IMG/VR virus record: IMGVR_UViG_3300009455_000007 | DNA: 64,000 nt | From: an uncultured virus (IMG/VR IMGVR_UViG_3300009455_000007) | Taxonomy: Duplodnaviria > Heunggongvirae > Uroviricota > Caudoviricetes | Strand: one strand, 5' to 3' | Shown: piece by piece, positions 1 through 64,000 of the stretch | How positions within the stretch are numbered: position 1 is the stretch's first letter | Layout: each line of letters begins with the position of its first letter | Notes under the pieces: model-generated | The model's input: the letters and a program-made list of their open reading frames with translations, nothing else | Told to the model about the DNA's origin: nothing | The model's database searches: none | Program-made: the position numbers and the translations under genes

Positions 1-2
1 CC

Positions 3-209
3 GACTCGCTAAGTGATGCGATGCAGGAGTACCAGCGAGATCTCTACCGTAGGATGATTGCACGCTCACCCGGCTTGTTCGATAAGTACACGAACATATC
101 GCTGACCTCCACTACGAAGGAAGACCTTCAAGGACTGATCAGCCATGGCAAAACGCTCTTTCCCGGACAAGTACCTGATCGCAACACTGAACAAGAGGGC
201 GACAAATGA
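3..209 (+). CDS. hypothetical protein, probably 5'-truncated by the window edge
   Basis: Frame of ORF 21..209 is open back to position 3; its stop overlaps the next ATG (ATGA). Confidence 0.5.
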   Translation, partial: DSLSDAMQEYQRDLYRRMIARSPGLFDKYTNISLTSTTKEDLQGLISHGKTLFPGQVPDRNTEQEGDK

Positions 210-349
210 AACAGCTGCAATCGATCTTCGACCTTTCGTCTTTCGGCGAGATGATGCGCAGTGCCGAGTCCAAAGGCAGCGAGGACCTGGGCGAGCAGTG
301 CGAGCGGTGCGAACTCCACCCGCTGGAGTGTGAGTGCGATGAAACGTAG
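206..349 (+). CDS. small Cys-rich hypothetical protein
   Basis: 47-aa ORF coupled by ATGA overlap; C-terminal CERCELHPLECEC. Confidence 0.45.
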   Translation: MKQLQSIFDLSSFGEMMRSAESKGSEDLGEQCERCELHPLECECDET

Positions 350-496
350 CTCCGAACTCCACGAGTGCGACCACAACACACTCAGTACTTTGGTCGATAC
401 CAACTACTTACCGTGAAATCGAATCCGACCGAACAATCCATACGCTGTGGATCGCAGTCCAGGAAACGAAAGACCCCGATTTCGTGGAGAACATCA

Positions 497-829
497 GTGA
501 GTGACATCCCCGAACTCAAGCGCCTCGAGAAGCAGCTCCACCAACTGCAGCCCGACGATCCACGCACCTACATGCTGCGTGCGATCTTCAACGATCGCCT
601 GGAGAAGAGCATGCTCTCGCTTGAACAACAGCTCGCTGCCATCGGCACGCTCGAGTACAACGTCACGCCCTACCGCGTGACGTTCAAACCTTTCGTGCAA
701 GGCGCAATGCTCAAGCAGATCATGTCGAGCAGCTTCGGCGTCAAGACCAACCACTTTCCGATCCGAATCCCCCCGAAGTACTGGGGCGTCAAGATCATCA
801 ACCACACCCCCTTCGACGCGAGTATTTGA
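497..829 (+). CDS. hypothetical protein
   Basis: GGAGA SD before GTG at 497; GC3-rich codons. Confidence 0.6.
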   Translation: MSDIPELKRLEKQLHQLQPDDPRTYMLRAIFNDRLEKSMLSLEQQLAAIGTLEYNVTPYRVTFKPFVQGAMLKQIMSSSFGVKTNHFPIRIPPKYWGVKIINHTPFDASI

Positions 830-1011
830 TGGCCCTCCCCCTGTACGAACTGCTGGATACCACCACCAAGCTGCGCGTGCAGCTGCCGCTGCCCCTGGGC
901 ACGTTGCGCATGGCACAGGCCATGCGGCGTGCGTGCAACAAGCGCGACGGCGATCCGCTGCGCTACGTGGTGGTTCCAGGCCCCGCCCACCCCAAGTACT
1001 TGAAGAAGTAA
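826..1011 (+). CDS. hypothetical protein
   Basis: Overlaps upstream stop; phage-like codon use. Confidence 0.55.
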   Translation: MMALPLYELLDTTTKLRVQLPLPLGTLRMAQAMRRACNKRDGDPLRYVVVPGPAHPKYLKK

Positions 1012-1397
1012 CCCATGACCGACCCTCTTCAAAGCTCTGATCCTGCTACGAGGCTCATAGCCGAGGCTGCAGCTCGTGGGCAAGTCGAACTGCTGAAAAA
1101 AGAGCTAAATCGGCATGGCCATTGAATGGGTCGGTGCCAAACACGAAGCCGCGAGTACGGCACGAGGTACACCCAGGCTGAAGTGTTCTACGCCGCACCA
1201 GATGCACCGCAAGCGCATCGAGATCCAAGGTGACAGCGACGATAAGGCAGTGGTCGTCGTTGGTGCCGACAAGAAGTGAGCTACGACTCGCAAACCGAGC
1301 ACTGTTCCAAGCATCAGGTTTATTACCTGGCAGGAACCCAGTGCTACGTTTGTAAAGACATCCAGCGCCGTTGGCGCCTCAAACTAGGAGCAACACC

Positions 1398-1679
1398 ATG
1401 ACCAAGCTCTACGACCGCATCATCGACGCCCTCAACAAGGTCGACATCCCCGAGTTCCACCAGCTCCGCAACGAGCTCGAAATCGGCAAGCACCTGAACC
1501 CGCAGGCCGAGGCATCCACGCAGCTCAAGCTGCTGATCCTCAAGAGCGCGCACAAGAACACCGCCGAAGCAGTGAAGGCGCTCAAGCACCTGGAGCTGGC
1601 CGACGAGGCCCTGGAGCTGCACGGCGCACTGACCCGCGAAGTGTTCGAGACCGCGAACGAGGTCAACAAGACGGACTAG
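1398..1679 (+). CDS. hypothetical protein
   Basis: AGGAG SD, ATG 1398, strong GC3 bias. Confidence 0.7.
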   Translation: MTKLYDRIIDALNKVDIPEFHQLRNELEIGKHLNPQAEASTQLKLLILKSAHKNTAEAVKALKHLELADEALELHGALTREVFETANEVNKTD

Positions 1680-1681
1680 TC

Positions 1682-2153
1682 GTGGAGCTCGATCCCGTCG
1701 CTGATCAGTTCCGCCTACGGCTCAAGCACGGCGTCAAAAAATGCGACAACTGCGTGTTCTACGAGCACAAAGCTGTTTTCTGGTGCAAAAAAACATGAAA
1801 AGTACCCCAGCGAACGCGGTATGAGCTGCGAAGAGCACAAATTCCAAGAAGGAACTCACACCGGAAGCCGCAGGTACGGATACTCGGCAAGCGCTTCTGC
1901 TTCAACAGCTCAGTCCAATGGTGCGCCAAATATGAAACCGCTCCAGCAGAACGAGAAGTTAACCAGCAAGATTGTCGAGATTTCGAACGCAAGCAGTGAG
2001 TTTCGAAAAAAGCTCTTCGGTGATCTTGCGTGCGACAGGTGCGTGCACTTCACTCCACGCTGGTCCTTGCATCCGTGGTGTGAGCAGTTCTACGAAACTC
2101 CAGGCGAGCGCAATGCCAACCAATACGACTGCCCAAAGCTCCGACACCGCTGA
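1682..2153 (+). pseudogene. three partly frameshifted or degenerate members of the small Cys-rich paralogue family
   Basis: CxxC..WC..C units in shifting frames (KCDNCVF..WCKK; FCFN..WCAK..DC; ACDRCVHF..WCEQ..DC); frameshift at A7 tract near 1787-1793. Confidence 0.5.
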
Positions 2154-2307
2154 GCGCATGCGCGTGAAGATCCTGGGCAAACCAGGGTGCGAGAACTGCC
2201 AATTCTTCTACACGACAGCTTCGGCAACGCCATGGTGCGAACATAAAGTGTCTCCACCAACCTTTCCACTTACTTGTACCTTGCACAAATATGGCAAACG
2301 AAGCTGA
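2113..2307 (+). CDS. small Cys-rich protein (AERMRxKI family)
   Basis: AERMRVKILG, CENC, WC, C. Confidence 0.6.
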   Translation: MPTNTTAQSSDTAERMRVKILGKPGCENCQFFYTTASATPWCEHKVSPPTFPLTCTLHKYGKRS

Positions 2308-2410
2308 GCGCATGCGCGCCAAGATCAACGGCACCTTTGCTTGTGCACGGGAAAGGAAACGCTTGATGCGAGAAAAACCGATTTGCCCCACAGCCTGTCG
2401 GCCTTTTTGA
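2291..2410 (+). CDS. truncated or divergent AERMRAKI family member
   Basis: MANEAERMRAKING followed by a divergent short tail. Confidence 0.45.
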   Translation: MANEAERMRAKINGTFACARERKRLMREKPICPTACRPF

Positions 2411-2481
2411 ACCGCTGAAAAGCGAACGCAGGCACCATTTAGACCCAGACACAATTTACGACGGATATGAGGGGCCGGCTG

Positions 2482-2709
2482 ATGAGCAATGAAGCTGAGC
2501 GCATGCGCGCCAAGATAGAAGGCAAGCTCAACTGCCGTAACTGCATCAATTTTCACTCAGAAGGCGACAGTTGGTGCCACAAAAAATCTTATGCCCCGCA
2601 CAATACAGAAGTAATCGAATACCAGTACTGCGAAATGTTCAAACTCAGGAACATGCCAATTACTGTCGGTATCGCGATGCGCATCTTCTTGGACCCGAAG
2701 TTCAAATGA
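2482..2709 (+). CDS. small Cys-rich protein (AERMRAKI family)
   Basis: MSNEAERMRAKIEGKLNCRNC..WC..C. Confidence 0.65.
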   Translation: MSNEAERMRAKIEGKLNCRNCINFHSEGDSWCHKKSYAPHNTEVIEYQYCEMFKLRNMPITVGIAMRIFLDPKFK

Positions 2710-2915
2710 GCAACAAAGCTGAGCGCATGCGCGCCAAGATCGAGGGCAAGCTCAACTGCCTGTGGTGCGAGCACTTCAACGAAAGCGTCGTTAGGTGGTG
2801 CGAGCTTAAATGCTATGCACCGCTGAAAAGCACTAAATTCAAGCGCAGCGAAAAAGAGTTCGGCAACGGTCCAAACAACTGGTCTGTCACCGAGTACTAC
2901 TTCAAACCTGAGTAG
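2706..2915 (+). CDS. small Cys-rich protein (AERMRAKI family)
   Basis: MSNKAERMRAKIEGKLNCLWC..WC; ATGA overlap with previous unit. Confidence 0.65.
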   Translation: MSNKAERMRAKIEGKLNCLWCEHFNESVVRWCELKCYAPLKSTKFKRSEKEFGNGPNNWSVTEYYFKPE

Positions 2916-2956
2916 CCAGGCAAAGCTACAACCCACCACCAACTAGGAGTACAACT

Positions 2957-4042
2957 ATGCGTCCCACCCAGCTCAAGCTCGCCGTCAAGCGCGCCATGCG
3001 CCTGAAGCGCCCCCTGATGATCCACGGCTCCCCCGGCATCGGCAAGTCGGACATCGTCGACCAGGCCCGCAAGGAAGAGGGCTACGAGCACATGATCGAT
3101 CTCCGGCTTTCCCAGCTGGACCAGGTCGACCTGCGCGGCGTTCCCTCGGTCGTCAGCATGCAGGTTCCGAACCCGCTCTACAGCGGCAAGAAGTCGACCG
3201 AACCGCAGTTCCTGGAGCAGACCACCACCGTGTGGAATCCGCCGGAATTCCTGCCGCACCAGCCCAAGACGATCCTGTTCCTGGACGAGATCAACTCGGC
3301 GTCGCCGGGCGTCATGGCCGCGGCCTACGAGCTGATCCTGAACCGCCGCGTCGGCAAGCACCACCTCCCGCCGGACTGCGCCATCATCTGCGCCGGTAAC
3401 CTGGCTTCGGACTTCGCCATGGTCAATCCGATGCCGTCCGCGCTGAAGAACCGCATGACCCACCTGACGCTCGACGTCAACAACGACGACTGGTGCGAGT
3501 GGGCCATCGGCGCCGGCATCCACGAGTCGGTGATCGCCTTCCTGCGCTTCCGCCCGGGCCTGCTCAACGAGTTCGAGCAGGGCAACAAGACCAAGGAGGC
3601 CAAGGGCAAGGCGCGCAACATGCGTGAAGCCACCGCCTTCGCCACCCCGCGTACCTGGCAGATCATGTCCGAGTTCGTCACCGACGGCATCGAGCCCGAG
3701 ATCGAGTACGAGACCTACACCGGCATCATCGGCGAGGCCGCGGCGGCCGAGTTCGTCGGCTTCCAGAAGTACTACCGCTCGCTGCCGAACCTGGACCAGG
3801 TCCTGATGAACCCGAAGACCTCCAAGGTTCCGACCGAGCCGGCGACGCTGTACGCCCTCGCCACCGGCCTGGCCGCGCGTGCCACGCTCGACAACATGGA
3901 GCGCGTGGTGCAGTACATCGAGCGCGTGCCGAAGGAGTTCCAGGTGCTGACCATCCGCGACTGCACCCTGCGCAACCAGGACCTGGCGTTCACCAAGGCG
4001 TTCAACAACTGGTCGGTCAAGAACGCAGACCTGATCAGCTGA
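2957..4042 (+). CDS. MoxR-like AAA+ ATPase
   Basis: Walker A GSPGIGKS, Walker B ILFLDEIN, AGN sensor, ALKNR finger, TPRTW. Confidence 0.9.
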   Translation: MRPTQLKLAVKRAMRLKRPLMIHGSPGIGKSDIVDQARKEEGYEHMIDLRLSQLDQVDLRGVPSVVSMQVPNPLYSGKKSTEPQFLEQTTTVWNPPEFLPHQPKTILFLDEINSASPGVMAAAYELILNRRVGKHHLPPDCAIICAGNLASDFAMVNPMPSALKNRMTHLTLDVNNDDWCEWAIGAGIHESVIAFLRFRPGLLNEFEQGNKTKEAKGKARNMREATAFATPRTWQIMSEFVTDGIEPEIEYETYTGIIGEAAAAEFVGFQKYYRSLPNLDQVLMNPKTSKVPTEPATLYALATGLAARATLDNMERVVQYIERVPKEFQVLTIRDCTLRNQDLAFTKAFNNWSVKNADLIS

Positions 4043-4500
4043 CCAAGTGCTCGAACGGAGAGTCCAAGTGCTGTATTGGCTTGGTAAGCGCTAACAACGG
4101 GTTCGCTAACGCGATCACCGGCACACTTCTAGTAGATCGGTTCCTACACCAGAGGGAGCCCCTAAGGACACAGTTTCTGGTAGTCCGCGAAAAGCGTAAC
4201 GTCCTGTGCATGGTTGAACAGGTAACGCGTTGACAAAAAAGCAGCTCTTTGAAACGGCAATGCTACGCACGCGCCCAGTAGTGTAGGCCCTCCGCCAGTA
4301 CGGCCCGGACGAGACTGGCACCAAACAAAGCTCTCTTCATGCTTTGAAGAACGCTAGTAATGCAGGTGACGACCTGAGCAGGTGGACGAGAAAGATAGAA
4401 GCACGTCGGTATTGGGTGTGTAAATGCGCCTCTGTTTTCCTTCGACGCGTAGCTGCTGAAAGTCCGCAGGACAGTTTTAGTCTATTGATCCTCCGCTGGT
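4043..4500 (+). ncRNA. candidate structured non-coding RNA region
   Basis: About 500 bp with no credible ORF and several inverted repeats (ACCAGA/TCTGGT, CCTGT/ACAGG, GCCAGT/ACTGGC, TCTTCA/TGAAGA, CAGGT/ACCTG). Confidence 0.4.
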
Positions 4501-4560
4501 AGAAGCCGACACCAGCACCATTTCACCCCGCACGCACTGCTGGTTCTCCTAGGGCGGTGC

Positions 4561-4959
4561 GTGCGGACCTCTTCGAACCCGCAGGTGTATGCAGTGAAAA
4601 ATTTCGAGCTGCTGTGGAGCGGTGAGCAACAGCATCTTCGGCACTTTCTTCTTTTTCGCCGTGATGCTTTGGGCTGCGTTCCCCCTCGGATGGTGGAAGT
4701 AATGCGCATGACACGCATCGACGCACTCACCTGGGTGAGCAGGTACGCAAGCAAGACCAAAGGCATGCTCCCGTGGTCTTGCGGGTCTCCGCACCAGAAC
4801 GACATCCGCTTGAGGGCGGCTACCAAGGGCGCGCTGATCTTCAAGGTCGAGAAGCGCTACGAAGAACTCGCTATCTTCGAACCCGCCCCTACCAAGCACC
4901 TTGGAAGCTGGAGCAGCACCATCACCATCGACCAAATGAGGTCGCACCGTGGCCATTGA
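4561..4959 (+). CDS. hypothetical protein
   Basis: ORF in operon orientation; start uncertain. Confidence 0.45.
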   Translation: MRTSSNPQVYAVKNFELLWSGEQQHLRHFLLFRRDALGCVPPRMVEVMRMTRIDALTWVSRYASKTKGMLPWSCGSPHQNDIRLRAATKGALIFKVEKRYEELAIFEPAPTKHLGSWSSTITIDQMRSHRGH

Positions 4960-5164
4960 CAGCCTTGACGAAGCCAAAGCCTGGGTCGCCAAGCACCAGG
5001 AACTCAATCTCACAACCCGCAGGTATTCCTGCAAGGACCCGTTCGAGAAAGACCTCGTGCATACGGCCAACACCACCGGCGAGCTCGTGCTCAAGGTGGT
5101 GATGTCCTACAAAGCCGAGGCTTCAAACATCTGGCGACGGAGGCTAGGCGTATGTGACTTCTGA
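4949..5164 (+). CDS. hypothetical protein
   Basis: GAGG SD, GTG start, overlapping neighbours. Confidence 0.55.
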   Translation: MAIDSLDEAKAWVAKHQELNLTTRRYSCKDPFEKDLVHTANTTGELVLKVVMSYKAEASNIWRRRLGVCDF

Positions 5165-5555
5165 ACGGCTACCCCGCCACTTCATGGGGGCGATCATCGG
5201 CAACGGGTACATCGTCCCTGCTGATCTCGGTGAGTTCGGACAAACCATGTACGTCCGCATCCTCAAGGCTGCTGACGACGGCGACAAAACAGCACGCGCA
5301 ATTCTCGACACGATACCGATCAGCACATACGAAGATCTTTATGTTCGCAACAAGTACGGCATAGGACTGTACGCATCCAAGAAGGGCCAAAGTTTTATAT
5401 TGCGCCATGCACATTACCCACCCAGCTTCAAAGGCAAGTGCTGGCCTGAATTACAGCGTCAGGCCGAACTCGGAAGTTATACCGCTAGGCGCTTAATCAA
5501 TAAGATCAGTCGCGCCCGCTTCCTCGATCCGGATTTTCAACTACAGGATATCTAA
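5154..5555 (+). CDS. hypothetical protein
   Basis: Coupled ORF. Confidence 0.55.
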   Translation: MTSERLPRHFMGAIIGNGYIVPADLGEFGQTMYVRILKAADDGDKTARAILDTIPISTYEDLYVRNKYGIGLYASKKGQSFILRHAHYPPSFKGKCWPELQRQAELGSYTARRLINKISRARFLDPDFQLQDI

Positions 5556-5556
5556 C

Positions 5557-6195
5557 ATGGCAACTGTCCCGCATTCCAGAAAGATCACCGACGCAATCAT
5601 CGCCAACGCTGTCGCACCATTCGACACAGCAATGCGAGAAGTAACGCAACAGATCACCACCGACGATACTCTGCTGCGTTGCATCAACATCGACCAGTCG
5701 AACGAGGAGCAAACCAGACTGGCTGAGCAGCTGTGTGCCATCAACCCAGCATGGTTCTCCAAGAACTATATTTACATCCAGATCCAATTCGAAGGTCGAA
5801 CCTTCCAGATCGACTGCGATGGACGTGCGAATACAGCAGTCGCCCATACGACGATCGTGTACAACTACGACAGGACCGGCGCACCGCTCTCCAAGGACAC
5901 CCCGGTATTCGCGCGCTTCAATGAACTGTATAGCCTCTTCAAGCGAGCGAACGACGACAAGCACGCGCTGAGCCTGGCGATCGAGACCGTGGTCGAAGCA
6001 ACACCCAACCTCCAGCGCGCCGTCGAGATCATGCCTGCTCTCCTGAACTGGTTCCCCGACGACGTGCGCAAGCGTTACAACGCCCCCAAGGCGGCCAAAG
6101 CGCCGCGCCGTGCTTCGGCTGAAGAGGTCAAGGCCGAAGCGTTCACCCCCGAAGCCCTGGCCGCCATGGCCCGTGCAAGGATGTCCCAACCCTAG
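5557..6195 (+). CDS. hypothetical protein, possibly Nmad5-like
   Basis: 212-aa ORF; segment TPNLQRAVEIMPALLNWFP recalls the Nmad5 C-terminal pattern (unverified). Confidence 0.55.
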   Translation: MATVPHSRKITDAIIANAVAPFDTAMREVTQQITTDDTLLRCINIDQSNEEQTRLAEQLCAINPAWFSKNYIYIQIQFEGRTFQIDCDGRANTAVAHTTIVYNYDRTGAPLSKDTPVFARFNELYSLFKRANDDKHALSLAIETVVEATPNLQRAVEIMPALLNWFPDDVRKRYNAPKAAKAPRRASAEEVKAEAFTPEALAAMARARMSQP

Positions 6196-6206
6196 GAGAA
6201 TCACCG

Positions 6207-7328
6207 ATGACCAAAACCGACCTGTTCACCCGTGCCCGCGCCAACCTCGTCCTCGCCCACCCTTTCTTCGGCGCCCTGGCGCTCCGGATCAAGCCCATCG
6301 AGGACTCCACGATCGAGACCGCCAACACCGACGGCTCCGTCATCCGCTACAACCCCGACTTCGTCAACAAGCTCTCCCTGGCCAAGTGCACCGGTCTCAT
6401 CGCCCATGAGATCATGCACCCCGCCATGCTGCATCACACCCGTATGGGCGCCCGCGAGCACAGCCGCTGGAACATGGCCTGCGACTACGCTATCAACCCG
6501 ATCCTGGTCAACGCGGGCTTCGATCTGCCCGACGGCGCGCTGATCAACCATGCCTGGGCCGACAAGTCCGCCGAAGAGATCTACGAGCTCCTGCCGCCCG
6601 GCTCCGGCCAGGGCCAGAGCGACCCCGGCAACTGCGGCGCCGTCTTCCGCGCCAGCGGCAAGGGTGGCAAGCAGCCCTCCAACAGCGAGCTGGCCGAGCA
6701 GGAAGCCGAGTGGAAGATCACCCTCTCCCAGGCCGCCCACATGGCCAAGCAGGCCGGCAAGCTGCCCGCGGGCCTGGAGCGCCTCATCGACGCCACGCTC
6801 GAGCCCCAGATGCCCTGGCGTGCGCTCCTGCACCAGTTCTTCAACGACCCGAAGCCGGCCGACGTCACCTGGCGCCGTCCGAACCGCCGCTTCATCGCCG
6901 GCGGCCTGTACATGCCCAGCTGCGACACGACCACCACCACCGGCGACGTCGTGGTGGTCATCGACACTTCCGGCTCGATCTCCGAGAAGGAGATCAACGA
7001 ATTCGGCAGCGAGATCAAGGGCATCCACGACCAGCTCAAGCCAAACAAGCTGACGGTGATCTACTGCGACGCTGCGGTGAACCACGTCGACGAGTTCGGT
7101 CCGTTCGACGAGCTGGAATTCAAGTGCATCGGCGGCGGTGGTACCGACTTCCGCCCGCCGTTCAAGAAGCTGGCCGACGACGGCGTGACCCCCAAGGCAC
7201 TGGTCTACCTGACCGACGGCTACGGCTCGTTCCCCGACGAAGATGATGTGGAGTACCCCGTCCTGTGGGCAATCAACAACCGCCAAGTGACCCCGCCGTT
7301 CGGCCAGCACTTGATCCTCGACGTCTGA
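6207..7328 (+). CDS. metallopeptidase-VWA protein (DUF2201-like), MoxR partner
   Basis: HEIMH zincin motif, WNMACDYAIN, MIDAS DTSGS, GGGTDFRP, YLTDG. Confidence 0.9.
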   Translation: MTKTDLFTRARANLVLAHPFFGALALRIKPIEDSTIETANTDGSVIRYNPDFVNKLSLAKCTGLIAHEIMHPAMLHHTRMGAREHSRWNMACDYAINPILVNAGFDLPDGALINHAWADKSAEEIYELLPPGSGQGQSDPGNCGAVFRASGKGGKQPSNSELAEQEAEWKITLSQAAHMAKQAGKLPAGLERLIDATLEPQMPWRALLHQFFNDPKPADVTWRRPNRRFIAGGLYMPSCDTTTTTGDVVVVIDTSGSISEKEINEFGSEIKGIHDQLKPNKLTVIYCDAAVNHVDEFGPFDELEFKCIGGGGTDFRPPFKKLADDGVTPKALVYLTDGYGSFPDEDDVEYPVLWAINNRQVTPPFGQHLILDV

Positions 7329-7345
7329 CCCCCGAGGCTTTTGCC

Positions 7346-7513
7346 ATGCTCAAGGCGATGGGCTATCGCCTTAAGTTTTACTGGGCTGCAGGTAACGGGT
7401 GGACGCTGGCGCTAGACAATTTCCAGTATCTGGCGATAGTCACGGAAAACCATCTCAACGCCCTCCGCCGGGCTCTCCACAAGGCCCTGGATGTCGTGCG
7501 CTACGAGAAATAG
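7346..7513 (+). CDS. hypothetical protein
   Basis: GAGG SD, short ORF. Confidence 0.4.
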   Translation: MLKAMGYRLKFYWAAGNGWTLALDNFQYLAIVTENHLNALRRALHKALDVVRYEK

Positions 7514-7550
7514 TACACTCGAGCTCCAACCCCTTGAGGAGCTCGAGTCC

Positions 7551-8249
7551 ATGTCCATCAAAGCCTGGAGCCACTCTCGGCTCGGTGTTTTCGAATCCTG
7601 CCCCCTGCGCGCCAAGCTGGCGTACGTCGACCGGATCCCGGAACCCGTCCGGCCCCTCCCTCCAGGCAAGAGCGAACACGCCAACGACCGCGGCAGCCGG
7701 ATCCATGACGCCGGCGAGCTGTACGTCAAGGAGAACGTCGAGCTGATCCCCGAGCTCCGCTCCTTCAAGGAAGAGTTCCAGGCCCTGCGAGCACTGCACC
7801 GCCAGGGCAAAGTGCGCACCGAAGGCGAATGGGCGTTCGACGTGGACTGGAACCCGGTGGACTGGTCTGATAGGCGCGCGTGGCTGCGCATGAAGCTGGA
7901 TGCCCTGGTCATGGTGAGCAAGACCCATGCCGTGGTCATCGACTACAAGACCGGCAAGAAGTTCGGCAACGAGTTCAAGCATGGCGAGCAAGGGCAGCTG
8001 TACCAGCTCGGCACGTTCATGCGCTTCCCGGAGCTGCAGACGATCGACGTGGAGTTCTGGTACACCGACCAGGACGACATCACCCACATGCACTTCAAGC
8101 GTGAACAGGGCCTGCGCTTCTACCGCAACTTCAACACCCGTGGTCAGGCGATCACGACCGCGACCGACTTCCCGGCCAAGCCGAACATGTTCACGTGCAA
8201 GTGGTGCCCGTACAACGACGGGGTGAACTGCACAAAAGGAGTGAAATGA
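7551..8249 (+). CDS. PD-(D/E)XK (RecB/Cas4-like) nuclease
   Basis: WSHSRL..CP, G..IH, KLDA..VIDYKTG, Q..LY, C-terminal CKWCPY..C. Confidence 0.85.
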   Translation: MSIKAWSHSRLGVFESCPLRAKLAYVDRIPEPVRPLPPGKSEHANDRGSRIHDAGELYVKENVELIPELRSFKEEFQALRALHRQGKVRTEGEWAFDVDWNPVDWSDRRAWLRMKLDALVMVSKTHAVVIDYKTGKKFGNEFKHGEQGQLYQLGTFMRFPELQTIDVEFWYTDQDDITHMHFKREQGLRFYRNFNTRGQAITTATDFPAKPNMFTCKWCPYNDGVNCTKGVK

Positions 8250-8852
8250 CCCCGAACAAAATCTTCGGCAGCTCAAAGCCAAAATTCCAAGGCGTAGCGG
8301 TCAGCACGATCGCCATCGATGCCGAGACCGCCAAACTACGGCGCGGCAGCTACAAGGAACTCGGCAATGGCCGAGCGCCTCCGGGAGAAGATCTTTGGGC
8401 AAGTACGCCCCTCGCGATGGAATTGAAGCGCTAGAGCAGCGTTTCGGAAAGGTAGAAAAGCGCCGACCAGAGCTGACACTCAAGCAGATGTTCACCAAGC
8501 GCTTGCCTGGACGGATTGTCTTCCGCGACAAGAGCTTCATACACATGGTGTAAATATCGAGCGGGAAGCTCTTCTTGAGCACCGACAACGAAAAGTTCAT
8601 TTAGCCGGGTTACCCACCTCGGCATAGCCCACATGCGCTTTCCCGGTAGCTACGAAACAGCAATCCTGGCTTTCATCGCAGCAATCGGTGGACCCAAACG
8701 TGTCGAAAGGACTTAACCCCGCGCTCATGCGACAAAGTGAACTCCTTGTCGATGAATTAACTGCAGCAGTTTGGCGAAGGAAAATCATTTTCGGTGACGA
8801 CGACCACTTCACAAAGCTTCTAGTCGAACGTCTGCCCGCAGGAAGGAAATCC

Positions 8853-10229
8853 ATGAGAACTCAACCCGCACCGCCGCCCTTCGTGCATCAAACGAAGTCG
8901 ATCAACTTCCTTCTCCAGACCCCGCGAGCACTTGATCTCAGCGATCCCGGCACTGGCAAGACCCGTGTGCAGATCGATGCATTCGTCGCCAGACGCAAGC
9001 GTGGCGGTAAGTGCGCCTTGGTCATCGCCCCCAAGAGCCTGCTGAGATCCGCCTGGGAGGACGACTTCAAGAAGTTCGCGCCGCACATAATCGTCTCCGT
9101 GTGCCCTGCGGAGAAGCGCGAACAAGGCTTCGCTCGAGACGCCGACGTGTACGTGACCAACACGGACGCGGTGAGATGGCTCGCGAAGCAGAGCAAGAAG
9201 TTCTTCGCCAGATTCGACACGCTGATCATCGACGAAATGTCGACGTTCAAGCACAGCACCAGCCAGCGCTCCAAGGCACTGCGCAACATCAAGCATTTCT
9301 TCGAGTACCGCTACGGCATGACCGGTACGCCAAACTCGAACTCGATCACCGACATCTGGCACCAGGTGTTCGTGATCGACGACGGCCAGCGACTGGGCAA
9401 GAACTTCTTCCAGTTCCGCGGCTCGGTGTGCGCACCACAGCAAGTCGGCCCGTCGCCGAACATGGTCAAGTGGCAAGACAAGCCAGGCGCCGAAGTGGCC
9501 GTTAGCGGCCTGATCCAGGACATGGTCGTGCGCCACAAGTTCGAAGAGTGCATCGACATCCCTCCGAACCACGAGTACACGCTCACCTACCACCTGACGC
9601 CGAAGCAGCAAGCGTTCTACAACCGCTTCGAGCGCGACGCGGTGGTGGCTATCCAGAACACCCACATCAGTGCGATCAACGCAGCTGGCGTCATGGGTAA
9701 GCTGCTCCAGATCGCTTCCGGCGCCGCATACGACGAGGCCGACAAGTACAGCCTCATCGACACCGGCCGCTACGAGATGGCCGCAGACCTCGTCGAGCAG
9801 CGCAGCGACCCGTGCGTGGTGTTCTTCAACTGGACCCACCAGCGCGACGAGCTGATCAAAGAGTTCACCAAGCGCGACATCACCTACTGCGTGATCGACG
9901 GCTCGGTGAAGGACCGCGACCGGAAGACGGCTGTCGACCACTTCCAGGCTGGCTTCTACCGCGTGCTGCTGGCGCACCCCCAGAGCGCCGCACACGGTCT
10001 CACGCTCGTACGCGCCACCACCACCCTGTGGGTCAGCCCGACGTACAACCTCGAGCACTTCATGCAGGGCAACAAGCGCATCTATCGCGCTGGTCAAACC
10101 CAGAAGACGGAGACGATCGTGCTGCTCGCCGAAGGCACCGTGGAAGAGAAGGTCTATGCAAAGCTCCAAGACAAAAACGCCAAGCAAACAGACATGCTCG
10201 AAATCCTCAAAACCCTGTCCGGTGTGTAA
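8853..10229 (+). CDS. SNF2-family helicase
   Basis: PGTGKT, IIDEMS, MTGTP, HGLTL, QGNKRIYRAGQ; SD before ATG 8853. Confidence 0.9.
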   Translation: MRTQPAPPPFVHQTKSINFLLQTPRALDLSDPGTGKTRVQIDAFVARRKRGGKCALVIAPKSLLRSAWEDDFKKFAPHIIVSVCPAEKREQGFARDADVYVTNTDAVRWLAKQSKKFFARFDTLIIDEMSTFKHSTSQRSKALRNIKHFFEYRYGMTGTPNSNSITDIWHQVFVIDDGQRLGKNFFQFRGSVCAPQQVGPSPNMVKWQDKPGAEVAVSGLIQDMVVRHKFEECIDIPPNHEYTLTYHLTPKQQAFYNRFERDAVVAIQNTHISAINAAGVMGKLLQIASGAAYDEADKYSLIDTGRYEMAADLVEQRSDPCVVFFNWTHQRDELIKEFTKRDITYCVIDGSVKDRDRKTAVDHFQAGFYRVLLAHPQSAAHGLTLVRATTTLWVSPTYNLEHFMQGNKRIYRAGQTQKTETIVLLAEGTVEEKVYAKLQDKNAKQTDMLEILKTLSGV

Positions 10230-10441
10230 TGGGCTCGGACAAGTCAGGCCGCACGTCAAAACAAGCGGTGGAACCTGGTGGTCCCTCCCGTGCGTCTGCA
10301 CCTCCAGCTACCGATAGAAGTCAGGACGTACCTCTCGATTGGGTAGATCTGCAACCGGAAGGATCGTTAGCACGTGCAATCCTCAAAGACTACTTAGACT
10401 TCAGGCAGGACACTCGCGTATGCCGCGTAAAAAAATCCTGA
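10229..10441 (+). CDS. hypothetical protein
   Basis: TAATG coupling to the helicase. Confidence 0.4.
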   Translation: MGSDKSGRTSKQAVEPGGPSRASAPPATDRSQDVPLDWVDLQPEGSLARAILKDYLDFRQDTRVCRVKKS

Positions 10442-10653
10442 GGGCGAGCACAGCTACCGAGCGCGGCCGCAAGAGGATCCTGCTCTGGCTGCGGCTAGGC
10501 CTACCAGTAGAGTGCGCATGGGAGAAAGGATTCCCGCTACGCGATCCAGAGTATGCGCGTAAAGGCTGGATACGGGTCACGACATCCATTGAAGACTTCG
10601 ACGTGGACTACCACGAACGCCGCAAGTGTCGGGTGGTACTCAATGAGTCTTGA
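10420..10653 (+). CDS. hypothetical protein
   Basis: AGGA SD before ATG 10420. Confidence 0.5.
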   Translation: MPRKKILRASTATERGRKRILLWLRLGLPVECAWEKGFPLRDPEYARKGWIRVTTSIEDFDVDYHERRKCRVVLNES

Positions 10654-10861
10654 GCCCCCCATTCATCTTTGCAGCGAGTGCCACGGCTTCGGCATACGGG
10701 AGCACTACTGCTACCAGTGCGACAGGGACTACAGCCCAAAAAAGCACTACACCCATGACCCGGGGTGCTACCTAACAAGGTACGTATGCCGAAACTGCGC
10801 TGGGTCTGGTACGCTTGAAGGCCAGGTCCGCCAGCGGTTTTTGCCGCCCGCCGCCGACTGA
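10643..10861 (+). CDS. small zinc-finger protein
   Basis: CSECHGFG, CYQC, CRNCAGSG (DnaJ-type CxxCxGxG). Confidence 0.55.
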   Translation: MSLEPPIHLCSECHGFGIREHYCYQCDRDYSPKKHYTHDPGCYLTRYVCRNCAGSGTLEGQVRQRFLPPAAD

Positions 10862-10944
10862 AAAGAAGACTTCCGCATCGTCGCCAAAGAGCGGTTAGCG
10901 GTTTGGATGAAACGATCTTTTGATATGCAGGTATTCGATACCCT

Positions 10945-12810
10945 ATGCTCACCATCGGCGGAAAAAAGCTCGACATCCTCACCCTCGACTTCGAAACCGC
11001 GTACGCGAAAGACTACACGCTCAGCAAAATGCCGACCTCCCAGTACGTGAGGGACGAGCGCTTCCTGGCTTTCATGTGCGGGATGAAGCTCAACGACAAG
11101 CGGGGCAAGGTGTGGGCGGGTAAAGACATCCAGTACGCGCTCGATGACGTGGACTGGAAGCGCACAGCACTGCTGGCGCACAACACAATGTTCGACGCCT
11201 TCATCTGCACGCAGCGCTACAAGATCAAGCCGGCGTTCTACCTCGACACCCTGTCCATGGCGCGCGCCTGCCTCGGCCATGCCGTCAAGCACGGCCTCGA
11301 CGACGTCGGCAAGATGCTCGGCGTGGGCGGCAAGGAGGGCAAGCAGATCCTGGTCGACACCAAGGGCAAGCGCAGTCTCACGGCCGAAGAGACGATGGCC
11401 ATGGCAGCCTACTGCGCCATCGACGTGCAACGCTGCTTCGACGTGTTCTGGAAGCTCTACGACTTCTTCCCTGATGACGAGCTCGAGCTGGTGGACAGCA
11501 CCATCCGCATGTTCGCCGAGCCCGTGCTGGGCATCAACACGGACTTGGTGACCGAGGAGCTCGAGGAAGAGGTTAGCGGCAAGATGCGCGCAGTCCTGGT
11601 CGCCGGCGCTAACCGCTCGGACCTGATGAGCAACTCCAAGTTCGCAGGGCTGCTCAAGCAAGCGGGCGTCACCCCGCCGATGAAGATCAGCCTCAAGACC
11701 AAGAAGCTGACCTACACGTTCTCGAAGGAGTCTCTCGAAGACCTGGCTCTGCAGCATCCGCACATCAAAGAACTGGTCGAAGCGCGCATCAAGACCAAGT
11801 CCACGATCGGCGAGACCCGTGCCCAGCGCTTCCTCGACACTGCCGCCGGCAATCAGCTCATGCCCGTGGGGCTCTCTTACTACGGGGCGCACACGGGCAG
11901 GTGGTCGGGCACCAACGGCATGAACCTACAGAACCTTCCCCGCGGTGGCCGGCTCAGGCGCAGCCTGATGGCTCCCGCGGGGCACCAGGTGGTGGTCGCC
12001 GACTCAGCCCAGATCGAGGCCCGCGTCAACGCCTGGCTCTGGGGACAGAACGATCTGGTCGAAGCCTTCCGCCTCAAGAAGGACATCTACAGCGAATTCG
12101 CGAGCAAGCTGTTCAAGCGGCACGTGGACCGCAAGCGGAAAGAGATCGGTCCCGACGGCAAGGAGTTCTACCCGGACTTCGATGCCGGCTTCATCGGCAA
12201 GACCGCGATCCTAGGCCTGGGTTTCCAGATGGGCGCCGACAAATTCTATGCCACGGTCTGCAAGAAGAAAGGCATCGACTTCAGCTACGAGGACGCCATC
12301 AAGGCCGTCGATCTGTACCGCAAGCAGAACAACATGATCGTCCGGGGCTGGAAGCAGCTGGCCATGATCATCCCCCGGATGGCCATCAAGAGCTTCCACC
12401 ACGAGGTTGGCCCCCTGGCCTTCGGCTTCGAGAGCGTCAAGCTCCCCAGTGGGCTGTTCCTGCGCTATCCAGAGCTCAGGGTGGCGCCCGGCCCATACGA
12501 GTCGAGCCTGGGTGAGGCTAGCTTCGCGGGCCGCAACGGGGCGCGTACGAAGCTCTACGGCGGCCTCATGTGCGAGAACCTGGTCCAGGCCCTGGCCCGC
12601 TGCATCATCGGCGAGCAGATGCTCCAGATGAAGCGCGAGGGCATGCGCCTGATCACCACTACCCACGACGAGATCGTCGTCGTGGCCCCCAATGCTCGGG
12701 CAGAGCGCACCTACATGCGCATGCTCGAGATCATGTCCACCCCGCCCGAATGGGCTGCAGGGCTCCCCCTGGCGGCTGAAGGCGGCTTCGCCCCGGAGTA
12801 CAGCAAATGA
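10945..12810 (+). CDS. polA: DNA polymerase family A with 3'-5' exonuclease domain
   Basis: Exo I DFET, exo II HNTMFD, exo III YCAID; HTGRWSG, NLQNLP, motif A DSAQIEAR, motif B KTAILGLGF, motif C HDEIV. Confidence 0.95.
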   Translation: MLTIGGKKLDILTLDFETAYAKDYTLSKMPTSQYVRDERFLAFMCGMKLNDKRGKVWAGKDIQYALDDVDWKRTALLAHNTMFDAFICTQRYKIKPAFYLDTLSMARACLGHAVKHGLDDVGKMLGVGGKEGKQILVDTKGKRSLTAEETMAMAAYCAIDVQRCFDVFWKLYDFFPDDELELVDSTIRMFAEPVLGINTDLVTEELEEEVSGKMRAVLVAGANRSDLMSNSKFAGLLKQAGVTPPMKISLKTKKLTYTFSKESLEDLALQHPHIKELVEARIKTKSTIGETRAQRFLDTAAGNQLMPVGLSYYGAHTGRWSGTNGMNLQNLPRGGRLRRSLMAPAGHQVVVADSAQIEARVNAWLWGQNDLVEAFRLKKDIYSEFASKLFKRHVDRKRKEIGPDGKEFYPDFDAGFIGKTAILGLGFQMGADKFYATVCKKKGIDFSYEDAIKAVDLYRKQNNMIVRGWKQLAMIIPRMAIKSFHHEVGPLAFGFESVKLPSGLFLRYPELRVAPGPYESSLGEASFAGRNGARTKLYGGLMCENLVQALARCIIGEQMLQMKREGMRLITTTHDEIVVVAPNARAERTYMRMLEIMSTPPEWAAGLPLAAEGGFAPEYSK

Positions 12811-13091
12811 CCGACGAATACGACCGGTCCCAGGATCTGATGAACAAGATCCCTTTCAAAATCACCATGGTGGAGCTGGTCGAGCAGGATCAGATCGAAA
12901 AGTACCCCGTCGGCGTGGCCCAAGTGCTGACTGCTGCAGGGCACTCTGAGGCACTCGTGACGGACCGTTCGAGCTGGGGCGACTTCGCCCCCGACGCAGC
13001 TGCTTCGCGCACCCTGGGGACGATCCTGGGGCGCATCGTGCACGTCAACGAACTGATCTGGGAGCTGGCCAAGGAAGTGGAGGAGAAGTGA
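12807..13091 (+). CDS. hypothetical protein
   Basis: ATGA overlap; good codon bias. Confidence 0.65.
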   Translation: MTDEYDRSQDLMNKIPFKITMVELVEQDQIEKYPVGVAQVLTAAGHSEALVTDRSSWGDFAPDAAASRTLGTILGRIVHVNELIWELAKEVEEK

Positions 13092-13330
13092 CTCACCAGA
13101 ACCCGAACCCCCAGGCGGACGATGCCGGCAAGAACGCTGGAAAGAGCAAGCGGCCACGAGAGTACTTCGTCGAGGCCAGGTACAAAGAGGGCACCAGGTG
13201 GTTTCGGTTCGGCGCCAAGAACGACTGGTACAACTGGAAGCCCAAGGGCTACCGGACTGAAGCCGAGCGCGATGCTGCACTGCACAACGCTGAGCGAAAG
13301 TACACCTTCCTGGAGTTCCGAAAAGCATGA
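13088..13330 (+). CDS. hypothetical protein
   Basis: GGAGGAG SD, GTGA overlap. Confidence 0.65.
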   Translation: MTHQNPNPQADDAGKNAGKSKRPREYFVEARYKEGTRWFRFGAKNDWYNWKPKGYRTEAERDAALHNAERKYTFLEFRKA

Positions 13331-13587
13331 CTCCCGCTGAAATCCTGGGCATTCCGCCCGAATCAACTGAGGCTGAGGCCAAGGCCGCGTACCGAAAACT
13401 GGCCCAGATTTACCACCCCGATCGCCCGGACGGGGACATCGAAAAATTCCGACAACTGGGCGCCGCACTGAGGCAATTTAGTCGTACACTCCCCTGCCCG
13501 GTCTGCGCTGGGAAGGGGTTCATCGAGACCCGCAGCGGCCTAGCCGTGAAGCGCGACCGCTGCCCCAAATGCTGGAACGCAACTTGA
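13327..13587 (+). CDS. J-domain (DnaJ-like) protein with zinc finger
   Basis: ILGI..AYRKLA..YHPD, then CPVCAGKG..CPKC. Confidence 0.85.
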   Translation: MTPAEILGIPPESTEAEAKAAYRKLAQIYHPDRPDGDIEKFRQLGAALRQFSRTLPCPVCAGKGFIETRSGLAVKRDRCPKCWNAT

Positions 13588-13732
13588 AAACGGCGCCTTT
13601 GGAAGACAAGCTCGCAAACTTGCTGTACGAGCTCAGGAGCGTAGTTTTTACCGGGCGTTTCACCGACCGCTATGGGCACCGGGAGCTGATCGAAGCTGCC
13701 CTCAAACAGTACAACGAGAAGCGAGAAAAAGA

Positions 13733-14110
13733 ATGAGCAGAGCAGTCACCCCCGGCGCCTTGTCGGACGAGTACTTCAAGCTTCGCGAGCAGAAGCGCGC
13801 GCACGAAGAAGCCATCAAGCAGATCAGCGACGGCATGGCGGTCATCGAGGCCAAGCTGATCGAGTCCATGGACGCCAACGGCATCACCAAGGCGACCGGC
13901 AAGAATGCGACGGTGTCGATTAGCGAGCAGATCCGCCCCAACGTGCAGGACTGGGATCAGTTCTACGCGTACATCCACAAGCACAAGTACTACCACCTCC
14001 TCGAGCGCCGCCCGAGCGTCAGCGGCTGCCAGGAGCTGTTCGAGACGAAGGGCAAGGTGCCCGGCGTCGTCCCCTTCACCGCGCGCCGGATCAACATGCG
14101 GGCTCTCTGA
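13733..14110 (+). CDS. conserved phage replication-region protein
   Basis: Coiled N-terminus, VQDWDQFY..LLERR motif typical of the gene preceding phage SSB-like proteins. Confidence 0.7.
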   Translation: MSRAVTPGALSDEYFKLREQKRAHEEAIKQISDGMAVIEAKLIESMDANGITKATGKNATVSISEQIRPNVQDWDQFYAYIHKHKYYHLLERRPSVSGCQELFETKGKVPGVVPFTARRINMRAL

Positions 14111-14369
14111 TGATCACTTGTAAAGCTAAGGAAGACCCGGACAAGAAGCCGACTCCGGAACAAAACCGAAACACCGGATGGGACCACCGCAGCGGACGAG
14201 AAGACACGTCACGGCCGTGGGAGCCAACTCCGCCTCAGCCTGGTCCAAGCGGGTTGAGCTAACAGCAATCAGGCAAGCCTCGCTCTACCCCCCTTCCTAG
14301 GGCGAGCATCAACCGGACTGAGCCCAGGCAGTTCTTGCCGAATAACTTGGGCGCCAAATAGGAGACCTC

Positions 14370-14429
14370 ATGCACTTCAAACGCAAAGGCCCAAAGTCGA
14401 CCCGCGCAGGCTGCCTGATGTGCAAGTAG
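14370..14429 (+). CDS. very short basic CxxC peptide, possibly truncated
   Basis: AGGAG SD; MHFKRKGPKSTRAGCLMCK then TAG. Confidence 0.4.
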   Translation: MHFKRKGPKSTRAGCLMCK

Positions 14430-14496
14430 CCATGCCGGGAAGACCGATGGGCTCAACATGCGCATGGCGCGCGCAGTGCAGGAGATGAACTATCAC

Positions 14497-14573
14497 GGAA
14501 AGGTAGCGCAGCCCGGCAGCGCGTGGGGCTCATAACCCTGAGGTCGCTGGTTCAAATCCAGCCCTCTCCACCA
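14497..14573 (+). tRNA. tRNA with CAT anticodon (Met-type)
   Basis: Cloverleaf: acceptor GGAAAGG/CCTCTCC, D stem GCGC/GCGC, loop CTCATAA, T arm GCTGG-TTCAAAT-CCAGC, encoded ACCA. Confidence 0.92.
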
Positions 14574-14713
14574 GAGCAATAAGACGGCGTAGACGCCTGA
14601 TAGCCCCGACAGGCCTCTGTCGAATAGCTCGGGGCACAACCGGACCTGGACGGCCTTACCAGGAGCTCCCCGCGCCACTGGGGATCAGTGGCAATCTCTC
14701 GAGAGAATCAACG

Positions 14714-15472
14714 ATGGCGAGAACCACCAGCACCACCAAGCGTCAAACCAGCAACCTCCCCGTGAACTACGCGGAGCAGCTGGCCAACGAAGTCAGCAAC
14801 ATCCAGCAGCGCATCGCGGCACCGTCCGGTGACCGTATCCGCATGGTCAACAACTCCCACTTCGCCCTGCCCAACGGCCAGGACGCGGAGAGCATCGAGG
14901 GTGTGGTGGTCGACTTCGTGTCGTCCAACCTGCTCTTCGAGGGCGCCTACGACAAGGACAATCCCAGTGCACCGGGGTGCTTCGCCGTGGGTCCGGAGCC
15001 GACCTCGCTGGTCCCGACCAGCAACAGCCCGAACAAGCAGGCTGAAACCTGCGCCGTCTGCCCGAACAACCAGTTCGGTTCGGCGGGCAAGGGCAAGGCG
15101 TGCAAGAACACCCGCCTGCTGGCGATCAAGCCGATCGATGCCGAGGACGACAACATCTACGTCCTCTCGGTGCCGCCGACTTCGATCAAGGCGTTCGACG
15201 GCTACGTGCACACCCTGGCAGGCAAGCACCGCCTGCCGCCGGTGGGCGTCGTCACCCGCGTCACCCTCGACAAGAACGAGTCGTTCGCGGCTCCGCGTTT
15301 CGAGGTGGTCCGCCCGCTCACGAACGACGAGCTGGGTGGCTACATGGAGGCCCGCACGCAAGCCCGCGAGCGCCTGGTGACCGAGCCGGACTTCACGCAG
15401 TACAACGCACCGGCTCCCGCCGGTCGTGGTGCCGCGCGAGGTGCAGCACCGACCGTCCGCGGTCGTAGGTAA
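14714..15472 (+). CDS. putative single-stranded DNA-binding / annealing protein
   Basis: Replication-module position; C..CPNNQFGS..GKGKACKNTRLLA motif common in this phage protein class. Confidence 0.65.
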   Translation: MARTTSTTKRQTSNLPVNYAEQLANEVSNIQQRIAAPSGDRIRMVNNSHFALPNGQDAESIEGVVVDFVSSNLLFEGAYDKDNPSAPGCFAVGPEPTSLVPTSNSPNKQAETCAVCPNNQFGSAGKGKACKNTRLLAIKPIDAEDDNIYVLSVPPTSIKAFDGYVHTLAGKHRLPPVGVVTRVTLDKNESFAAPRFEVVRPLTNDELGGYMEARTQARERLVTEPDFTQYNAPAPAGRGAARGAAPTVRGRR

Positions 15473-15482
15473 GAGCTAGCCC

Positions 15483-15534
15483 CCGGCCCGCTCCGCAACC
15501 CTTCCTGTCGGCGAGGGGAGCGGGCCGGTTTCTT
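15483..15534 (+). terminator. probable intrinsic terminator
   Basis: 12-bp stem CCGGCCCGCTCC/GGAGCGGGCCGG followed by TTTCTT. Confidence 0.6.
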
Positions 15535-15558
15535 CCATCCACTCAAGGAACTGCCACC

Positions 15559-15795
15559 ATGCCACGTAAGCCCAGCGTCATCATGTCCGCAGCGGAGCGC
15601 AAGTCCGCAGCTGCGGATCTCTCCACCGAGATCAAGTCCCAGAAGGAAGCGCTCAAGGACGCCAACCTGGTGATCAAGGACCTCGAGAAGCAGCTCAAGG
15701 CCGTCACCAAAGAACGCGACGCCATCGCCAAGGGCCTGCTCGGCCTCAACGCCCGCAAGGCCGCCCTGTCGCCGCCCAAGCCCCTCGTGGGCTAA
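15559..15795 (+). CDS. small coiled-coil protein
   Basis: AAGGA SD; strong codon bias. Confidence 0.7.
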   Translation: MPRKPSVIMSAAERKSAAADLSTEIKSQKEALKDANLVIKDLEKQLKAVTKERDAIAKGLLGLNARKAALSPPKPLVG

Positions 15796-15885
15796 CCCTT
15801 ACCGCCTGCCGTCGTGGGCTACTCGTTAGGTGATGTATTTGAACCGAGAAATCCACGGCGGCGGGTCGGTATCTAGGAGCGCATC

Positions 15886-16248
15886 ATGGCTACACATGCA
15901 CGAGGCAAACATCCCAACAGCCATCGCGGCTACGTGCATGTAGAAGAGAACTGGTGGACGCGCTTCTGGGCCCGCGTAGACAAACAAGAATGCTGGTTAT
16001 GGACCGGAGCTGATAACGGTACAGGCTACGGCTATGTAATGAAGCACCGGAAACAAGTCTACGTGCACCGCGCAGTATTCGAACATCTCGTTGGGCCTAT
16101 CCCCGAGGAGATGTATGAGTGCTACACCTGTGACAAACGAAATTGTGTAAACCCCAAGCACATGTTCTTGGGTGATGCAAAAAACAAAGGGCGTTTGAGC
16201 TGCGGAGAAACGCACTCAGCAGCAATCAAGAAAGGACAAAACAAATGA
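15886..16248 (+). CDS. HNH homing-endonuclease-like protein, probably degenerate
   Basis: RFW..CWLWTG..GYG..HR..GPIP..C.TCD..CVNP.H.FLG. Confidence 0.75.
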   Translation: MATHARGKHPNSHRGYVHVEENWWTRFWARVDKQECWLWTGADNGTGYGYVMKHRKQVYVHRAVFEHLVGPIPEEMYECYTCDKRNCVNPKHMFLGDAKNKGRLSCGETHSAAIKKGQNK

Positions 16249-16799
16249 CCTCAGTCATGATCGACCTCGAAACACTCGACACCAAGGGCACCGCAGTCGT
16301 GACCGCCCTCGGCGCCGTGTTCTTCGATCCGTACAGCAAAGTCATCGGCGAGAAGCTGTACCGCGTGACCAACGACTGGGCTGCGCAGCAGCGGCACGGC
16401 CGCACGATCTCTGGCGACACCGTCCGCTGGTGGCTTGAGCAGGACGAGATGGCACGCACAGCCTTGACCGCGCCACACGACCACGTCAGCGTGCCGACGC
16501 AGGTCATGCTGACCGATTTCACCGACTTCCTGGACGGCTATGGCGGCGACATCGAGGTCTGGGGCAACGGTGCCGACTTCGACAACGTGATCCTCGGCAG
16601 CCTCTACAGCGACTACGGCTTCAAGCGCCCGTGGTCGTACAGCATGAACCGCTGTTTCCGCACCATGAAGTCGCTCCCCAAGAGCAAGCACTTCATCCAG
16701 CCGCCGCGACTGGGCACCCACCACAACGCCATCGATGACGCCGTCACCCAGGCGCTGTACCTCCAAGCCATCTTCGAAGCCCAAAGGAAGGACAAGTGA
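16245..16799 (+). CDS. DEDDh 3'-5' exonuclease
   Basis: MIDLETL, WGNGADFD, HNAIDDA. Confidence 0.88.
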   Translation: MTSVMIDLETLDTKGTAVVTALGAVFFDPYSKVIGEKLYRVTNDWAAQQRHGRTISGDTVRWWLEQDEMARTALTAPHDHVSVPTQVMLTDFTDFLDGYGGDIEVWGNGADFDNVILGSLYSDYGFKRPWSYSMNRCFRTMKSLPKSKHFIQPPRLGTHHNAIDDAVTQALYLQAIFEAQRKDK

Positions 16800-17329
16800 A
16801 AAGCGTCCCCGCGGTCGTCGGCATCGCCGGCAAGGCACGTACTGGCAAGAACACCCTGGCCGACTTCATCGAGGCGCAGTACGGCGGCTACCAGTACAGC
16901 ATGGCCGCGCCCCTGCGCCGCATGCTCAAGGCCGGCTTCGGCATCGACATGGACGACCCGTACTGGACGGCGAGGAAGGAAGAGCCGATCGCAGCCTTCG
17001 AGAAGTCCCCCCGCCAGCTGCTGCAGACCCTGGGCACCGAGTGGGGTCGACAGGCCGTGCACCCCGACACCTGGGTCATCCTGGCCACGGACGTGCTCCG
17101 CAAGCGCGGCGCCGGCATGATCGTCACTGACATCCGCTTCGAGAACGAGGCGGCCTGGGTGCGGCGTATGGGCGGCAAGGTGATCCACCTGACCCGCACC
17201 GCTGCACCAGGAGTCAACGAGCACGTCAGCGAAGCCGGCGTGATCAAGGCGCCGAGCGACATCGAGTTCTTCAACAACGGCACGCTGGAAGAAATGCAGT
17301 ACGCCGTCAGCAAGCTCTTCCCCCTCTAG
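16796..17329 (+). CDS. deoxynucleoside monophosphate kinase
   Basis: GKARTGKNT P-loop, SPRQLLQTLGTEWGR, DIRFENE, H.SE. Confidence 0.9.
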   Translation: MKSVPAVVGIAGKARTGKNTLADFIEAQYGGYQYSMAAPLRRMLKAGFGIDMDDPYWTARKEEPIAAFEKSPRQLLQTLGTEWGRQAVHPDTWVILATDVLRKRGAGMIVTDIRFENEAAWVRRMGGKVIHLTRTAAPGVNEHVSEAGVIKAPSDIEFFNNGTLEEMQYAVSKLFPL

Positions 17330-17337
17330 GAGTCACC

Positions 17338-17529
17338 ATGCTCACCCACGTCGCTTACATGTCCCCCGAGACTGGCACCACGTACCTGTTCGACATCACC
17401 ACCGAAGGTCCGTGGATCATGGCCTCTACCGACCGCAAGGTCGGCGGCCTCAACACCTGCGCCAAGAGCTGGAACCGGCTCCTGGGCACGATGATCCCCG
17501 ACTGCGTCGCCACCTGGGAAGAGACCTGA
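17338..17529 (+). CDS. hypothetical protein
   Basis: AGGAG SD. Confidence 0.65.
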   Translation: MLTHVAYMSPETGTTYLFDITTEGPWIMASTDRKVGGLNTCAKSWNRLLGTMIPDCVATWEET

Positions 17530-17532
17530 CCC

Positions 17533-17973
17533 ATGGCGGCGAAGCCGGAGAGCACCTTCACTGCCTCCATCAACCGACAGAAAGCCCTCAAGGAGACCTA
17601 CTTCGAGAAAACCAACAACCCCTTCCGCTCAGGCATCGCTGACTTCTGGTACAGCGGTGAGCGTGGCGACTTGTGGGTGGAATACAAATACGAACCGAGC
17701 CTCCCGAAAATCAAAGAGTATCGCCCTGACCTCTCTCCGCGACAGCTGAAGTGGTTGGGCGACCGGCGCGACGAAGGCCGCAATGTTGCGGTCATCCTCG
17801 GCCTGCCGGAAGGCGGGGTCATCTACACCGACAAGTCCTGGATCTTGACGTTCAACCAGGATGAACTCATGGCGCGTTCTCTGTCCCGCCCGGAGATCGC
17901 GCAGTGGATCTTCGAACAGGTGGGCAAAAGCAAATGCAAATTGTCAGATCGGTCACCGCTGCCGCAACCGTAG
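17533..17973 (+). CDS. VRR-NUC / Holliday-junction-resolvase-like nuclease
   Basis: E..F, GIAD, WVEYK, LSPRQ..W. Confidence 0.75.
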   Translation: MAAKPESTFTASINRQKALKETYFEKTNNPFRSGIADFWYSGERGDLWVEYKYEPSLPKIKEYRPDLSPRQLKWLGDRRDEGRNVAVILGLPEGGVIYTDKSWILTFNQDELMARSLSRPEIAQWIFEQVGKSKCKLSDRSPLPQP

Positions 17974-18110
17974 TCTCCGCAACGTATAGGATTCTTGTTA
18001 CGCTGGCCCTGGGTTGGTATCTCGTCGGGGAACTGGTGGAACATGGACGAAAAGGTGTTGGAAATCGCGGAGGCGGTAACCCAGGCAGCGGTCGAAAACG
18101 GCGTCGCTAA
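17934..18110 (+). CDS. small putative membrane protein
   Basis: Hydrophobic stretch ILVTLALGWYLV; overlaps both neighbours. Confidence 0.4.
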   Translation: MQIVRSVTAAATVVSATYRILVTLALGWYLVGELVEHGRKGVGNRGGGNPGSGRKRRR

Positions 18111-18267
18111 AATCCGAGCCCAGGTCAGGAAGAGGGACCCTCTTTTTGACGGAGCGTGCGAGGAATGCGGCGACCCGATTCCTGACCCGCGGCTCGACAC
18201 AGGAGCAACAACGTGTCTCGAGTGCCAGCAAACCCTGGAGCGTATCCAGGCACAATTCAGACGATGA
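18043..18267 (+). CDS. TraR/DksA C4 zinc-finger protein
   Basis: CEECGDPIP..RL..CLECQ. Confidence 0.8.
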   Translation: MDEKVLEIAEAVTQAAVENGVAKIRAQVRKRDPLFDGACEECGDPIPDPRLDTGATTCLECQQTLERIQAQFRR

Positions 18268-18869
18268 AACAGGCGGAGGAGGTAGCCGGGACCCTCGGCC
18301 ACCCCTCGAAGATGCCGGGCTACAGCTACGGCCTGCCCGCGAAGCGGTGCCAGGTAGGCAGCGTCCTGGTGAAGCTACCCAACACAGTGTGCTCGAAGTG
18401 CTACGCGCTGAAGGGCAACTACCGGTTCGACAGCATCCAGCAAGGACTGGAGCGAAGATGGAGAAGCCTGACCGACCCCAGATGGGTCGAAGCGCTTACC
18501 TTCATGATCCGTTACCGCCAATGCGAGTTCTTCAGGTGGCATGACAGTGGCGACATTCAATCGAACGATCACCTTGAAAAAATTGCGGACGTTGCGACGC
18601 GCTGCGCATCTACAAAATTCTGGCTCCCCACCCGCGAAAAAGATTACGTGCACACCTTCCTGCGTGTGCATGGGGCTTTCCCCCGCAACTTGGTCGTCAG
18701 GGTTTCAGGAACACTCATTGACGGACCACCGCCCGCTGGATTCACTCACACCAGCACCGTAGTCAAGGACGGCGCGACTTGCCCTGCGCACCTGCAGGAC
18801 AACCAGTGCGGTCCGTGCCGTGCATGCTGGGATCCCCGTCGAAAGAACATCTCCTACAAGAAGCACTGA
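18264..18869 (+). CDS. GP88-like (radical-SAM-related) protein
   Basis: SKMPG.S..LPA..C, CSKCYA.KG.Y, FRWHDSGD, WLPTRE, terminal C..C..C..CW. Confidence 0.75.
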   Translation: MKQAEEVAGTLGHPSKMPGYSYGLPAKRCQVGSVLVKLPNTVCSKCYALKGNYRFDSIQQGLERRWRSLTDPRWVEALTFMIRYRQCEFFRWHDSGDIQSNDHLEKIADVATRCASTKFWLPTREKDYVHTFLRVHGAFPRNLVVRVSGTLIDGPPPAGFTHTSTVVKDGATCPAHLQDNQCGPCRACWDPRRKNISYKKH

Positions 18870-19165
18870 TGGAACTAATCCCCTCAATCAATTGGCCCAG
18901 CCGCAACACAAAGGCGATGCAACTACGTATTGGCGGTGTGTATCTCTTTTACTCGTACGACACCCTGATCGGCGCGCTACTCACTGGCAGGAACCCCAAG
19001 ATGCTGCGAGTGAAAAACACCTGGGGGCCGACGACTGGCAAGCACATCAAGATCGACCATGAAATCGAGAGCTACGACATCGTAAGCGCGCAAGAACTGC
19101 ACGAAGCAGTTAATCATTACCTCGCCCAGTACTTCCAGTCCCAGTTGCGCGAGAAGTTCTTGTGA
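18869..19165 (+). CDS. hypothetical protein
   Basis: TGATG coupling; FYSYDT..N.WGPTTGKH. Confidence 0.65.
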   Translation: MELIPSINWPSRNTKAMQLRIGGVYLFYSYDTLIGALLTGRNPKMLRVKNTWGPTTGKHIKIDHEIESYDIVSAQELHEAVNHYLAQYFQSQLREKFL

Positions 19166-19992
19166 GGCCGACGAGATACGTGCCCTGCCACGAGTGCGGC
19201 GGCAAAGGCTCACTGCCTGGCAACTTCTGTTGCACACGGTGCGGCGGCTGCGGCCGCGCCCCCGATCCCCCGAACACGGAGCGAAAAATGCGCGTTGTTG
19301 TAGTGGGAATGCTAGGCCGACAAGAGCAAGAAGTCGGCGCAAAGAAATTCAAGAACCTGGACATACGGTTTGCGAACAAAGGCAGCAGGTACGGGCTTAG
19401 CCAAGCCGCGCTGCTCGACAACGCTGACCGGATCTACGTGATGACGAAGTTCGTCAGCCACTCGCTTACACAAGGCTTGGACCGCGCGAAGACGGTCATG
19501 CTCCACGGTGGCTTCAGCACGCTCCGCAAGGCACTGGCCACGCTCAACGACACCGTAGGCGCCACCGGCGCCCCTGAACTCACTCATCAAGAACAGACCG
19601 AGGAAGACATGCCCGAGAAGTACGATTTCAGCGCGATCACCAAAGCAGCGGTGTCGGACGTCCTTGTGTTCCCCCGTGCCCCCGACTGCACGATGAAGCA
19701 GTGGGAGCTGAAGGTCACCGGCGCACGCAGCTACTACAAGCGCAGCAAGGGGATCAACAGCGTGCAGGAGACGAAGGATGGTGCGGTCGAGGTGCTGATT
19801 ACCGGCATCCCCGCTCCGTATTCCGAGAAGCCGCCTGCCCAGGAGACTGCCGCAGCTGCAGTACCCGGATCGTCGAAGTCCAAGTTCTGGCAGGAGGTCT
19901 TCATGCTCTCCATGCACCAGAACCCCGGCATGACTGTCGCTGAGCATGCCTCGCGCGCCAGCCTGGCTACGAGCATGTGCCCCGAGGAGTGA
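19162..19992 (+). CDS. zinc finger + DUF2325-like multidomain protein
   Basis: CHECGGKG..CTRCGGCG; VVVVG..AD.IYVMTKFVSH. Confidence 0.6.
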   Translation: MRPTRYVPCHECGGKGSLPGNFCCTRCGGCGRAPDPPNTERKMRVVVVGMLGRQEQEVGAKKFKNLDIRFANKGSRYGLSQAALLDNADRIYVMTKFVSHSLTQGLDRAKTVMLHGGFSTLRKALATLNDTVGATGAPELTHQEQTEEDMPEKYDFSAITKAAVSDVLVFPRAPDCTMKQWELKVTGARSYYKRSKGINSVQETKDGAVEVLITGIPAPYSEKPPAQETAAAAVPGSSKSKFWQEVFMLSMHQNPGMTVAEHASRASLATSMCPEE

Positions 19993-19995
19993 TCC

Positions 19996-20391
19996 ATGGG
20001 AACGAACCTGCCGCCCTTGCATAGGGATCTAGCCGCGGCGCTTCGCCGCCTGCTCGAGAACCCGCACGCCTTGGAGACCAGGGAAGCTGCGAAGGCAGCG
20101 CTGCGCCGATTCGACGCGAATGTCGAGGCGTACGAAAAGAACAAGAAGTACGTTGAGAAACCCAAGCACGTCGTTGTAGGTGCACGGTGGTTCGCAACTT
20201 TCCAGGCTGCGCTCAACCAGGCTCGCGAAGAGGGATTCGACGGCACGATGTGCACGCTGGTGAAGCGCGTCCAAGAAGGGCAGCCGTGGGAGAAATGCAT
20301 CGAGCCGATCCAGCCGCGCTACAAGAACCAAGGCGGTACGCGGCGCACGAAGCAGCAGAAGCATGAAGACCTCATGCGCCGATACACGTGA
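19996..20391 (+). CDS. hypothetical protein
   Basis: GAGGAG SD. Confidence 0.65.
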   Translation: MGTNLPPLHRDLAAALRRLLENPHALETREAAKAALRRFDANVEAYEKNKKYVEKPKHVVVGARWFATFQAALNQAREEGFDGTMCTLVKRVQEGQPWEKCIEPIQPRYKNQGGTRRTKQQKHEDLMRRYT

Positions 20392-20401
20392 AGAGGTCCT
20401 G

Positions 20402-20572
20402 ATGAAGAAACCAACTGCCGACGAGCTCTACGAAGCCAAGTACACCCGGATTGCCCTGGAAGCGCTCAATGGCGAGCCGCTACGGCGAGATCTGAGGGGT
20501 TCGCGGTGGGTGTGGGCCGCAGTTTTCATCCTGGCGGCCATCTATTTCTTATGGAGGGTGTATGGACGATAG
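20402..20572 (+). CDS. small membrane protein
   Basis: GAGGT SD; C-terminal hydrophobic helix. Confidence 0.55.
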   Translation: MKKPTADELYEAKYTRIALEALNGEPLRRDLRGSRWVWAAVFILAAIYFLWRVYGR

Positions 20573-20750
20573 GTTCATTCCGGCATGCAATGAAAAACAT
20601 GCAGTGGTAGTAGATATTCCGATCGCCAAGTACAACGCTTTGGAGCGTTCAGAAGAGCTTGCGTACACGTGGGTGAAGCAGATCGCCGCATTCCTTAACC
20701 AGGCCGACGCTTCCCTGCTCAACATATCCAAGATCACCAAACCCCTCTAA
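20562..20750 (+). CDS. hypothetical protein
   Basis: GGAGG SD; ends before terminator. Confidence 0.6.
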   Translation: MDDRFIPACNEKHAVVVDIPIAKYNALERSEELAYTWVKQIAAFLNQADASLLNISKITKPL

Positions 20751-20755
20751 CAACG

Positions 20756-20784
20756 AAGCCCGGGAATCCCGGGCTTTTTATTTT
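20756..20784. terminator. terminator at convergence of early and late halves
   Basis: AAGCCCGGG-AAT-CCCGGGCTT stem with TTTTTATTTT on + and a weaker T run on -. Confidence 0.85.
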
Positions 20785-20818
20785 GGCCGGAACGGCCATG
20801 GGCAGGCGCTACGGCGGC

Positions 20819-20959
20819 TCATATGCCACCAATCGGCTCTTGCTCGGGGGTCAGCGTACCGGCGCCGGTGAGGGTGCGCTTGATGAAATACCCGGCGACC
20901 GCCGGGACGACGAGTGCGGCCGCGGCGGCTGCCGCGGCGTCCCAGAACGAGTCGATCAT
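20819..20959 (-). pseudogene. chimeric 46-aa ORF remnant
   Basis: Hydrophobic N-terminus fused to RTLTGAGTLTPEQE, which also occurs in the gene at 25264-26352. Confidence 0.45.
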
Positions 20960-21105
20960 GCCCACGAGGTGACCTCGCGAGCGGAGAAATTACAGGGGGG
21001 TTGAATACGCGCTGCCGCGAGCATGGTGTCCTCCGGACTTCGGATGGACCGTGCTCATGCGCGGTTTGGTATGGCGCGGACTCTACGTACGCAGGGGCCG
21101 CGGTG

Positions 21106-21552
21106 TCAACTCGGGGTGTACATATACAGCCGGACGTCGGTGATGCTGCCGCCGGTTCCGTCGCCGCCGCCAAAGTTGAACCGGATTTGCGAAAACGTAC
21201 TAATGCTCGCGAACTGAAGGTGCTCGTCGAAGGTGCCGGCCGCGTATCGCTGCACGCCTTGCACAGCGCCGCTGGTCGACTCGATCGTTGGGTAGACGTA
21301 ACCAGGGCCGCTTTTCGAGACAAGGCGATACGAAAGCCTGAGCCTGAGTATGCTTACCCCGACCAACTTCGTAGGCTGCCGGATATTCGTGGACCCGTCG
21401 GCAACGCACGTCGCAACGCCGCCTCCGAGCGTCCAGTCGGTGGAAGTTTGCGTCCACTCCGACGCGTCGACGAAGGTGCCGTTGAGCACGACGTTCGACG
21501 AGTAGTCGTACATCGGCCCGAAAAAAAACATGGCCGCGTGGTTTCCGCTCAT
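21106..21552 (-). CDS. putative receptor- or carbohydrate-binding tail-tip protein
   Basis: NVVLNGTF..W..W beta-sandwich-like start; last gene of the fibre module. Confidence 0.55.
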   Translation of the reverse strand: MSGNHAAMFFFGPMYDYSSNVVLNGTFVDASEWTQTSTDWTLGGGVATCVADGSTNIRQPTKLVGVSILRLRLSYRLVSKSGPGYVYPTIESTSGAVQGVQRYAAGTFDEHLQFASISTFSQIRFNFGGGDGTGGSITDVRLYMYTPS

Positions 21553-21926
21553 GTCAAGCCGATCCCCGATACCAGCCACTCGGCGCCTTCGACTCGAACG
21601 AGTGTCGCGACGGAGCCAGAGGCCATGCTGATACTTCCTGTCCCTACCGACCACGTTTTTCGCAGTGTGACGCCAGTCCCCGGAGTCAACGTGACTAGCC
21701 CGTTCGGAGCGCTGACACAGACGACGGTGCCGAACGGAAACGCCGTCATGGACTGCCCCGGTATCGTGAGGGCGAGCGACGAACCCGAAAGGTATTTCAT
21801 GATGATGTGCCCGCCGGCGTCACGTCGCTGCAGGTTGGTAGAGACGGTAGCGATTCGAGGAACCAGCGTGGTCCAGTGCTTCGACAAATCGCCTGCCGCG
21901 CATCCAGGTAGCAGCCCGGCATTCAT
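21549..21926 (-). CDS. tail fibre-associated protein
   Basis: LTIP..AFP.GT..VTL..G.GVTL..ATL..EW.V.G fibre C-terminal pattern. Confidence 0.65.
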   Translation of the reverse strand: MNAGLLPGCAAGDLSKHWTTLVPRIATVSTNLQRRDAGGHIIMKYLSGSSLALTIPGQSMTAFPFGTVVCVSAPNGLVTLTPGTGVTLRKTWSVGTGSISMASGSVATLVRVEGAEWLVSGIGLT

Positions 21927-22318
21927 CAGAAGCTACCGGCGCGCGTCACGCAGATGTTGATCGCTTCCGCCTTTTCCGTGGACGCGTACAAGATTGCGCT
22001 GCCGTTTGGAAGGATCCACGCCAGATCGTTGAGCACCCAGCTCCACGCCGGGTTCGATGACGACACCGTGTTCGCGGTCACCTGCACTTCGTAGATCAGG
22101 CGCTTTGTCGTGCCGCCGTCGAGGCTCAGGAAGAAGCGCACCATGCCGGCGGTAGTGGTGACCGTCGCCTTCAGGATGATGTCGTCCACGCGAGTGCCGT
22201 TGGTGGCGCCAGTGAGGACAGTGGCGATGGTGCCCGAGCCGTCGCGCGCCGTGTTCACAGTGCTGACCTGGGCAAGGGCAGCGACGGGAGTCGCTGCATA
22301 CGAAGCGTTTGTCGCCAT
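21926..22318 (-). CDS. virion structural / fibre-associated protein
   Basis: Thr/Ala-rich beta protein, coupled to neighbours. Confidence 0.7.
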   Translation of the reverse strand: MATNASYAATPVAALAQVSTVNTARDGSGTIATVLTGATNGTRVDDIILKATVTTTAGMVRFFLSLDGGTTKRLIYEVQVTANTVSSSNPAWSWVLNDLAWILPNGSAILYASTEKAEAINICVTRAGSF

Positions 22319-22515
22319 CAGAAAACTCCGAATGCTTGGAGAACGAAGTCAGGCGTGCCGCCACCGCTCGTAGCGTTGGCGACGAATGCCGTCGTCGCGA
22401 CGCGAGTGCTGCTGTCGCCGGCTGTCGGCGTGGTCGAGGTGAGGTAGTCCCCCGCCTGCAGCTGTTCGATGTCGCCTGGCGTTGCGCCGCCGACGAAGGG
22501 CTTCTTGTCAGCCAT
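22318..22515 (-). CDS. short fibre-like protein
   Basis: TPTAGDSSTRVATTAFV fibre motif; N-terminus resembles that of the 682-aa fibre. Confidence 0.65.
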   Translation of the reverse strand: MADKKPFVGGATPGDIEQLQAGDYLTSTTPTAGDSSTRVATTAFVANATSGGGTPDFVLQAFGVF

Positions 22516-22516
22516 A

Positions 22517-24565
22517 TCAGAGCTTGATGACCGGACCGATGTTGATTGCCATCTTCGTCGTGCTCATGCCGACGCCGACCTTCACCACGAAACCACTGGT
22601 GGGCTTGGTGCTGGTCAGCTTACCAGCCGTCGCATTCGACAGGTAGTAGGTAGCCCCGAACGTGAGGCCACCGGTCTGTCCGGTCACGGCGTCCCACTGC
22701 CCGGTGGTCGCTGCCAGGAAGCCGCTGTTTGCGATCGCGCCAGCTGCCGCGCTGTTGATGCTCACCGCTGCGACCAAGCCGACGACGACCGTGGTGCTGG
22801 ACGCGTTGGCGTTCGCCAACTTGACGCTGTCAGCGGCGCTCGAATACACCGCGTGGCCGATGGCGATCGCCGACGCTTCACCATTGGTGAAGTTGTCAGT
22901 CACCACCGATGCCGAACCGGTCGTACCGGCAGTGACGCGGCCGTAGGTGTCGACGGTGACGCTGTTGTAGGTGCCGGCGCCGACGCCGGTGGTCGCCAGG
23001 TCGACGGTCGGGTTGCCGCTGACGCCGTCGCCATTGGTGACCGTGATGCGCGAGGCCGACGCCGTGGCGATCGAGCGCTGCGCCCAGGTATCGGCGGCCG
23101 TGCGCACCGCAATACCGGTGCTGCTCAACGCTTCGACGGCGGCCAGGTCGTTGGTCAGCGCCAGCGTCGGGTTTCCCGCCACGCCGCTGCCGTTGGTGAC
23201 GCTGATACCGGCAGCAGGGCCGACGATCGTGCGCGACACGCCGGTGCCAACACCCGTCTTCGTCCACAGGCCGGTGGTGGCGTCGGTCGCCAGCGCGGTC
23301 AGGTCCGAGTCCAGCAGCGCGCTGATGTCCGCCGCGACGACCGCGGTGGTGCCACTGACGCGGCCGTAGCTGTCGCGGGTGATCTTCAGGAACGTGCCCG
23401 CACCACTGTCGGTAAGGGTCGCAAGGTCGATGTCGTCGGCGTTGACGACGATGCGCGCGGTCGACGCGGTGGCGACGTTGAGCGTGTTCCCCGTCTTGGT
23501 CAGACCTGCGCCGGCAGTGACCTGGCCCAGGCCCGAGGTCTGCGTCCAGGTGATCGCGGTGGTGCCGATCGTCACCGTGCCGTCGTTGGTCACCGTCCAG
23601 CCGGTATCGGCCTGCGTGGTGCCTTCGTCGACCCATACCGTCGCGCCGCCATCGAGTTCGGTGCCGCCATCTGCGTCGGTCGCGCGGGTCCACGCGCCGG
23701 CCGCCACCACATAGATGCCGTTCTGGCTGCCGGTGGACTGGTTCTTGACCAGCACGCGGTCGCCAGCGACGACCGAGACGCCGTCGATGGTCTGCGGCGC
23801 GGACAGCGTGATATTCGCCGTGGTCGCAGCGCGCACCGACTCCTTGTACTTCAGGCCGGCAGCCAGGCCATCTGCGTACTGCTTGGTGACCGCGTGCATC
23901 GCGCTCGACGGGTCAGCATGCAGGGTCAGGAACCCGGTCATGGTGTCGCCGCCGACGTTGACGTAGGACGAGTCGACCAACGCAGTGATATCGCCCGCCA
24001 CCACCGACGTGGTACCGCTCACGCGGCCGTAGCTGTCGCGGGTGATCTTGAGGAACGTGCCCGTGCCGCCATCGGACAGCGTGGCGAGGTCGATGGTCGG
24101 TGCGCCGGCGACACCGTCGCCGTTGGTGACACCGATTCGGCCCGCGGTGCCGGTGACGGCGCGCGTGGTCCAGGTGTCGGCCGCCGTGCGCACCGCGATG
24201 CCCGTGGTGGCCAGGCCTTCAACGGCGGCAAGATCGTTGGTCAGCGCGAAAGTGCTGTTGCCGGCCACGCCGTCCGCGTTGGTGATGCTGATGCCCGCCT
24301 CGGGCGCGACGAGCGAGCGAGCGGCAGCGGTGCCGGCGCCGGTGCGAACCAGGTATCCGGCGCTCGAGACACCGGCCAGCGCCGCGAGATCGGCGTCGTA
24401 CGCCTGCACGTCGGTGCCGATGCTGAGTCCGAGGGCGGTGCGAGCGCCGGCCGCGGTGGTCGCGCCGGTACCGCCGAAGGCGACGCCGACGGTATCACCC
24501 GACTGGAAGTTCTCGACGTCGACGCCGTTGGTCGCGCCAATTTTGAGGGGGGTTTGGTCGGCCAT
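22517..24565 (-). CDS. long tail fibre-like protein with internal duplication
   Basis: Gly/Thr/Ala-rich; DRVLVKNQ..NGIYVV; repeated D.YGRV units. Confidence 0.8.
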   Translation of the reverse strand: MADQTPLKIGATNGVDVENFQSGDTVGVAFGGTGATTAAGARTALGLSIGTDVQAYDADLAALAGVSSAGYLVRTGAGTAAARSLVAPEAGISITNADGVAGNSTFALTNDLAAVEGLATTGIAVRTAADTWTTRAVTGTAGRIGVTNGDGVAGAPTIDLATLSDGGTGTFLKITRDSYGRVSGTTSVVAGDITALVDSSYVNVGGDTMTGFLTLHADPSSAMHAVTKQYADGLAAGLKYKESVRAATTANITLSAPQTIDGVSVVAGDRVLVKNQSTGSQNGIYVVAAGAWTRATDADGGTELDGGATVWVDEGTTQADTGWTVTNDGTVTIGTTAITWTQTSGLGQVTAGAGLTKTGNTLNVATASTARIVVNADDIDLATLTDSGAGTFLKITRDSYGRVSGTTAVVAADISALLDSDLTALATDATTGLWTKTGVGTGVSRTIVGPAAGISVTNGSGVAGNPTLALTNDLAAVEALSSTGIAVRTAADTWAQRSIATASASRITVTNGDGVSGNPTVDLATTGVGAGTYNSVTVDTYGRVTAGTTGSASVVTDNFTNGEASAIAIGHAVYSSAADSVKLANANASSTTVVVGLVAAVSINSAAAGAIANSGFLAATTGQWDAVTGQTGGLTFGATYYLSNATAGKLTSTKPTSGFVVKVGVGMSTTKMAINIGPVIKL

Positions 24566-24580
24566 GGGTATGGTTCTCGG

Positions 24581-25267
24581 TTAAAGGCGAATTTGCGACC
24601 CGAGCTCGATCAGGAACTCAGTGGTTGAAACGGCGTAGCCGACCGGCGCGATGAACTCTCCGGACGAAGACGGTTTGAACGGCGTCATGCCGCCGGTAGG
24701 CGTGAGGTAGTAGGTCTGCTCGGCAGCGAGGCCGCCTGGAATCCCGGTCGCGGCTTCCCATTCGGGAATCGTCAGCACCAACGGCCCGCCGCTCTGCACG
24801 CGCCCGACCTGACCCTGGAGGATCTGGTCGTCGTACACCAGCCCGACGACTTCGTTGTACGGTGCGGCGCAGGTCGCGCGATACAGCTTTCCGCCGAACT
24901 TCGCGACCGGCGTGCCGCGCGTCAACGGCCCGGGGTGGTTGCTTTCGTAGCTGGACAACAGGGTGCTGCCGCCGCTGCCGCCATCCAGCCCGGGCGGCCC
25001 CTGCACGCCAACGCCTCCGGATACGACAGTGCGCACGACGTCGCGCAACGCAACCACCTGCCGCTGCGCACCGTTGTTAACCACGCGCGCGCTGCTGCTG
25101 CGCACCGCGACCACGGGCGATACGGGCCGGGCGACCACCGTCGCGCCGGCCTGCTGCGCCGAGACTGTCGCACCGGCGTTCTGCACCGTGACCTTCGTGA
25201 CGCACCCACTCCCGCCCTGTTCGGTCGAGAGCTGGCCATCGGTGACGCTGGCGAGTGTGTCGCTCAT
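24581..25267 (-). CDS. fibre-associated protein
   Basis: GVQGPPG collagen-like triplets; C-terminal domain like that of the long fibre. Confidence 0.7.
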   Translation of the reverse strand: MSDTLASVTDGQLSTEQGGSGCVTKVTVQNAGATVSAQQAGATVVARPVSPVVAVRSSSARVVNNGAQRQVVALRDVVRTVVSGGVGVQGPPGLDGGSGGSTLLSSYESNHPGPLTRGTPVAKFGGKLYRATCAAPYNEVVGLVYDDQILQGQVGRVQSGGPLVLTIPEWEAATGIPGGLAAEQTYYLTPTGGMTPFKPSSSGEFIAPVGYAVSTTEFLIELGSQIRL

Positions 25268-26352
25268 GTGCGCGTGATCGTCGAAGCGGTGCGGCCGTTG
25301 CCGGTGATGGTCTGGTCGATGTCGGGGTCGTTGCTGTCGCCGACGAAGCGCCGGCTCGGCGTAGCCGACACGGGCTTCGCCGGATCGAGGCCGGACATCT
25401 GCCACAGCTCGAACAGCTGCGTCTCCTGCTCAGGGGTCAGCGTGCCGGCGCCGGTGAGGGTGCGCACGGCGTAGGCCCAGACCGCGGCGGCGACGGCCTC
25501 GGCCGTCAGCTCGCCGGTTTCGGCCGAGACCGTGATGGTGGCGCTCATACTGCCGGAGGCGTACGGCGTCGCCGTCAGTCCGCCACTGCCCACCAGCACG
25601 CTGTCGAGGTGCGCCGGCGCCGAGATCCCGGCGACCAGCGTGCTGTCGCCATCCAGCGACGCCTCCATGAACCACGCGCCGGTGATGGCGGCTGCCACGC
25701 TGCCTGCGCCTGCGAGCGCGGCCGCGGCCAGCACGACCATGTTGGCGTCGGCGGTGGTGATCTCGCCCAAGCCCGCCAGTGCCGCGGCCGCTTCCAGGCT
25801 ACCGGCGATGCTGGCAGTCAGCAGACCAGAGCCGGCCAGCATGGCGGCGGCTTCAAGCAGCGAACTCAGGTTCGCGCTGGTGATCGTGCCGACGCCGGCG
25901 AGGGACGAGACCGCTTCCAGCTTCCCGGTGATATCGCCTGCGAGCACGCCCACGCCGGCCAGTGCCGCAACAGCCTGGATGATCGGGACGAGGCCGGCAT
26001 AGTCGACCTGCCCCACGCCGCCGATCGCCGCTTCAGCGTTCAGGCCGCCGGCCAGGTTCGCGGCATCGACCGCACCAGCGCCGCCGACGCGGGTGTAGGT
26101 GGACATGCCGCCGGCCGTTTTCGGCAGCAGCCACGCGCTCGGCGCCAGGTGGCCGTTCGGAACGGCCGACAGCGCGTTGACGCCGGCCGTCGTATGCTCA
26201 CCCGACCGGAAGTTGTTGAACACACCATTCCCGGACAGCAGCGCGCCGCGCATGGCGTTGACGCCCAGCCCGTAGATCCCGGCCACGCCATTGCCACCGA
26301 ACACGCGGTTCACGTGCGTGTGCAGGCGCATGCCGTTGACCTTCAGGGCCAC
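25264..26352 (-). CDS. Ala/Gly-rich repeat virion protein
   Basis: GTG start at 26352; repeated L.A.A.L.G.G units. Confidence 0.7.
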   Translation of the reverse strand: MALKVNGMRLHTHVNRVFGGNGVAGIYGLGVNAMRGALLSGNGVFNNFRSGEHTTAGVNALSAVPNGHLAPSAWLLPKTAGGMSTYTRVGGAGAVDAANLAGGLNAEAAIGGVGQVDYAGLVPIIQAVAALAGVGVLAGDITGKLEAVSSLAGVGTITSANLSSLLEAAAMLAGSGLLTASIAGSLEAAAALAGLGEITTADANMVVLAAAALAGAGSVAAAITGAWFMEASLDGDSTLVAGISAPAHLDSVLVGSGGLTATPYASGSMSATITVSAETGELTAEAVAAAVWAYAVRTLTGAGTLTPEQETQLFELWQMSGLDPAKPVSATPSRRFVGDSNDPDIDQTITGNGRTASTITRT

Positions 26353-26354
26353 TG

Positions 26355-27269
26355 TCAGCCGCCCCAGCCCACGTCGGCGGAGACCATGACCGGGCTGGTG
26401 GTGGTGGTCGCGCCGGTCTGGAACAGCAGGAACCGCAGGCACGCGCCGTCGCGGATGCGCGGCAGGCTCGGCAGCTGGTTCACGAAGTCGCGCTCAGTCA
26501 GGATGCCGTTGGACGGGATCGGGATCTGCCACAGCGGCTTGACCAGGTGCAGCACCAGCTGCCCGGTGCCGGTGTAGGCCGTGCCGCCAGTCAGGGTGAA
26601 GTTCTCCAGGTCCTTGATGCCGTTGTTGTACCCCACCGCCAGCGGCAGGAACGGGCCGTAGCGCGTGGCCGCGTTGCCCGAGTGCGGCACCATGCCGGTG
26701 ACCGGCGTGGCGGCGAAGCCGACGGTGGCCGGCGCGGTGCGCCCGGTGGTGCCGTCCGGCGCGGTGTAGGTGAACACCGTCAGGTTCGGGCCGCCGGCGG
26801 TCGGCGCGACTTCGGTCGAGAAGTACGCACGCAGGCCGACGCCGTTCGGGTAGCGGTCCACCTTCGCGCCGGTGTTGCTGATCGGGGTCATGGTGATGGT
26901 GCGCGAGCCGGTACCGGTCACGTCTGCGCCGGTGATCGGCACGTAGCCGACCTGGTCGACGCACATCAGGATCCATGGCGCGCCCGCGGCCGCGAACACG
27001 GTCGCCGACGCGTTGAGGAAGTGCTTGGTGGCCGCGGCCACGTCGCCGCCGTGGTAGACCGCGCCCTCGGACCAGGTGTCGTCGGTCGGCACGAAGGTCA
27101 GCGAGGTGCCGGCGTAGGTGCTGGCCGGCACGGAGCCGGTGGCAGTGCCGAGATCGGTCCAGGTGCCGGCCACGCCGGCGACCGCCGTGGTCTTCTGGTA
27201 GTCGATGCGCTCGTACTTGTCGTTGACGGTGATCTGGTTCAGCAGGTCGTCTTGCGAGGTGAATCCCAT
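26355..27269 (-). CDS. virion structural protein
   Basis: 304-aa ORF, paralogous to upstream gene (RY..G.G.R, PFLPLA.G..G.K). Confidence 0.75.
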   Translation of the reverse strand: MGFTSQDDLLNQITVNDKYERIDYQKTTAVAGVAGTWTDLGTATGSVPASTYAGTSLTFVPTDDTWSEGAVYHGGDVAAATKHFLNASATVFAAAGAPWILMCVDQVGYVPITGADVTGTGSRTITMTPISNTGAKVDRYPNGVGLRAYFSTEVAPTAGGPNLTVFTYTAPDGTTGRTAPATVGFAATPVTGMVPHSGNAATRYGPFLPLAVGYNNGIKDLENFTLTGGTAYTGTGQLVLHLVKPLWQIPIPSNGILTERDFVNQLPSLPRIRDGACLRFLLFQTGATTTTSPVMVSADVGWGG

Positions 27270-27272
27270 GTC

Positions 27273-28181
27273 TTAGCTCCAGACCGTTTCGATGGTGCCC
27301 ACCAACGGGGCAGAGGCGAGCGAGCCGTTCGACCCCTGCCCGATGAAGCCCAGGAACGCGCCGTCCTTGATCTCGACCATGCCGCCGCGCAGCCGCATGG
27401 CTTCGCGCTCGGTGGCGCCGCCGAACGACTCCAACGTGCCGGTCGTGGTGCGCCGGGACGCCTCCATGACGTAGTGCGTATCCAGCGGGCGCACGATGAC
27501 CAGCGCGCACAGTCCGCCGTTGGCGACGCTGAAGTTGCAGGACACGATCGACTTGACGCCCTTCACGCCCGCCGCGAGCGGCAGGAACGGTGCGACGCCG
27601 GCGGCAGCGCCGACCGCGCAGGTCAGTGCGCCTGCCGGCTGCGCGGCCGCGCAATACAGGCTCGGCGTGGTGTACTCCACGTCGTCGTTTCCGACGTAGG
27701 TCACGGTGAACCGCCCGCCGCCGATGGTGGGCGACTGCGCGACCATCATGATCCGCGTGCCGATGCCGTCGGTGTACCGCGGCAGGCTTTCGGCCTGCAC
27801 CATGAACTGGTCTTCGCCCGCCGCGTCCATGTCGACGAAGGGGTAGTACAGCAGGTAGTCGAGCAGTACCAGCGGCTGGTTGTCCGACGTGACGCTGGTC
27901 GCGGACGCCGCGACCGCCATCGCCGTGATGCGGTGGATGTACTGCTTCTGCCCTGCGGCCATGCGCGGCACGATGATGCCCTTGTCCGCTTCCAGCACCG
28001 CCGCTTCCAAGGGGCTCGCGGCGTAGTAGTTCGGGATCGGGTTCCCTGCCGCGTAGGCGTAGTCGAACCACTGCCCGGCAACGGTCGCCGACACCGCCGG
28101 CACCTTGCGGAAGGTGCTGATCCAGTGGGTGCCGTTGTCGGTCAAGGCCTCGGCCAGTGCGCGCACGTTCTGGAAGCTCAT
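27273..28181 (-). CDS. virion structural protein
   Basis: 302-aa ORF; LPRYTDG.G, PFLPLAAG. Confidence 0.75.
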   Translation of the reverse strand: MSFQNVRALAEALTDNGTHWISTFRKVPAVSATVAGQWFDYAYAAGNPIPNYYAASPLEAAVLEADKGIIVPRMAAGQKQYIHRITAMAVAASATSVTSDNQPLVLLDYLLYYPFVDMDAAGEDQFMVQAESLPRYTDGIGTRIMMVAQSPTIGGGRFTVTYVGNDDVEYTTPSLYCAAAQPAGALTCAVGAAAGVAPFLPLAAGVKGVKSIVSCNFSVANGGLCALVIVRPLDTHYVMEASRRTTTGTLESFGGATEREAMRLRGGMVEIKDGAFLGFIGQGSNGSLASAPLVGTIETVWS

Positions 28182-28390
28182 GTCCGCACCGCCCCCGCGC
28201 CGTGCAGCGCGCTGGACATGCTGCCCACCAGCGGCCGCAGCTCGCCGGTCTCGAGGCTGAGGCTGTGCGTGACCTGGCCGTTCGGCGCAACCACGGCCAG
28301 GTTCCCGGTCACGCTGACGCCCAGCCGCCAGTCACCCGGCAGGGTGCCCAGCGACTGGATCACGTCGGCGATGGCCAGGGTGCGGGCCAT
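28178..28390 (-). CDS. small hypothetical protein
   Basis: Coupled at both ends (MARTLAIAD..). Confidence 0.55.
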   Translation of the reverse strand: MARTLAIADVIQSLGTLPGDWRLGVSVTGNLAVVAPNGQVTHSLSLETGELRPLVGSMSSALHGAGAVRT

Positions 28391-28791
28391 CAGTCCTCGC
28401 TGATCTGCAGCGCGCCGATCGAGAACTGCGGCTGGATCAGGTTCGCCACGGCCAGCGACGCGTTCAGCGCACCCGAGTACAGGATCTGGGTCGATCCGTT
28501 CGGGGTGATGCTGACGTGGGTGATCGTGTTGGTGCCGCCGGTGCACTGCGGGAACTGCAGCAGGATCGCGTTGCTGATCGGGTTGGTGCCGGACCAGTCG
28601 GTGCCGTTGCGGTCGACGGTTACCGGCGCGTAGCCGGTGTAGGTCGCCTGGCTGGTGGCCGAGGTGCCCGCTTCGCCCGGATCGGCGACGTGGAGGTGGA
28701 TGTCCAGCTCGGTGGCGGCGTCCCACGGCAGCGCCGTGGCCTTGAACACCTTGGCCAGCATGTCGGTTTCGGTGGCGTTACTCTTACTCAT
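28390..28791 (-). CDS. tail fibre / structural protein
   Basis: LH.ADPGEAG..ATYTGYA..FPQCT motif common in phage structural proteins. Confidence 0.75.
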   Translation of the reverse strand: MSKSNATETDMLAKVFKATALPWDAATELDIHLHVADPGEAGTSATSQATYTGYAPVTVDRNGTDWSGTNPISNAILLQFPQCTGGTNTITHVSITPNGSTQILYSGALNASLAVANLIQPQFSIGALQISED

Positions 28792-28812
28792 CGTCTGGCC
28801 TCGGTGCGTGAA

Positions 28813-29229
28813 TTAGCGCGTGGTCTCGCCGAGCACGGTGATGGAACCGGCGACGAGTGGGATGACGTACTCGGGGGGCCCGTCCTGGTAGACCTCCAGG
28901 GCGAAAGCATACTTGATCCGCTTGACGTTGGACGGGTTAAGGGCCGTGTGTCCGTCCGGCGGAATGGTGATGGTCACGCGGTTTGCCACCGTGCCGCCAG
29001 GTGGGATGTCGATCACCAGGATCGGGTCGGCATCGGTGGTGTCGGCTTCAAGCAGCAGCGTGGAAGCAGTCGTCAGACCGTACTTGCCAGCGACGGTGCG
29101 GACCTGCATGCGGGCTTCGTAGCCGGTCAGGTCGATGGGGTCGCCAGCCGAGTCGGTGTACTCGAAGCTGTCCTCGACGGTCGCTCCGCGCACCCACGTC
29201 ATCGAGTAGTTGGCAGGAGTGCGGCTCAT
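28813..29229 (-). CDS. fibre adaptor-like (BppU-like) protein
   Basis: GAT..PIDLTGY.ARMQVR..G.I.V..E.TR. Confidence 0.7.
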   Translation of the reverse strand: MSRTPANYSMTWVRGATVEDSFEYTDSAGDPIDLTGYEARMQVRTVAGKYGLTTASTLLLEADTTDADPILVIDIPPGGTVANRVTITIPPDGHTALNPSNVKRIKYAFALEVYQDGPPEYVIPLVAGSITVLGETTR

Positions 29230-29474
29230 CGGTCAGGCGCCCTCTGGCGTTTGTCGGCGAAGTATACCCTCTGGTGCGCCGCGGGGCGCGCGCGCAGGTT
29301 GGCTTCGTGGCGTATCGAGCGGGCGACCAGGTAGTCCAGCAGCTCCTTGCGGGTGTTGTGCCCGGCCTGCAGGCCGTCGCGGATGCTGTGCCGGCCGTAC
29401 GCGGTGAACTCGGCGGCCACCTGGGCCAAGGTGACTGTCTCGCCGTCGAGGAGGTAGCCGGGGGAGCGGGGCAT
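29226..29474 (-). CDS. small hypothetical protein
   Basis: AGGA SD, coupled to next gene. Confidence 0.55.
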   Translation of the reverse strand: MPRSPGYLLDGETVTLAQVAAEFTAYGRHSIRDGLQAGHNTRKELLDYLVARSIRHEANLRARPAAHQRVYFADKRQRAPDR

Positions 29475-29483
29475 CGAGGATCC

Positions 29484-32400
29484 TTAGAAGTAGCGTGCGA
29501 AGGGGAGGGAGCGGTCGATGACGCGGCCGGCGTCGATAGCCTCATCACCCACGACGAAGCGGGAGGCGAGCCAGGCGTGCTCCATGGTCGGGCCGATCAA
29601 GCTGGAGCCAGGCAGCAGGCCGCGTTCCAGGTCGGTCATGGCGTCGGCGCCGAAGCTGCCGGAGCCGAGGATGCCCGAGCGCATGACGCCGTAGTTGAGG
29701 ATGTCCACCAGGCCGCCGTCACCGATCGGCTGGCCGGTCAGCATGCTCTTGGTCAGGCCCGAGGCGATAGTCACCGGCACGTAGGCGGCCAGGATCGCCG
29801 CCGGCATCATCTGGCCGTGCTCGAACTCGTTGTTCACGCGCGAGAGGATCGTCTTCTGGAAGGAGAAGGCGAACTGCTTGAGGTGGGCGACCAGCATCCA
29901 GTGCGGGTCGGACATCCACACCGGGCGCTGGGCAGCGTTCGGGCGGAGCACGGCGCCGTCGACGAAGCGGAAGAGGGCGTCTTGCACCTTCAGCTCACGG
30001 GCAGCTGCCTGCTTCTTGCTCGCGCCCAGGGCGATCATCTGTTCGGCGGTCACCGCCAGGCGGCCATCCGGCTTGACCATGACGTCGCTCGGCTCCAGGC
30101 CCAGCTCGTTCATGAAGCGGGTGTTGCCCACCTCGCGCTGGATGAAGCGCTCGCCAGCCACCATGGCGCTGATGCGCATGGAGCGGTTCCAGCTCTCCAT
30201 GCCGTTCCACTTGAAGAACTTCCGGTTGATGTTGCGCGCGTACTGGCTCATGAAGGCACCGGCGTGTGCCTGGCCCATAGCCTCCAGCATGTTCTGCTCG
30301 TCGATCAGGCCGATGGTCTTGGCCATGGCCTCGTCGTAGTCCGGCTGCTCCCCCTTCTTGCGGCGTACGGCCTTGGCAAAGTCACCCATGCCGCGCTTGA
30401 ACGCGTTCCAGGCCTCGATGGACGACTGCGCGCGCAGGCCGACGCCGAGGGCGTCGATGAACTGGCTGAAGATCGTCAGCGGCAGCAGGATGATGTTCTC
30501 GGTGGTGATCGCCGCGGACATCAGGTCCTTCATGCGCGGGTTGACGTCGGCGCCCAAGGTGCCGACCAGGCCCTTGACCGTGTTGGTCATCGCGGCGATC
30601 TGCTTGCCGTCGAGGTACTTGGCCGCCTCCTGGATCTTGTCGTCGATCACCTTGCCGTCGTTGCCGAAGTCACGGGCGAATTCGGCGCGGTGCGTCGCCT
30701 GGAAGATATAGCCGGTCAGCACGTCGGCCAGGTCATCGTTCTGGAACTTGGCGAACTCGGCCGCGTTGCCCTCGTTGATGAAGGACAGCTGGCGCTCGTT
30801 GACCGCGGCCGAGAACGGCGTGTAGCCGATGTGGTACTGGTTGCCCGAGAGCTGATCGTGATCGTCGCCGTGGCTGATCGACTTGATGATGGCGGCCTGC
30901 TGCTCGAGCCCCACGTTGCCGTGCAGCTGCAGCAGCGCCTTGAACTCGGCCTCGTTGTTGAGGATCTTGTTCGCGTCCCACTTGCGCGGGAAGTAGTTCT
31001 TGATCTTGCCCAGGTCCTTCCAGACGATCTGGCCGTCCTCCATCTCCGCGCGCTTCACGCCGGCCTCGACCATGTAGGCGTGCAGGTCGTCCAGGATCGC
31101 GCGGACCTGCTTCTCCAGCGGCGTGGAGGGGGCCTTCATGGACTGCAGGTTGCGCAGCGCCTGGGCGCGCTCGGTAGCGGTTGTGTTGTCGAACAGGCTG
31201 CTGACCTTGTTGAGGTACTGGGCGGCCAGCTTGGAGCGGCGCTGCAGGAAGCGCAGGCCGCCCTGCTCGCGACCAGGCTCGGTGGCGAACATGTCGGCCA
31301 GCTCGTCGGCCGCGGCCACGCCGAAGTCGCGCAGGCGGTCGGTGGCGACGAGCATCAGCTTGTCGGACACGTCGGCCAGCGGGCCGGCGATGCGGCGCGC
31401 CTTGTCGGTGAAGGTGTCCAGCTTCATGTCCTGGATCACGGCACCGACGATGTTGCGGTCGGCGAACTTGCCCTCGTACAGGGCCTCCAGGACCGCCTCG
31501 GCCTTCTCGCTCTCGCTCAGCACGCTGAGCAGGCCGCGGATCCAATCGGCGAGCTTCTCCAGCGCGTTGCGCGCGGCCTTGTCGTTGACCTTGAAGATCG
31601 GCTTGCCCAGGTACTTGCCCACGGCCCAGAACTGGAACATGTAGGCGACGCGCTCCTCGGGGTCGGCCTCGATCTGCTTGAGCGCCTCGGGGTGGTTCTT
31701 GAGCAGCTCCTTGAGTTGAGCCCGCACGTGCGGCATCTCGCCGGCCTTGAACAGTGCCTTGCGCAGGTCGCGCCCTTCGGGGCTGGCCTGCAGGCCGGCG
31801 ATGAAGTCGTGCAGTGCCTCGTGGTAGGCCACGCCCAGCGGGTCGACGGCGCTGATGGCGATCTTGATCGCGCGCTGCGCCTCGGTGTACTCGCCCGAGG
31901 CACCATCGATCTCGCCCTTGGGGACGAAGAACAGGTGCTGCTTGCGCCGGGTGTTCCGCAGGCCGGTGATCCGGGTGATCTCGGCCATGATGTCGTTCTT
32001 CAGCTTCTTGCTGATGCCGATGCCCGAGGTCTTGGTCGACTGGCTGCTGAAGCGGTAGCGATAGCGTGCGGCGTTGATCCGGCCCTGGGCCAGCGCCGGC
32101 GACACGTCGTTGCCCTGGCTGAGGATCGTCCACTCGTCGCGGCCGATGCCGCGCTGGATGATGATCTGCCCGGCGCGAGCGTTGCGGTCGACGGCGTCGA
32201 CGCCCTCCAGCTCCTCGATGGTGCCGTCGCGGTCGATCAGCAGGCGGGTCTGGCCGGCGGCCTTCTCGTCACGCGAACGGTTGATCGCCTCGATGCTGGC
32301 GGAGCTATCACCCGAGCCGTTGTTCTCGTAGTAGGGCTCCTGGAGGCTGTTCTTCTTGCGGCCGCCCGGCCCCGATCCGCCCACGGTCCTCTGCAGGTGC

Positions 32401-35400
32401 TTGGACGCGGCGACCTCGGCCGCCTCGATCGAGTCGAAGGTGCCGAGCTCCTGCGGAGGGTTGTCCTTGTAGAACTGCTCTTCCTTTTCCTCGGCGAGGG
32501 TACGCTTCTTCTTGCGACCACCCTTCGGCGGCGTCGGCGGCTTGGGCTTCCCGGACAGCTCCCAGGCTGCCAGCCATGCGCGCGCGAGCACGGCTTCGTC
32601 CGTAGACTTGGCCTTCTCTTCCGCCGCCTTGCGCTGCTCGATCCAGGCCAGCGCATCTTCGTTCTTCTGCTGCTCGGTCGCCTGCGCCTGGCGCACGGTG
32701 TCGCGGCGCGCGCGGGCATTAGCAATCATGCGCCCGCCGATCTGCTTGGCCAGCGTGTCGGTGCTCGTGCTCGACATCTTCTCGTAGCGGCGGGTCAGGT
32801 CTTCCTTCTTGGCCCGGGACGCCTCGGTGTACTGGAAGATCGCCTTCATGGCCGCGGCGAACTTGACCGGGTCCTTCGTGGTCGGGAAGTCGTTGTCGAC
32901 GAAGTAGTCCTTCACCGCCTTGGCGACGTACTGCGCCAAGCGCGCTTTCTGCAGAGCGAGGGACTCGTACGCACGCAGCGCCTGGGCGCGAATATCCGCC
33001 TGCGCCTTGGGCGTGGAGCTGAACTGGTCTTCCTTGCCGTGCAGCTGCTCGCCGAAGTCGCCGAAGTTGCGAATCTCGTCCAGGGTTTCGACGTCAGTGC
33101 GGTGGTCGACGCCAGCGGTGTCGCCGAAGCTGGACTCGGCCTGGAGGTTGCGCAGGTCGTCGCGCACGCTGTCGGTGGCCTGGCGGTACTCGTCGCGCAG
33201 CGCCTTCATGGCGGTGTTACCCATGCCCAAGCGTGCACGCATGGCCAGCTGCAGCGGCTCGGACAGCACGTTGTCCATGACGATCTGGTTGTAGGCCTTG
33301 AACGCCGCGGACCAGATTTCGCGGGACTCCTCCTTGGTCTTGCCGTTCGCGGCGGCCGCGGCGGCCTTCTTGATGTCCTTCATCTTGGACTTCGCGGCCG
33401 GCGAGCGTACTTCCGCCTCGATGCGGTCCTCGAGCTTCTGCTTAGCCAGCTCGGTGGGCGCGGAGAACTGGATCGCCTCGCTGAAGACCCGCGCACGCGC
33501 GTCCATCCGCGCCAGCACTTCCTTGATGCTCTCGAGCATGTCCGGCGTCTGGTCGTCCTGGTACTCGTCCATCAGCTCTTCGAGCTCAGCCTTGTCGGCC
33601 TCCAGCGCCTTGCGCTCGGTCTTGACGATGTCGCGCGCCGCGGCCATGGCCTCTTCGATGGCCGCGGTACCCTTGACGGTGACCTCGCGGCCGAGCGTCT
33701 GGCCGGTGTCGACGTCGATGATCAGGCCTCCATTGAGGCCCTCGAAGCGCGTGATCGTTTTGTCGGAGGTCGCCAGGTCGCCCAGCGCCTCAGTCAGCAG
33801 GCGCTGGGTGTATACGTCGTCGCGTTCGCCAGTGGACTGCGTGGTCTCGCGCGCACCCTTGAGCAGCGTGGCAGCCGACAGCTCGTACGGGCGCTCGACG
33901 CCGTTGGGCTGCATGCGGTAGACCTTGAACAGCGATCCCTTCAGGCGCTCGAGGGTCTTGGTGTTCTTCTTCTGGTTCGGCCCCGGGCGCGTGTCGATCG
34001 TGCGCGTCTGTTGCACACCTTTGCGGCCGGCAACGTACAGCTCCGGCGCGGTACGCCCAGTGTTGCCCGAGATAGCACTCTTCTCGGAGCGGATCACCTG
34101 CAGCTCGCGGGAGAGCGCTTCGACCACCTCGGGCTGCTCGATCAGCGGCTTCTCCGGATCGTAGCCGGCATTCTCGATCTTGGCCGTGGTCAGGCCGCGG
34201 AGCTTCACCCGGCCATCGATGTCGGCCAGCTCCTTCTCCTGGGCGGGCGTCAGCGCCTGACCGGCCCTGAGTGCGGCGCCCGCCTTCTGCTTGCGCTGGT
34301 CGTCCTGCTTGTCCTGCTTGTTCTTGGCGTCGATGAAGCGCTGCACGTACTGCGCAGTCTGGTCCAGGCTCAGCTCGCGCTCCTTGGCCACGTCGGCCAG
34401 GGTGACGAGGCGCGAGCGCACGCTGCGGTCCTGCGCGTTGCGCGTGCGCAGGCTGTGCGCCAGCTGGGAGCGCTTGGTCGTCTTGCCGTCGATCAGGCGC
34501 GGGGCGAAGAACGGCGTGTCGCCGTCAGCGCCGTCGAACTCGTAGGACACGCCGGCCAGCCTCTCGCGCTCGCCGATGGCCTCCTGGCGCGCGTCGAGCT
34601 GGGTCTGCGGCCCTTCCTCGGCATCCTCGGGTACCGCGGCGTCCATCCGCAGGTCGTCGCCCTCGGGCTCCGCGTCGTTCTTCGGGCGCTTGAGGAAGTT
34701 CACCTGCAGCTTGTAGTGGCGCAGCATGGTCTTGGCGGCCTGCTTCGACCCGAAAGCTTGGCGCAGCAGGGCCATCTCGCGGCTGCCGGGCTCCTCGCCC
34801 TTGATGGCCATGCGGTCGATCATGCGGCCGAGCATCTGGCGGGTCTCAGGCTTGGCCAGCCCCCGGAAGACCGGCGTCAGGTTCTGGCTCAACCAGCTGT
34901 TCTCGTCCTTGGCCTCGGTCTGCGCGCGCGTGGCGTCCTCGTAGACACGAGTCAGGCTCTTGGGGATGACCTTCTTCATGTCGCCGAACATGGGCTCACC
35001 GCCCCGTGCCAGCTTCTGCATCAGGTCGTGCACTTCGACGCCGTAGTCGTCCATCTCGTCGAGCCGGCGGAACAGCTGCACCATCGGAGCCAGCCGGTCG
35101 CGTACGCCCTTCTCGAACTGGAACTCCGGCTTCAGCTCCTTGAACAGCGCTTCGACCAGGGCGGGTTCTTCCGCCGGGTCCATGGCGTTCTTCTTGCCCT
35201 CGCCCATCTTGGCCTTGGCGGCGGCGAACTGCTCCTTGCCGAACTTGATCGCCTCATCCAGCGCGACGATGCCCTTGGCAGCCACGAACTTCGTCGCGCG
35301 CGCGGCCTGGTAGCCGGCAGCATGGCCGAGGATCTGGGCATCGTCTTCCGGCGTCGGGTCCGGCGACAGGACGCGTGCGGCCATGGCGCGTAGCTCGTCC

Positions 35401-36596
35401 GGCGCCTTCGGGTCGTTGAGGATGTTCTGCGCAGCCTTGGCGCGCAGCGTCGGCGCGTTGGCTTCCTGATCGGCCAGCGCCGCGGCGACTTCGGCCGGGT
35501 CGGTCGACTTCATGCGCGGGTCTTCCGGCACGATTGGGTCGGGCCCGGTAGCGCGGCGGTTGAGTTCGTTGACCACGTCCTCGTCGGACATGTTCTGGAA
35601 GTCGAAGTCTTCGATGGTCTGGTCGGCCCGCTGACGCAAACCCGCCATGCCTTCGGCCGTTCCTTCGACTGCGCCCTTGGCGGCGTCAACCGCCTTGCCG
35701 GCGGCGTCCTTGCCGGCCTTGCCCGCCTTGGCCAGCGCGTCGGCTGCCAGCTGGGTGCCGGCAGTCGGCAAGCTGATGCCGCCGCCACCGATAGCGCCCG
35801 CCGCAGAGGCGTCTAGCACACGCTGGCGGTTCTCCGGCGTGTCCAGGGTCGGGAGCGCTGCAGCCAGGCTGCCCTGGCGCAGAGTCTCTTGGGCCAGCAA
35901 GCCGCCGGTCTCCTGAGCCGCTTCGGTCGCGCCTTCGGTGACCATGGACTGACCGATGGTGCGCAGTGGGCTGGCGCCCGTGCGAAACAGCCCTTTGGAC
36001 AGCATGGCGGGGACGATCGATTCGAGCGCCGCATTGCCCAGGGCCTTGTTCCGTGCCAGCTCAGCGCGGCGTTCGACGTCCATAGCCGCGAGCTGCGGGT
36101 CCTGGTACTGGTTGAGGATCGCCTCGCCCTGCTCCATCTGGTACGCCGGCACTGCTGCGCCGAGGTAGGAGCTAGCGCCGGCCAAGCGGCCTGCGCCGGT
36201 TCGCGCCGCCAACGCACCGAGCATCACGGGCGCCATGGTCGCTGCGGCCTGGCCGAGGTGGCCGCCAACGAACGTACCAGCGTCGCTGAGGCTGTTGATG
36301 TCGCGCAGGGAGCTGACGGCAGGCCCGACCTGGGCTGCGCGCTGGGCATTGGTGGTGGCCTGGCCCAGGAGGCGCTGGAATTCGACATCGTCACCGGCGC
36401 GTTCGGCCGTCTGCGCCTCGTCGGCGTAGCTACCGGCCGTGATGCCGTAACCGCCGGCAGCGAAGCCGCGCTCCAGAGCGCTCATGCGCGCGGTGCGTTC
36501 GGCGTTCTCCAGCAGCAGTTCTTCGTCGGTCGGGCCTGCTGTAGCGAAGCTACGCAGTCGACTACGGCTACGGTTCCCCGTCAGCGGCTCTGCCAT
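29484..36596 (-). CDS. very large internal virion / ejection protein
   Basis: 2370-aa ORF with strong codon bias, last of three large helical genes; HEALH motif. Confidence 0.8.
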   Translation of the reverse strand: MAEPLTGNRSRSRLRSFATAGPTDEELLLENAERTARMSALERGFAAGGYGITAGSYADEAQTAERAGDDVEFQRLLGQATTNAQRAAQVGPAVSSLRDINSLSDAGTFVGGHLGQAAATMAPVMLGALAARTGAGRLAGASSYLGAAVPAYQMEQGEAILNQYQDPQLAAMDVERRAELARNKALGNAALESIVPAMLSKGLFRTGASPLRTIGQSMVTEGATEAAQETGGLLAQETLRQGSLAAALPTLDTPENRQRVLDASAAGAIGGGGISLPTAGTQLAADALAKAGKAGKDAAGKAVDAAKGAVEGTAEGMAGLRQRADQTIEDFDFQNMSDEDVVNELNRRATGPDPIVPEDPRMKSTDPAEVAAALADQEANAPTLRAKAAQNILNDPKAPDELRAMAARVLSPDPTPEDDAQILGHAAGYQAARATKFVAAKGIVALDEAIKFGKEQFAAAKAKMGEGKKNAMDPAEEPALVEALFKELKPEFQFEKGVRDRLAPMVQLFRRLDEMDDYGVEVHDLMQKLARGGEPMFGDMKKVIPKSLTRVYEDATRAQTEAKDENSWLSQNLTPVFRGLAKPETRQMLGRMIDRMAIKGEEPGSREMALLRQAFGSKQAAKTMLRHYKLQVNFLKRPKNDAEPEGDDLRMDAAVPEDAEEGPQTQLDARQEAIGERERLAGVSYEFDGADGDTPFFAPRLIDGKTTKRSQLAHSLRTRNAQDRSVRSRLVTLADVAKERELSLDQTAQYVQRFIDAKNKQDKQDDQRKQKAGAALRAGQALTPAQEKELADIDGRVKLRGLTTAKIENAGYDPEKPLIEQPEVVEALSRELQVIRSEKSAISGNTGRTAPELYVAGRKGVQQTRTIDTRPGPNQKKNTKTLERLKGSLFKVYRMQPNGVERPYELSAATLLKGARETTQSTGERDDVYTQRLLTEALGDLATSDKTITRFEGLNGGLIIDVDTGQTLGREVTVKGTAAIEEAMAAARDIVKTERKALEADKAELEELMDEYQDDQTPDMLESIKEVLARMDARARVFSEAIQFSAPTELAKQKLEDRIEAEVRSPAAKSKMKDIKKAAAAAANGKTKEESREIWSAAFKAYNQIVMDNVLSEPLQLAMRARLGMGNTAMKALRDEYRQATDSVRDDLRNLQAESSFGDTAGVDHRTDVETLDEIRNFGDFGEQLHGKEDQFSSTPKAQADIRAQALRAYESLALQKARLAQYVAKAVKDYFVDNDFPTTKDPVKFAAAMKAIFQYTEASRAKKEDLTRRYEKMSSTSTDTLAKQIGGRMIANARARRDTVRQAQATEQQKNEDALAWIEQRKAAEEKAKSTDEAVLARAWLAAWELSGKPKPPTPPKGGRKKKRTLAEEKEEQFYKDNPPQELGTFDSIEAAEVAASKHLQRTVGGSGPGGRKKNSLQEPYYENNGSGDSSASIEAINRSRDEKAAGQTRLLIDRDGTIEELEGVDAVDRNARAGQIIIQRGIGRDEWTILSQGNDVSPALAQGRINAARYRYRFSSQSTKTSGIGISKKLKNDIMAEITRITGLRNTRRKQHLFFVPKGEIDGASGEYTEAQRAIKIAISAVDPLGVAYHEALHDFIAGLQASPEGRDLRKALFKAGEMPHVRAQLKELLKNHPEALKQIEADPEERVAYMFQFWAVGKYLGKPIFKVNDKAARNALEKLADWIRGLLSVLSESEKAEAVLEALYEGKFADRNIVGAVIQDMKLDTFTDKARRIAGPLADVSDKLMLVATDRLRDFGVAAADELADMFATEPGREQGGLRFLQRRSKLAAQYLNKVSSLFDNTTATERAQALRNLQSMKAPSTPLEKQVRAILDDLHAYMVEAGVKRAEMEDGQIVWKDLGKIKNYFPRKWDANKILNNEAEFKALLQLHGNVGLEQQAAIIKSISHGDDHDQLSGNQYHIGYTPFSAAVNERQLSFINEGNAAEFAKFQNDDLADVLTGYIFQATHRAEFARDFGNDGKVIDDKIQEAAKYLDGKQIAAMTNTVKGLVGTLGADVNPRMKDLMSAAITTENIILLPLTIFSQFIDALGVGLRAQSSIEAWNAFKRGMGDFAKAVRRKKGEQPDYDEAMAKTIGLIDEQNMLEAMGQAHAGAFMSQYARNINRKFFKWNGMESWNRSMRISAMVAGERFIQREVGNTRFMNELGLEPSDVMVKPDGRLAVTAEQMIALGASKKQAAARELKVQDALFRFVDGAVLRPNAAQRPVWMSDPHWMLVAHLKQFAFSFQKTILSRVNNEFEHGQMMPAAILAAYVPVTIASGLTKSMLTGQPIGDGGLVDILNYGVMRSGILGSGSFGADAMTDLERGLLPGSSLIGPTMEHAWLASRFVVGDEAIDAGRVIDRSLPFARYF

Positions 36597-36598
36597 CG

Positions 36599-38341
36599 TT
36601 ACTCTCCGCCCCGGAGCTTGCCCTGCTTCTTGAGGAGCCGGATCTGGTCCGGGGTCAACGAGCGTGCGCGCAGGCTGTTGCCGTCCGCGCCCTCGTAGAT
36701 CTCAGCGTCGTCCACCCCGGGGATGATGTCGTCCACCAGGCCGCGGCCCCAGTCGCGCAGGCCGATGTTAGTACGCTTGTCGAACACATCGCCGAGCGTC
36801 GGTTCGCGCGCGGCGCCATTGAAGTTGCCGAGCGTCGCGCTGGGGAAGTTCGAGCCGACGTTCTGCGCGTTGCGCACACCGGCCAGCATAGCCGCTTCGC
36901 CCAACTCGCCTGCGGACTGCCCCAAGTCCGCGGCGGTGCCGTCGAGCGTGGGCGCGAAGTTGACAGCGATGTCGTCCAATGCGGCGAGATAAGCCTGCTG
37001 GTCCACCTTGCCGTCCTTGTCGGTCGCCATGGCCTTGGCGCGCTCCTTCGCCAGTTCGAGCTGCTGCTCGGACATCGCCTGGCGCGACTTCAGCGCTTCG
37101 CCGGCCGCGACCACGCGTGCGCGTGCGCTCTCGCCGGTCTCACGGCGGAGCGCGCTGCGCTCATCGAGATCGGCGTTGTACAGGCCAGTTTCGTTCGAGC
37201 GCTTGTTGCCCAGGTCGTTGACCAGGTTGCCCTGGCTGTCGACCACCGCGTTCTGGTCCACGCCCAACGCCTGCGCGCGAGCCTCTTCCAGGCGCAGCAG
37301 CTTGGTAGCGAGCGAACCCTTGGCGCCGAACTTGCTGCTGCCGTGCAGGTCCTGAATCTGCTTGGCCACGGCGTCAAAGCGCTCATTGATGGCGCTGGCG
37401 CGCGAGGGGGCCTGGGCGAAACCACTGCCCATTGCATCCAGGTTCGGGCGGCGCAGCGGGCTCTCGGCCACGGTGGTCGGGCCGCCGAAGGACTGGGCGC
37501 CAGCCAGCTGGTCGGAGGCGCCGCGCGTGATCGGGCGACCATTGAACACGCCGATGACTTCGTCCGCGCCGCCGGTACGCGCCGCCACGGGCGTGATGGC
37601 CTGCTCGCCAGGGAGGCCCTTTGCGTACGGGCTGACATACGCCGGGCGCGGCTGTTCGGCGGCGGCTGCAGGTACGGCTGCAGCCGGTGCTGCGGCGGCC
37701 TGCGCCCGCTTGTCGGCAAATCGGCTGTCGAGGCTACCCAGCAGAACAGCGTTGCCGACGTCGGACAGCACGCCGCCGGTGCGCAAAGCCAGGTCACCTG
37801 CGACGGTCGTCGGGTTGTTGACGCCGAACCGCTTGGCATAGTCCGACGTTGGAGTATTCAGTCCAGTGAGCCCGCCTTGGATCCCTGCGATCGGCGCAGC
37901 TACCTTGGCCAGCGCACCTGCACCCTTGCTCAGCACCTTGGCACCAATACCCTTCGGCTGGTACCGCTTGCCGGGGGCTTCAGGAGTGGCGGTGCCGCCC
38001 ATCCCGGGCATCTTCGCCTTGATGCGCTCGCCGAGAGTCGGCTTCGCCGCCGGCTCGCCAGTCACGCTGCGGACCGGCTTGATTGGTTCCGCTGCAGCCG
38101 CAGCCGGCTGGGCGGGCTGCGCATAGCGCGCTCGCGAAGCAGCCCGATCCGCCTCCTGTGCTCGGCGCATCGAGTCCATCGCGAATTGGTCGCTTCGGCT
38201 GGCGATCGAAGGTGCAGGGCGTTGGGCATTGGCCTGGTACCCGGCGCGGTCGCCTTCGTTGAGGGAGACGTTCCCGGCGCGGTCGATAGTCGGATTCCGC
38301 AGCGCGGACTTCTTGCGGAACGCGTCGTCGATGTTGTTCAT
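36599..38341 (-). CDS. internal virion protein
   Basis: Ala/Gly-rich, low complexity; start MNNIDD coupled to upstream stop. Confidence 0.7.
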   Translation of the reverse strand: MNNIDDAFRKKSALRNPTIDRAGNVSLNEGDRAGYQANAQRPAPSIASRSDQFAMDSMRRAQEADRAASRARYAQPAQPAAAAAEPIKPVRSVTGEPAAKPTLGERIKAKMPGMGGTATPEAPGKRYQPKGIGAKVLSKGAGALAKVAAPIAGIQGGLTGLNTPTSDYAKRFGVNNPTTVAGDLALRTGGVLSDVGNAVLLGSLDSRFADKRAQAAAAPAAAVPAAAAEQPRPAYVSPYAKGLPGEQAITPVAARTGGADEVIGVFNGRPITRGASDQLAGAQSFGGPTTVAESPLRRPNLDAMGSGFAQAPSRASAINERFDAVAKQIQDLHGSSKFGAKGSLATKLLRLEEARAQALGVDQNAVVDSQGNLVNDLGNKRSNETGLYNADLDERSALRRETGESARARVVAAGEALKSRQAMSEQQLELAKERAKAMATDKDGKVDQQAYLAALDDIAVNFAPTLDGTAADLGQSAGELGEAAMLAGVRNAQNVGSNFPSATLGNFNGAAREPTLGDVFDKRTNIGLRDWGRGLVDDIIPGVDDAEIYEGADGNSLRARSLTPDQIRLLKKQGKLRGGE

Positions 38342-40239
38342 GCGTCTGCGATCTCGCCGCTGTAGGTGAAGGACGTGCTGCACGCTTCGCTGGAATTCAC
38401 GCTGGAGCTGATGCCGGCGGAGAAGTTCACCGCGGACATGGAGCTGGCCGCGAGCTGGGACGATGCGTTCGCCGCGGACTCCATGGCTCGGAGCAGCAGC
38501 GACGCGCGCTGATTGTACTGGCTAACCTGCAGCTCTGCGTCCTTGAGCAGGACGGTGAGGCGGGTGTTCTCGCGACCGACCATGGCGTTGAACGCCCGGC
38601 TGTCGGCATCGACCGCCGTGCCTTCCACGCTGGCCTCGGCCTGGTACATGGTGGCCAGGGCGTTGGACTGCACGCTCTGAGCCTGCACGACGGCCTTGTA
38701 CGCCTCCAGCTTGCCGAGGATGGCACGGACCTGGGCGTCGTGCTGCTGCAGCTGCGCCTGTGCGCTGGCCAGGTTGGCGCGGTGCTCCTGGATGCGGGCC
38801 TCGCCCTTTGTCTGCCACACGTTCACGCGGGCGGCGTAAGCGTTGACCATGGTGCTGTACAGCTCGCCGCGCTTGGCCTCGGCCTCGACGCGGGTGCGCT
38901 CGGCGTCCCACTCGACCTTGTAGGCCTCGACCTGCGCCTTGTACGCCTCGACCTCGGAGCGGTGGCCTTCGATGCGGGCGCGCTCAGCTTCGACGCGGGC
39001 GCGGAAGCCCTCGATCTGCGCGCGGTAGATCTCGACCTTCGACATCTCCGAGCGGATCTGCGCCTCGTACATGGCGACCAGCTGCTGGTTGACCTCGGCC
39101 TTGGCCTTCTCGCCCTCGACCTGCGCCTTGTAGATCTCGACGCGGGACTTCTGGCCTTCGAGGAAGGCCTCGTAGGCAGCGATGCGCGCGTTGTACGCCT
39201 GGACCACGGCGTTGAACTGGGTCACGCGCGCCTGGAACACGGCGATGGCGATGTCCCGCCCCTTCACGATCAGGTCGAACTTGCGCTGCTCGACCTGCAG
39301 ATGGGCCTGGATCAGGGTGCCTTCGAGCTGCACGCCGGTGTTGACCGCCATGCGTACGTTCTCGACGACCACCTTCTGGTTCTCGATGTACACGTCGCGG
39401 TTGAGGTCGCCGCGCTTGTCGCGGTTCTGCTGGCGGACTTGCAGCCGGCGGTTGGCCCACAGGCCGTTCGGCTCCGGGCTCCAGCCGCGGGCGGCGAACT
39501 CCTCGTCGACCTGCTGCAGGGCGATGAAGCTGGCCTGCTCGTCGCGGTCGAGCGCGCGGGACCACAGCGCGCTTTCGACCTCAGGCGGCATGGCCTGGCC
39601 ATTCATCAGGTTGGTGAGATGGCTCTTGACCGCGTCCAGGAACGCCGACACGTACGGCGACTCGACGAAGTCCAGGGTCTCGTCCGGCGCGGCCGCGGTG
39701 AACTCCGGCGCCGCTTCGTCGAACTCCTCGATCGTCACCAGCGGTGCGGACGGGATGCTGATGTCGATCAGCGTCGGGGACGCGTAGGTCGTCAGCGTGG
39801 GGGTCTCGGGCGCGTCACCGATTTCCATCGTCGGTGCTGCGCCGGGCGACTCCGCGGTCAGCTCCGGACCGTCCAGCGTGAGGTTCAGCTCGGGCGGGGT
39901 ACCGAGGTAGCCGGGCTCATCCGGTGCCGCGTCCAGCGCGACCGGGACGATGGCCACGGTCGGAGCGTTCGGGATCTCGCCGCTGAGGTCGGCGATGGAG
40001 ATCACCGGAAGATCCGGCTTGGTCGGCCGGATGAACCCGGTCAGCGTGCCGTCGCCGGCCTGCCAGCTAGCGTCCCAGGTAGCGTACGCCGCCTGGAAGT
40101 TGTTGAGCCCGAGGATCTGGCTGGTGGTGAGGTTGTACGCCTGCGCCGCCCAGGTGCGGAACGTCGCCCAACCGTCGTCGACGAAGACGAGTGCGCCGTT
40201 ACCGGTGATGGCCCCACAAGGCCCGTTGCCTGCACTCAT
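38338..40239 (-). CDS. coiled-coil virion protein
   Basis: Pro-rich N-half, repeated Y.AQ(V/I)E units. Confidence 0.75.
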   Translation of the reverse strand: MSAGNGPCGAITGNGALVFVDDGWATFRTWAAQAYNLTTSQILGLNNFQAAYATWDASWQAGDGTLTGFIRPTKPDLPVISIADLSGEIPNAPTVAIVPVALDAAPDEPGYLGTPPELNLTLDGPELTAESPGAAPTMEIGDAPETPTLTTYASPTLIDISIPSAPLVTIEEFDEAAPEFTAAAPDETLDFVESPYVSAFLDAVKSHLTNLMNGQAMPPEVESALWSRALDRDEQASFIALQQVDEEFAARGWSPEPNGLWANRRLQVRQQNRDKRGDLNRDVYIENQKVVVENVRMAVNTGVQLEGTLIQAHLQVEQRKFDLIVKGRDIAIAVFQARVTQFNAVVQAYNARIAAYEAFLEGQKSRVEIYKAQVEGEKAKAEVNQQLVAMYEAQIRSEMSKVEIYRAQIEGFRARVEAERARIEGHRSEVEAYKAQVEAYKVEWDAERTRVEAEAKRGELYSTMVNAYAARVNVWQTKGEARIQEHRANLASAQAQLQQHDAQVRAILGKLEAYKAVVQAQSVQSNALATMYQAEASVEGTAVDADSRAFNAMVGRENTRLTVLLKDAELQVSQYNQRASLLLRAMESAANASSQLAASSMSAVNFSAGISSSVNSSEACSTSFTYSGEIADA

Positions 40240-41462
40240 GGCAGCCTACCCTCAAGTACGATGGGATGGAGCTCGATGACATCGAGTTCGATGTCACCGG
40301 CCGTCACGTTGGTCAGCTCGAAGCCCCAGTAAACGGAGCGCAGGCCGCGTCCCACCAACAGACGCCTGCCCCGCGGCGTCACCGCTGCCGTTTCCGTCAG
40401 CTCGTACCAGTGCACGATCTTCTCTCCCGTGCTGGGTTCGACCACTATACACTTCAGGGCCACGCGGCCGGTAGCGGTGAACCCGAGGTACGCGGCATCC
40501 ATGGCCTTGTTCCGGCCGGTGCCGAGGTTCGACATGCCGGTGCGGATGCGCCAGATGATCTCGTCGCCGGCGTCGGTGTCGCCGTCCAGCCGGTAGAGCC
40601 CGCCGTCGGCGGCACCGTAGTACTGGCCGTTGAACTCGGTCATCGAGTTGAACGGGAACTGGCTGTAACTGCTCAACCCCCTGGTCGCGGCGTTCATCGA
40701 CAGGGCGATGACTGGGGTGTCGTCGAACACGAAGCCGATCGAGAAGCGCAGCCCGTCGTTGATCGCCGCAGTCAGGGTTGTCAGCCCAGTGGGCGCGGCT
40801 GCGAGGTCGAACTCCTCGCTGACCTCGACGGTGGCGATCGCCAGGCCGGTAGCCGCGTCAGTGAACACCGCGGCGGAGACGATCTGCTCCATCGCCGTGA
40901 GCCGGGCCTCGATGGTCTGGGCCAGGTCCATCGTCTCGTCGATCTGCCCCTGCTGGATGCTGACCGCCACGCTGAGCAGCGCGAGCGTTTCGGACACCTG
41001 GGCGATGGCGATCATGGTGTTCGTGGCGGCGCCACTGAGCACCACGCTATCGACCAGCGAGGCCAGCACCGAGAACTGGTACGTCGGGACGTCGGCGATG
41101 TCGAACGCCTCGTTGAGCACCGCCTCCATGATGGGGGTGACGGTCTCGCTCAGCCCCAGGGCCTCGCTCAGCGTGGCCAGGCGGATGGTGAGCGCGGTAG
41201 GCGCGCCGGTCAGCGCGAACCGCTCACTGAGGGCATAGATCTCAGACAGCTCGTAGGTCAGGTTCACCGCCAGGTTGTCGTTCTTCAAAGCGACGGCGGC
41301 AGCGAGGGGGTTGCCGACCATCGCGAAGGCGTTGGAGAGCGTCGCGGGCACGCCGGGGAGCACCCGCTGGGACAGGGCGAATGCTTCGGCGATCTCCACC
41401 TCGACGTCGCCACCCCCGAGGGTGCCGAACGAAGCCGTACCGAATGGCGTTTTCCCGTACAT
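40236..41462 (-). CDS. virion structural (tail) protein
   Basis: Acidic repeat N-half; C-terminal FNS..GGLY.L.GDTD.G..GRGLRS.YW. Confidence 0.7.
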   Translation of the reverse strand: MYGKTPFGTASFGTLGGGDVEVEIAEAFALSQRVLPGVPATLSNAFAMVGNPLAAAVALKNDNLAVNLTYELSEIYALSERFALTGAPTALTIRLATLSEALGLSETVTPIMEAVLNEAFDIADVPTYQFSVLASLVDSVVLSGAATNTMIAIAQVSETLALLSVAVSIQQGQIDETMDLAQTIEARLTAMEQIVSAAVFTDAATGLAIATVEVSEEFDLAAAPTGLTTLTAAINDGLRFSIGFVFDDTPVIALSMNAATRGLSSYSQFPFNSMTEFNGQYYGAADGGLYRLDGDTDAGDEIIWRIRTGMSNLGTGRNKAMDAAYLGFTATGRVALKCIVVEPSTGEKIVHWYELTETAAVTPRGRRLLVGRGLRSVYWGFELTNVTAGDIELDVIELHPIVLEGRLP

Positions 41463-41463
41463 G

Positions 41464-42648
41464 TCAGATGTAGGTCACGTGGTAGGCGACGCTGTAGGTG
41501 AAGTGCCAGGCGATCTCGGTGGCAGCTGCGCCAGTCACCTCGATGGTGATGAAGTTGCTACCGCCCGGATCCGGGATCACGTCGAAGTCCCAGGCGGCGG
41601 CGCCGGCGTCGTTCTGCGGCGTGCCCTTATCGATCGAGCCGAACAGCGTCGTGGTGGTGTAATCCGTCGACACCTTGACCGCGAACCTGGTGAACCACCG
41701 CTTGGCGTCGCCGTTCGCCGGATTGAAGGCCGTCAGGACGCCTTCGAACGTAGTGATGCCGGACTCCATGTAGAGTTCTTCCGAGCCCGCCACCGCCGGC
41801 GTATCAGGTGCGCCGGCGGTCTCTGGGGAGAACATCTGGAGCACAACCGGTGTGGCGTTGGTGGTCACCGCGCACAGCACGCCTTTGCCGTGGATCAGCT
41901 CGAGGAAGACCGGCGTCGTGCCACCCTGCAGCAATTCGATGATGCTGACGCCCGAGACAGTCTGGGCGAGCGCGGCCGGGTAGGCCCCGTAGCCGCCGAG
42001 GACGGCCGAGTACTTGTAGAAGCTGCTGCCGACGGACGCCTGGTACCCGAGCGCGTACGAGAACGATGCGATCGCCCTGGCCTCGTCACCGATTGCCACG
42101 GCACCGGTGGCTGCGCCGCCCGTCGCAGTGCCCGCGGCGGCGCCTTGACCGACAGCGAGCAGCGCTGCGGGGGCGCGGACCACGCGGAGTGCGTCGAGCG
42201 AGGAGTGGCTGCCAGGGGAGTTGACCGGGTCGGAGATGCGGGTGCGGCCGCGGACGTCGAGGAGCCCATTGCCGATCGGCACGCAGTAGACCTCTACCGT
42301 GTCGGTGTTGGCGATCGACAGCGCGGTGAAGACCTTGGTCGTGTTGTTGAAGTCCGACGTCGAGACGCAATTGTCGGCGGAGCTGGTCAGGGTGAGTCCG
42401 CCGGAGCCGTCGCGCTTCAGGGTGCAGTACATCAGGGCCCATTCGCCAGCAGCGGCGCCGGACGTCGGCTTGACCAGGACCGGGACGTCGTACCAGCTGT
42501 ACGTTCCGGGGAGCTGGGCCACTGTCGGGACCTGGAACGCCTGCTCGAACAGGAGCATGTCCGCCGCGATCACCGTGCCGCCGGCGAGGTTGAAGGCATA
42601 TGCCCCGGTTGCAGTTGCCGTCTGGCCGGCGCGGTCGCGAGTACTCAT
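41464..42648 (-). CDS. tail spike / fibre-like protein
   Basis: GAVAIG..A..S.ALG..A (YadA-head-like) repeats. Confidence 0.6.
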   Translation of the reverse strand: MSTRDRAGQTATATGAYAFNLAGGTVIAADMLLFEQAFQVPTVAQLPGTYSWYDVPVLVKPTSGAAAGEWALMYCTLKRDGSGGLTLTSSADNCVSTSDFNNTTKVFTALSIANTDTVEVYCVPIGNGLLDVRGRTRISDPVNSPGSHSSLDALRVVRAPAALLAVGQGAAAGTATGGAATGAVAIGDEARAIASFSYALGYQASVGSSFYKYSAVLGGYGAYPAALAQTVSGVSIIELLQGGTTPVFLELIHGKGVLCAVTTNATPVVLQMFSPETAGAPDTPAVAGSEELYMESGITTFEGVLTAFNPANGDAKRWFTRFAVKVSTDYTTTTLFGSIDKGTPQNDAGAAAWDFDVIPDPGGSNFITIEVTGAAATEIAWHFTYSVAYHVTYI

Positions 42649-42659
42649 GGTGGCTCCTG

Positions 42660-45017
42660 TTATGCCTTGAACGGACTGATAGCCATGATGGGGAAGTGGC
42701 GGACCTTCTCCTGGTCCTCGTCGTAGATGTAGCTGTCGAACCCGGAGCTGAATTTTATGCCGTCAAGCGTGCAAAGCCCACCAATAAAATCGGCGCGTAC
42801 GGCCGTGTGGTTGCCGTTAGCCTCCACGATACCACCACCGGCCGTCCTGGTCGGGTAGCTGTAAGCCACCAAGTTGCGGCTGGCGACCCAGGAACCGATC
42901 GACCACTTGACGCGGACGAGCGCGAACTCATTGGAGTAGAAGGCCCAGTTCGTGCCGGGGATCACGTACTCGGCGTCACTCAAGTACGGAGTGGTCGGGA
43001 GGCTATACCCTGCCTCCCGCGCGCCACCGAGCCCGCCGACCAGGCGGGTGTACATGGACGGCTCCGTCCACCAGTAGCCCCAACCAGCAGCGGGCGTCAC
43101 GGTCACATCGGAATTGCTGGAGCTGGTCGAGCTCTGTTCGGTCTGTGTGTCTTCTACCGCGACACCGTTGCAGGTGAACACAGTGTTGTAGGTGGTAGTG
43201 GTGGTCGACGGGCCGACGAATTGCGTGCGCTTGGTGAACCCGCTCTGGTCGCCGGTGGTGCCGTAGTCACGGGTGACGGTCGTGGTTGAGCCGTTCGCGA
43301 CCTCGTACTGCTTGCGTTGGTAAGTCCAGAGACGGTTTCGCAAGTCGATGTATAGGGGACGGATAGTCACCTCATCGATCGTTTGGTCCCTCTGCTCGAT
43401 ATTGACCTCCGTGCCGAAGTAGTTGCCAGTCGCGGTGATCTCCTGCGTGTAGGTGATCGTAGTGTTTTCTGCTTGGACCTCGTTGAGCTGTAGGAAATCG
43501 GTACGGTAGCTGCTGGTGTACTCCTGCGAAACCGTGACCGTGGCTTCGGCCTCCACCGTACCGGAGGGCGCCCAGGGTTCGCCATTGAGGTAGCCACCGC
43601 CAACGAACCATTTGGCGTACTGCCCCGGATCATACAAAAGTTGTACAGGGGTGCCGGGTACAGATGGGCTGTTGCCAGGGTCGGTTGCGATCACGGTGCG
43701 GTTGAACACGGTTGTGCTCTCACGCACGCCCGCTTTGCGCCTGCGCTCGAGGTAAACCGGCACGTTGTCTCGGTAGTCCACCGAGATCTTGAACCATCCG
43801 TTGTCGGCATACTCGATGGTCTCGGTAGTAGTGCCGGCGATGTCGGTGATACCGCTGCCCGAGTCGGGGAAGACGTTGCTCCCGTACTCGGTCTCGATGC
43901 CGCCGACCGCCATGCCGATGGTGCCGGAGGTGGTGATGCTCTTGGTCGATTCTTCGACCGCCACAGCATGGTCGTCCGCCACGAAAACGAAGATCTCGTC
44001 CGCGGGGTCCCAGGTGGCGACGATCTCGGTGTAGCGGGTGATCTCGCTATCGGTGTCATCGAAGCGCGGCATCAGCGTGCGCGCTTCGTCCCCGCGCTGG
44101 TTGAAGAACACGCAGGCCGTCTGGCCGCTCATATGCGTGATGACGTAGTTGCCGAGGTCTACCAGCACGGTGTAGCCGTCCTCGTCCTTCTCCGTGACCA
44201 GGCTGTTTCCGACCCGGAACAGGGCTGCAGAAACGACGCGGATGGTCATCTCCAGGGAGTCGGGGTCGTCGCGCTCGCCAACGACGACCCGCAGCTCGCT
44301 CGGGTTCCCCATCGTGCCGACCAGGGCTGCGCCCATGACGTACACGGTGTCGGGGCCGGACACGGAGAACACCACGCCGGAAGTCTCGTCGAGATCGAGG
44401 AGCACGACGCCGTTGTGCAGCACGTAGCGGTCGAACTGGAACCAGAAATCCGTGCCGCTGCGGATGTTCGGGCCGAAGAAATAGAGGGCGCCGGCAGTGC
44501 CTTGCCAGTCCAGGTTGGCGGCGTAGCGGAACGACGGCTCGCCCAGGTCGGGGCGATAGAACCTGCCCGGCGCTGGGTCATCCGGCCACCACAGCGGGTT
44601 GCTGTCGTACCACGCGGGGACGAGTCCTTGCCTGGAGATTGCCGTCGGACGCGCGAGCAGGACCTGGAGGCGGTAGTTGGCCTGCTCGAACGCGCCGGTA
44701 CCGCGGGCGCCGCCAGTCCAGGTCCGCGTCGACTGGGCGGAGGTCGTCGGGCGGATGGCGAAGCCGTCGAACCAGATCGGTGCGCGCCCGCCGCCCTGCG
44801 ACGCCGCCCGGATGCTCACGCGGGGGACATCCCCGTAGAACTCCGCGCGCACGACGCTGCCGTCGGACAGCGTGCGTTCGATAGCCTGGGTTGGCACGCC
44901 GGGTTTGAGCCGACGCTGTTCCTCCAGGTAGCCGAGGAGCTTTTTGGCGACGGAAACGAGGTCGGGGCGGTCATTGCCGCCCCGACGGTGGTGCCAGTCC
45001 TCGTACCGTCCGGCCAC
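42660..45017 (-). CDS. large tail protein
   Basis: 785-aa Thr-rich beta protein in the structural operon. Confidence 0.7.
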   Translation of the reverse strand: MAGRYEDWHHRRGGNDRPDLVSVAKKLLGYLEEQRRLKPGVPTQAIERTLSDGSVVRAEFYGDVPRVSIRAASQGGGRAPIWFDGFAIRPTTSAQSTRTWTGGARGTGAFEQANYRLQVLLARPTAISRQGLVPAWYDSNPLWWPDDPAPGRFYRPDLGEPSFRYAANLDWQGTAGALYFFGPNIRSGTDFWFQFDRYVLHNGVVLLDLDETSGVVFSVSGPDTVYVMGAALVGTMGNPSELRVVVGERDDPDSLEMTIRVVSAALFRVGNSLVTEKDEDGYTVLVDLGNYVITHMSGQTACVFFNQRGDEARTLMPRFDDTDSEITRYTEIVATWDPADEIFVFVADDHAVAVEESTKSITTSGTIGMAVGGIETEYGSNVFPDSGSGITDIAGTTTETIEYADNGWFKISVDYRDNVPVYLERRRKAGVRESTTVFNRTVIATDPGNSPSVPGTPVQLLYDPGQYAKWFVGGGYLNGEPWAPSGTVEAEATVTVSQEYTSSYRTDFLQLNEVQAENTTITYTQEITATGNYFGTEVNIEQRDQTIDEVTIRPLYIDLRNRLWTYQRKQYEVANGSTTTVTRDYGTTGDQSGFTKRTQFVGPSTTTTTYNTVFTCNGVAVEDTQTEQSSTSSSNSDVTVTPAAGWGYWWTEPSMYTRLVGGLGGAREAGYSLPTTPYLSDAEYVIPGTNWAFYSNEFALVRVKWSIGSWVASRNLVAYSYPTRTAGGGIVEANGNHTAVRADFIGGLCTLDGIKFSSGFDSYIYDEDQEKVRHFPIMAISPFKA

Positions 45018-45020
45018 TCG

Positions 45021-45599
45021 TCAGGTGCTGGTTGCGGTCAGGATGTACTTGACGCGGAGCTCCTCGTCTTCGGCCATCGTCTTGTCGGCGCCGAAGCGCG
45101 CGGCCGCGATCAGCACGCCGGTGGTCGCCGACTTGGTGCTGGTCGACATCAGACCCGCGCCGCGGATGGTGCCACCGCCGGAGGCGATGGTGAAGACCGC
45201 AGGAGACGCCGTGTTGCCGATGGCGTTCGCCGCCGGCGCCGCGCTGACCCAAGCCACGCGAGTCGCCTCGTCGTAGTTGGTGAACTCGGTCGTGGTGGCG
45301 GTGAAGGTGGCCGCGGTGAGCGAGGCCGCCGGGGTCACCGCGCCGCTGAACGGGGCGATGTAGAAGGCGGAGTGCGCGCTGCCCTGGTTCAGGGCCACTT
45401 CCAGGATGTGCAGCAGACCCTGGTTGACCACGATGTTGTGGTCGATCTGCCACGGCTCGTCACCCTGCTGGGTCTCCCAGTGACCGGCCATGGTGATGCC
45501 CATGGCGGGCATGAGCACTTCGCCGCGGTCGGTGACTTCGTACTGGTTCAGGCGCAGACGGCGGAGGGCCTCAGCGCGGTGGTTCGACATTTTGTTCAT
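45021..45599 (-). CDS. virion structural protein
   Basis: NIVVNQGL..L..F..EFTNY.EATR. Confidence 0.7.
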   Translation of the reverse strand: MNKMSNHRAEALRRLRLNQYEVTDRGEVLMPAMGITMAGHWETQQGDEPWQIDHNIVVNQGLLHILEVALNQGSAHSAFYIAPFSGAVTPAASLTAATFTATTTEFTNYDEATRVAWVSAAPAANAIGNTASPAVFTIASGGGTIRGAGLMSTSTKSATTGVLIAAARFGADKTMAEDEELRVKYILTATST

Positions 45600-45777
45600 T
45601 TCGGTTACCTGCTGTAGGCCAAAGGTTGAGCGGACACCGCTCGGTTCGTAGCTGGACTTTCGCGCGCATGATACACCCACACAACCTGCACCGCTCTGTC
45701 AAGGGGATCTTTCCAGGGATCAGCTCGGGGCAGGTCTTGCATACGGCGAGCCTCGCCTTAGCTGAGGCGGACGCCAT
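45571..45777 (-). CDS. small Cys-rich protein
   Basis: R..C..C..C..CGC..K..CP..W. Confidence 0.6.
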   Translation of the reverse strand: MASASAKARLAVCKTCPELIPGKIPLTERCRLCGCIMRAKVQLRTERCPLNLWPTAGNRNEQNVEPPR

Positions 45778-47101
45778 TTTTCCACACCTCTGCTTCGGCT
45801 CGGTCGGACACCGCCAGCGGATTCTCCGTGCCGCCGCGCACCGTGGTCAGTACCTGGCGCAGACCTGCGACCTCGCGGACGACCGTCGCGGCGGCCTCGG
45901 CGTTGGCCGGGCCGACGAACCGGTCGCGGTGCAAAGGAGTGACCCGGCCACCGGCACCGCCGACCACCATGCCGCCAGCGGTGTCGAACCAGAACGGGAC
46001 GCTACCGCTGCCTTCGAGGCCCAGCAGCACAGGGTCGACCTGCGTCGGGCTTCCGACCACGACGCCGTGTGCGTGCGCGATGGCGCGCGTCCACTTCGCC
46101 GGTTCGGCGCCGGAGAAGAAGTAGGTGCGCTTGGCGTCGGCGACGAACAGTCCAGTCTCCTCGCCGAGATGCAGGCCCTCGATCATGGTGCCGTCGCCGT
46201 TCATGTGCACGTAGTTGGCGTGCAGGATCCCCTGGCCGTAGTGCATGGCCTCGGAGAAGTACAGGATGTTGTACCGGAACACGTACATGCGGCCGCGGTA
46301 GAGGCGGACGATCTGGCCGGGCGGCAGCGGTTCGTGGAACTGCGTGGCCAGCGGCGCGCCGAGCATCTGGGCGCCGAGCACGTAGGTGGTCAGGCCGACG
46401 GGGATGTCCTGGCAGAAGCGCAGCACCGTGCCGTTGGTGTGGGTGGCGTAGATCCGGATCCAGGCGGCTTCGGGGTCGGTCGGCTGCGGGATCGACAGCA
46501 GGCGGATGCCCTGGCCCTCAGTGAGCTCGATGTCGGCCGCCATGGTCGTGCCCGACTCGCGGCCGGAGGCGTCGCGGTAGGTGATGGCCACCTGGTACTG
46601 CCCCGCCGCCAGGCCGCCGGCCGCGTTGGCCTGCAGCAGGGGCTGCCCGGTCGGAGGCTGCAGCGCCCACGGCGAGCGGAAGCCGTCGAAGTCGACGCGG
46701 CCGCTGTCGAAGCCGTTGGTGTAGTAGACGTAGCCCGCGTCGAACGCATAGCTCATGCGCGTGCCGGCCGGCGCCGTCAATGCGACGATGGTCGTACGCG
46801 CCAGGTCCTCGTTGTACTTGACCAGGTTCTGGCCGTGCACGGCCAGCATGTAGGGGTAGCGCTTGTCCGCCCACACGGACTGCAGGTCGGTTGTTGCCTC
46901 CACCACGGTGTAGCCGCGGCGACGGGAGATCTTGCCCTGCTCGTTGATGTCGACGTTGTCGGCCACGCGCAGGGCGCCCTGGACCGTGCCGCCCGGCCCC
47001 TTCTTGCCCATGGCCAGACCGGTTTCGGAAGACAGGTTGTCCAGCCCCTGGGGCCAGCCCAGGAGTTGGGTCAACGCGCTGTCACGCACACCGGTCATCA
47101 A
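45758..47101 (-). CDS. putative tail nozzle / tubular protein
   Basis: GLDN..LR.A.NVDI..G..RR.G start; beta-propeller-like content. Confidence 0.65.
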   Translation of the reverse strand: MMTGVRDSALTQLLGWPQGLDNLSSETGLAMGKKGPGGTVQGALRVADNVDINEQGKISRRRGYTVVEATTDLQSVWADKRYPYMLAVHGQNLVKYNEDLARTTIVALTAPAGTRMSYAFDAGYVYYTNGFDSGRVDFDGFRSPWALQPPTGQPLLQANAAGGLAAGQYQVAITYRDASGRESGTTMAADIELTEGQGIRLLSIPQPTDPEAAWIRIYATHTNGTVLRFCQDIPVGLTTYVLGAQMLGAPLATQFHEPLPPGQIVRLYRGRMYVFRYNILYFSEAMHYGQGILHANYVHMNGDGTMIEGLHLGEETGLFVADAKRTYFFSGAEPAKWTRAIAHAHGVVVGSPTQVDPVLLGLEGSGSVPFWFDTAGGMVVGGAGGRVTPLHRDRFVGPANAEAAATVVREVAGLRQVLTTVRGGTENPLAVSDRAEAEVWKNGVRLS

Positions 47102-47204
47102 CTTTCCCTCTTCTCTGCGTTATCGACGCGCTGCTCGAGCCCGTCAATCGATAAGTGCCAGGGCCGACCCCGAGGAGCGCGGACTGTCGCCCTGGCTGCC
47201 GGTG

Positions 47205-47516
47205 TTATTTCCCACCGCCGGCCGGGGCCCCGAATGCTGCCTTGAGCCGCTGCCAGAAGCCAGGGTCGTCCGCCAGGAGTTCGCGCAAGCGCTGGAACGT
47301 CCCTTCGTCCTTCGCCATGGCTGCAGCGGCCTGGATGATGTACTGCTGTTCGTCGCCCTCGGTGCGGAGTTCATCGATCTTCAGTGTCGGCCGCGGCGCC
47401 GGCGTCGTCAGTGCCTGCACGTTGGGCGGCGGCAATGGCTTCGGCTGCATTCCGGTACAGCTGCAGAGAAGCATCAGGAAGGGGGCGATCCAGATAAGCG
47501 CGGTAGGACGGTGCAT
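47205..47516 (-). CDS. o-spanin (Rz1-like lipoprotein)
   Basis: Signal peptide with lipobox LLCSC, Pro-rich after Cys; starts inside the i-spanin gene. Confidence 0.75.
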   Translation of the reverse strand: MHRPTALIWIAPFLMLLCSCTGMQPKPLPPPNVQALTTPAPRPTLKIDELRTEGDEQQYIIQAAAAMAKDEGTFQRLRELLADDPGFWQRLKAAFGAPAGGGK

Positions 47517-47754
47517 TTCGGGCTGCCTCTTGGTTCTTGGTTTGCGCGCGGCTGACACCGGCGTCGATGGCAGCCTGGTCGCGCATGTTGTCGGTGACCA
47601 GGCCATCGTACTTCTTGCCCTGGTTCTGCAGGGTGGTCACCTGGCCCTTGACGTTGCGGAACTCCCACCATGCAGCCACGCGGCTGCGTGTGCTCCACCC
47701 AATCAGCAGGAGGATCACGGCGAGGATAGTGATGCCCCACAGCTTCGGAGTCAT
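47371..47754 (-). CDS. i-spanin (Rz-like)
   Basis: N-terminal TM helix then helical domain; ATGA-coupled to the endolysin. Confidence 0.75.
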   Translation of the reverse strand: MTPKLWGITILAVILLLIGWSTRSRVAAWWEFRNVKGQVTTLQNQGKKYDGLVTDNMRDQAAIDAGVSRAQTKNQEAARNAPSYRAYLDRPLPDASLQLYRNAAEAIAAAQRAGTDDAGAAADTEDR

Positions 47755-48422
47755 GCGCGTGCGCGGATCATGATGTAGTCCGCCTCCTGGTTGCGGCGTG
47801 CGATCAGGCCCTTGCCTAGCTTGGAGCCGCGCCAGATGCGCTCCATCTTCCGGATCTGGTTGGCCGTGCACGCGTGGTCGCGCGCGGGGAAGCACACGTC
47901 GCGGATGTGGCGCATCTCCAAGCGGTCTTTGCCGACCATGTTCCCGCCGCGGTTGTAGACCAGGTCGAGGATCATGTCGATGACCGCCTGGTCCTGGTCC
48001 TGCAGCCCGGGGAACGACCGGCGCGCGATGTTGTAGTAGCGGATCAGCGTCGGGTCGCGGAAGACCTGCATGGCCATGGGCAGCGGCGTGATGATCCACG
48101 CGCGGCGCTTGGCCAGGTTGCCTGCCGACTGGCCCTTGAACCCAGACATGGCGGCGAGATAACCACGGTGCGGGTGCATGTGCCAGTCGGCCAGGATCCG
48201 CTCGACCGAGTTGTGGCCCAGGTCGTAGCCGATGCCGATCGTGACACCGGACGCGCTGTTGCCCGGCCAGATCGGCATCTGGTACCTGCGGGTGTACAGC
48301 TCCGGACCGCCGACCTCCCAGCGCGCGATGAATTTCTCGCCCGCCGGCGATACGACCGCCCGAGACTGCGCGGACGCGTAGCCGGAGAGGATCAGCAGCA
48401 GGAGGACGAAGAGGGCGCGCAT
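47751..48422 (-). CDS. endolysin (lysozyme-like) with N-terminal signal peptide
   Basis: MRALFVLLLLILSGYASA-Q; WE..WPG..SGVTIGIGYDLG; LVYNRG; GL..RR..EA. Confidence 0.85.
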   Translation of the reverse strand: MRALFVLLLLILSGYASAQSRAVVSPAGEKFIARWEVGGPELYTRRYQMPIWPGNSASGVTIGIGYDLGHNSVERILADWHMHPHRGYLAAMSGFKGQSAGNLAKRRAWIITPLPMAMQVFRDPTLIRYYNIARRSFPGLQDQDQAVIDMILDLVYNRGGNMVGKDRLEMRHIRDVCFPARDHACTANQIRKMERIWRGSKLGKGLIARRNQEADYIMIRARA

Positions 48423-48832
48423 CAGCCGAAGACCACCCGGTACCAGAAGTAGAAGCACAGGGCCCACACGCCGATGTCGACCAGGCGCGTGTACAGCAGC
48501 AGCTCCTTCTGCTCGAACGACACCGAGGCCTCGATCATGTACCGGTGGGCCTCCACGATCTCCTCGGGGGCGAACACGTGGTCGTAGGTGCGCTTCGTCA
48601 GCCAGGAGCTGAAGCAGATGATGATGCCGCCGACCAGGTTGACGATCATGGCGTTGAGCTGGCCCAGGCCGTCGATGCCGCTGGTCGGGTCGAGCTGCGG
48701 GAACAGCCAGCGGGTCAGGAACACCATGCCGATCGCCGGCGGCAGCCAGAAGATGATCTCCTGGTATGCCTTGAGCAGGGCCTTGATGCGGTCCTTGTGG
48801 GCCTTGAGGAAATTGATGATCGGCTTCTTCAA
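48422..48832 (-). CDS. putative holin
   Basis: AGGAG SD + TTG start; three hydrophobic segments; directly upstream of the endolysin. Confidence 0.7.
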   Translation of the reverse strand: MKKPIINFLKAHKDRIKALLKAYQEIIFWLPPAIGMVFLTRWLFPQLDPTSGIDGLGQLNAMIVNLVGGIIICFSSWLTKRTYDHVFAPEEIVEAHRYMIEASVSFEQKELLLYTRLVDIGVWALCFYFWYRVVFG

Positions 48833-49527
48833 TGTGATTCTCCTACTACGTTGCGGCGGATGACCCCCACCCACTTCACGACTGGGCCGTTGTGCGCTTC
48901 GCGCACCGGCGTGGCCGAACAGATCACGTCGAACTCATGCCCGGCCACGTCGCGCATGCGGTAGTTCAGGACGAACTCGCGCATGTCCTCGATGCAGGAC
49001 TCCCACTCGCGGCGCACCATGTCGCGGTCGGCGAAGACGATGGCGTTGATCCAGCCGGTGCCGCCGAGCTCCTTGTCGGAGCGGTTGGTCCATTTCTGGT
49101 ACGTAGCGTTGGTATAGACGTGGTTGCCGTTGGCGTCGCACTCGAAGACCCCGAACATGCCCATGCCGTCCCACTGCGCGCGCGTGCTGTTGATGAAGAG
49201 GGTCAGGGCGACTTCGGTCCGCTTGGCGGTGTCCCTGGTGGTGTTGACTGCGTCGCGCAGCGAGCTCCCGCCGTTCGGCCGGACCTCGTGCAGAACCTGG
49301 CGCATGGTCTCGTCCATGCTGTTGAACTTCTGGATCATGGGGATGTAGTCGGGCAGGGCCGACAGGGCAGCGACGCCGCTGAAGAACCTACCGACCGACT
49401 TGGCTGCGCTGGTGATCAATGGCCATCCCCATTTCTTGAACCCAAGAGCCGTAAGTAGCGTGACGATCAAGAGCAGGAGCTCGCCGGCCGCACTCAACTT
49501 CGAAAACCATGCGGACATCGAGTCCAT
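48829..49527 (-). CDS. membrane-anchored PAS-domain protein in the lysis cassette
   Basis: TM LLLLIVTLLTALGF; EVRPNGGSSLRDAV; PAS pattern GVFECDANG..Y.N..G.GW..I..DR..V..W..F..YR..G..A.P..G..W.G. Confidence 0.85.
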   Translation of the reverse strand: MDSMSAWFSKLSAAGELLLLIVTLLTALGFKKWGWPLITSAAKSVGRFFSGVAALSALPDYIPMIQKFNSMDETMRQVLHEVRPNGGSSLRDAVNTTRDTAKRTEVALTLFINSTRAQWDGMGMFGVFECDANGNHVYTNATYQKWTNRSDKELGGTGWINAIVFADRDMVRREWESCIEDMREFVLNYRMRDVAGHEFDVICSATPVREAHNGPVVKWVGVIRRNVVGESH

Positions 49528-49560
49528 GCTGTATCCCTCCCTTCGCCCCGTACCGGGGCA

Positions 49561-50217
49561 TTACCACGAGAACTGCATACCCCGATATTTGTGCTCGCGT
49601 TGTCCTTTCTCACCCTTGGCCATGAAGCAGTACTGCTCGAACTCGGCTTTGTACTGCGTTGCCCGGCCGCGGTCGTACGTCTCGGCATCCGGCTTCATGT
49701 GCGCCAGGTAGCGCGCCCACTTGAGGATGGCGATGTGGTGCTGCTCGTCGATCTCCAGGTCCTGCCCCGAGCCTTCGATCTCCTCCAGCGGGAGCCGGTA
49801 GACGATCAGGCTGAGGGTGGCGTCCTCGGTCGGCGTGTTGATCACGCGGACCTGGTTCGGCTCCATGCCAACGACGAGCTTGTTCACGACGCCGGGGGTG
49901 TCGGTGAACAGGGGCAAGCCCTTGCTGTCGTCGAACTCCAGGTCCTCGAAGTTGACGATCTCGATCTTCTTGCCGTCGGCGTTGAACGCCGCGCGCAGCT
50001 TCAGTACGAGCGGAGACAGGGTCGCGAAGCGCTCGCCTGCCACCAGTTCCATGCGGGCGACTTCGCTGGTGGCGTCGGCGAGCCCACCGGTGAGGCGGCA
50101 GAACATCTTCTGCGCCTCATCGATGTACCTGTACAGCTCCGCGTCGCTCCAGAGGTACGTCTGTACCGTGTCCCGGAGGTCGAGGCGGAGCTGATCGAGC
50201 AGGTCGCCGCTTTCCAT
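49561..50217 (-). CDS. head-tail adaptor protein
   Basis: D..YLWSD.EL..YI.EAQ..FCR; position after capsid genes. Confidence 0.7.
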   Translation of the reverse strand: MESGDLLDQLRLDLRDTVQTYLWSDAELYRYIDEAQKMFCRLTGGLADATSEVARMELVAGERFATLSPLVLKLRAAFNADGKKIEIVNFEDLEFDDSKGLPLFTDTPGVVNKLVVGMEPNQVRVINTPTEDATLSLIVYRLPLEEIEGSGQDLEIDEQHHIAILKWARYLAHMKPDAETYDRGRATQYKAEFEQYCFMAKGEKGQREHKYRGMQFSW

Positions 50218-50621
50218 CAGCTGTTCTTTTCGGCCTCGATGCGGTCAGCGCGGCGCTGCCAGGCCTTGGCGACATCCTTGGCCGACACCTTGAAACCGCA
50301 CTCGCGGCTGACGGCGTCCGCCTTCGGCGAGCTGGCCGCGGTGAAATCGTCGACGTCGTTGCGCTCGACGATCGCCTCGATTGCGGCGTCGATGCGCGCC
50401 TCACGCTCGACCGGATCGATCGGCTCGTGGTTGCCTTCCTCGGCCGGCGCCGCCAGGCCCTCGCCGTCGACGAACTCGCCGCCGATCGCCAGGATCTCGC
50501 CGTAGAGCAGCGGCGGCACGCTGGTCGGCTCGCCCTTGATGAACCTGATCGAGTGGCCAAGCAGCGACGTATGGATGTAGGTCCGGTTGAGCTTCATCTT
50601 GCGGTTGGCCTTCTTCGCCAT
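50217..50621 (-). CDS. hypothetical protein
   Basis: GGAG SD; DFTA..P..V..GF.V. Confidence 0.7.
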   Translation of the reverse strand: MAKKANRKMKLNRTYIHTSLLGHSIRFIKGEPTSVPPLLYGEILAIGGEFVDGEGLAAPAEEGNHEPIDPVEREARIDAAIEAIVERNDVDDFTAASSPKADAVSRECGFKVSAKDVAKAWQRRADRIEAEKNS

Positions 50622-50641
50622 TTCCTCTCTCCGTGGTTAGA

Positions 50642-50670
50642 GAAAAGGGGGCCTTGGAGGCCCCCTTTTC
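50642..50670 (-). terminator. terminator after capsid genes
   Basis: GAAAAGGGGGCCT/AGGCCCCCTTTTC inverted repeat. Confidence 0.8.
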
Positions 50671-50699
50671 CGTTGGGTCAACTACTCGTTTCCCCCGGA

Positions 50700-51161
50700 T
50701 TAGGCCGGGTTGACTTCCCGGCCACCGCGCCCGTCCTTCTTGTACAGGACGGTGATGCGGAACTTGCCGGCCGTCGCGTTGGCCGCCGTGGAGGCGATGG
50801 TCAGGCGGATCGGCGACCCGTCGGCGCTGCCCAGTGCCGAGGTCAGCAACAGAGCGTAGCGGGTGTTGTCCGCGGCCTTGAGGTCGGAGGCCGCCAGGTA
50901 GATCGCGTCCGAGGCCGCGGTACCCAGCTTGACGGTGTACGCAGTCGGGCCGGCGCCCTGGTCTTCGACCACCAGGTGGCCGCCGAGGATCTCGGCGCCC
51001 ACCGGCAGGTTGATCGCGTCCAGGATGAGGGCGTCGGTGTACACGGAGCCGAAGGTCTTGCTGGCGCCGGTGACCGAGTCGACCGCGGTGTCGTTGAATT
51101 TGAAGATGAATTCCGCGCAGAGGACGTCCTGCGAGGTGCGAGTTGCGGCGAGCAATGCCAT
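50700..51161 (-). CDS. capsid decoration / cement protein
   Basis: Beta-rich 153 aa directly after the major capsid gene. Confidence 0.65.
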   Translation of the reverse strand: MALLAATRTSQDVLCAEFIFKFNDTAVDSVTGASKTFGSVYTDALILDAINLPVGAEILGGHLVVEDQGAGPTAYTVKLGTAASDAIYLAASDLKAADNTRYALLLTSALGSADGSPIRLTIASTAANATAGKFRITVLYKKDGRGGREVNPA

Positions 51162-51173
51162 GATCGTTCTCCC

Positions 51174-52289
51174 TTACTGCGCGCAGTAGATCGACAGCAC
51201 ACCGAAGTCCTGCACGGTGTTCGCCGAGTAGATGCTGTTGAACCGCGGCTTCAGGAAGCCCAGGATCTTGGCCACGGAGATACCCTGCTGGTTCTCGTAG
51301 TCGAAGCCTTCTTCCACCCACTCGGGGTTGCCGATGTCCGCCATCGCCAGCGCCTGGGCGCCGCAGAAGAGGACCTGGCAGCCGTCGACGAGGTTGCCGG
51401 CGCCCCACTTGCCCACGCCGCTGGTCGCGCCGGAGGTGTTGTAGACGTTGCGGTACTCGTGGATGTGCAGGCCGTCGACCTTGACGCTCGAGCCCGAGAA
51501 CAGGGCGTTGTCGCTGCTGCGTGCCTGGGCGTGGCGCAGGTTCTGCATGTACATGTCGTCCAGCTTCAGCTTGGCCATGGCCTGCGGGGTCATGAAGACG
51601 TGGAACGTCTCCTCACCACCCTCGCCCTTCACGCCGCGCATGTACTGGTCCTTGGCGTACGCCTTGGCCTGCACCAGCATCTTCCACGACGGGGTGTCGT
51701 CAGCCTCAACCGAGGAGGTCGCGCCGTTGACGTCGAAGCGGGAGTTGGTGTTGTCCCAGCGCAGCTTGCGCTGGCTGGTCGGCGCGGTGACGTCGGCGGC
51801 GAACTCCAGGTCCGGCAGGCTCGAGCCGGTACGGGCGACGCCGTTGTTGCGCATGCTGTAGCTGACGCCCGACAGGGTCAGGAAGGCCAGCTGGTCCATG
51901 CGCTCGGCCAGCCAGTAGGCCAGGACGTCGCGGCTGTTGTTGCGGAACTCGACGATCGACTTCTGGTCGGCCATGCGGCCTTCGTGGCGGTTGGCGTGAC
52001 GCATCTGGTCGATGCGGATCACCTGGTCGTAGGCCTTCATCGCCTCCTCGTTGCCTTCGAGGGTGCGATCGCCCACGACGCCGTCACCTTCGAGGTCGGC
52101 GAGCAGGGTGATCACGGCTCGCGCGCCCTTCTCGGACTTCTTGAGCTCGGTGATCTGCTGGACGAGGGAGTTCGGGCCCTTGCCGAGGAACGGCTTCAGG
52201 AACGAGTAGTTGCGGGCCTGCTTCCACAGATCCATCGACCATACGGTCTTCTGTTCGGTGGTGAGCGCGGCAAAATTGGTCAGTGCCAT
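51174..52289 (-). CDS. major capsid protein (N4-gp56 / DUF4043-like)
   Basis: ITELKKS.KG, LEGNEE, IDQ.RHA, GAQAL, DFGV; follows scaffold. Confidence 0.9.
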   Translation of the reverse strand: MALTNFAALTTEQKTVWSMDLWKQARNYSFLKPFLGKGPNSLVQQITELKKSEKGARAVITLLADLEGDGVVGDRTLEGNEEAMKAYDQVIRIDQMRHANRHEGRMADQKSIVEFRNNSRDVLAYWLAERMDQLAFLTLSGVSYSMRNNGVARTGSSLPDLEFAADVTAPTSQRKLRWDNTNSRFDVNGATSSVEADDTPSWKMLVQAKAYAKDQYMRGVKGEGGEETFHVFMTPQAMAKLKLDDMYMQNLRHAQARSSDNALFSGSSVKVDGLHIHEYRNVYNTSGATSGVGKWGAGNLVDGCQVLFCGAQALAMADIGNPEWVEEGFDYENQQGISVAKILGFLKPRFNSIYSANTVQDFGVLSIYCAQ

Positions 52290-52470
52290 GGGAGTGTCGA
52301 CCTCCGGGTCGAGAAATCTGGGGAAAGAGTCGGTTCTGGTTGCCGGTCTGTCGCGTCGGCGCGCGGAAGCGACTTTTTAGGAGGTCGTACTCCGCGGCCG
52401 CTTTCGTGTGCCGCGAACGAGTTATGGCTCGAACTCTGCACCCGGCTTTTTCGTTTGTAAAGGGGTAGGG

Positions 52471-52929
52471 CTACTTTTTCGAGGCCTCAGCCCCGAGGTT
52501 CGTCGCCGCCATGGAGCTGGCCGCGAGTTCCTTCGCACGCATGGAAGCCTCGACCTGGCGCTTGTACATCTCGAGCTGCGCCTACTGCGATTGGACCTGG
52601 GCGTGGTATTTCGCAGCGAGGATGGAAGCGGACGGGGGAGAGGGGACCTCACCGCTGTAGTTCGTCGGCTGAGCCGCGGCGCGGATGCGAGCCGAAACGA
52701 TGGCGCCGACCTGGCCGGCGATCTTCTCGCGCATGATGTCCCACTGCACCTGGTTCGGCGGGGTGTCGTTCAGCACGTCGATCACGCCGTTGAGCCACAG
52801 GACGAAGTTCGTCGGGGTCATGGACGTGGAATCCATGGGCTCGGGCGCGACGGCGCTTTCCTTGGCAGACATGTCGGCGGTGAACGGGCCGGCGCTGAAT
52901 GTGGCGCTTGAGAGGGGGGTGCTGGCCAT
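52471..52929 (-). CDS. hypothetical ORF with in-frame TAG at 52582-52584
   Basis: 115 codons, TAG, then 36 further in-frame codons with coding-like bias. Confidence 0.55.
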
Positions 52930-52973
52930 GGGGCTCGCTCTGAGGGTGGGACAGGAGCCCCGATCTTGCCATG

Positions 52974-53008
52974 AAAAAGGCCCCCTGGAGCTGGCTCCAG
53001 GGGGCCTT
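52974..53008 (-). terminator. terminator after scaffold gene
   Basis: AAGGCCCCCTGGAGC/GCTCCAGGGGGCCTT stem with T run on the minus strand. Confidence 0.8.
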
Positions 53009-53019
53009 CCGACCAGCGG

Positions 53020-54090
53020 TCAGGCCAGGACGTCGCCGCGCAGCTTCGCCAGGGTGTCCTCGTCCAGCTTGGCGAACTTCTCCTGGTCCAGCTTCATCAC
53101 GTCGATGGTGCTGTCGCGGGCGCCGGCCTTGTCGTTGTCCGCGCCGGCCTTGCTGGTGTCCGGCGGCTGCTGCTTGTCGGCCGCGGCCGCCTTCTCGCGC
53201 GCTGCCTTCTCCCGGGCGGCCCGCAGGGTCTCGGCCGCCGCGTCCTTGCCAGCGTCCTTCTTCGCCGCCGGCGAGCCCATCACGTACCGGACCGACTTCT
53301 CCAGCGCCGCCTGACGGGTGAGGCCGCTGTTCACGAACATGGCCATCATCTCGGCCACCTCGTCCGCCTTGGCGTCGTTGAAGGCTTCCTTGTTGTCCGG
53401 GTTCAGCTCCGGGTAGTCGCCTTCGACCTTGGCCAGGGCGGCCTCGTACTTCAGGGCGTCGATCGTCTGGGCCCGCGTCGCGCTGCTGGAGGCCGCCACC
53501 TTCTGGTCGGTGTAGGTCTCGCGCAGGGTGTCGAGCTCCTTGCGCACCGCCTTGGCCTCGTCCTTCTCGCCGGCGAACACGTGGGCCTCGTACTTGTCCT
53601 GCAGCTCGCTGATCTGCGTGCGCATCTCGGCCAGGACGTCCTTGCGCTGCTGCGCCGGCTCCTTGCCTTTCTCCAGCTCCTGGATCCGGGCCACCAGCTG
53701 GGCTTCCCGGGTGCGGGCGGCCTCGACGATCTTCTCGTGGCGGTCCAGCGGGATGCGGGTGCGCTTCTTGGCGGCGGCCGCGGCCTCCTCGGCCTCGCGC
53801 GCTGCCTTCTCCTCGGCGGTCTCCTCTTCAGCTTCCTCGGCCAGCTCGTCGGCGGTCTTGCCCTCGCCGGCCTTGGCGGCGTCCGCCGCAGCCTTGTCCG
53901 CGGCGGCCTTGTCGGCCGCGGCCTGGTCGGCGGCGATCTTGTCGGCCGCGGCCTGGGCTGCAGCGTCCGCGCCGGTGGGCTGGAAGTCGTCGCCGCGGTC
54001 CTCCCCCCCGCCGCCGGCGCCGATGCTGTAGTCCTCGTGACCGAGGGTGATGGTGAGCGGCTGGCGCTCGAACTTGTGGTTATGGCGCAT
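53020..54090 (-). CDS. capsid scaffolding protein
   Basis: Ala/Glu/Lys-rich, IP..R motif, ends LRGD; between portal and capsid genes. Confidence 0.8.
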   Translation of the reverse strand: MRHNHKFERQPLTITLGHEDYSIGAGGGGEDRGDDFQPTGADAAAQAAADKIAADQAAADKAAADKAAADAAKAGEGKTADELAEEAEEETAEEKAAREAEEAAAAAKKRTRIPLDRHEKIVEAARTREAQLVARIQELEKGKEPAQQRKDVLAEMRTQISELQDKYEAHVFAGEKDEAKAVRKELDTLRETYTDQKVAASSSATRAQTIDALKYEAALAKVEGDYPELNPDNKEAFNDAKADEVAEMMAMFVNSGLTRQAALEKSVRYVMGSPAAKKDAGKDAAAETLRAAREKAAREKAAAADKQQPPDTSKAGADNDKAGARDSTIDVMKLDQEKFAKLDEDTLAKLRGDVLA

Positions 54091-56200
54091 TGCTCTTTGC
54101 TCCGTCTGCCGTGGGTTTGTTGGCCGTGGCGATGGCCACAGCCTGTTGGGTACGTGCCTGTTCCTGCTTGATCTGGATGTCGGCCGCCATCTGCTCCCGC
54201 TTCATCTGGATCTCGGCCGCCATCTTTTCGCGGGCCATCTGCAGCTCGGCCTCCATCTTCCGCTCTTCGAGGGCGAGCTCGGCCTCCATCTTCCGGATCT
54301 CGGCAGCCTGCTGCATCTCGCTGTCGCCCCCGTTCGCCTCGGCCTGGGCCTTGGCGTGGGCCAGGGCGGCGTCGCCTTCGAGCTTGGACACCTGGGCCAT
54401 CTTGCCGCGGCGCTCGATCTCGCGCGCTTCCTGCGCCTCGGGGCTCTCCTGGTCGCCTTCCATGTCCTTGACGATCGCCGCCTTGTCGCGCAGGCGGGAG
54501 GCCATGATGATGTGCTTGTCCGGGATGGCCACGCCGGCGTCGATGCGCAGGCGCACGGCCTGGTCGAACTGGGAGTCCTCGAACGTGTCGCGCTCCGGGC
54601 TGGAGGTGACCACGATCTCGTACTCGCCCAGCTGCAGGTTGTTGGCGATCTCACCCTCGGGGGTGGGCTCGTTCACCCGCATCTCTTCCTGGGCGTTGGT
54701 CAGCTTGTCGGTGGTGATCCGGATCAGGCGCGGCTCGCTGTAGTGGTCCTGGATCATGCCCAGGGTGCAGCGGGCCAGCAGGAAGTCCGACCGGTTGAGG
54801 TTGTCCATGATCTTGGCGAGGTTGCCGCTGCTGGCCTGCTTGTTCTGGGCGATGGCCTTGGCCGACACGTCTTCGCGCGCGCTGCCCATCTGGTAGTCGG
54901 TCACGCCCGAGATGGTCTTGATGTGCTCCTCGGCCTTGAAGCTGATCCGGTCCAGGCCCGTGGGGGTCTGGTTCGGCACGATCTTCTCGGCGTCTTCCAT
55001 GTTGTCGAGCTCGAGCACCAGGCCGGTCATGGCCCCGCGCTGCTCCAGCTCGGCGATCGACATGTTCTTCGGGCCCGGGCTCTTCACCTTCCAGCCGCTG
55101 TTGGCCGTGGTGTTGACCACGTGCAACTCCTGGCTGGAGACCTTGTTCAGCAGCTCCTGCGGGCCGAGCAGGTTCTCGACCATGCCCAGGGTGCGCCCCC
55201 GCCTGAAGATCGGGAAGAACGGCACCACGGTGAAGCACTTGTAGGGGCTCCAGTCGTCGTGCAGCACCCGGTCGCCGGCGACCACTGTCCAACGCACGCG
55301 GCGGACCAGCTTCTTGGTCACGGTCTCGTTCGGGTGCTCAGCCAGGTACTGCGCCAGCAGATTTCGGTCCTTCAGCATCTCCATCGGCACCTGGCGCATG
55401 TCGCCGGTGGCGATGTCGACAAAGTGCTCGACCTTGTCCAGCTTGCGCCACTGGCGCTCGATCACGCGGATGTTCCGCAGGGTGCTGGAAGCGACGGTGT
55501 CACGCAGGCCGCTGAAGCCGATCGAGAAGTTGCTGCCGAACTTGTCCGTGTTGTCGTCGAAGGCGTCGAACCCGTAGGTGTCGCTGGCCGAGGCCACGCT
55601 GCGCAGGTGCTCGGCGTCCTCCTTCGAGTACAGCAGTTCGATCTGGTCGCCGGTCATCCACTTGGTCGTGATGACGTCGGACCAGCCCTCCGGGTCGTAG
55701 GTGTCGGCGTCGCTGTCGATCAGCACGTTGCGCGGGTTGAGCTGGGTGATCCGGACCTCGCCGCGCAGCGCGTCGCTGAAGTCCAGGCGCACGTCGTAGA
55801 ACCCGCGGCTGGTGATGATCCCATCAGCGAACACGTCCGAGCGCACCCAGGGCAGCTGGTTGTTGTCCGAGATCTGCATGAAGACCTTGGTCAGCGCGTC
55901 AGCGACGGCGCCGGTAGCCCCCTCGTTGCGCGGCCGGAAGTTGATCTCCGAGCGGTTGTAGATCTGCTCACCCAGCACGTTGGCCATGGTGCTGAGGATC
56001 TTGTTGATCGTCAGCGCCGGGCGGCGGTACGCCTTGAGCAGGGCCAGGTCGGTCGGGTCCCACTGCAGGCCGGCGAAGAAATCCTCGCACTTGGCCGCCT
56101 TCTTCATGAAGTCGTAGTGCCCGTTGTCGCGCAGGTACGTGTACCTGTGCCAGGTGTCCATCACGGTCACCCGGTCTTTCATCGCGTCACGCGCCATCAT
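54080..56200 (-). CDS. portal protein (P22/N4-like)
   Basis: G.QW, RP.LTINKI, Q..LNK..S, C-terminal helical barrel repeats. Confidence 0.9.
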   Translation of the reverse strand: MMARDAMKDRVTVMDTWHRYTYLRDNGHYDFMKKAAKCEDFFAGLQWDPTDLALLKAYRRPALTINKILSTMANVLGEQIYNRSEINFRPRNEGATGAVADALTKVFMQISDNNQLPWVRSDVFADGIITSRGFYDVRLDFSDALRGEVRITQLNPRNVLIDSDADTYDPEGWSDVITTKWMTGDQIELLYSKEDAEHLRSVASASDTYGFDAFDDNTDKFGSNFSIGFSGLRDTVASSTLRNIRVIERQWRKLDKVEHFVDIATGDMRQVPMEMLKDRNLLAQYLAEHPNETVTKKLVRRVRWTVVAGDRVLHDDWSPYKCFTVVPFFPIFRRGRTLGMVENLLGPQELLNKVSSQELHVVNTTANSGWKVKSPGPKNMSIAELEQRGAMTGLVLELDNMEDAEKIVPNQTPTGLDRISFKAEEHIKTISGVTDYQMGSAREDVSAKAIAQNKQASSGNLAKIMDNLNRSDFLLARCTLGMIQDHYSEPRLIRITTDKLTNAQEEMRVNEPTPEGEIANNLQLGEYEIVVTSSPERDTFEDSQFDQAVRLRIDAGVAIPDKHIIMASRLRDKAAIVKDMEGDQESPEAQEAREIERRGKMAQVSKLEGDAALAHAKAQAEANGGDSEMQQAAEIRKMEAELALEERKMEAELQMAREKMAAEIQMKREQMAADIQIKQEQARTQQAVAIATANKPTADGAKSNAP

Positions 56201-56402
56201 CTTGCTCCTCGCGCGGGCGCTTCCACCCGGCTTCGATCAGGTATGCCGCCTGCCCCCTGGGCACGTCGAGCGTGTCGGAGTCTGAAGCCAGGCCGAGGAT
56301 CTGCGCCGCGGCGGACTGCATGGCTTCGAAGACAGCCTCGCGGGTGTCGACGAGGTCGCCGGCCTCCAGCTGGATCTCCATCCGTACCTTGATCCTGTTC
56401 AA
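56187..56402 (-). CDS. hypothetical protein
   Basis: GAGG SD, TTG start, coupled. Confidence 0.55.
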   Translation of the reverse strand: MNRIKVRMEIQLEAGDLVDTREAVFEAMQSAAAQILGLASDSDTLDVPRGQAAYLIEAGWKRPREEQDDGA

Positions 56403-56608
56403 TGTCCTCGAGCCTCGCCGTCAGGGTTTTCGTCGGTTACCAGGTCGCACCGGTGCGCTGCTTCGATCCTCGCCAGCCAGTGCGGAAACATGTCGCTCAT
56501 CAGCCGCAGGGTCTTCTCGAACTGGTCCGGGCCGCCGCTGCCGGCCAGGCCGTGCTCGACCCAGCACCCGCAGTTGAGCTGCACCTTCGCCGTGACCTTC
56601 GTCCTCAT
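56399..56608 (-). CDS. small hypothetical protein
   Basis: MRTKVTAK..CGC..H.C. Confidence 0.5.
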   Translation of the reverse strand: MRTKVTAKVQLNCGCWVEHGLAGSGGPDQFEKTLRLMSDMFPHWLARIEAAHRCDLVTDENPDGEARGH

Positions 56609-56621
56609 CCCGTCCATCCGC

Positions 56622-58295
56622 TCAGGCGACCATGTGGCTGCCGGTGCCACTCAGGGTACCGAGCTTGTCCCTCCAGGACGCGGTCTTCACCTCGTCCGGG
56701 CCCTTGGGCGGCGCCTTCCCCATGCACAGGCGGGTAGCCCAGGAGAGGGCATCCACCACGTCGTCGTGCGCTCCCGCGGGGAAGCGTAGCATCTCCTGCT
56801 CCGCGGCCGAGCGCCACGGTGCGTCTTCGAGGAAGTACACCCGTCCCTGCTGCATGCGCCCCTGGAGCGGGCGCGCGCGGGCGAGCTTGTCGGTCAGCGG
56901 CTTGAGCGTCTCGTACGCCGGGTACACATTCCGCTCCGCCATGCGCTTCTTGAGCATAGGTTCGATGGCCTTGAAGATCTGGCCGTCCTCGAAACCGAGC
57001 AGGTAATCCGTCTGCGGGATCTGGCCCCAGCGCTGGTACACGTCGATGATCGCCTCGACGATGCTGAAGCTGTCCCCCTTCAGCTTGTGCACGTCCAGGA
57101 CGTACAGCGTGTCGGTCGAGTCCTGCATGATCGTGGCACCGACGGTGAAGTCGTTCGTCTGCTTCTCGCCGATCGCGAAGTCCCACGCCGTGTAGATCCG
57201 GCTGTGGCGCATGTCCGGGAACGCGCGCGAGTACCGGAAATACCCCTTCTGGAAGTACATGCCCTCGTCGGGCACCGGGTTCTGCTGGTACAGGGCTGAC
57301 CAGATCCGCGGCGAGAGCGTCGCCTTGATCCGGCCCAGGGCCTCGGGCGGGTAGCGCTCGTTGTGCAGTGCATCACCGGGGATGCGCAGCAGTTCGAACT
57401 CCGCCGGCTCGTACTCCAGGTCCTGGGCCGCCTGGTCGGCGGTGCCGTGGCCCAGGATCCGGTTTCGCATGGCCGCGCCGGCGATATCCTCGGGCAACAG
57501 CTCCGGGTTGCTCGTCCGCAGGATGTGCCCAGTGTCCCGGTGCCGCCACTCGAACTGCTCGGCCATGGCTGGGTAGCGGATCACCTCGAACTGGTCGGCG
57601 TTCGGGTCCCGCTTCGCCGCCTGCTGCAGCCGTCCGGCCAGGTCGTCGTCGTTCCACCAGGTCTCGATCAGCAGCACGCCGCCGCCGGGCGCCAGGCGGG
57701 TGTACGCCGTGGACTGGTACCAGCCCTCCAGCTTGTCGCGCACGTCCGAGTTGTCCGCCTCCTCCAGGTTCTTGATCGGGTCGTCGATGATCAGGATGTG
57801 CGCACCCTTACCCGTGATGCCGCCCCCGACGCCCGCGGCGGTGAACCCGCCGCCCTTCGTCATCTTCCACGCCTCGGCCGCACCAGTGTCCGGATCCAGC
57901 TGGGCTGCGGGAAACAGCTTCTGGTACTCCGCTTCGCGGGCGATTTCGCGCACCTTGCGCGAGAAGATCATCGGCAGGTCCAGGTTGTACCCGGCATTGA
58001 TGATCTCGTGGTCCGGGTGCTGGCCCAGGTGCCAGGCCGGGAACCGGATGCTCGCCAGCTCGCTCTTCCCGTGCCGCGGGGGCACCAGCAGCATAAGCCG
58101 CGGGCTCTTGCCCTCGGCCACTGCCTGGCTGAAGCGCTCCAGCCGCATGCAGATGTCGTGATGTACCCAGCCGGGCTTGTAGCTCGGGTGGGTGATCCGC
58201 GTGAAGTACAGCAGGCGCCGGCGCGCAAGGATGCGCTTGGCGAGCAGCTGCTCCGCGGCGGACTTAGGACTCTGGGGGGCCGTCGTCTGGGTCAT
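56622..58295 (-). CDS. terL: terminase large subunit
   Basis: PPRHGKS, GITGKGA, IIDDPIK, ALYQQ.P, WDFA, FP.G.HDD.VDA. Confidence 0.95.
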   Translation of the reverse strand: MTQTTAPQSPKSAAEQLLAKRILARRRLLYFTRITHPSYKPGWVHHDICMRLERFSQAVAEGKSPRLMLLVPPRHGKSELASIRFPAWHLGQHPDHEIINAGYNLDLPMIFSRKVREIAREAEYQKLFPAAQLDPDTGAAEAWKMTKGGGFTAAGVGGGITGKGAHILIIDDPIKNLEEADNSDVRDKLEGWYQSTAYTRLAPGGGVLLIETWWNDDDLAGRLQQAAKRDPNADQFEVIRYPAMAEQFEWRHRDTGHILRTSNPELLPEDIAGAAMRNRILGHGTADQAAQDLEYEPAEFELLRIPGDALHNERYPPEALGRIKATLSPRIWSALYQQNPVPDEGMYFQKGYFRYSRAFPDMRHSRIYTAWDFAIGEKQTNDFTVGATIMQDSTDTLYVLDVHKLKGDSFSIVEAIIDVYQRWGQIPQTDYLLGFEDGQIFKAIEPMLKKRMAERNVYPAYETLKPLTDKLARARPLQGRMQQGRVYFLEDAPWRSAAEQEMLRFPAGAHDDVVDALSWATRLCMGKAPPKGPDEVKTASWRDKLGTLSGTGSHMVA

Positions 58296-58400
58296 CGAAT
58301 TCCTCCAGCCAGGCGACGAGCGCGCTCCAGCCTATCCACGCCATGCCCCCGCCGATGAGCGCCACAAGGACGATCCATGCCAGCAGGGTGAGCAGGGTGC

Positions 58401-58565
58401 TCACTCGTCGTCTTCGGGCCGGACCGCGGGTTCTTCGGGCAACGGCTCGTCGGCGGGGGCCTCGACGGTCTCGCTGACGGTCGTGCCGGGGTTCTCCTCG
58501 GCGTAGGCCTTCGACACCATCCGGCCGGTGCCGGCGTCACGGTAGATTTTGCGGCGCTTGATCAT
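58401..58565 (-). CDS. small hypothetical protein
   Basis: RDAGTGR.V..A..NP.TTV.E. Confidence 0.55.
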   Translation of the reverse strand: MIKRRKIYRDAGTGRMVSKAYAEENPGTTVSETVEAPADEPLPEEPAVRPEDDE

Positions 58566-59182
58566 TTCGCTTCCTCAGGTTGAACCACGGTGAACTCCCC
58601 TTCGAGCGCGTCGGTGTCGCCTTCGGCCAAACGGAGCAATTCCGTGTCGTCCAGCTGCTGCAGTTTGTGGATGACCACCTGGCCGTTGACCGAAACCTCG
58701 AGTTTGTGGCGCGTCGGCTCGTAAAAACCGCACATTTTGGCCACTTCGCGCCATCCGGCGACCATCACGATCGGATCGGCCTTGATCCGGGCCATGTCGA
58801 TCGCCTCCAGGAAGCCGTCGATGACCTTTTTCTTGGTCATTTGGCTCGCCTGGGCGTATTTCGCCTTCTCGATGGCGATTGCGTGCTGGATTTTTGCGTT
58901 CCCGACGATGGAATTGCGCGTTCCGGGCGAATCACTGTACCCGGCCTGGCGAAGAGCCGCGTTGAAGTTCATTCCGTCGCGCGCGACCGCGTTCACGAAG
59001 AGCTGTTGGCGCTCGGTGAGCACTGTGTCGAGCCTTTCCTTGCCCAAAGTGGCTGATCCGCCCTTGTTTCCGAGCCGAACGGTCGGCGAAGCCTGCCCGG
59101 AGATCGTGTAGCGCGAGGAACGGCGCGGCGGACCCGGCTTCCTGGGCTTTTTTGGCTTGGGTGTCGCGGTTTCCCCGGTCAT
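58562..59182 (-). CDS. terS: terminase small subunit
   Basis: LTERQ..FV..A..AGYS pattern; upstream of terL. Confidence 0.8.
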   Translation of the reverse strand: MTGETATPKPKKPRKPGPPRRSSRYTISGQASPTVRLGNKGGSATLGKERLDTVLTERQQLFVNAVARDGMNFNAALRQAGYSDSPGTRNSIVGNAKIQHAIAIEKAKYAQASQMTKKKVIDGFLEAIDMARIKADPIVMVAGWREVAKMCGFYEPTRHKLEVSVNGQVVIHKLQQLDDTELLRLAEGDTDALEGEFTVVQPEEAK

Positions 59183-59404
59183 GGGCGGGCATTCTTGCAG
59201 AATTTTTTGATTTTTTCAGAAAGTGCTTGACACGAAGAGGCCCGGGGGTACTTCGGATCTAGAACTTTTTGTCTAGTTTCCAGGCAAAAACCGCGAAATT
59301 TTTGTATTTGCGGGGGCGCGAGGTCCTACCCCCTCGGCTCTCGAGGCACCCCCGACTTCGGATCTGGTTTCGGATCCACGGAGTGCCTCGTGACGTGTGG
59401 GTAG

Positions 59405-59428
59405 AGCACGCTCGCAAGCTCGCGTTTG
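59405..59428 (+). promoter_or_regulatory. 24-bp repeated element, copy 1
   Basis: AGCACGCTCGCAAGCTCGCGTTTG, identical to 61220-61243. Confidence 0.6.
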
Positions 59429-59473
59429 TCCTTCGTTGAGTGAGCATCCCGCTCATCCAAACGGAGTATCGCA

Positions 59474-59692
59474 ATGCGTGAGTCCTCTGCCACCACGAAT
59501 ACCGCCGCCACCCTGTCCCCGTACGACACCGGCTATAACGCCGCCTTCGAGCCCTTCGCTGTTGCCGGTGCACAGACCTACGTCATCGCACGTGCCAGTG
59601 TTGCGCACCTCAAGCGTGGTACCTCAGCCACCGCAGGCTTCAGCGTTGGCGCGTTCCACGGCTTCACCGCTGGTTGGAAGTCCGTCAAGTAA
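59474..59692 (+). CDS. early hypothetical protein
   Basis: GGAG SD. Confidence 0.6.
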   Translation: MRESSATTNTAATLSPYDTGYNAAFEPFAVAGAQTYVIARASVAHLKRGTSATAGFSVGAFHGFTAGWKSVK

Positions 59693-59742
59693 TGCCCGCA
59701 CCTCAACCCCGTTGTAGTAACTCACCTATCTGGAGATTCGCC

Positions 59743-60090
59743 ATGACCAAGTCCCTCGACAAAATGACCAAGAGCGAACTGCTCGCCCACATCGCGTCGC
59801 AAGACGCCACCATCAAGGAACAGTCCACGCGCCTCTGCGCCGCAGTGGGCAGCTACCGCGCGCTGCGCGACGAACGCGACACCATCGCCGACAAGCTTGC
59901 CGAGCTCGAAACGCGCCGCAAGTTCGAGAATCAGGCGTTCCGTTCCAAGCTCCGCGGCAAGAACGAGACCAAGCGCAGCAAGCGTGAGGACTGGGCCGCG
60001 TTGAGCCGCGAGTACTGCGCCAAGCACAACGTTTCGACCGTTTCCATGGCCAATCTGCGGGCGTACGCCGCAGCTAAGAACACCGCATGA
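59743..60090 (+). CDS. early coiled-coil protein
   Basis: GGAG SD, MTKSLDK. Confidence 0.7.
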   Translation: MTKSLDKMTKSELLAHIASQDATIKEQSTRLCAAVGSYRALRDERDTIADKLAELETRRKFENQAFRSKLRGKNETKRSKREDWAALSREYCAKHNVSTVSMANLRAYAAAKNTA

Positions 60091-60211
60091 ACAGGCGCCG
60101 TTTCGTCCTGATCCTCATCGTTACAGCCCTACTTTCGGGGCTGTACGCCATCCAACCCGAGGAATGCAGGGGCTTCGGCCCCTCGTTCCCGTCCTACTGC
60201 AAGGACTGACC

Positions 60212-60415
60212 ATGCACAACATCCTGCGTATCTTCGCTGGGCTCAGCCTCATCGCCATGATGCTGCTCAGCATCTTCAACACCTTCGGGGTGATGGGCCT
60301 CATTGGCTACCTCACCACCTCGCTCATCCTTATCTTCGACAAGATCACTGGCCGCAACAAAGCCAAGCGCGAAAGCGCTATGACTGACGGCACGTGGTGG
60401 AGGGACATCAAATGA
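60212..60415 (+). CDS. small membrane protein
   Basis: AAGGA SD; two hydrophobic segments. Confidence 0.6.
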   Translation: MHNILRIFAGLSLIAMMLLSIFNTFGVMGLIGYLTTSLILIFDKITGRNKAKRESAMTDGTWWRDIK

Positions 60416-60627
60416 GCGGAGTCATCGACGATAGAGGAGTGCAGTGGGAACACTGCAGCCTCTGCCACAAGTTCGTACGCCTTACCAACCTAGGCTACGT
60501 CCCCCCACACATCCACCCACCTTACGGACAAGATATCTGCATGGAATGCACAAACATGCACCCGCAGATCGAATCCATCATTCCAGCAAAAAGCTGGATC
60601 GCTGAACGCGAAGGAGCACCGGCATGA
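60412..60627 (+). CDS. small zinc-binding protein
   Basis: CSLC..CMEC. Confidence 0.55.
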   Translation: MSGVIDDRGVQWEHCSLCHKFVRLTNLGYVPPHIHPPYGQDICMECTNMHPQIESIIPAKSWIAEREGAPA

Positions 60628-60766
60628 AAACCAAGCGCCTGCTGGAAATCATCGTTGTGCAGCTCGCCGCACAACGCCACAACGCCAAGGACCAAATCGA
60701 GCTGGCCATCATCGATGACCTCAAGCGCGAAGTTGAACAGCGCGAACAACAACTGGAAGCAATGAC

Positions 60767-61069
60767 ATGATCATTGAATCCGGCATCATCATCTTCGCCG
60801 GCTTGTTGCTCCTCGCAATCAAGCTCCCACTCCGTACTAACCTCAAGCTGCTAGGGCGACCGCTCGCTGTCGACCTTACGGCATCCGTCGTTGCATACAT
60901 CCTCCACTACGGCACCTTCAGCGGCATCATGGCCGCGGCCGTAGCTGGACTGATGACGTCAGGCTTCACTGCCTTTGCGCGCAAGGCAATAGGCCATATC
61001 GAACCCAAGACCGGAACGTATATCCCCGGCTGGTTCGACATGACTGCACGCTTGGAGCAAAAGTCATGA
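60767..61069 (+). CDS. early membrane protein
   Basis: Hydrophobic; GTFSG.MAA..AGL. Confidence 0.7.
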   Translation: MIIESGIIIFAGLLLLAIKLPLRTNLKLLGRPLAVDLTASVVAYILHYGTFSGIMAAAVAGLMTSGFTAFARKAIGHIEPKTGTYIPGWFDMTARLEQKS

Positions 61070-61219
61070 GCCCTGAAGAACAGTTCATGGAGTTCATAGA
61101 CGACATGATCGCTACAAGCAAAAAAGAACGTAAGGCAGTAGCCGAACATCTGCGCGATATCGGCCAAATCGGGTTCTACAAAGAACTCGAATATGCCCCC
61201 TTCGATCAAACACTGCACT

Positions 61220-61243
61220 AGCACGCTCGCAAGCTCGCGTTTG
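61220..61243 (+). promoter_or_regulatory. 24-bp repeated element, copy 2
   Basis: Identical to 59405-59428. Confidence 0.6.
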
Positions 61244-61287
61244 CCCATCTGATTTCGTTCACTCATCCAGTTCTTGGAGAACTCACC

Positions 61288-61512
61288 ATGCGTATCAAGT
61301 GCTCGATCAACAACTCTTCGATGCAGATCATCAACGATGACGGCACGGTCGCTTTCGACTATGCGGTCAAGGAGATTTCCGTCGAAGGCGACATCAACGC
61401 CCTCTTCGCCCTCGGTGAAGAGATTGGCAAGACGATGGCGCAACAAGCTGCTGCCCAAGGCTTCGACGTGCAAAAGGCGCTCGAAGAAGTGGGCAAGGCA
61501 ACCAAGCAGTAA
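61288..61512 (+). CDS. hypothetical protein
   Basis: GGAGA SD. Confidence 0.65.
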   Translation: MRIKCSINNSSMQIINDDGTVAFDYAVKEISVEGDINALFALGEEIGKTMAQQAAAQGFDVQKALEEVGKATKQ

Positions 61513-61650
61513 GCGGTGTGGCCTGCGACCGTGCTAACCCAAACGCAAGGCTTGGGATCGACGCCCCGTAGGAGCAACAACAAAAGACAAACAGGGCGCC
61601 CGCCGGACGATGTGCCCCCGGCACCACCGTTGTAGGAACAAGGAACTACG

Positions 61651-61839
61651 ATGCCACGCATCGATGACGATACAAGCACGCCGTTGGTCTTCACGTCCAA
61701 CACGCAGTGGCTTGAAGAGATCGACAGCAGAAGAAGCTTATCTCCCGAGGAAATGCTCACCGTCCTCGAGGAGATGCTGGAACAGGGTGAGCTAACCCAC
61801 GAAGAACTACTCACATACCTGCAAGACCTCAGGAGTTAA
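61651..61839 (+). CDS. acidic hypothetical protein
   Basis: AAGGA SD. Confidence 0.6.
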   Translation: MPRIDDDTSTPLVFTSNTQWLEEIDSRRSLSPEEMLTVLEEMLEQGELTHEELLTYLQDLRS

Positions 61840-61843
61840 TACC

Positions 61844-62770
61844 ATGTCCAAGAACATCACCAAGACGACCGAAGCGGCCACCACCAACCCCATCATCGCC
61901 GCCGCTCCGGCTCCCATCCACACCAAGAAGTACGCCAACATCACCGACCTGCTCGAAGAGCTGGATCGGCGCAGTCAGTTGGCAGGGCTGAAGAGCCTTG
62001 CCGGCGCGGTGCAGTTCACGATGATCAACACCGCGGACTGGATCGTGCGGCAGCAGATGAAGGGTATCGCCAGCGAGTCCCCGACGCTGGACGAGCGCAA
62101 CATCGCGGACGAATGGACGCGTGGCCAGGATGCGGTGGATCTGATGTCCGCCGAGTTCGGCAACGAACCGCAGCAGAAGCCCGAGGACAAGCTCAAGCAG
62201 TACAGCCACATCTACTACGGCCTCGTGGACAAGATCCGCACCCTCAACCCCGCTCCGTATGAGCGGCCTCGTTCGCTGATCGACACCCTCGCGGAGTTCA
62301 CCCCGCGCGGCGTCGGCCTCAGCGAAGAAGCGATGAAGCTGCTCGAAGCGGCTGAGTCGGAACCGGGCGAGTTCCTCAAGGCTCGCGAGGAGAACAAGGC
62401 GCGGAAGGAAGCAGACATGAAGGAGCGCAAGCCCCAGATCGTCCAGATCCTGAACCTCAACGCGGACTGCATGCCCCTGATCGACACGATCGAGGAACTG
62501 CCGAAGCACGTCCAGTTGCGCCTCGCCACCGCCGCGTGGAAGGGCGTGTACTTCAGCCGGAAGCAGTTGGTGACCTACATCGCCACCTACAACAAGCTGG
62601 ACGACGTGGCCGCCGTGGTGGCCATGGCCGAAGACCTGAAGAAGATCGAGGAGTACTGCAACAACTTCGAGCTGGAGCACAGCCAGTTGTTCGACATGCT
62701 GGAAGAAGCTGGACTGAAGGTCTACGGCATCGCCGACGCGAAGGTCGACGTCAAGAAGCCGCGTAGCTAA
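61844..62770 (+). CDS. hypothetical protein (308 aa)
   Basis: AGGAG SD, strong codon bias, followed by a terminator. Confidence 0.8.
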   Translation: MSKNITKTTEAATTNPIIAAAPAPIHTKKYANITDLLEELDRRSQLAGLKSLAGAVQFTMINTADWIVRQQMKGIASESPTLDERNIADEWTRGQDAVDLMSAEFGNEPQQKPEDKLKQYSHIYYGLVDKIRTLNPAPYERPRSLIDTLAEFTPRGVGLSEEAMKLLEAAESEPGEFLKAREENKARKEADMKERKPQIVQILNLNADCMPLIDTIEELPKHVQLRLATAAWKGVYFSRKQLVTYIATYNKLDDVAAVVAMAEDLKKIEEYCNNFELEHSQLFDMLEEAGLKVYGIADAKVDVKKPRS

Positions 62771-62785
62771 GCAGTAGCTACATCG

Positions 62786-62815
62786 CTAGCCCCTCCTAGG
62801 AGGGGCTAGTGTTTT
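62786..62815 (+). terminator. terminator-like perfect palindrome
   Basis: CTAGCCCCTCCTAGGAGGGGCTAG then TGTTTT. Confidence 0.7.
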
Positions 62816-62836
62816 CAAGACCTGGAACTCACAGGC

Positions 62837-63040
62837 ATGGAATGGAAACACCCTGAAGCGGTCATGCGTTTGCGCATCCAGAACAAGCCTGTGATCTGCT
62901 GGAACTGCGGCGAGTTCATACCCAGCGAGATTGCTGAGCGCCATTGGTGCAAAAAAAGGAACTCCTGCCCAGCCACCGACAAAGAAAAATCCTGGCAATA
63001 CATCTGTGAAGAATTCAATGACCGCCTGGAAGCACCCTGA
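62837..63040 (+). CDS. small Cys-rich paralogue
   Basis: WKHPEAVMRLRI..CWNC..WC..CEEF. Confidence 0.6.
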   Translation: MEWKHPEAVMRLRIQNKPVICWNCGEFIPSEIAERHWCKKRNSCPATDKEKSWQYICEEFNDRLEAP

Positions 63041-63212
63041 AGCCATCATGCGCCAACGGATCCTGGGCCGGGGGGTCAACTGCCACTGGTGCATGTACCA
63101 CAGAGATGGCGCGCTTCCGGAGGATTGGTGCTCTGAGCGAACCCACGACCCATGTCCCGATAAAGACATGAATGAAACGACCTGCGAGGAGTTTTACCCC
63201 TGGCAAAACTAG
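63018..63212 (+). CDS. small Cys-rich paralogue
   Basis: WKHPEAIMRQRILG..CHWC..WC..CEEF. Confidence 0.6.
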   Translation: MTAWKHPEAIMRQRILGRGVNCHWCMYHRDGALPEDWCSERTHDPCPDKDMNETTCEEFYPWQN

Positions 63213-63600
63213 CCACCTAACGAAATTACGCTTTTTTGCCCGAATCCTTACCTTTACTACAAATACTTTTTTCTTCTTACTCTCTTTTTTTCTTTTTCCA
63301 CAACAAACTTCTTCGTTTTTAAAGTGTAAGGAATGTAAGACTCTTATTCTATATAGCTTTCCGCCTTGCACCCCCCTCTCAAACCTCCCCTGTTTCTCGA
63401 AGTCCTCTCATTCCGTGTTTCCGCCGATTCCGAAAATTCATTCAGCTGAAAGTCAGCTTTGTGATTTATTCGTTATTAACCTTTTTCTAACAACAGCTCA
63501 TTTCCTAACGAAATCAGCCACTCCTAACACTTTGAAAACCCGGTTCTGACGAAATTACGCGCCCTTGCCGACCCCCCTGTCTGCGAAGCACACTGGCCCT
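63213..63600. other. candidate replication origin
   Basis: Strongly AT-rich, pyrimidine-skewed non-coding tract flanked by ACGAAATTACGC repeats; upstream of primase. Confidence 0.55.
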
Positions 63601-63631
63601 CCGCTGCACCACCAACCAGGACCCCCGCACC

Positions 63632-64000
63632 ATGGATCTGTTCTTCCTTGAGGCTGACCAGCCAATCACCAAGCGCTACAGCCTCAACACCGACGGATCC
63701 CTGACCAAGCACCCCTACCCCTTCGTCTACCAGGTCACCTCCCACCAGGAGGCCTGTCCTGACCTGCAGACCTTCGAGCAGCTGATCCTCAAACACGCCA
63801 AGCTGGGCCACACCCTGGTCAAGGGCGCCCTCACCAGGCCCCTGATCAACGAGTCCCGCGCTGGGACTATCGACCCTGAGGCACCTACCTCCTGGATCTG
63901 CCTGGACCTGGACGGCATCGACCAGTTCCAGTCAGTCGACCTGTTCCTGGAGGCCATCGGCTGCCACGACGTGGATTACGTGCTCCAGTGGTCATCGAGC
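63632..64000 (+). CDS. primase / primase-polymerase, 5' part (runs off window)
   Basis: MDLFFLEAD..KG.L.RPL.NESRAG..WICLDLDG (DxD), open to window end. Confidence 0.7.
   Translation, partial: MDLFFLEADQPITKRYSLNTDGSLTKHPYPFVYQVTSHQEACPDLQTFEQLILKHAKLGHTLVKGALTRPLINESRAGTIDPEAPTSWICLDLDGIDQFQSVDLFLEAIGCHDVDYVLQWSSS

Follow-up and report, generated by a model that had tools for sequence, protein, structure and literature searches.

We identified a phage lysis cassette whose first gene encodes a protein with one membrane helix, an invariant PNGG[S/G]SLRD turn and a C-terminal PAS domain. The best explanation of this gene, which we hold with moderate confidence, is a PAS-fused one-helix lysis regulator of the LysF1b/LysA2b kind that acts on the adjacent holin-like protein. 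Gene overlap within the cassette, conservation of the gene order in relatives, recurrence of the helix and turn beside holins and endolysins in other phages, and a remote similarity to the DUF2746 proteins all point to this reading. Physical contact between the PAS protein and the holin-like protein, the sign of the effect (activation or delay) and any sensing by the PAS domain are inferred.

The window is the whole 64,000-nucleotide stretch of DNA that was analysed (IMG/VR record IMGVR_UViG_3300009455_000007). The source phage is uncultured and from fresh water. All genes of the cassette are located on the minus strand (Table 1). The PAS gene runs from an ATG at 49527 to a TGA at 48831-48829, two bases of which are shared with the TTG start codon (48832-48830) of the holin-like gene. 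The genes further downstream follow in the same manner, as the endolysin ATG (48422-48420) overlaps the holin-like stop codon (48424-48422), the i-spanin ATG (47754-47752) overlaps the endolysin stop codon, and the o-spanin candidate begins inside the i-spanin gene. These coordinates bear out the original prediction, which had described a PAS gene whose stop overlaps a holin TTG start, with holin, endolysin and spanin genes following in overlapping order. Judged from the sequence, the PAS gene is translationally coupled to the holin-like gene. A scan of positions 46900-50400 found no promoter-like site, and terminator-like sites occurred at chance level. The possibility that the region is a prophage was rejected, as the flanks also contain phage genes (plus-strand exonuclease and helicase-like PHROGs).

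Table 1. Positions of the cassette genes, of their putative translation signals and of the parts of the PAS protein in the window
Feature	Position	Strand	Basis or remark
Shine-Dalgarno-like GGGAGGGA, 6 nt upstream of the PAS-gene ATG	49534..49541	-	Direct sequence reading
PAS-protein gene, 232 aa, one-helix lysis-regulator candidate	48829..49527	-	ORF; Pfam PAS_3; 32 homologues
Membrane helix, ~residues 14-31, predicted N-out/C-in	49435..49488	-	Kyte-Doolittle 2.0; KK after helix
Motif E-x-x-PNGG[S/G]SLRD-x-V, residues 81-94	49246..49287	-	Invariant columns in alignments A1, A2 and A5
PAS domain, residues ~123-228	48844..49161	-	Pfam PAS_3/PAS_9/PAS_4/PAS; model; Foldseek and VIA-align matches to PAS/LOV
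AGGAG ribosome-binding site, 7 nt before the holin-like TTG, within the end of the PAS gene	48840..48844	-	Direct sequence reading
Holin-like membrane protein, 136 aa, 2-3 hydrophobic helices, K-rich N-terminus	48422..48832	-	ORF; hydropathy
Endolysin candidate, 223 aa, signal-like N-terminus (MRALFVLLLLILSGYASA) and divergent GH24/pesticin-type lysozyme domain	47751..48422	-	
i-spanin candidate, 127 aa, N-terminal membrane helix	47371..47754	-	~40% identical to counterparts in loci L002, L081 and L094
o-spanin candidate, 103 aa, lipobox-like LLCSC, ATG at 47516 inside the i-spanin gene	47205..47516	-	

The PAS protein contains a single hydrophobic helix, which is N-terminal and followed by KK; the best 19-residue hydrophobic window covers residues 11-29 (Kyte-Doolittle 2.0). 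The string PNGGSSLRDAV occupies residues 84-94. In an AlphaFold2 model built from 102 sequences (mean pLDDT 86) the motif is predicted to form the turn that joins two cytoplasmic helices, with loop 83-88 located between helices 58-82 and 89-122. The core of the PAS domain is modeled with a pLDDT of ~98, and its strands (126-130, 136-139, 185-192, 198-209 and 216-225) form a five-stranded antiparallel sheet, flanked by helices, that can be superposed on PAS domains of known structure. The best solved match in Foldseek, obtained with a first model, was 3lyx_A (PAS/LOV, E 1.5e-8), and that of the 102-sequence model in VIA-align was 3h9w_A (PAS/LOV, Z 15.5, rmsd 2.4, 107 residues aligned). Pfam PAS_3 (PF08447) matches residues 137-223 with an E-value of 1.9e-10 (41.3 bits against a cut-off of 25.6) and spans profile positions 2-89 of 89; PAS_4 is matched as well. 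At E<=0.1 the Pfam search returned only PAS families, without any output or other domain, and the NCBIfam search only a sub-threshold PAS 'sensory_box' match. The profile searches and the model thus agree with the earlier description of this gene as a transmembrane helix, a linker containing PNGGSSLRDAV and a complete PAS domain with no output domain. The ORF is evidently under purifying selection, because 15 of the 16 differences listed inside it for a ~97-98% identical variant from another run are synonymous, the other being V52I.

The holin-like protein has no family match in Pfam, PHROG or NCBIfam, and its third hydrophobic segment scores 1.54, slightly below the threshold of 1.6 that was used. 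It has only 7 homologues; the protein of locus L002 (in alignment A4) is 49% identical and occupies the equivalent position. The endolysin candidate itself shows a weak Pesticin/lysozyme match (E 0.0084-0.0095) and no meaningful match among PDB sequences. However weak its own match, some of its 73 homologues are named GH24 lysozyme or contain PF00959, and the L002 homologue, which is 67% identical, matches endolysin PHROGs. The i-spanin candidate has no family match of its own. A longer ORF for the o-spanin matches the Rz-like spanin phrog_456 (E 7.8e-4) and Pfam LysC (E 0.072), and the L002 counterpart matches phrog_456 at E 2.2e-7. The cassette carries spanins, and the host of the phage is therefore taken to be diderm.

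The invariant part of the family is the module formed by the helix and the motif rather than the PAS domain, and the module also exists without PAS. It has no Pfam model. At E<=1e-3 the phage family defined by the module is large, comprising 3,475 representative clusters, and among the best members approximately half are ~70-150 aa in length and approximately half bear a PAS domain. The PAS protein matches phrog_9869, a PHROG of unknown function, at residues 73-100 (E 1.9e-5, 25.6 bits, profile positions 60-87 of 98), a similarity that is confined to the motif region. The family shows a positive-inside bias, with K+R higher after than before the helix in 126 of 130 members (mean 3.5 versus 0.38), and the median N-tail is 9 aa. 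The PAS protein is predicted to be N-out/C-in, with the part after the helix in the cytoplasm and not in the periplasm.

In unrelated phages, cultured actinophages among them, the module is again found beside holins and endolysins. In Streptomyces phage mu1/6 a motif-only relative immediately follows the holin (gene order gp50 endolysin, gp51 holin, gp52), in Thermobifida phage P1312 another immediately precedes the amidase, and a 72-aa module group precedes a 2-TM gene and an endolysin. Among the neighbors of 75 loci, a family PAS HMM identified no split form in which a module gene is accompanied by a stand-alone PAS gene. The PAS form was not found in any cultured phage among 50,697 records, in which tblastn with the PAS protein and with P0041 and P0061, two further PAS-bearing proteins of the family, gave no match at E<=0.01 or 0.001. 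A search of the ESM Atlas with residues 1-120 gave no usable match, and a literature search for the motif strings found none. Against PDB sequences the module profile produced chance-level matches only, the best of which (E 0.088) was the neck of surfactant protein D; this neck ends ...ELFPNGG, which suggests only that PNGG is a turn that ends a helix. For PspB only a 72-aa relative scores, below the cut-offs of both NCBIfam (18.7 bits versus 51.7) and Pfam (15.5 versus 25.6).

Several features of the module recall one-helix lysis proteins of mycobacteriophages. LysF1b is reported to be a protein with one TMD, N-out/C-in, that matches DUF2746 and is needed for efficient lysis, and the cytoplasmic part of LysF1b-like proteins is 30-50% charged (DEKRH) (PMC13056207). 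This report and a preprint on phage D29 describe LysF1b/LysA2b as one-helix proteins that set the triggering time and activate a multi-helix holin-like partner (PMC13056207; 10.64898/2026.08.27.747656). In D29, the preprint states, a swap of the one-TMD regulator alters the triggering time, and the D29 copy of the regulator adjoins the tape measure gene, outside the cassette (10.64898/2026.08.27.747656). The preprint also reports that LysA2a and LysA2b of D29 were cytotoxic when co-expressed but not when either was expressed by itself.

We compared the family with a set of eight DUF2746 proteins, including Wee gp34, which comes after LysA, LysB and a 2-TM holin with gene overlap. In hhalign the module alignment (A2) matched this set with a probability of 70% (E 4e-5 over 37 columns), and the alignment of the full PAS family (A5) did so with 82% (E 1.1e-5 over 36 columns); a negative control against the holin-like alignment gave 0.15%. 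Both matches share one register, in which the invariant LRD is placed opposite the invariant R of DUF2746 and the core ...N-x-H-x-x-N-LRD-D-x-D... of DUF2746 with ...PNGGSSLRD-A-V-N... of the PAS family. In HMMER searches with the Pfam model of DUF2746 (PF10874) neither the PAS protein nor 12 motif-only relatives matched at E<=0.1 to 1, and four Streptomyces genomes and phage mu1/6, which all contain motif proteins, likewise gave no match at E<=1. The hhalign match is short and of moderate probability, and the module is linked tentatively to the LysF1b/DUF2746 regulators.

Like LysF1b/LysA2b, the PAS protein has a short external N-tail, one helix, basic residues behind the helix and a helical cytoplasmic part, and both either abut a multi-helix holin-like gene with a stop/start overlap, as in Wee gp33/gp34, or sit among tail genes, a context that is present among the surveyed loci of the family. 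However, the order of genes is reversed relative to Wee gp33/gp34, with the regulator first in the present cassette, which also carries spanins, unlike the LysF1b phages compared. The motif of the PAS family is different and far more invariant, there is a C-terminal PAS domain, and fewer residues of the cytoplasmic part are charged (22% in residues 32-122, 26% in all residues after the helix), so that the 30-50% of the LysF1b-like proteins is not reached.

The linkage of the family to lysis genes is real but partial. The order PAS, holin-like, lysozyme, i-spanin is kept in loci L002, L081 and L094, where the PAS proteins are 50-51% identical, the holin-like proteins ~49% and the lysozymes 67-73%. 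The nozzle gene is next in L002 and L081, and L094 ends before this position. The holin-like and lysozyme families co-occur with the PAS gene in all close relatives examined, and from contigs of equal length we infer linkage of lysozyme homologues to 6 further PAS homologues and of holin-like homologues to 2. In groups dereplicated at 60% identity, a PHROG 'lysis' gene is present in the surveyed flank of 14 of 38 PAS groups (15 when the present window is counted) and of 5 of 9 motif-only groups. The original prediction had looked to homologues for conserved linkage to lysis genes, and this expectation holds for those 15 groups and fails for the other 23, which have no recognised lysis gene in the surveyed flanks. 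PHROG lysis matches are more common at gene positions -2 to +4 than further out (19/249 versus 5/230 protein clusters, p 0.006). In PAS-bearing loci alone the difference is not significant (14/205 genes near versus 5/157 further out, p 0.16). The control consisted of the 'outer' genes of the same 12-kb loci, which are a poor background because several outer matches lie in the same cassette. A small membrane ORF on the same strand is found at position +1 in 11 of 37 PAS groups, compared with 43 of 347 at other positions (odds ratio 3.0, p 0.01).

These counts bear on the alternative that the PAS protein is not a lysis protein, which we regard as rather unlikely. It would instead be a membrane-tethered PAS domain for interference with host PAS sensors, superinfection exclusion or host takeover, encoded in a variable slot that is shared with lysis genes. 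PAS domains often work by heterodimerising with other PAS domains, and the 24 of 38 PAS groups without a recognised lysis gene in the surveyed flank (present window not counted), together with the lack of significant enrichment in PAS loci alone, are consistent with such a role. The non-lysis contexts include exonuclease, PhoH/thymidylate synthase, DNA polymerase, terminase and integrase genes, with PAS-bearing relatives adjoining DNA-metabolism genes in L009, L014, L036 and L045, terminase genes in L029, L034 and L035, and an integrase gene in L032. However, the stop/start overlap and the shared ribosome-binding arrangement with the holin-like gene argue against this alternative, as do the constant company of the same holin-like and lysozyme families in the close relatives, the occurrence of the invariant module without PAS beside holins and endolysins, and the similarity to DUF2746 (hhalign 70-82%). 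Distant contexts do not exclude a role in lysis, because genes of the LysF1b type also occur off-cassette according to the D29 preprint (10.64898/2026.08.27.747656).

It is quite improbable that hole formation or triggering falls to the PAS protein itself, as a one-helix holin that bears a bulky cytoplasmic regulatory domain, and that the protein with 2-3 helices is an antiholin or accessory. LysF1b alone is reported to support energy-poison-triggerable lysis and is called a new class of holin by the authors (PMC13056207). The PAS protein directly precedes the endolysin without an intervening membrane gene in some loci, such as L008, and a motif-only relative is labeled 'holin' in Arthrobacter phage Wheelbite, but the latter is an unverified annotation. 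The position and membrane helix of the PAS protein fit a holin, whereas 232 aa with a folded 110-residue domain are unlike known holins, and the downstream membrane protein is more holin-like in size and number of helices. The later D29 work favors activation of the two-helix protein by the one-helix protein (10.64898/2026.08.27.747656).

A role in controlling the exported endolysin instead of the holin, by freeing or activating a membrane-tethered or secreted enzyme in the manner of the Mu gp25 releasin, is very improbable. The endolysin does have an N-terminal hydrophobic signal-like sequence, so that its passage across the membrane probably requires no large-hole holin. However, this signal is Leu-rich with an ASA-Q site and resembles a cleaved signal peptide more than it does a SAR anchor, and motif relatives are also present in actinophages with endolysins lacking such a signal. 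Pfam scans at E<=0.1 to 1, run on the PAS protein and its relatives, found no match to DUF2730 (PF10805), which we take to be the releasin family. The two proteins are alike in having one helix, a similar topology and an exported endolysin, and among characterised one-TMD lysis proteins the releasin is reported to come closest to LysF1b in structure and membrane topology (PMC13056207). However, the releasin has no PAS domain, and the PAS cassette contains a separate holin-like gene.

The original prediction had proposed a sensor-type antiholin or holin partner. The second part, a partner in lysis timing, is favored by the coupling, the synteny, the recurrence of the module and the similarity to DUF2746. 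In T4, lysis inhibition involves the holin T and the antiholins RI, which is periplasmic, and RIII, which is cytoplasmic (PMC11413866, PMC8385771). RI and RIII resemble the role proposed here in that a separate phage protein adjusts holin triggering upon a signal. However, RI senses in the periplasm and inhibits, whereas the PAS protein is predicted to face the cytoplasm and its nearest experimentally studied analogues promote lysis, and a T4 RI-type antiholin was rejected on these two grounds. Similarity to RI or RIII is also absent from the PAS protein, whose Pfam matches are to PAS families only.

As a PAS-fused regulator, the protein would be made alongside the 2-3-helix holin-like protein encoded downstream, owing to translational coupling, and their helices and juxtamembrane regions would bring the two together in the membrane. 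The invariant PNGG[S/G]SLRD turn and its flanking helices would be the conserved working part, joined to the PAS domain by the long helix 89-122. Because this helix would be a rigid link, the PAS domain could shift the moment at which the partner turns lytic, depending on whether the domain has bound a ligand or forms a dimer. Depolarisation of the membrane would then activate the Sec-exported lysozyme, and the spanins would finish the envelope.

The modeled PAS domain also superposes (Z 14.1-14.2) on those of the energy sensor Aer (8dik) and the hERG/ELK channels (1byw, 4hp4), in which, as in the PAS protein, the PAS domain lies in the cytoplasm and is joined to a part embedded in the membrane. 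The likeness is at the level of the fold only (12-15% identity), and unlike those systems the PAS protein has neither a HAMP nor a kinase or channel domain. Its sequence revealed no signature of binding to flavin or another cofactor. The LOV flavin-binding consensus with its reactive cysteine is GXNCRFLQ. This string is absent from the translation, and the three cysteines (C130, C178 and C203) are neither in such a context nor conserved in the 102-sequence family alignment. The residues G134, G156, W159 and W175 are conserved in the family and look structural.

In model phages lysis timing is regarded as a clock intrinsic to the holin. Lysis inhibition, known from T4-type, N4 and ICP1 phages, is the exception and answers superinfection from outside the cell. 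A literature search for a PAS domain with bacteriophage lysis timing found none, in agreement with the earlier statement that no PAS-regulated lysis module has been characterised, and papers that name a PAS domain, an endolysin and a holin look unrelated, judging by title and the opening of the abstract. What is new is a large, unannotated phage module consisting of one helix and the PNGG[S/G]SLRD turn. LysF1b/DUF2746 regulators have so far been described mostly from phages of Gram-positive hosts. The residues N85, G86, G87, R91 and D92 and a compact four- to five-gene cassette are offered for testing, and a ligand-gated lysis module would be useful in engineering.

The timing of lysis sets the burst size and fitness of a phage, and through a lysis regulator that is under the control of a cytoplasmic PAS domain the state of the host cell would feed into the lysis decision. 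The PAS protein may thus adjust the time of lysis to a signal that arises inside the host. It is possible, and we suggest it tentatively, that it is the first recognised member of a widespread class of signal-reading lysis timers, in which the cytoplasmic tail of a distantly LysF1b-like holin activator has been replaced by a PAS domain and lysis is advanced or postponed by a metabolite, redox or energy cue. If this is true, lysis control that senses the cytoplasm would be common in uncultured phages, given thousands of sequence clusters of which approximately half are PAS-fused, and unknown in model phages.

The PAS protein has an N-terminal tail of 13 residues, a single hydrophobic helix (Kyte-Doolittle 2.0 in its best window, 11-29) with KKWGWP after it, a pair of helices connected by the turn PNGGSS, and then the PAS domain. 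PAS_3 matches residues 137-223 (E 1.9e-10, 41.3 bits against a cut-off of 25.6), PAS_9, PAS_4 and PAS match more weakly, and the Pfam scan revealed no non-PAS domain at E<=0.1. A first AlphaFold2 model (27 sequences) had a mean pLDDT of 71; the second (102 sequences) reached 86, with approximately 98 in the PAS core, and places helices at 2-27, 35-56, 58-82 and 89-122, the last two separated by a loop (83-88). The closest structures are PAS/LOV domains (Foldseek 3lyx_A, E 1.5e-8). By VIA-align the top match is 3h9w_A (Z 15.5, rmsd 2.4, 107 residues aligned); NifL, Aer and hERG/ELK channel PAS domains score Z 14.1-14.2. Profile search and structure prediction thus both return a PAS fold, and the original observation of a transmembrane helix, a helical linker bearing PNGGSSLRDAV and a C-terminal PAS domain lacking an output domain is confirmed by Pfam, AlphaFold2 and the sequence. 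Residues G134, G156, W159 and W175 are conserved across the family of this protein. No cofactor signature was seen in the protein, and a LOV-type cysteine context is absent.

Features of the PAS gene and the adjacent holin-like gene
Feature	Position	Strand	Remark
PAS gene	49527..48829	(-)	232 aa
Ribosome-binding site GGGAGGGA	ends 6 nt before PAS-gene start	(-)	read from sequence
AGGAG	7 nt before TTG of holin-like gene	(-)	read from sequence
Holin-like gene	48422-48832	(-)	136 aa, TTG start

The stop codon of the PAS gene (TGA, 48831-48829) shares two bases with the TTG (48832-48830) of the holin-like gene. The stop of the latter overlaps the ATG of a gene for a 223-aa lysozyme with a Leu-rich, signal-like N-terminus, whose stop in turn overlaps the start codon (ATG) of an i-spanin-like gene (127 aa), and a lipobox-bearing o-spanin-like gene (103 aa) starts inside the i-spanin gene. 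The succession of overlapping holin, endolysin and spanin genes originally described is therefore correct as written. The holin-like protein contains hydrophobic segments at 26-44, 61-79 and 111-129, the third scoring 1.54, just under threshold. Searches of Pfam, PHROGs and NCBIfam assign it to no family, and it has only 7 homologues. The lysozyme is weakly recognized on its own (Pesticin, E 0.0084-0.0095); it has 73 homologues, some named GH24 or phage lysozyme or carrying PF00959 or PF16754, and its counterpart at locus L002, that of a close relative, is 67% identical and matches endolysin PHROGs. The o-spanin matches phrog_456 (E 7.8e-4), as does its L002 counterpart (E 2.2e-7). We accept the lysis cassette, with the holin designated 'holin-like' by position and shape only. 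In an alignment of this protein with its 7 database homologues and the L002 protein, the loop between helices 1 and 2 (LDPxSxIDGxGQ) and the segment YQEIxxWxPPA are unusually conserved, more so than is usual for holins, and they may form a surface for a specific contact.

Two DNA runs, labelled groundwater and freshwater and belonging to two studies, have contigs with a near-identical copy; one of these runs may be the source sample. A third DNA run contains a variant approximately 97-98% identical. Relative to this variant, 15 of the 16 differences listed in the PAS ORF are synonymous, the other being V52I; so are 9 of the 9 listed in the lysozyme gene and 2 of the 4 listed in the holin-like gene, the listing leaving aside 22 more differences across the entire matched stretch. 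The PAS gene is real and constrained.

The window has the look of phage DNA, with plus-strand early genes to approximately 21 kb and minus-strand late genes. The early arm (1-21000) is 55-64% G+C with positive AT skew and the late arm (21000-59000) is 63-70% G+C; both carry phage genes, and the gap in G+C is of unusual size for one phage genome. The cassette is embedded in the structural module, flanked by an SU10-type adaptor gene (49561-50217) and a nozzle/Hc3 gene (45758-47101). A short GC-rich hairpin, CCCCG-GTA-CGGGG (49546-49558, minus strand), comes immediately after the adaptor-gene stop and ahead of the PAS gene's ribosome-binding site; it lacks a T-run behind it and is not among the sites of the terminator scan. 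Next to the major capsid gene and surrounded by head genes, a 153-aa ORF (50700-51161, minus strand) without a predicted membrane helix matches phrog_20969, 'Rz-like spanin' (E 3.8e-7). This label is probably misleading, and the product may instead decorate the head or serve it as an accessory protein. In a 2,370-aa ORF (29484-36596, minus strand), only the C-terminal ~800 residues match PHROGs labelled 'virion structural protein' (phrog_30152, E 1.9e-127); the initial 1,500 lie outside the match.

A word-indexed search identified 32 homologues of the PAS protein (149-242 aa), nearly all metagenomic. The most conserved part of their alignment is E81-x-x-P-N-G-G-[S/G]-S-[L/M]-R-D-x-V rather than the PAS domain. 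Pattern scans confirmed 175 viral and 190 metagenome loci, of which 80 were kept in each case, and gave 10 genome loci. All of the first 90 loci have a motif-bearing ORF on the plus strand, and these represent 75 unique proteins. The family PAS HMM detects a PAS domain in 49 of these; the remainder are short (72-172 aa) and consist of the helix, the motif and a further helix. A 77-residue profile of the module (membrane helix plus motif), searched against 1.84 billion representative proteins, matched 3,475 at E<=1e-3, of which 135 reach E<=1e-10. We examined 148 of the best 150 matches listed, the other two being already known. The motif is present in 142. Of the 148, 75 fall below 150 aa in length; 59 of the 73 longer ones carry PAS_3, with no other domain recurring. 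No Pfam family covers the module, which in PHROGs is phrog_9869, function not given. For the 130 members in which a clear helix precedes the motif, the median N-terminal tail is 9 residues long and the median spacing from helix to motif is 33 residues. In 126 of them K+R is higher in the 15 residues after the helix than before it (mean 3.5 versus 0.38), a consistent bias that predicts a cytoplasmic location for the motif and PAS domain.

Genes were called within 3 kb on either side of the 75 unique loci, the neighbours were clustered, and representatives were scanned against PHROGs, with a lysis call defined as a best match at E<=1e-5. Lysis families account for 19 of 249 clusters at positions -2 to +4 (375 proteins) versus 5 of 230 at outer positions (300 proteins; odds ratio 3.7, p 0.006), several outer matches being the far end of the same cassette. 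For the PAS loci alone the difference is not significant (14/205 inner versus 5/157 outer genes, p 0.16). Dereplication at 60% identity left 47 groups, 38 PAS and 9 motif-only (lacking the PAS domain). The proposed linkage of homologues to lysis genes stands in part: a lysis gene occurs in the surveyed flank of 14 of the 38 PAS groups, or 15 if the window's own cassette is counted, as that locus ends right after the PAS gene, and the remainder have no recognized lysis gene in that flank. The count is 5 of 9 for motif-only groups. Near a random gene approximately 10-15% would be expected, a rough estimate rather than a computed value. At position +1, 11 of 37 PAS groups have a short (<=170 aa) ORF on the same strand that is predicted to contain a membrane helix; for the other positions taken together the count is 43 of 347 (odds ratio 3.0 for +1, p 0.01). 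Where lysis genes are absent, the neighbours include tail fibre genes (loci L011, L013, L082), DNA-metabolism genes (L009, L014, L036, L045), terminase genes (L029, L034, L035) and an integrase gene (L032).

The gene order is retained at three loci (L002, L081, L094) whose PAS proteins are 50-51% identical to that of the window: PAS, holin-like (~49%), lysozyme (67-73%) and i-spanin (~40%), then the nozzle gene in L002 and L081, L094 ending before that point. L002 has an extra gene absent from the window, encoding an 81-aa lipoprotein-like protein (LLLTGC; 6958-7203, plus strand) between the holin-like gene and lysozyme; a lipoprotein is reported to modulate lysis in a preprint on D29 (10.64898/2026.08.27.747656). 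In more distant kin from this phage lineage (L004, L005/L006; PAS 33%) the PAS gene is just upstream of the nozzle gene, with a spanin-like gene at -1 or -3. Judging by contigs of equal length, PAS homologues P0004, P0005, P0007, P0014, P0015 and P0019 may co-occur with lysozyme homologues, and P0003 and P0004 with holin-like homologues. Three tblastn queries against 50,697 phage records gave no match to the PAS form in cultured phages. Motif-only forms are found in Thermobifida phage P1312, where gp40 overlaps the start of an amidase gene, in Streptomyces phage mu1/6, where gp52 follows endolysin gp50 and holin gp51 with overlap, and in Arthrobacter phage Wheelbite, where gp68 is annotated 'holin'. 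The GenBank name of P1312 gp40 (L091:3794-4237; 147 aa, helix-plus-motif), 'sensory protein kinase CreC', looks wrong, as there is no kinase or PAS match.

LysF1b of F1-cluster mycobacteriophages, as described in PMC13056207, is a 124-aa protein with one TMD (N-out/C-in) that is required for efficient lysis and matches Pfam DUF2746 by HHpred; its gene overlaps the upstream 2-TMD gene lysF1a. The D29 preprint (10.64898/2026.08.27.747656) locates the homologue LysA2b outside the cassette, in the vicinity of the tape measure gene, and proposes that the 2-TMD protein is inactive until activated by the one-TMD regulator. HMMER found no connection between our family and DUF2746. We gathered 8 DUF2746 proteins, 2 from actinobacterial genomes (2 of 401 searched had a match) and 6 from phages, of 992 phage records with a tblastn match. 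One of them, Wee gp34, comes after LysA, LysB and a 2-TM holin. Their invariant core, N-x-H-x-x-N-x-R-x-x-x-D within ...EQV-N-T-H-x-T-N-LRD-D-I-D-R-L..., is placed by hhalign on ...KEV-P-N-G-G-S-S-LRD-A-V-N-R-I-E... in the same register whether the module alignment (probability 70%, E 4e-5, 37 columns) or the full-length PAS-family alignment (82%, E 1.1e-5, 36 columns) is used. These matches are short and moderate; the control against the holin-like alignment gave 0.15%. Judged from these alignments, the module family is probably homologous to DUF2746. The two are alike in architecture, topology and both gene contexts, next to a holin or among tail genes, whereas the PAS protein has a PAS domain where LysF1b has a charged tail.

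In 17 unique, closely related loci on viral contigs (L053-L080), a minor tail gene, a 72-aa helix-plus-motif gene, a 2-TM gene (phrog_25359, function not given) and an endolysin gene (phrog_21357) follow one another in this order, and the arrangement looks like a compact LysF1b/LysF1a-type pair outside actinophages. Many DUF2746 genes in mycobacteriophage and Gordonia phage records (L177-L182) are labelled 'minor tail protein' in GenBank (Wee gp34, Soups gp32, Carcharodon gp30), labels probably carried over from neighbouring genes.

We lean towards the PAS protein being a one-helix lysis regulator of the LysF1b kind, in which a PAS domain replaces the charged tail and which acts on the adjacent holin-like protein. 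The two proteins would be made together. PAS domains usually pass conformational or dimerization changes along a helix. In the AlphaFold2 model helix 89-122 is continuous between the motif and the PAS core, and could carry such a change. Since the lysozyme is seemingly Sec-exported, collapse of the membrane potential is all that would be required of the holin-like protein. The searchable literature, whose coverage is partial, contains neither the motif strings nor a PAS-domain protein in a lysis cassette, in agreement with the original statement that no PAS-regulated lysis module has been characterized. The case adds a distinct and very large family with an invariant motif, and a tentative bridge from it to the only one-helix lysis regulators with genetic evidence.
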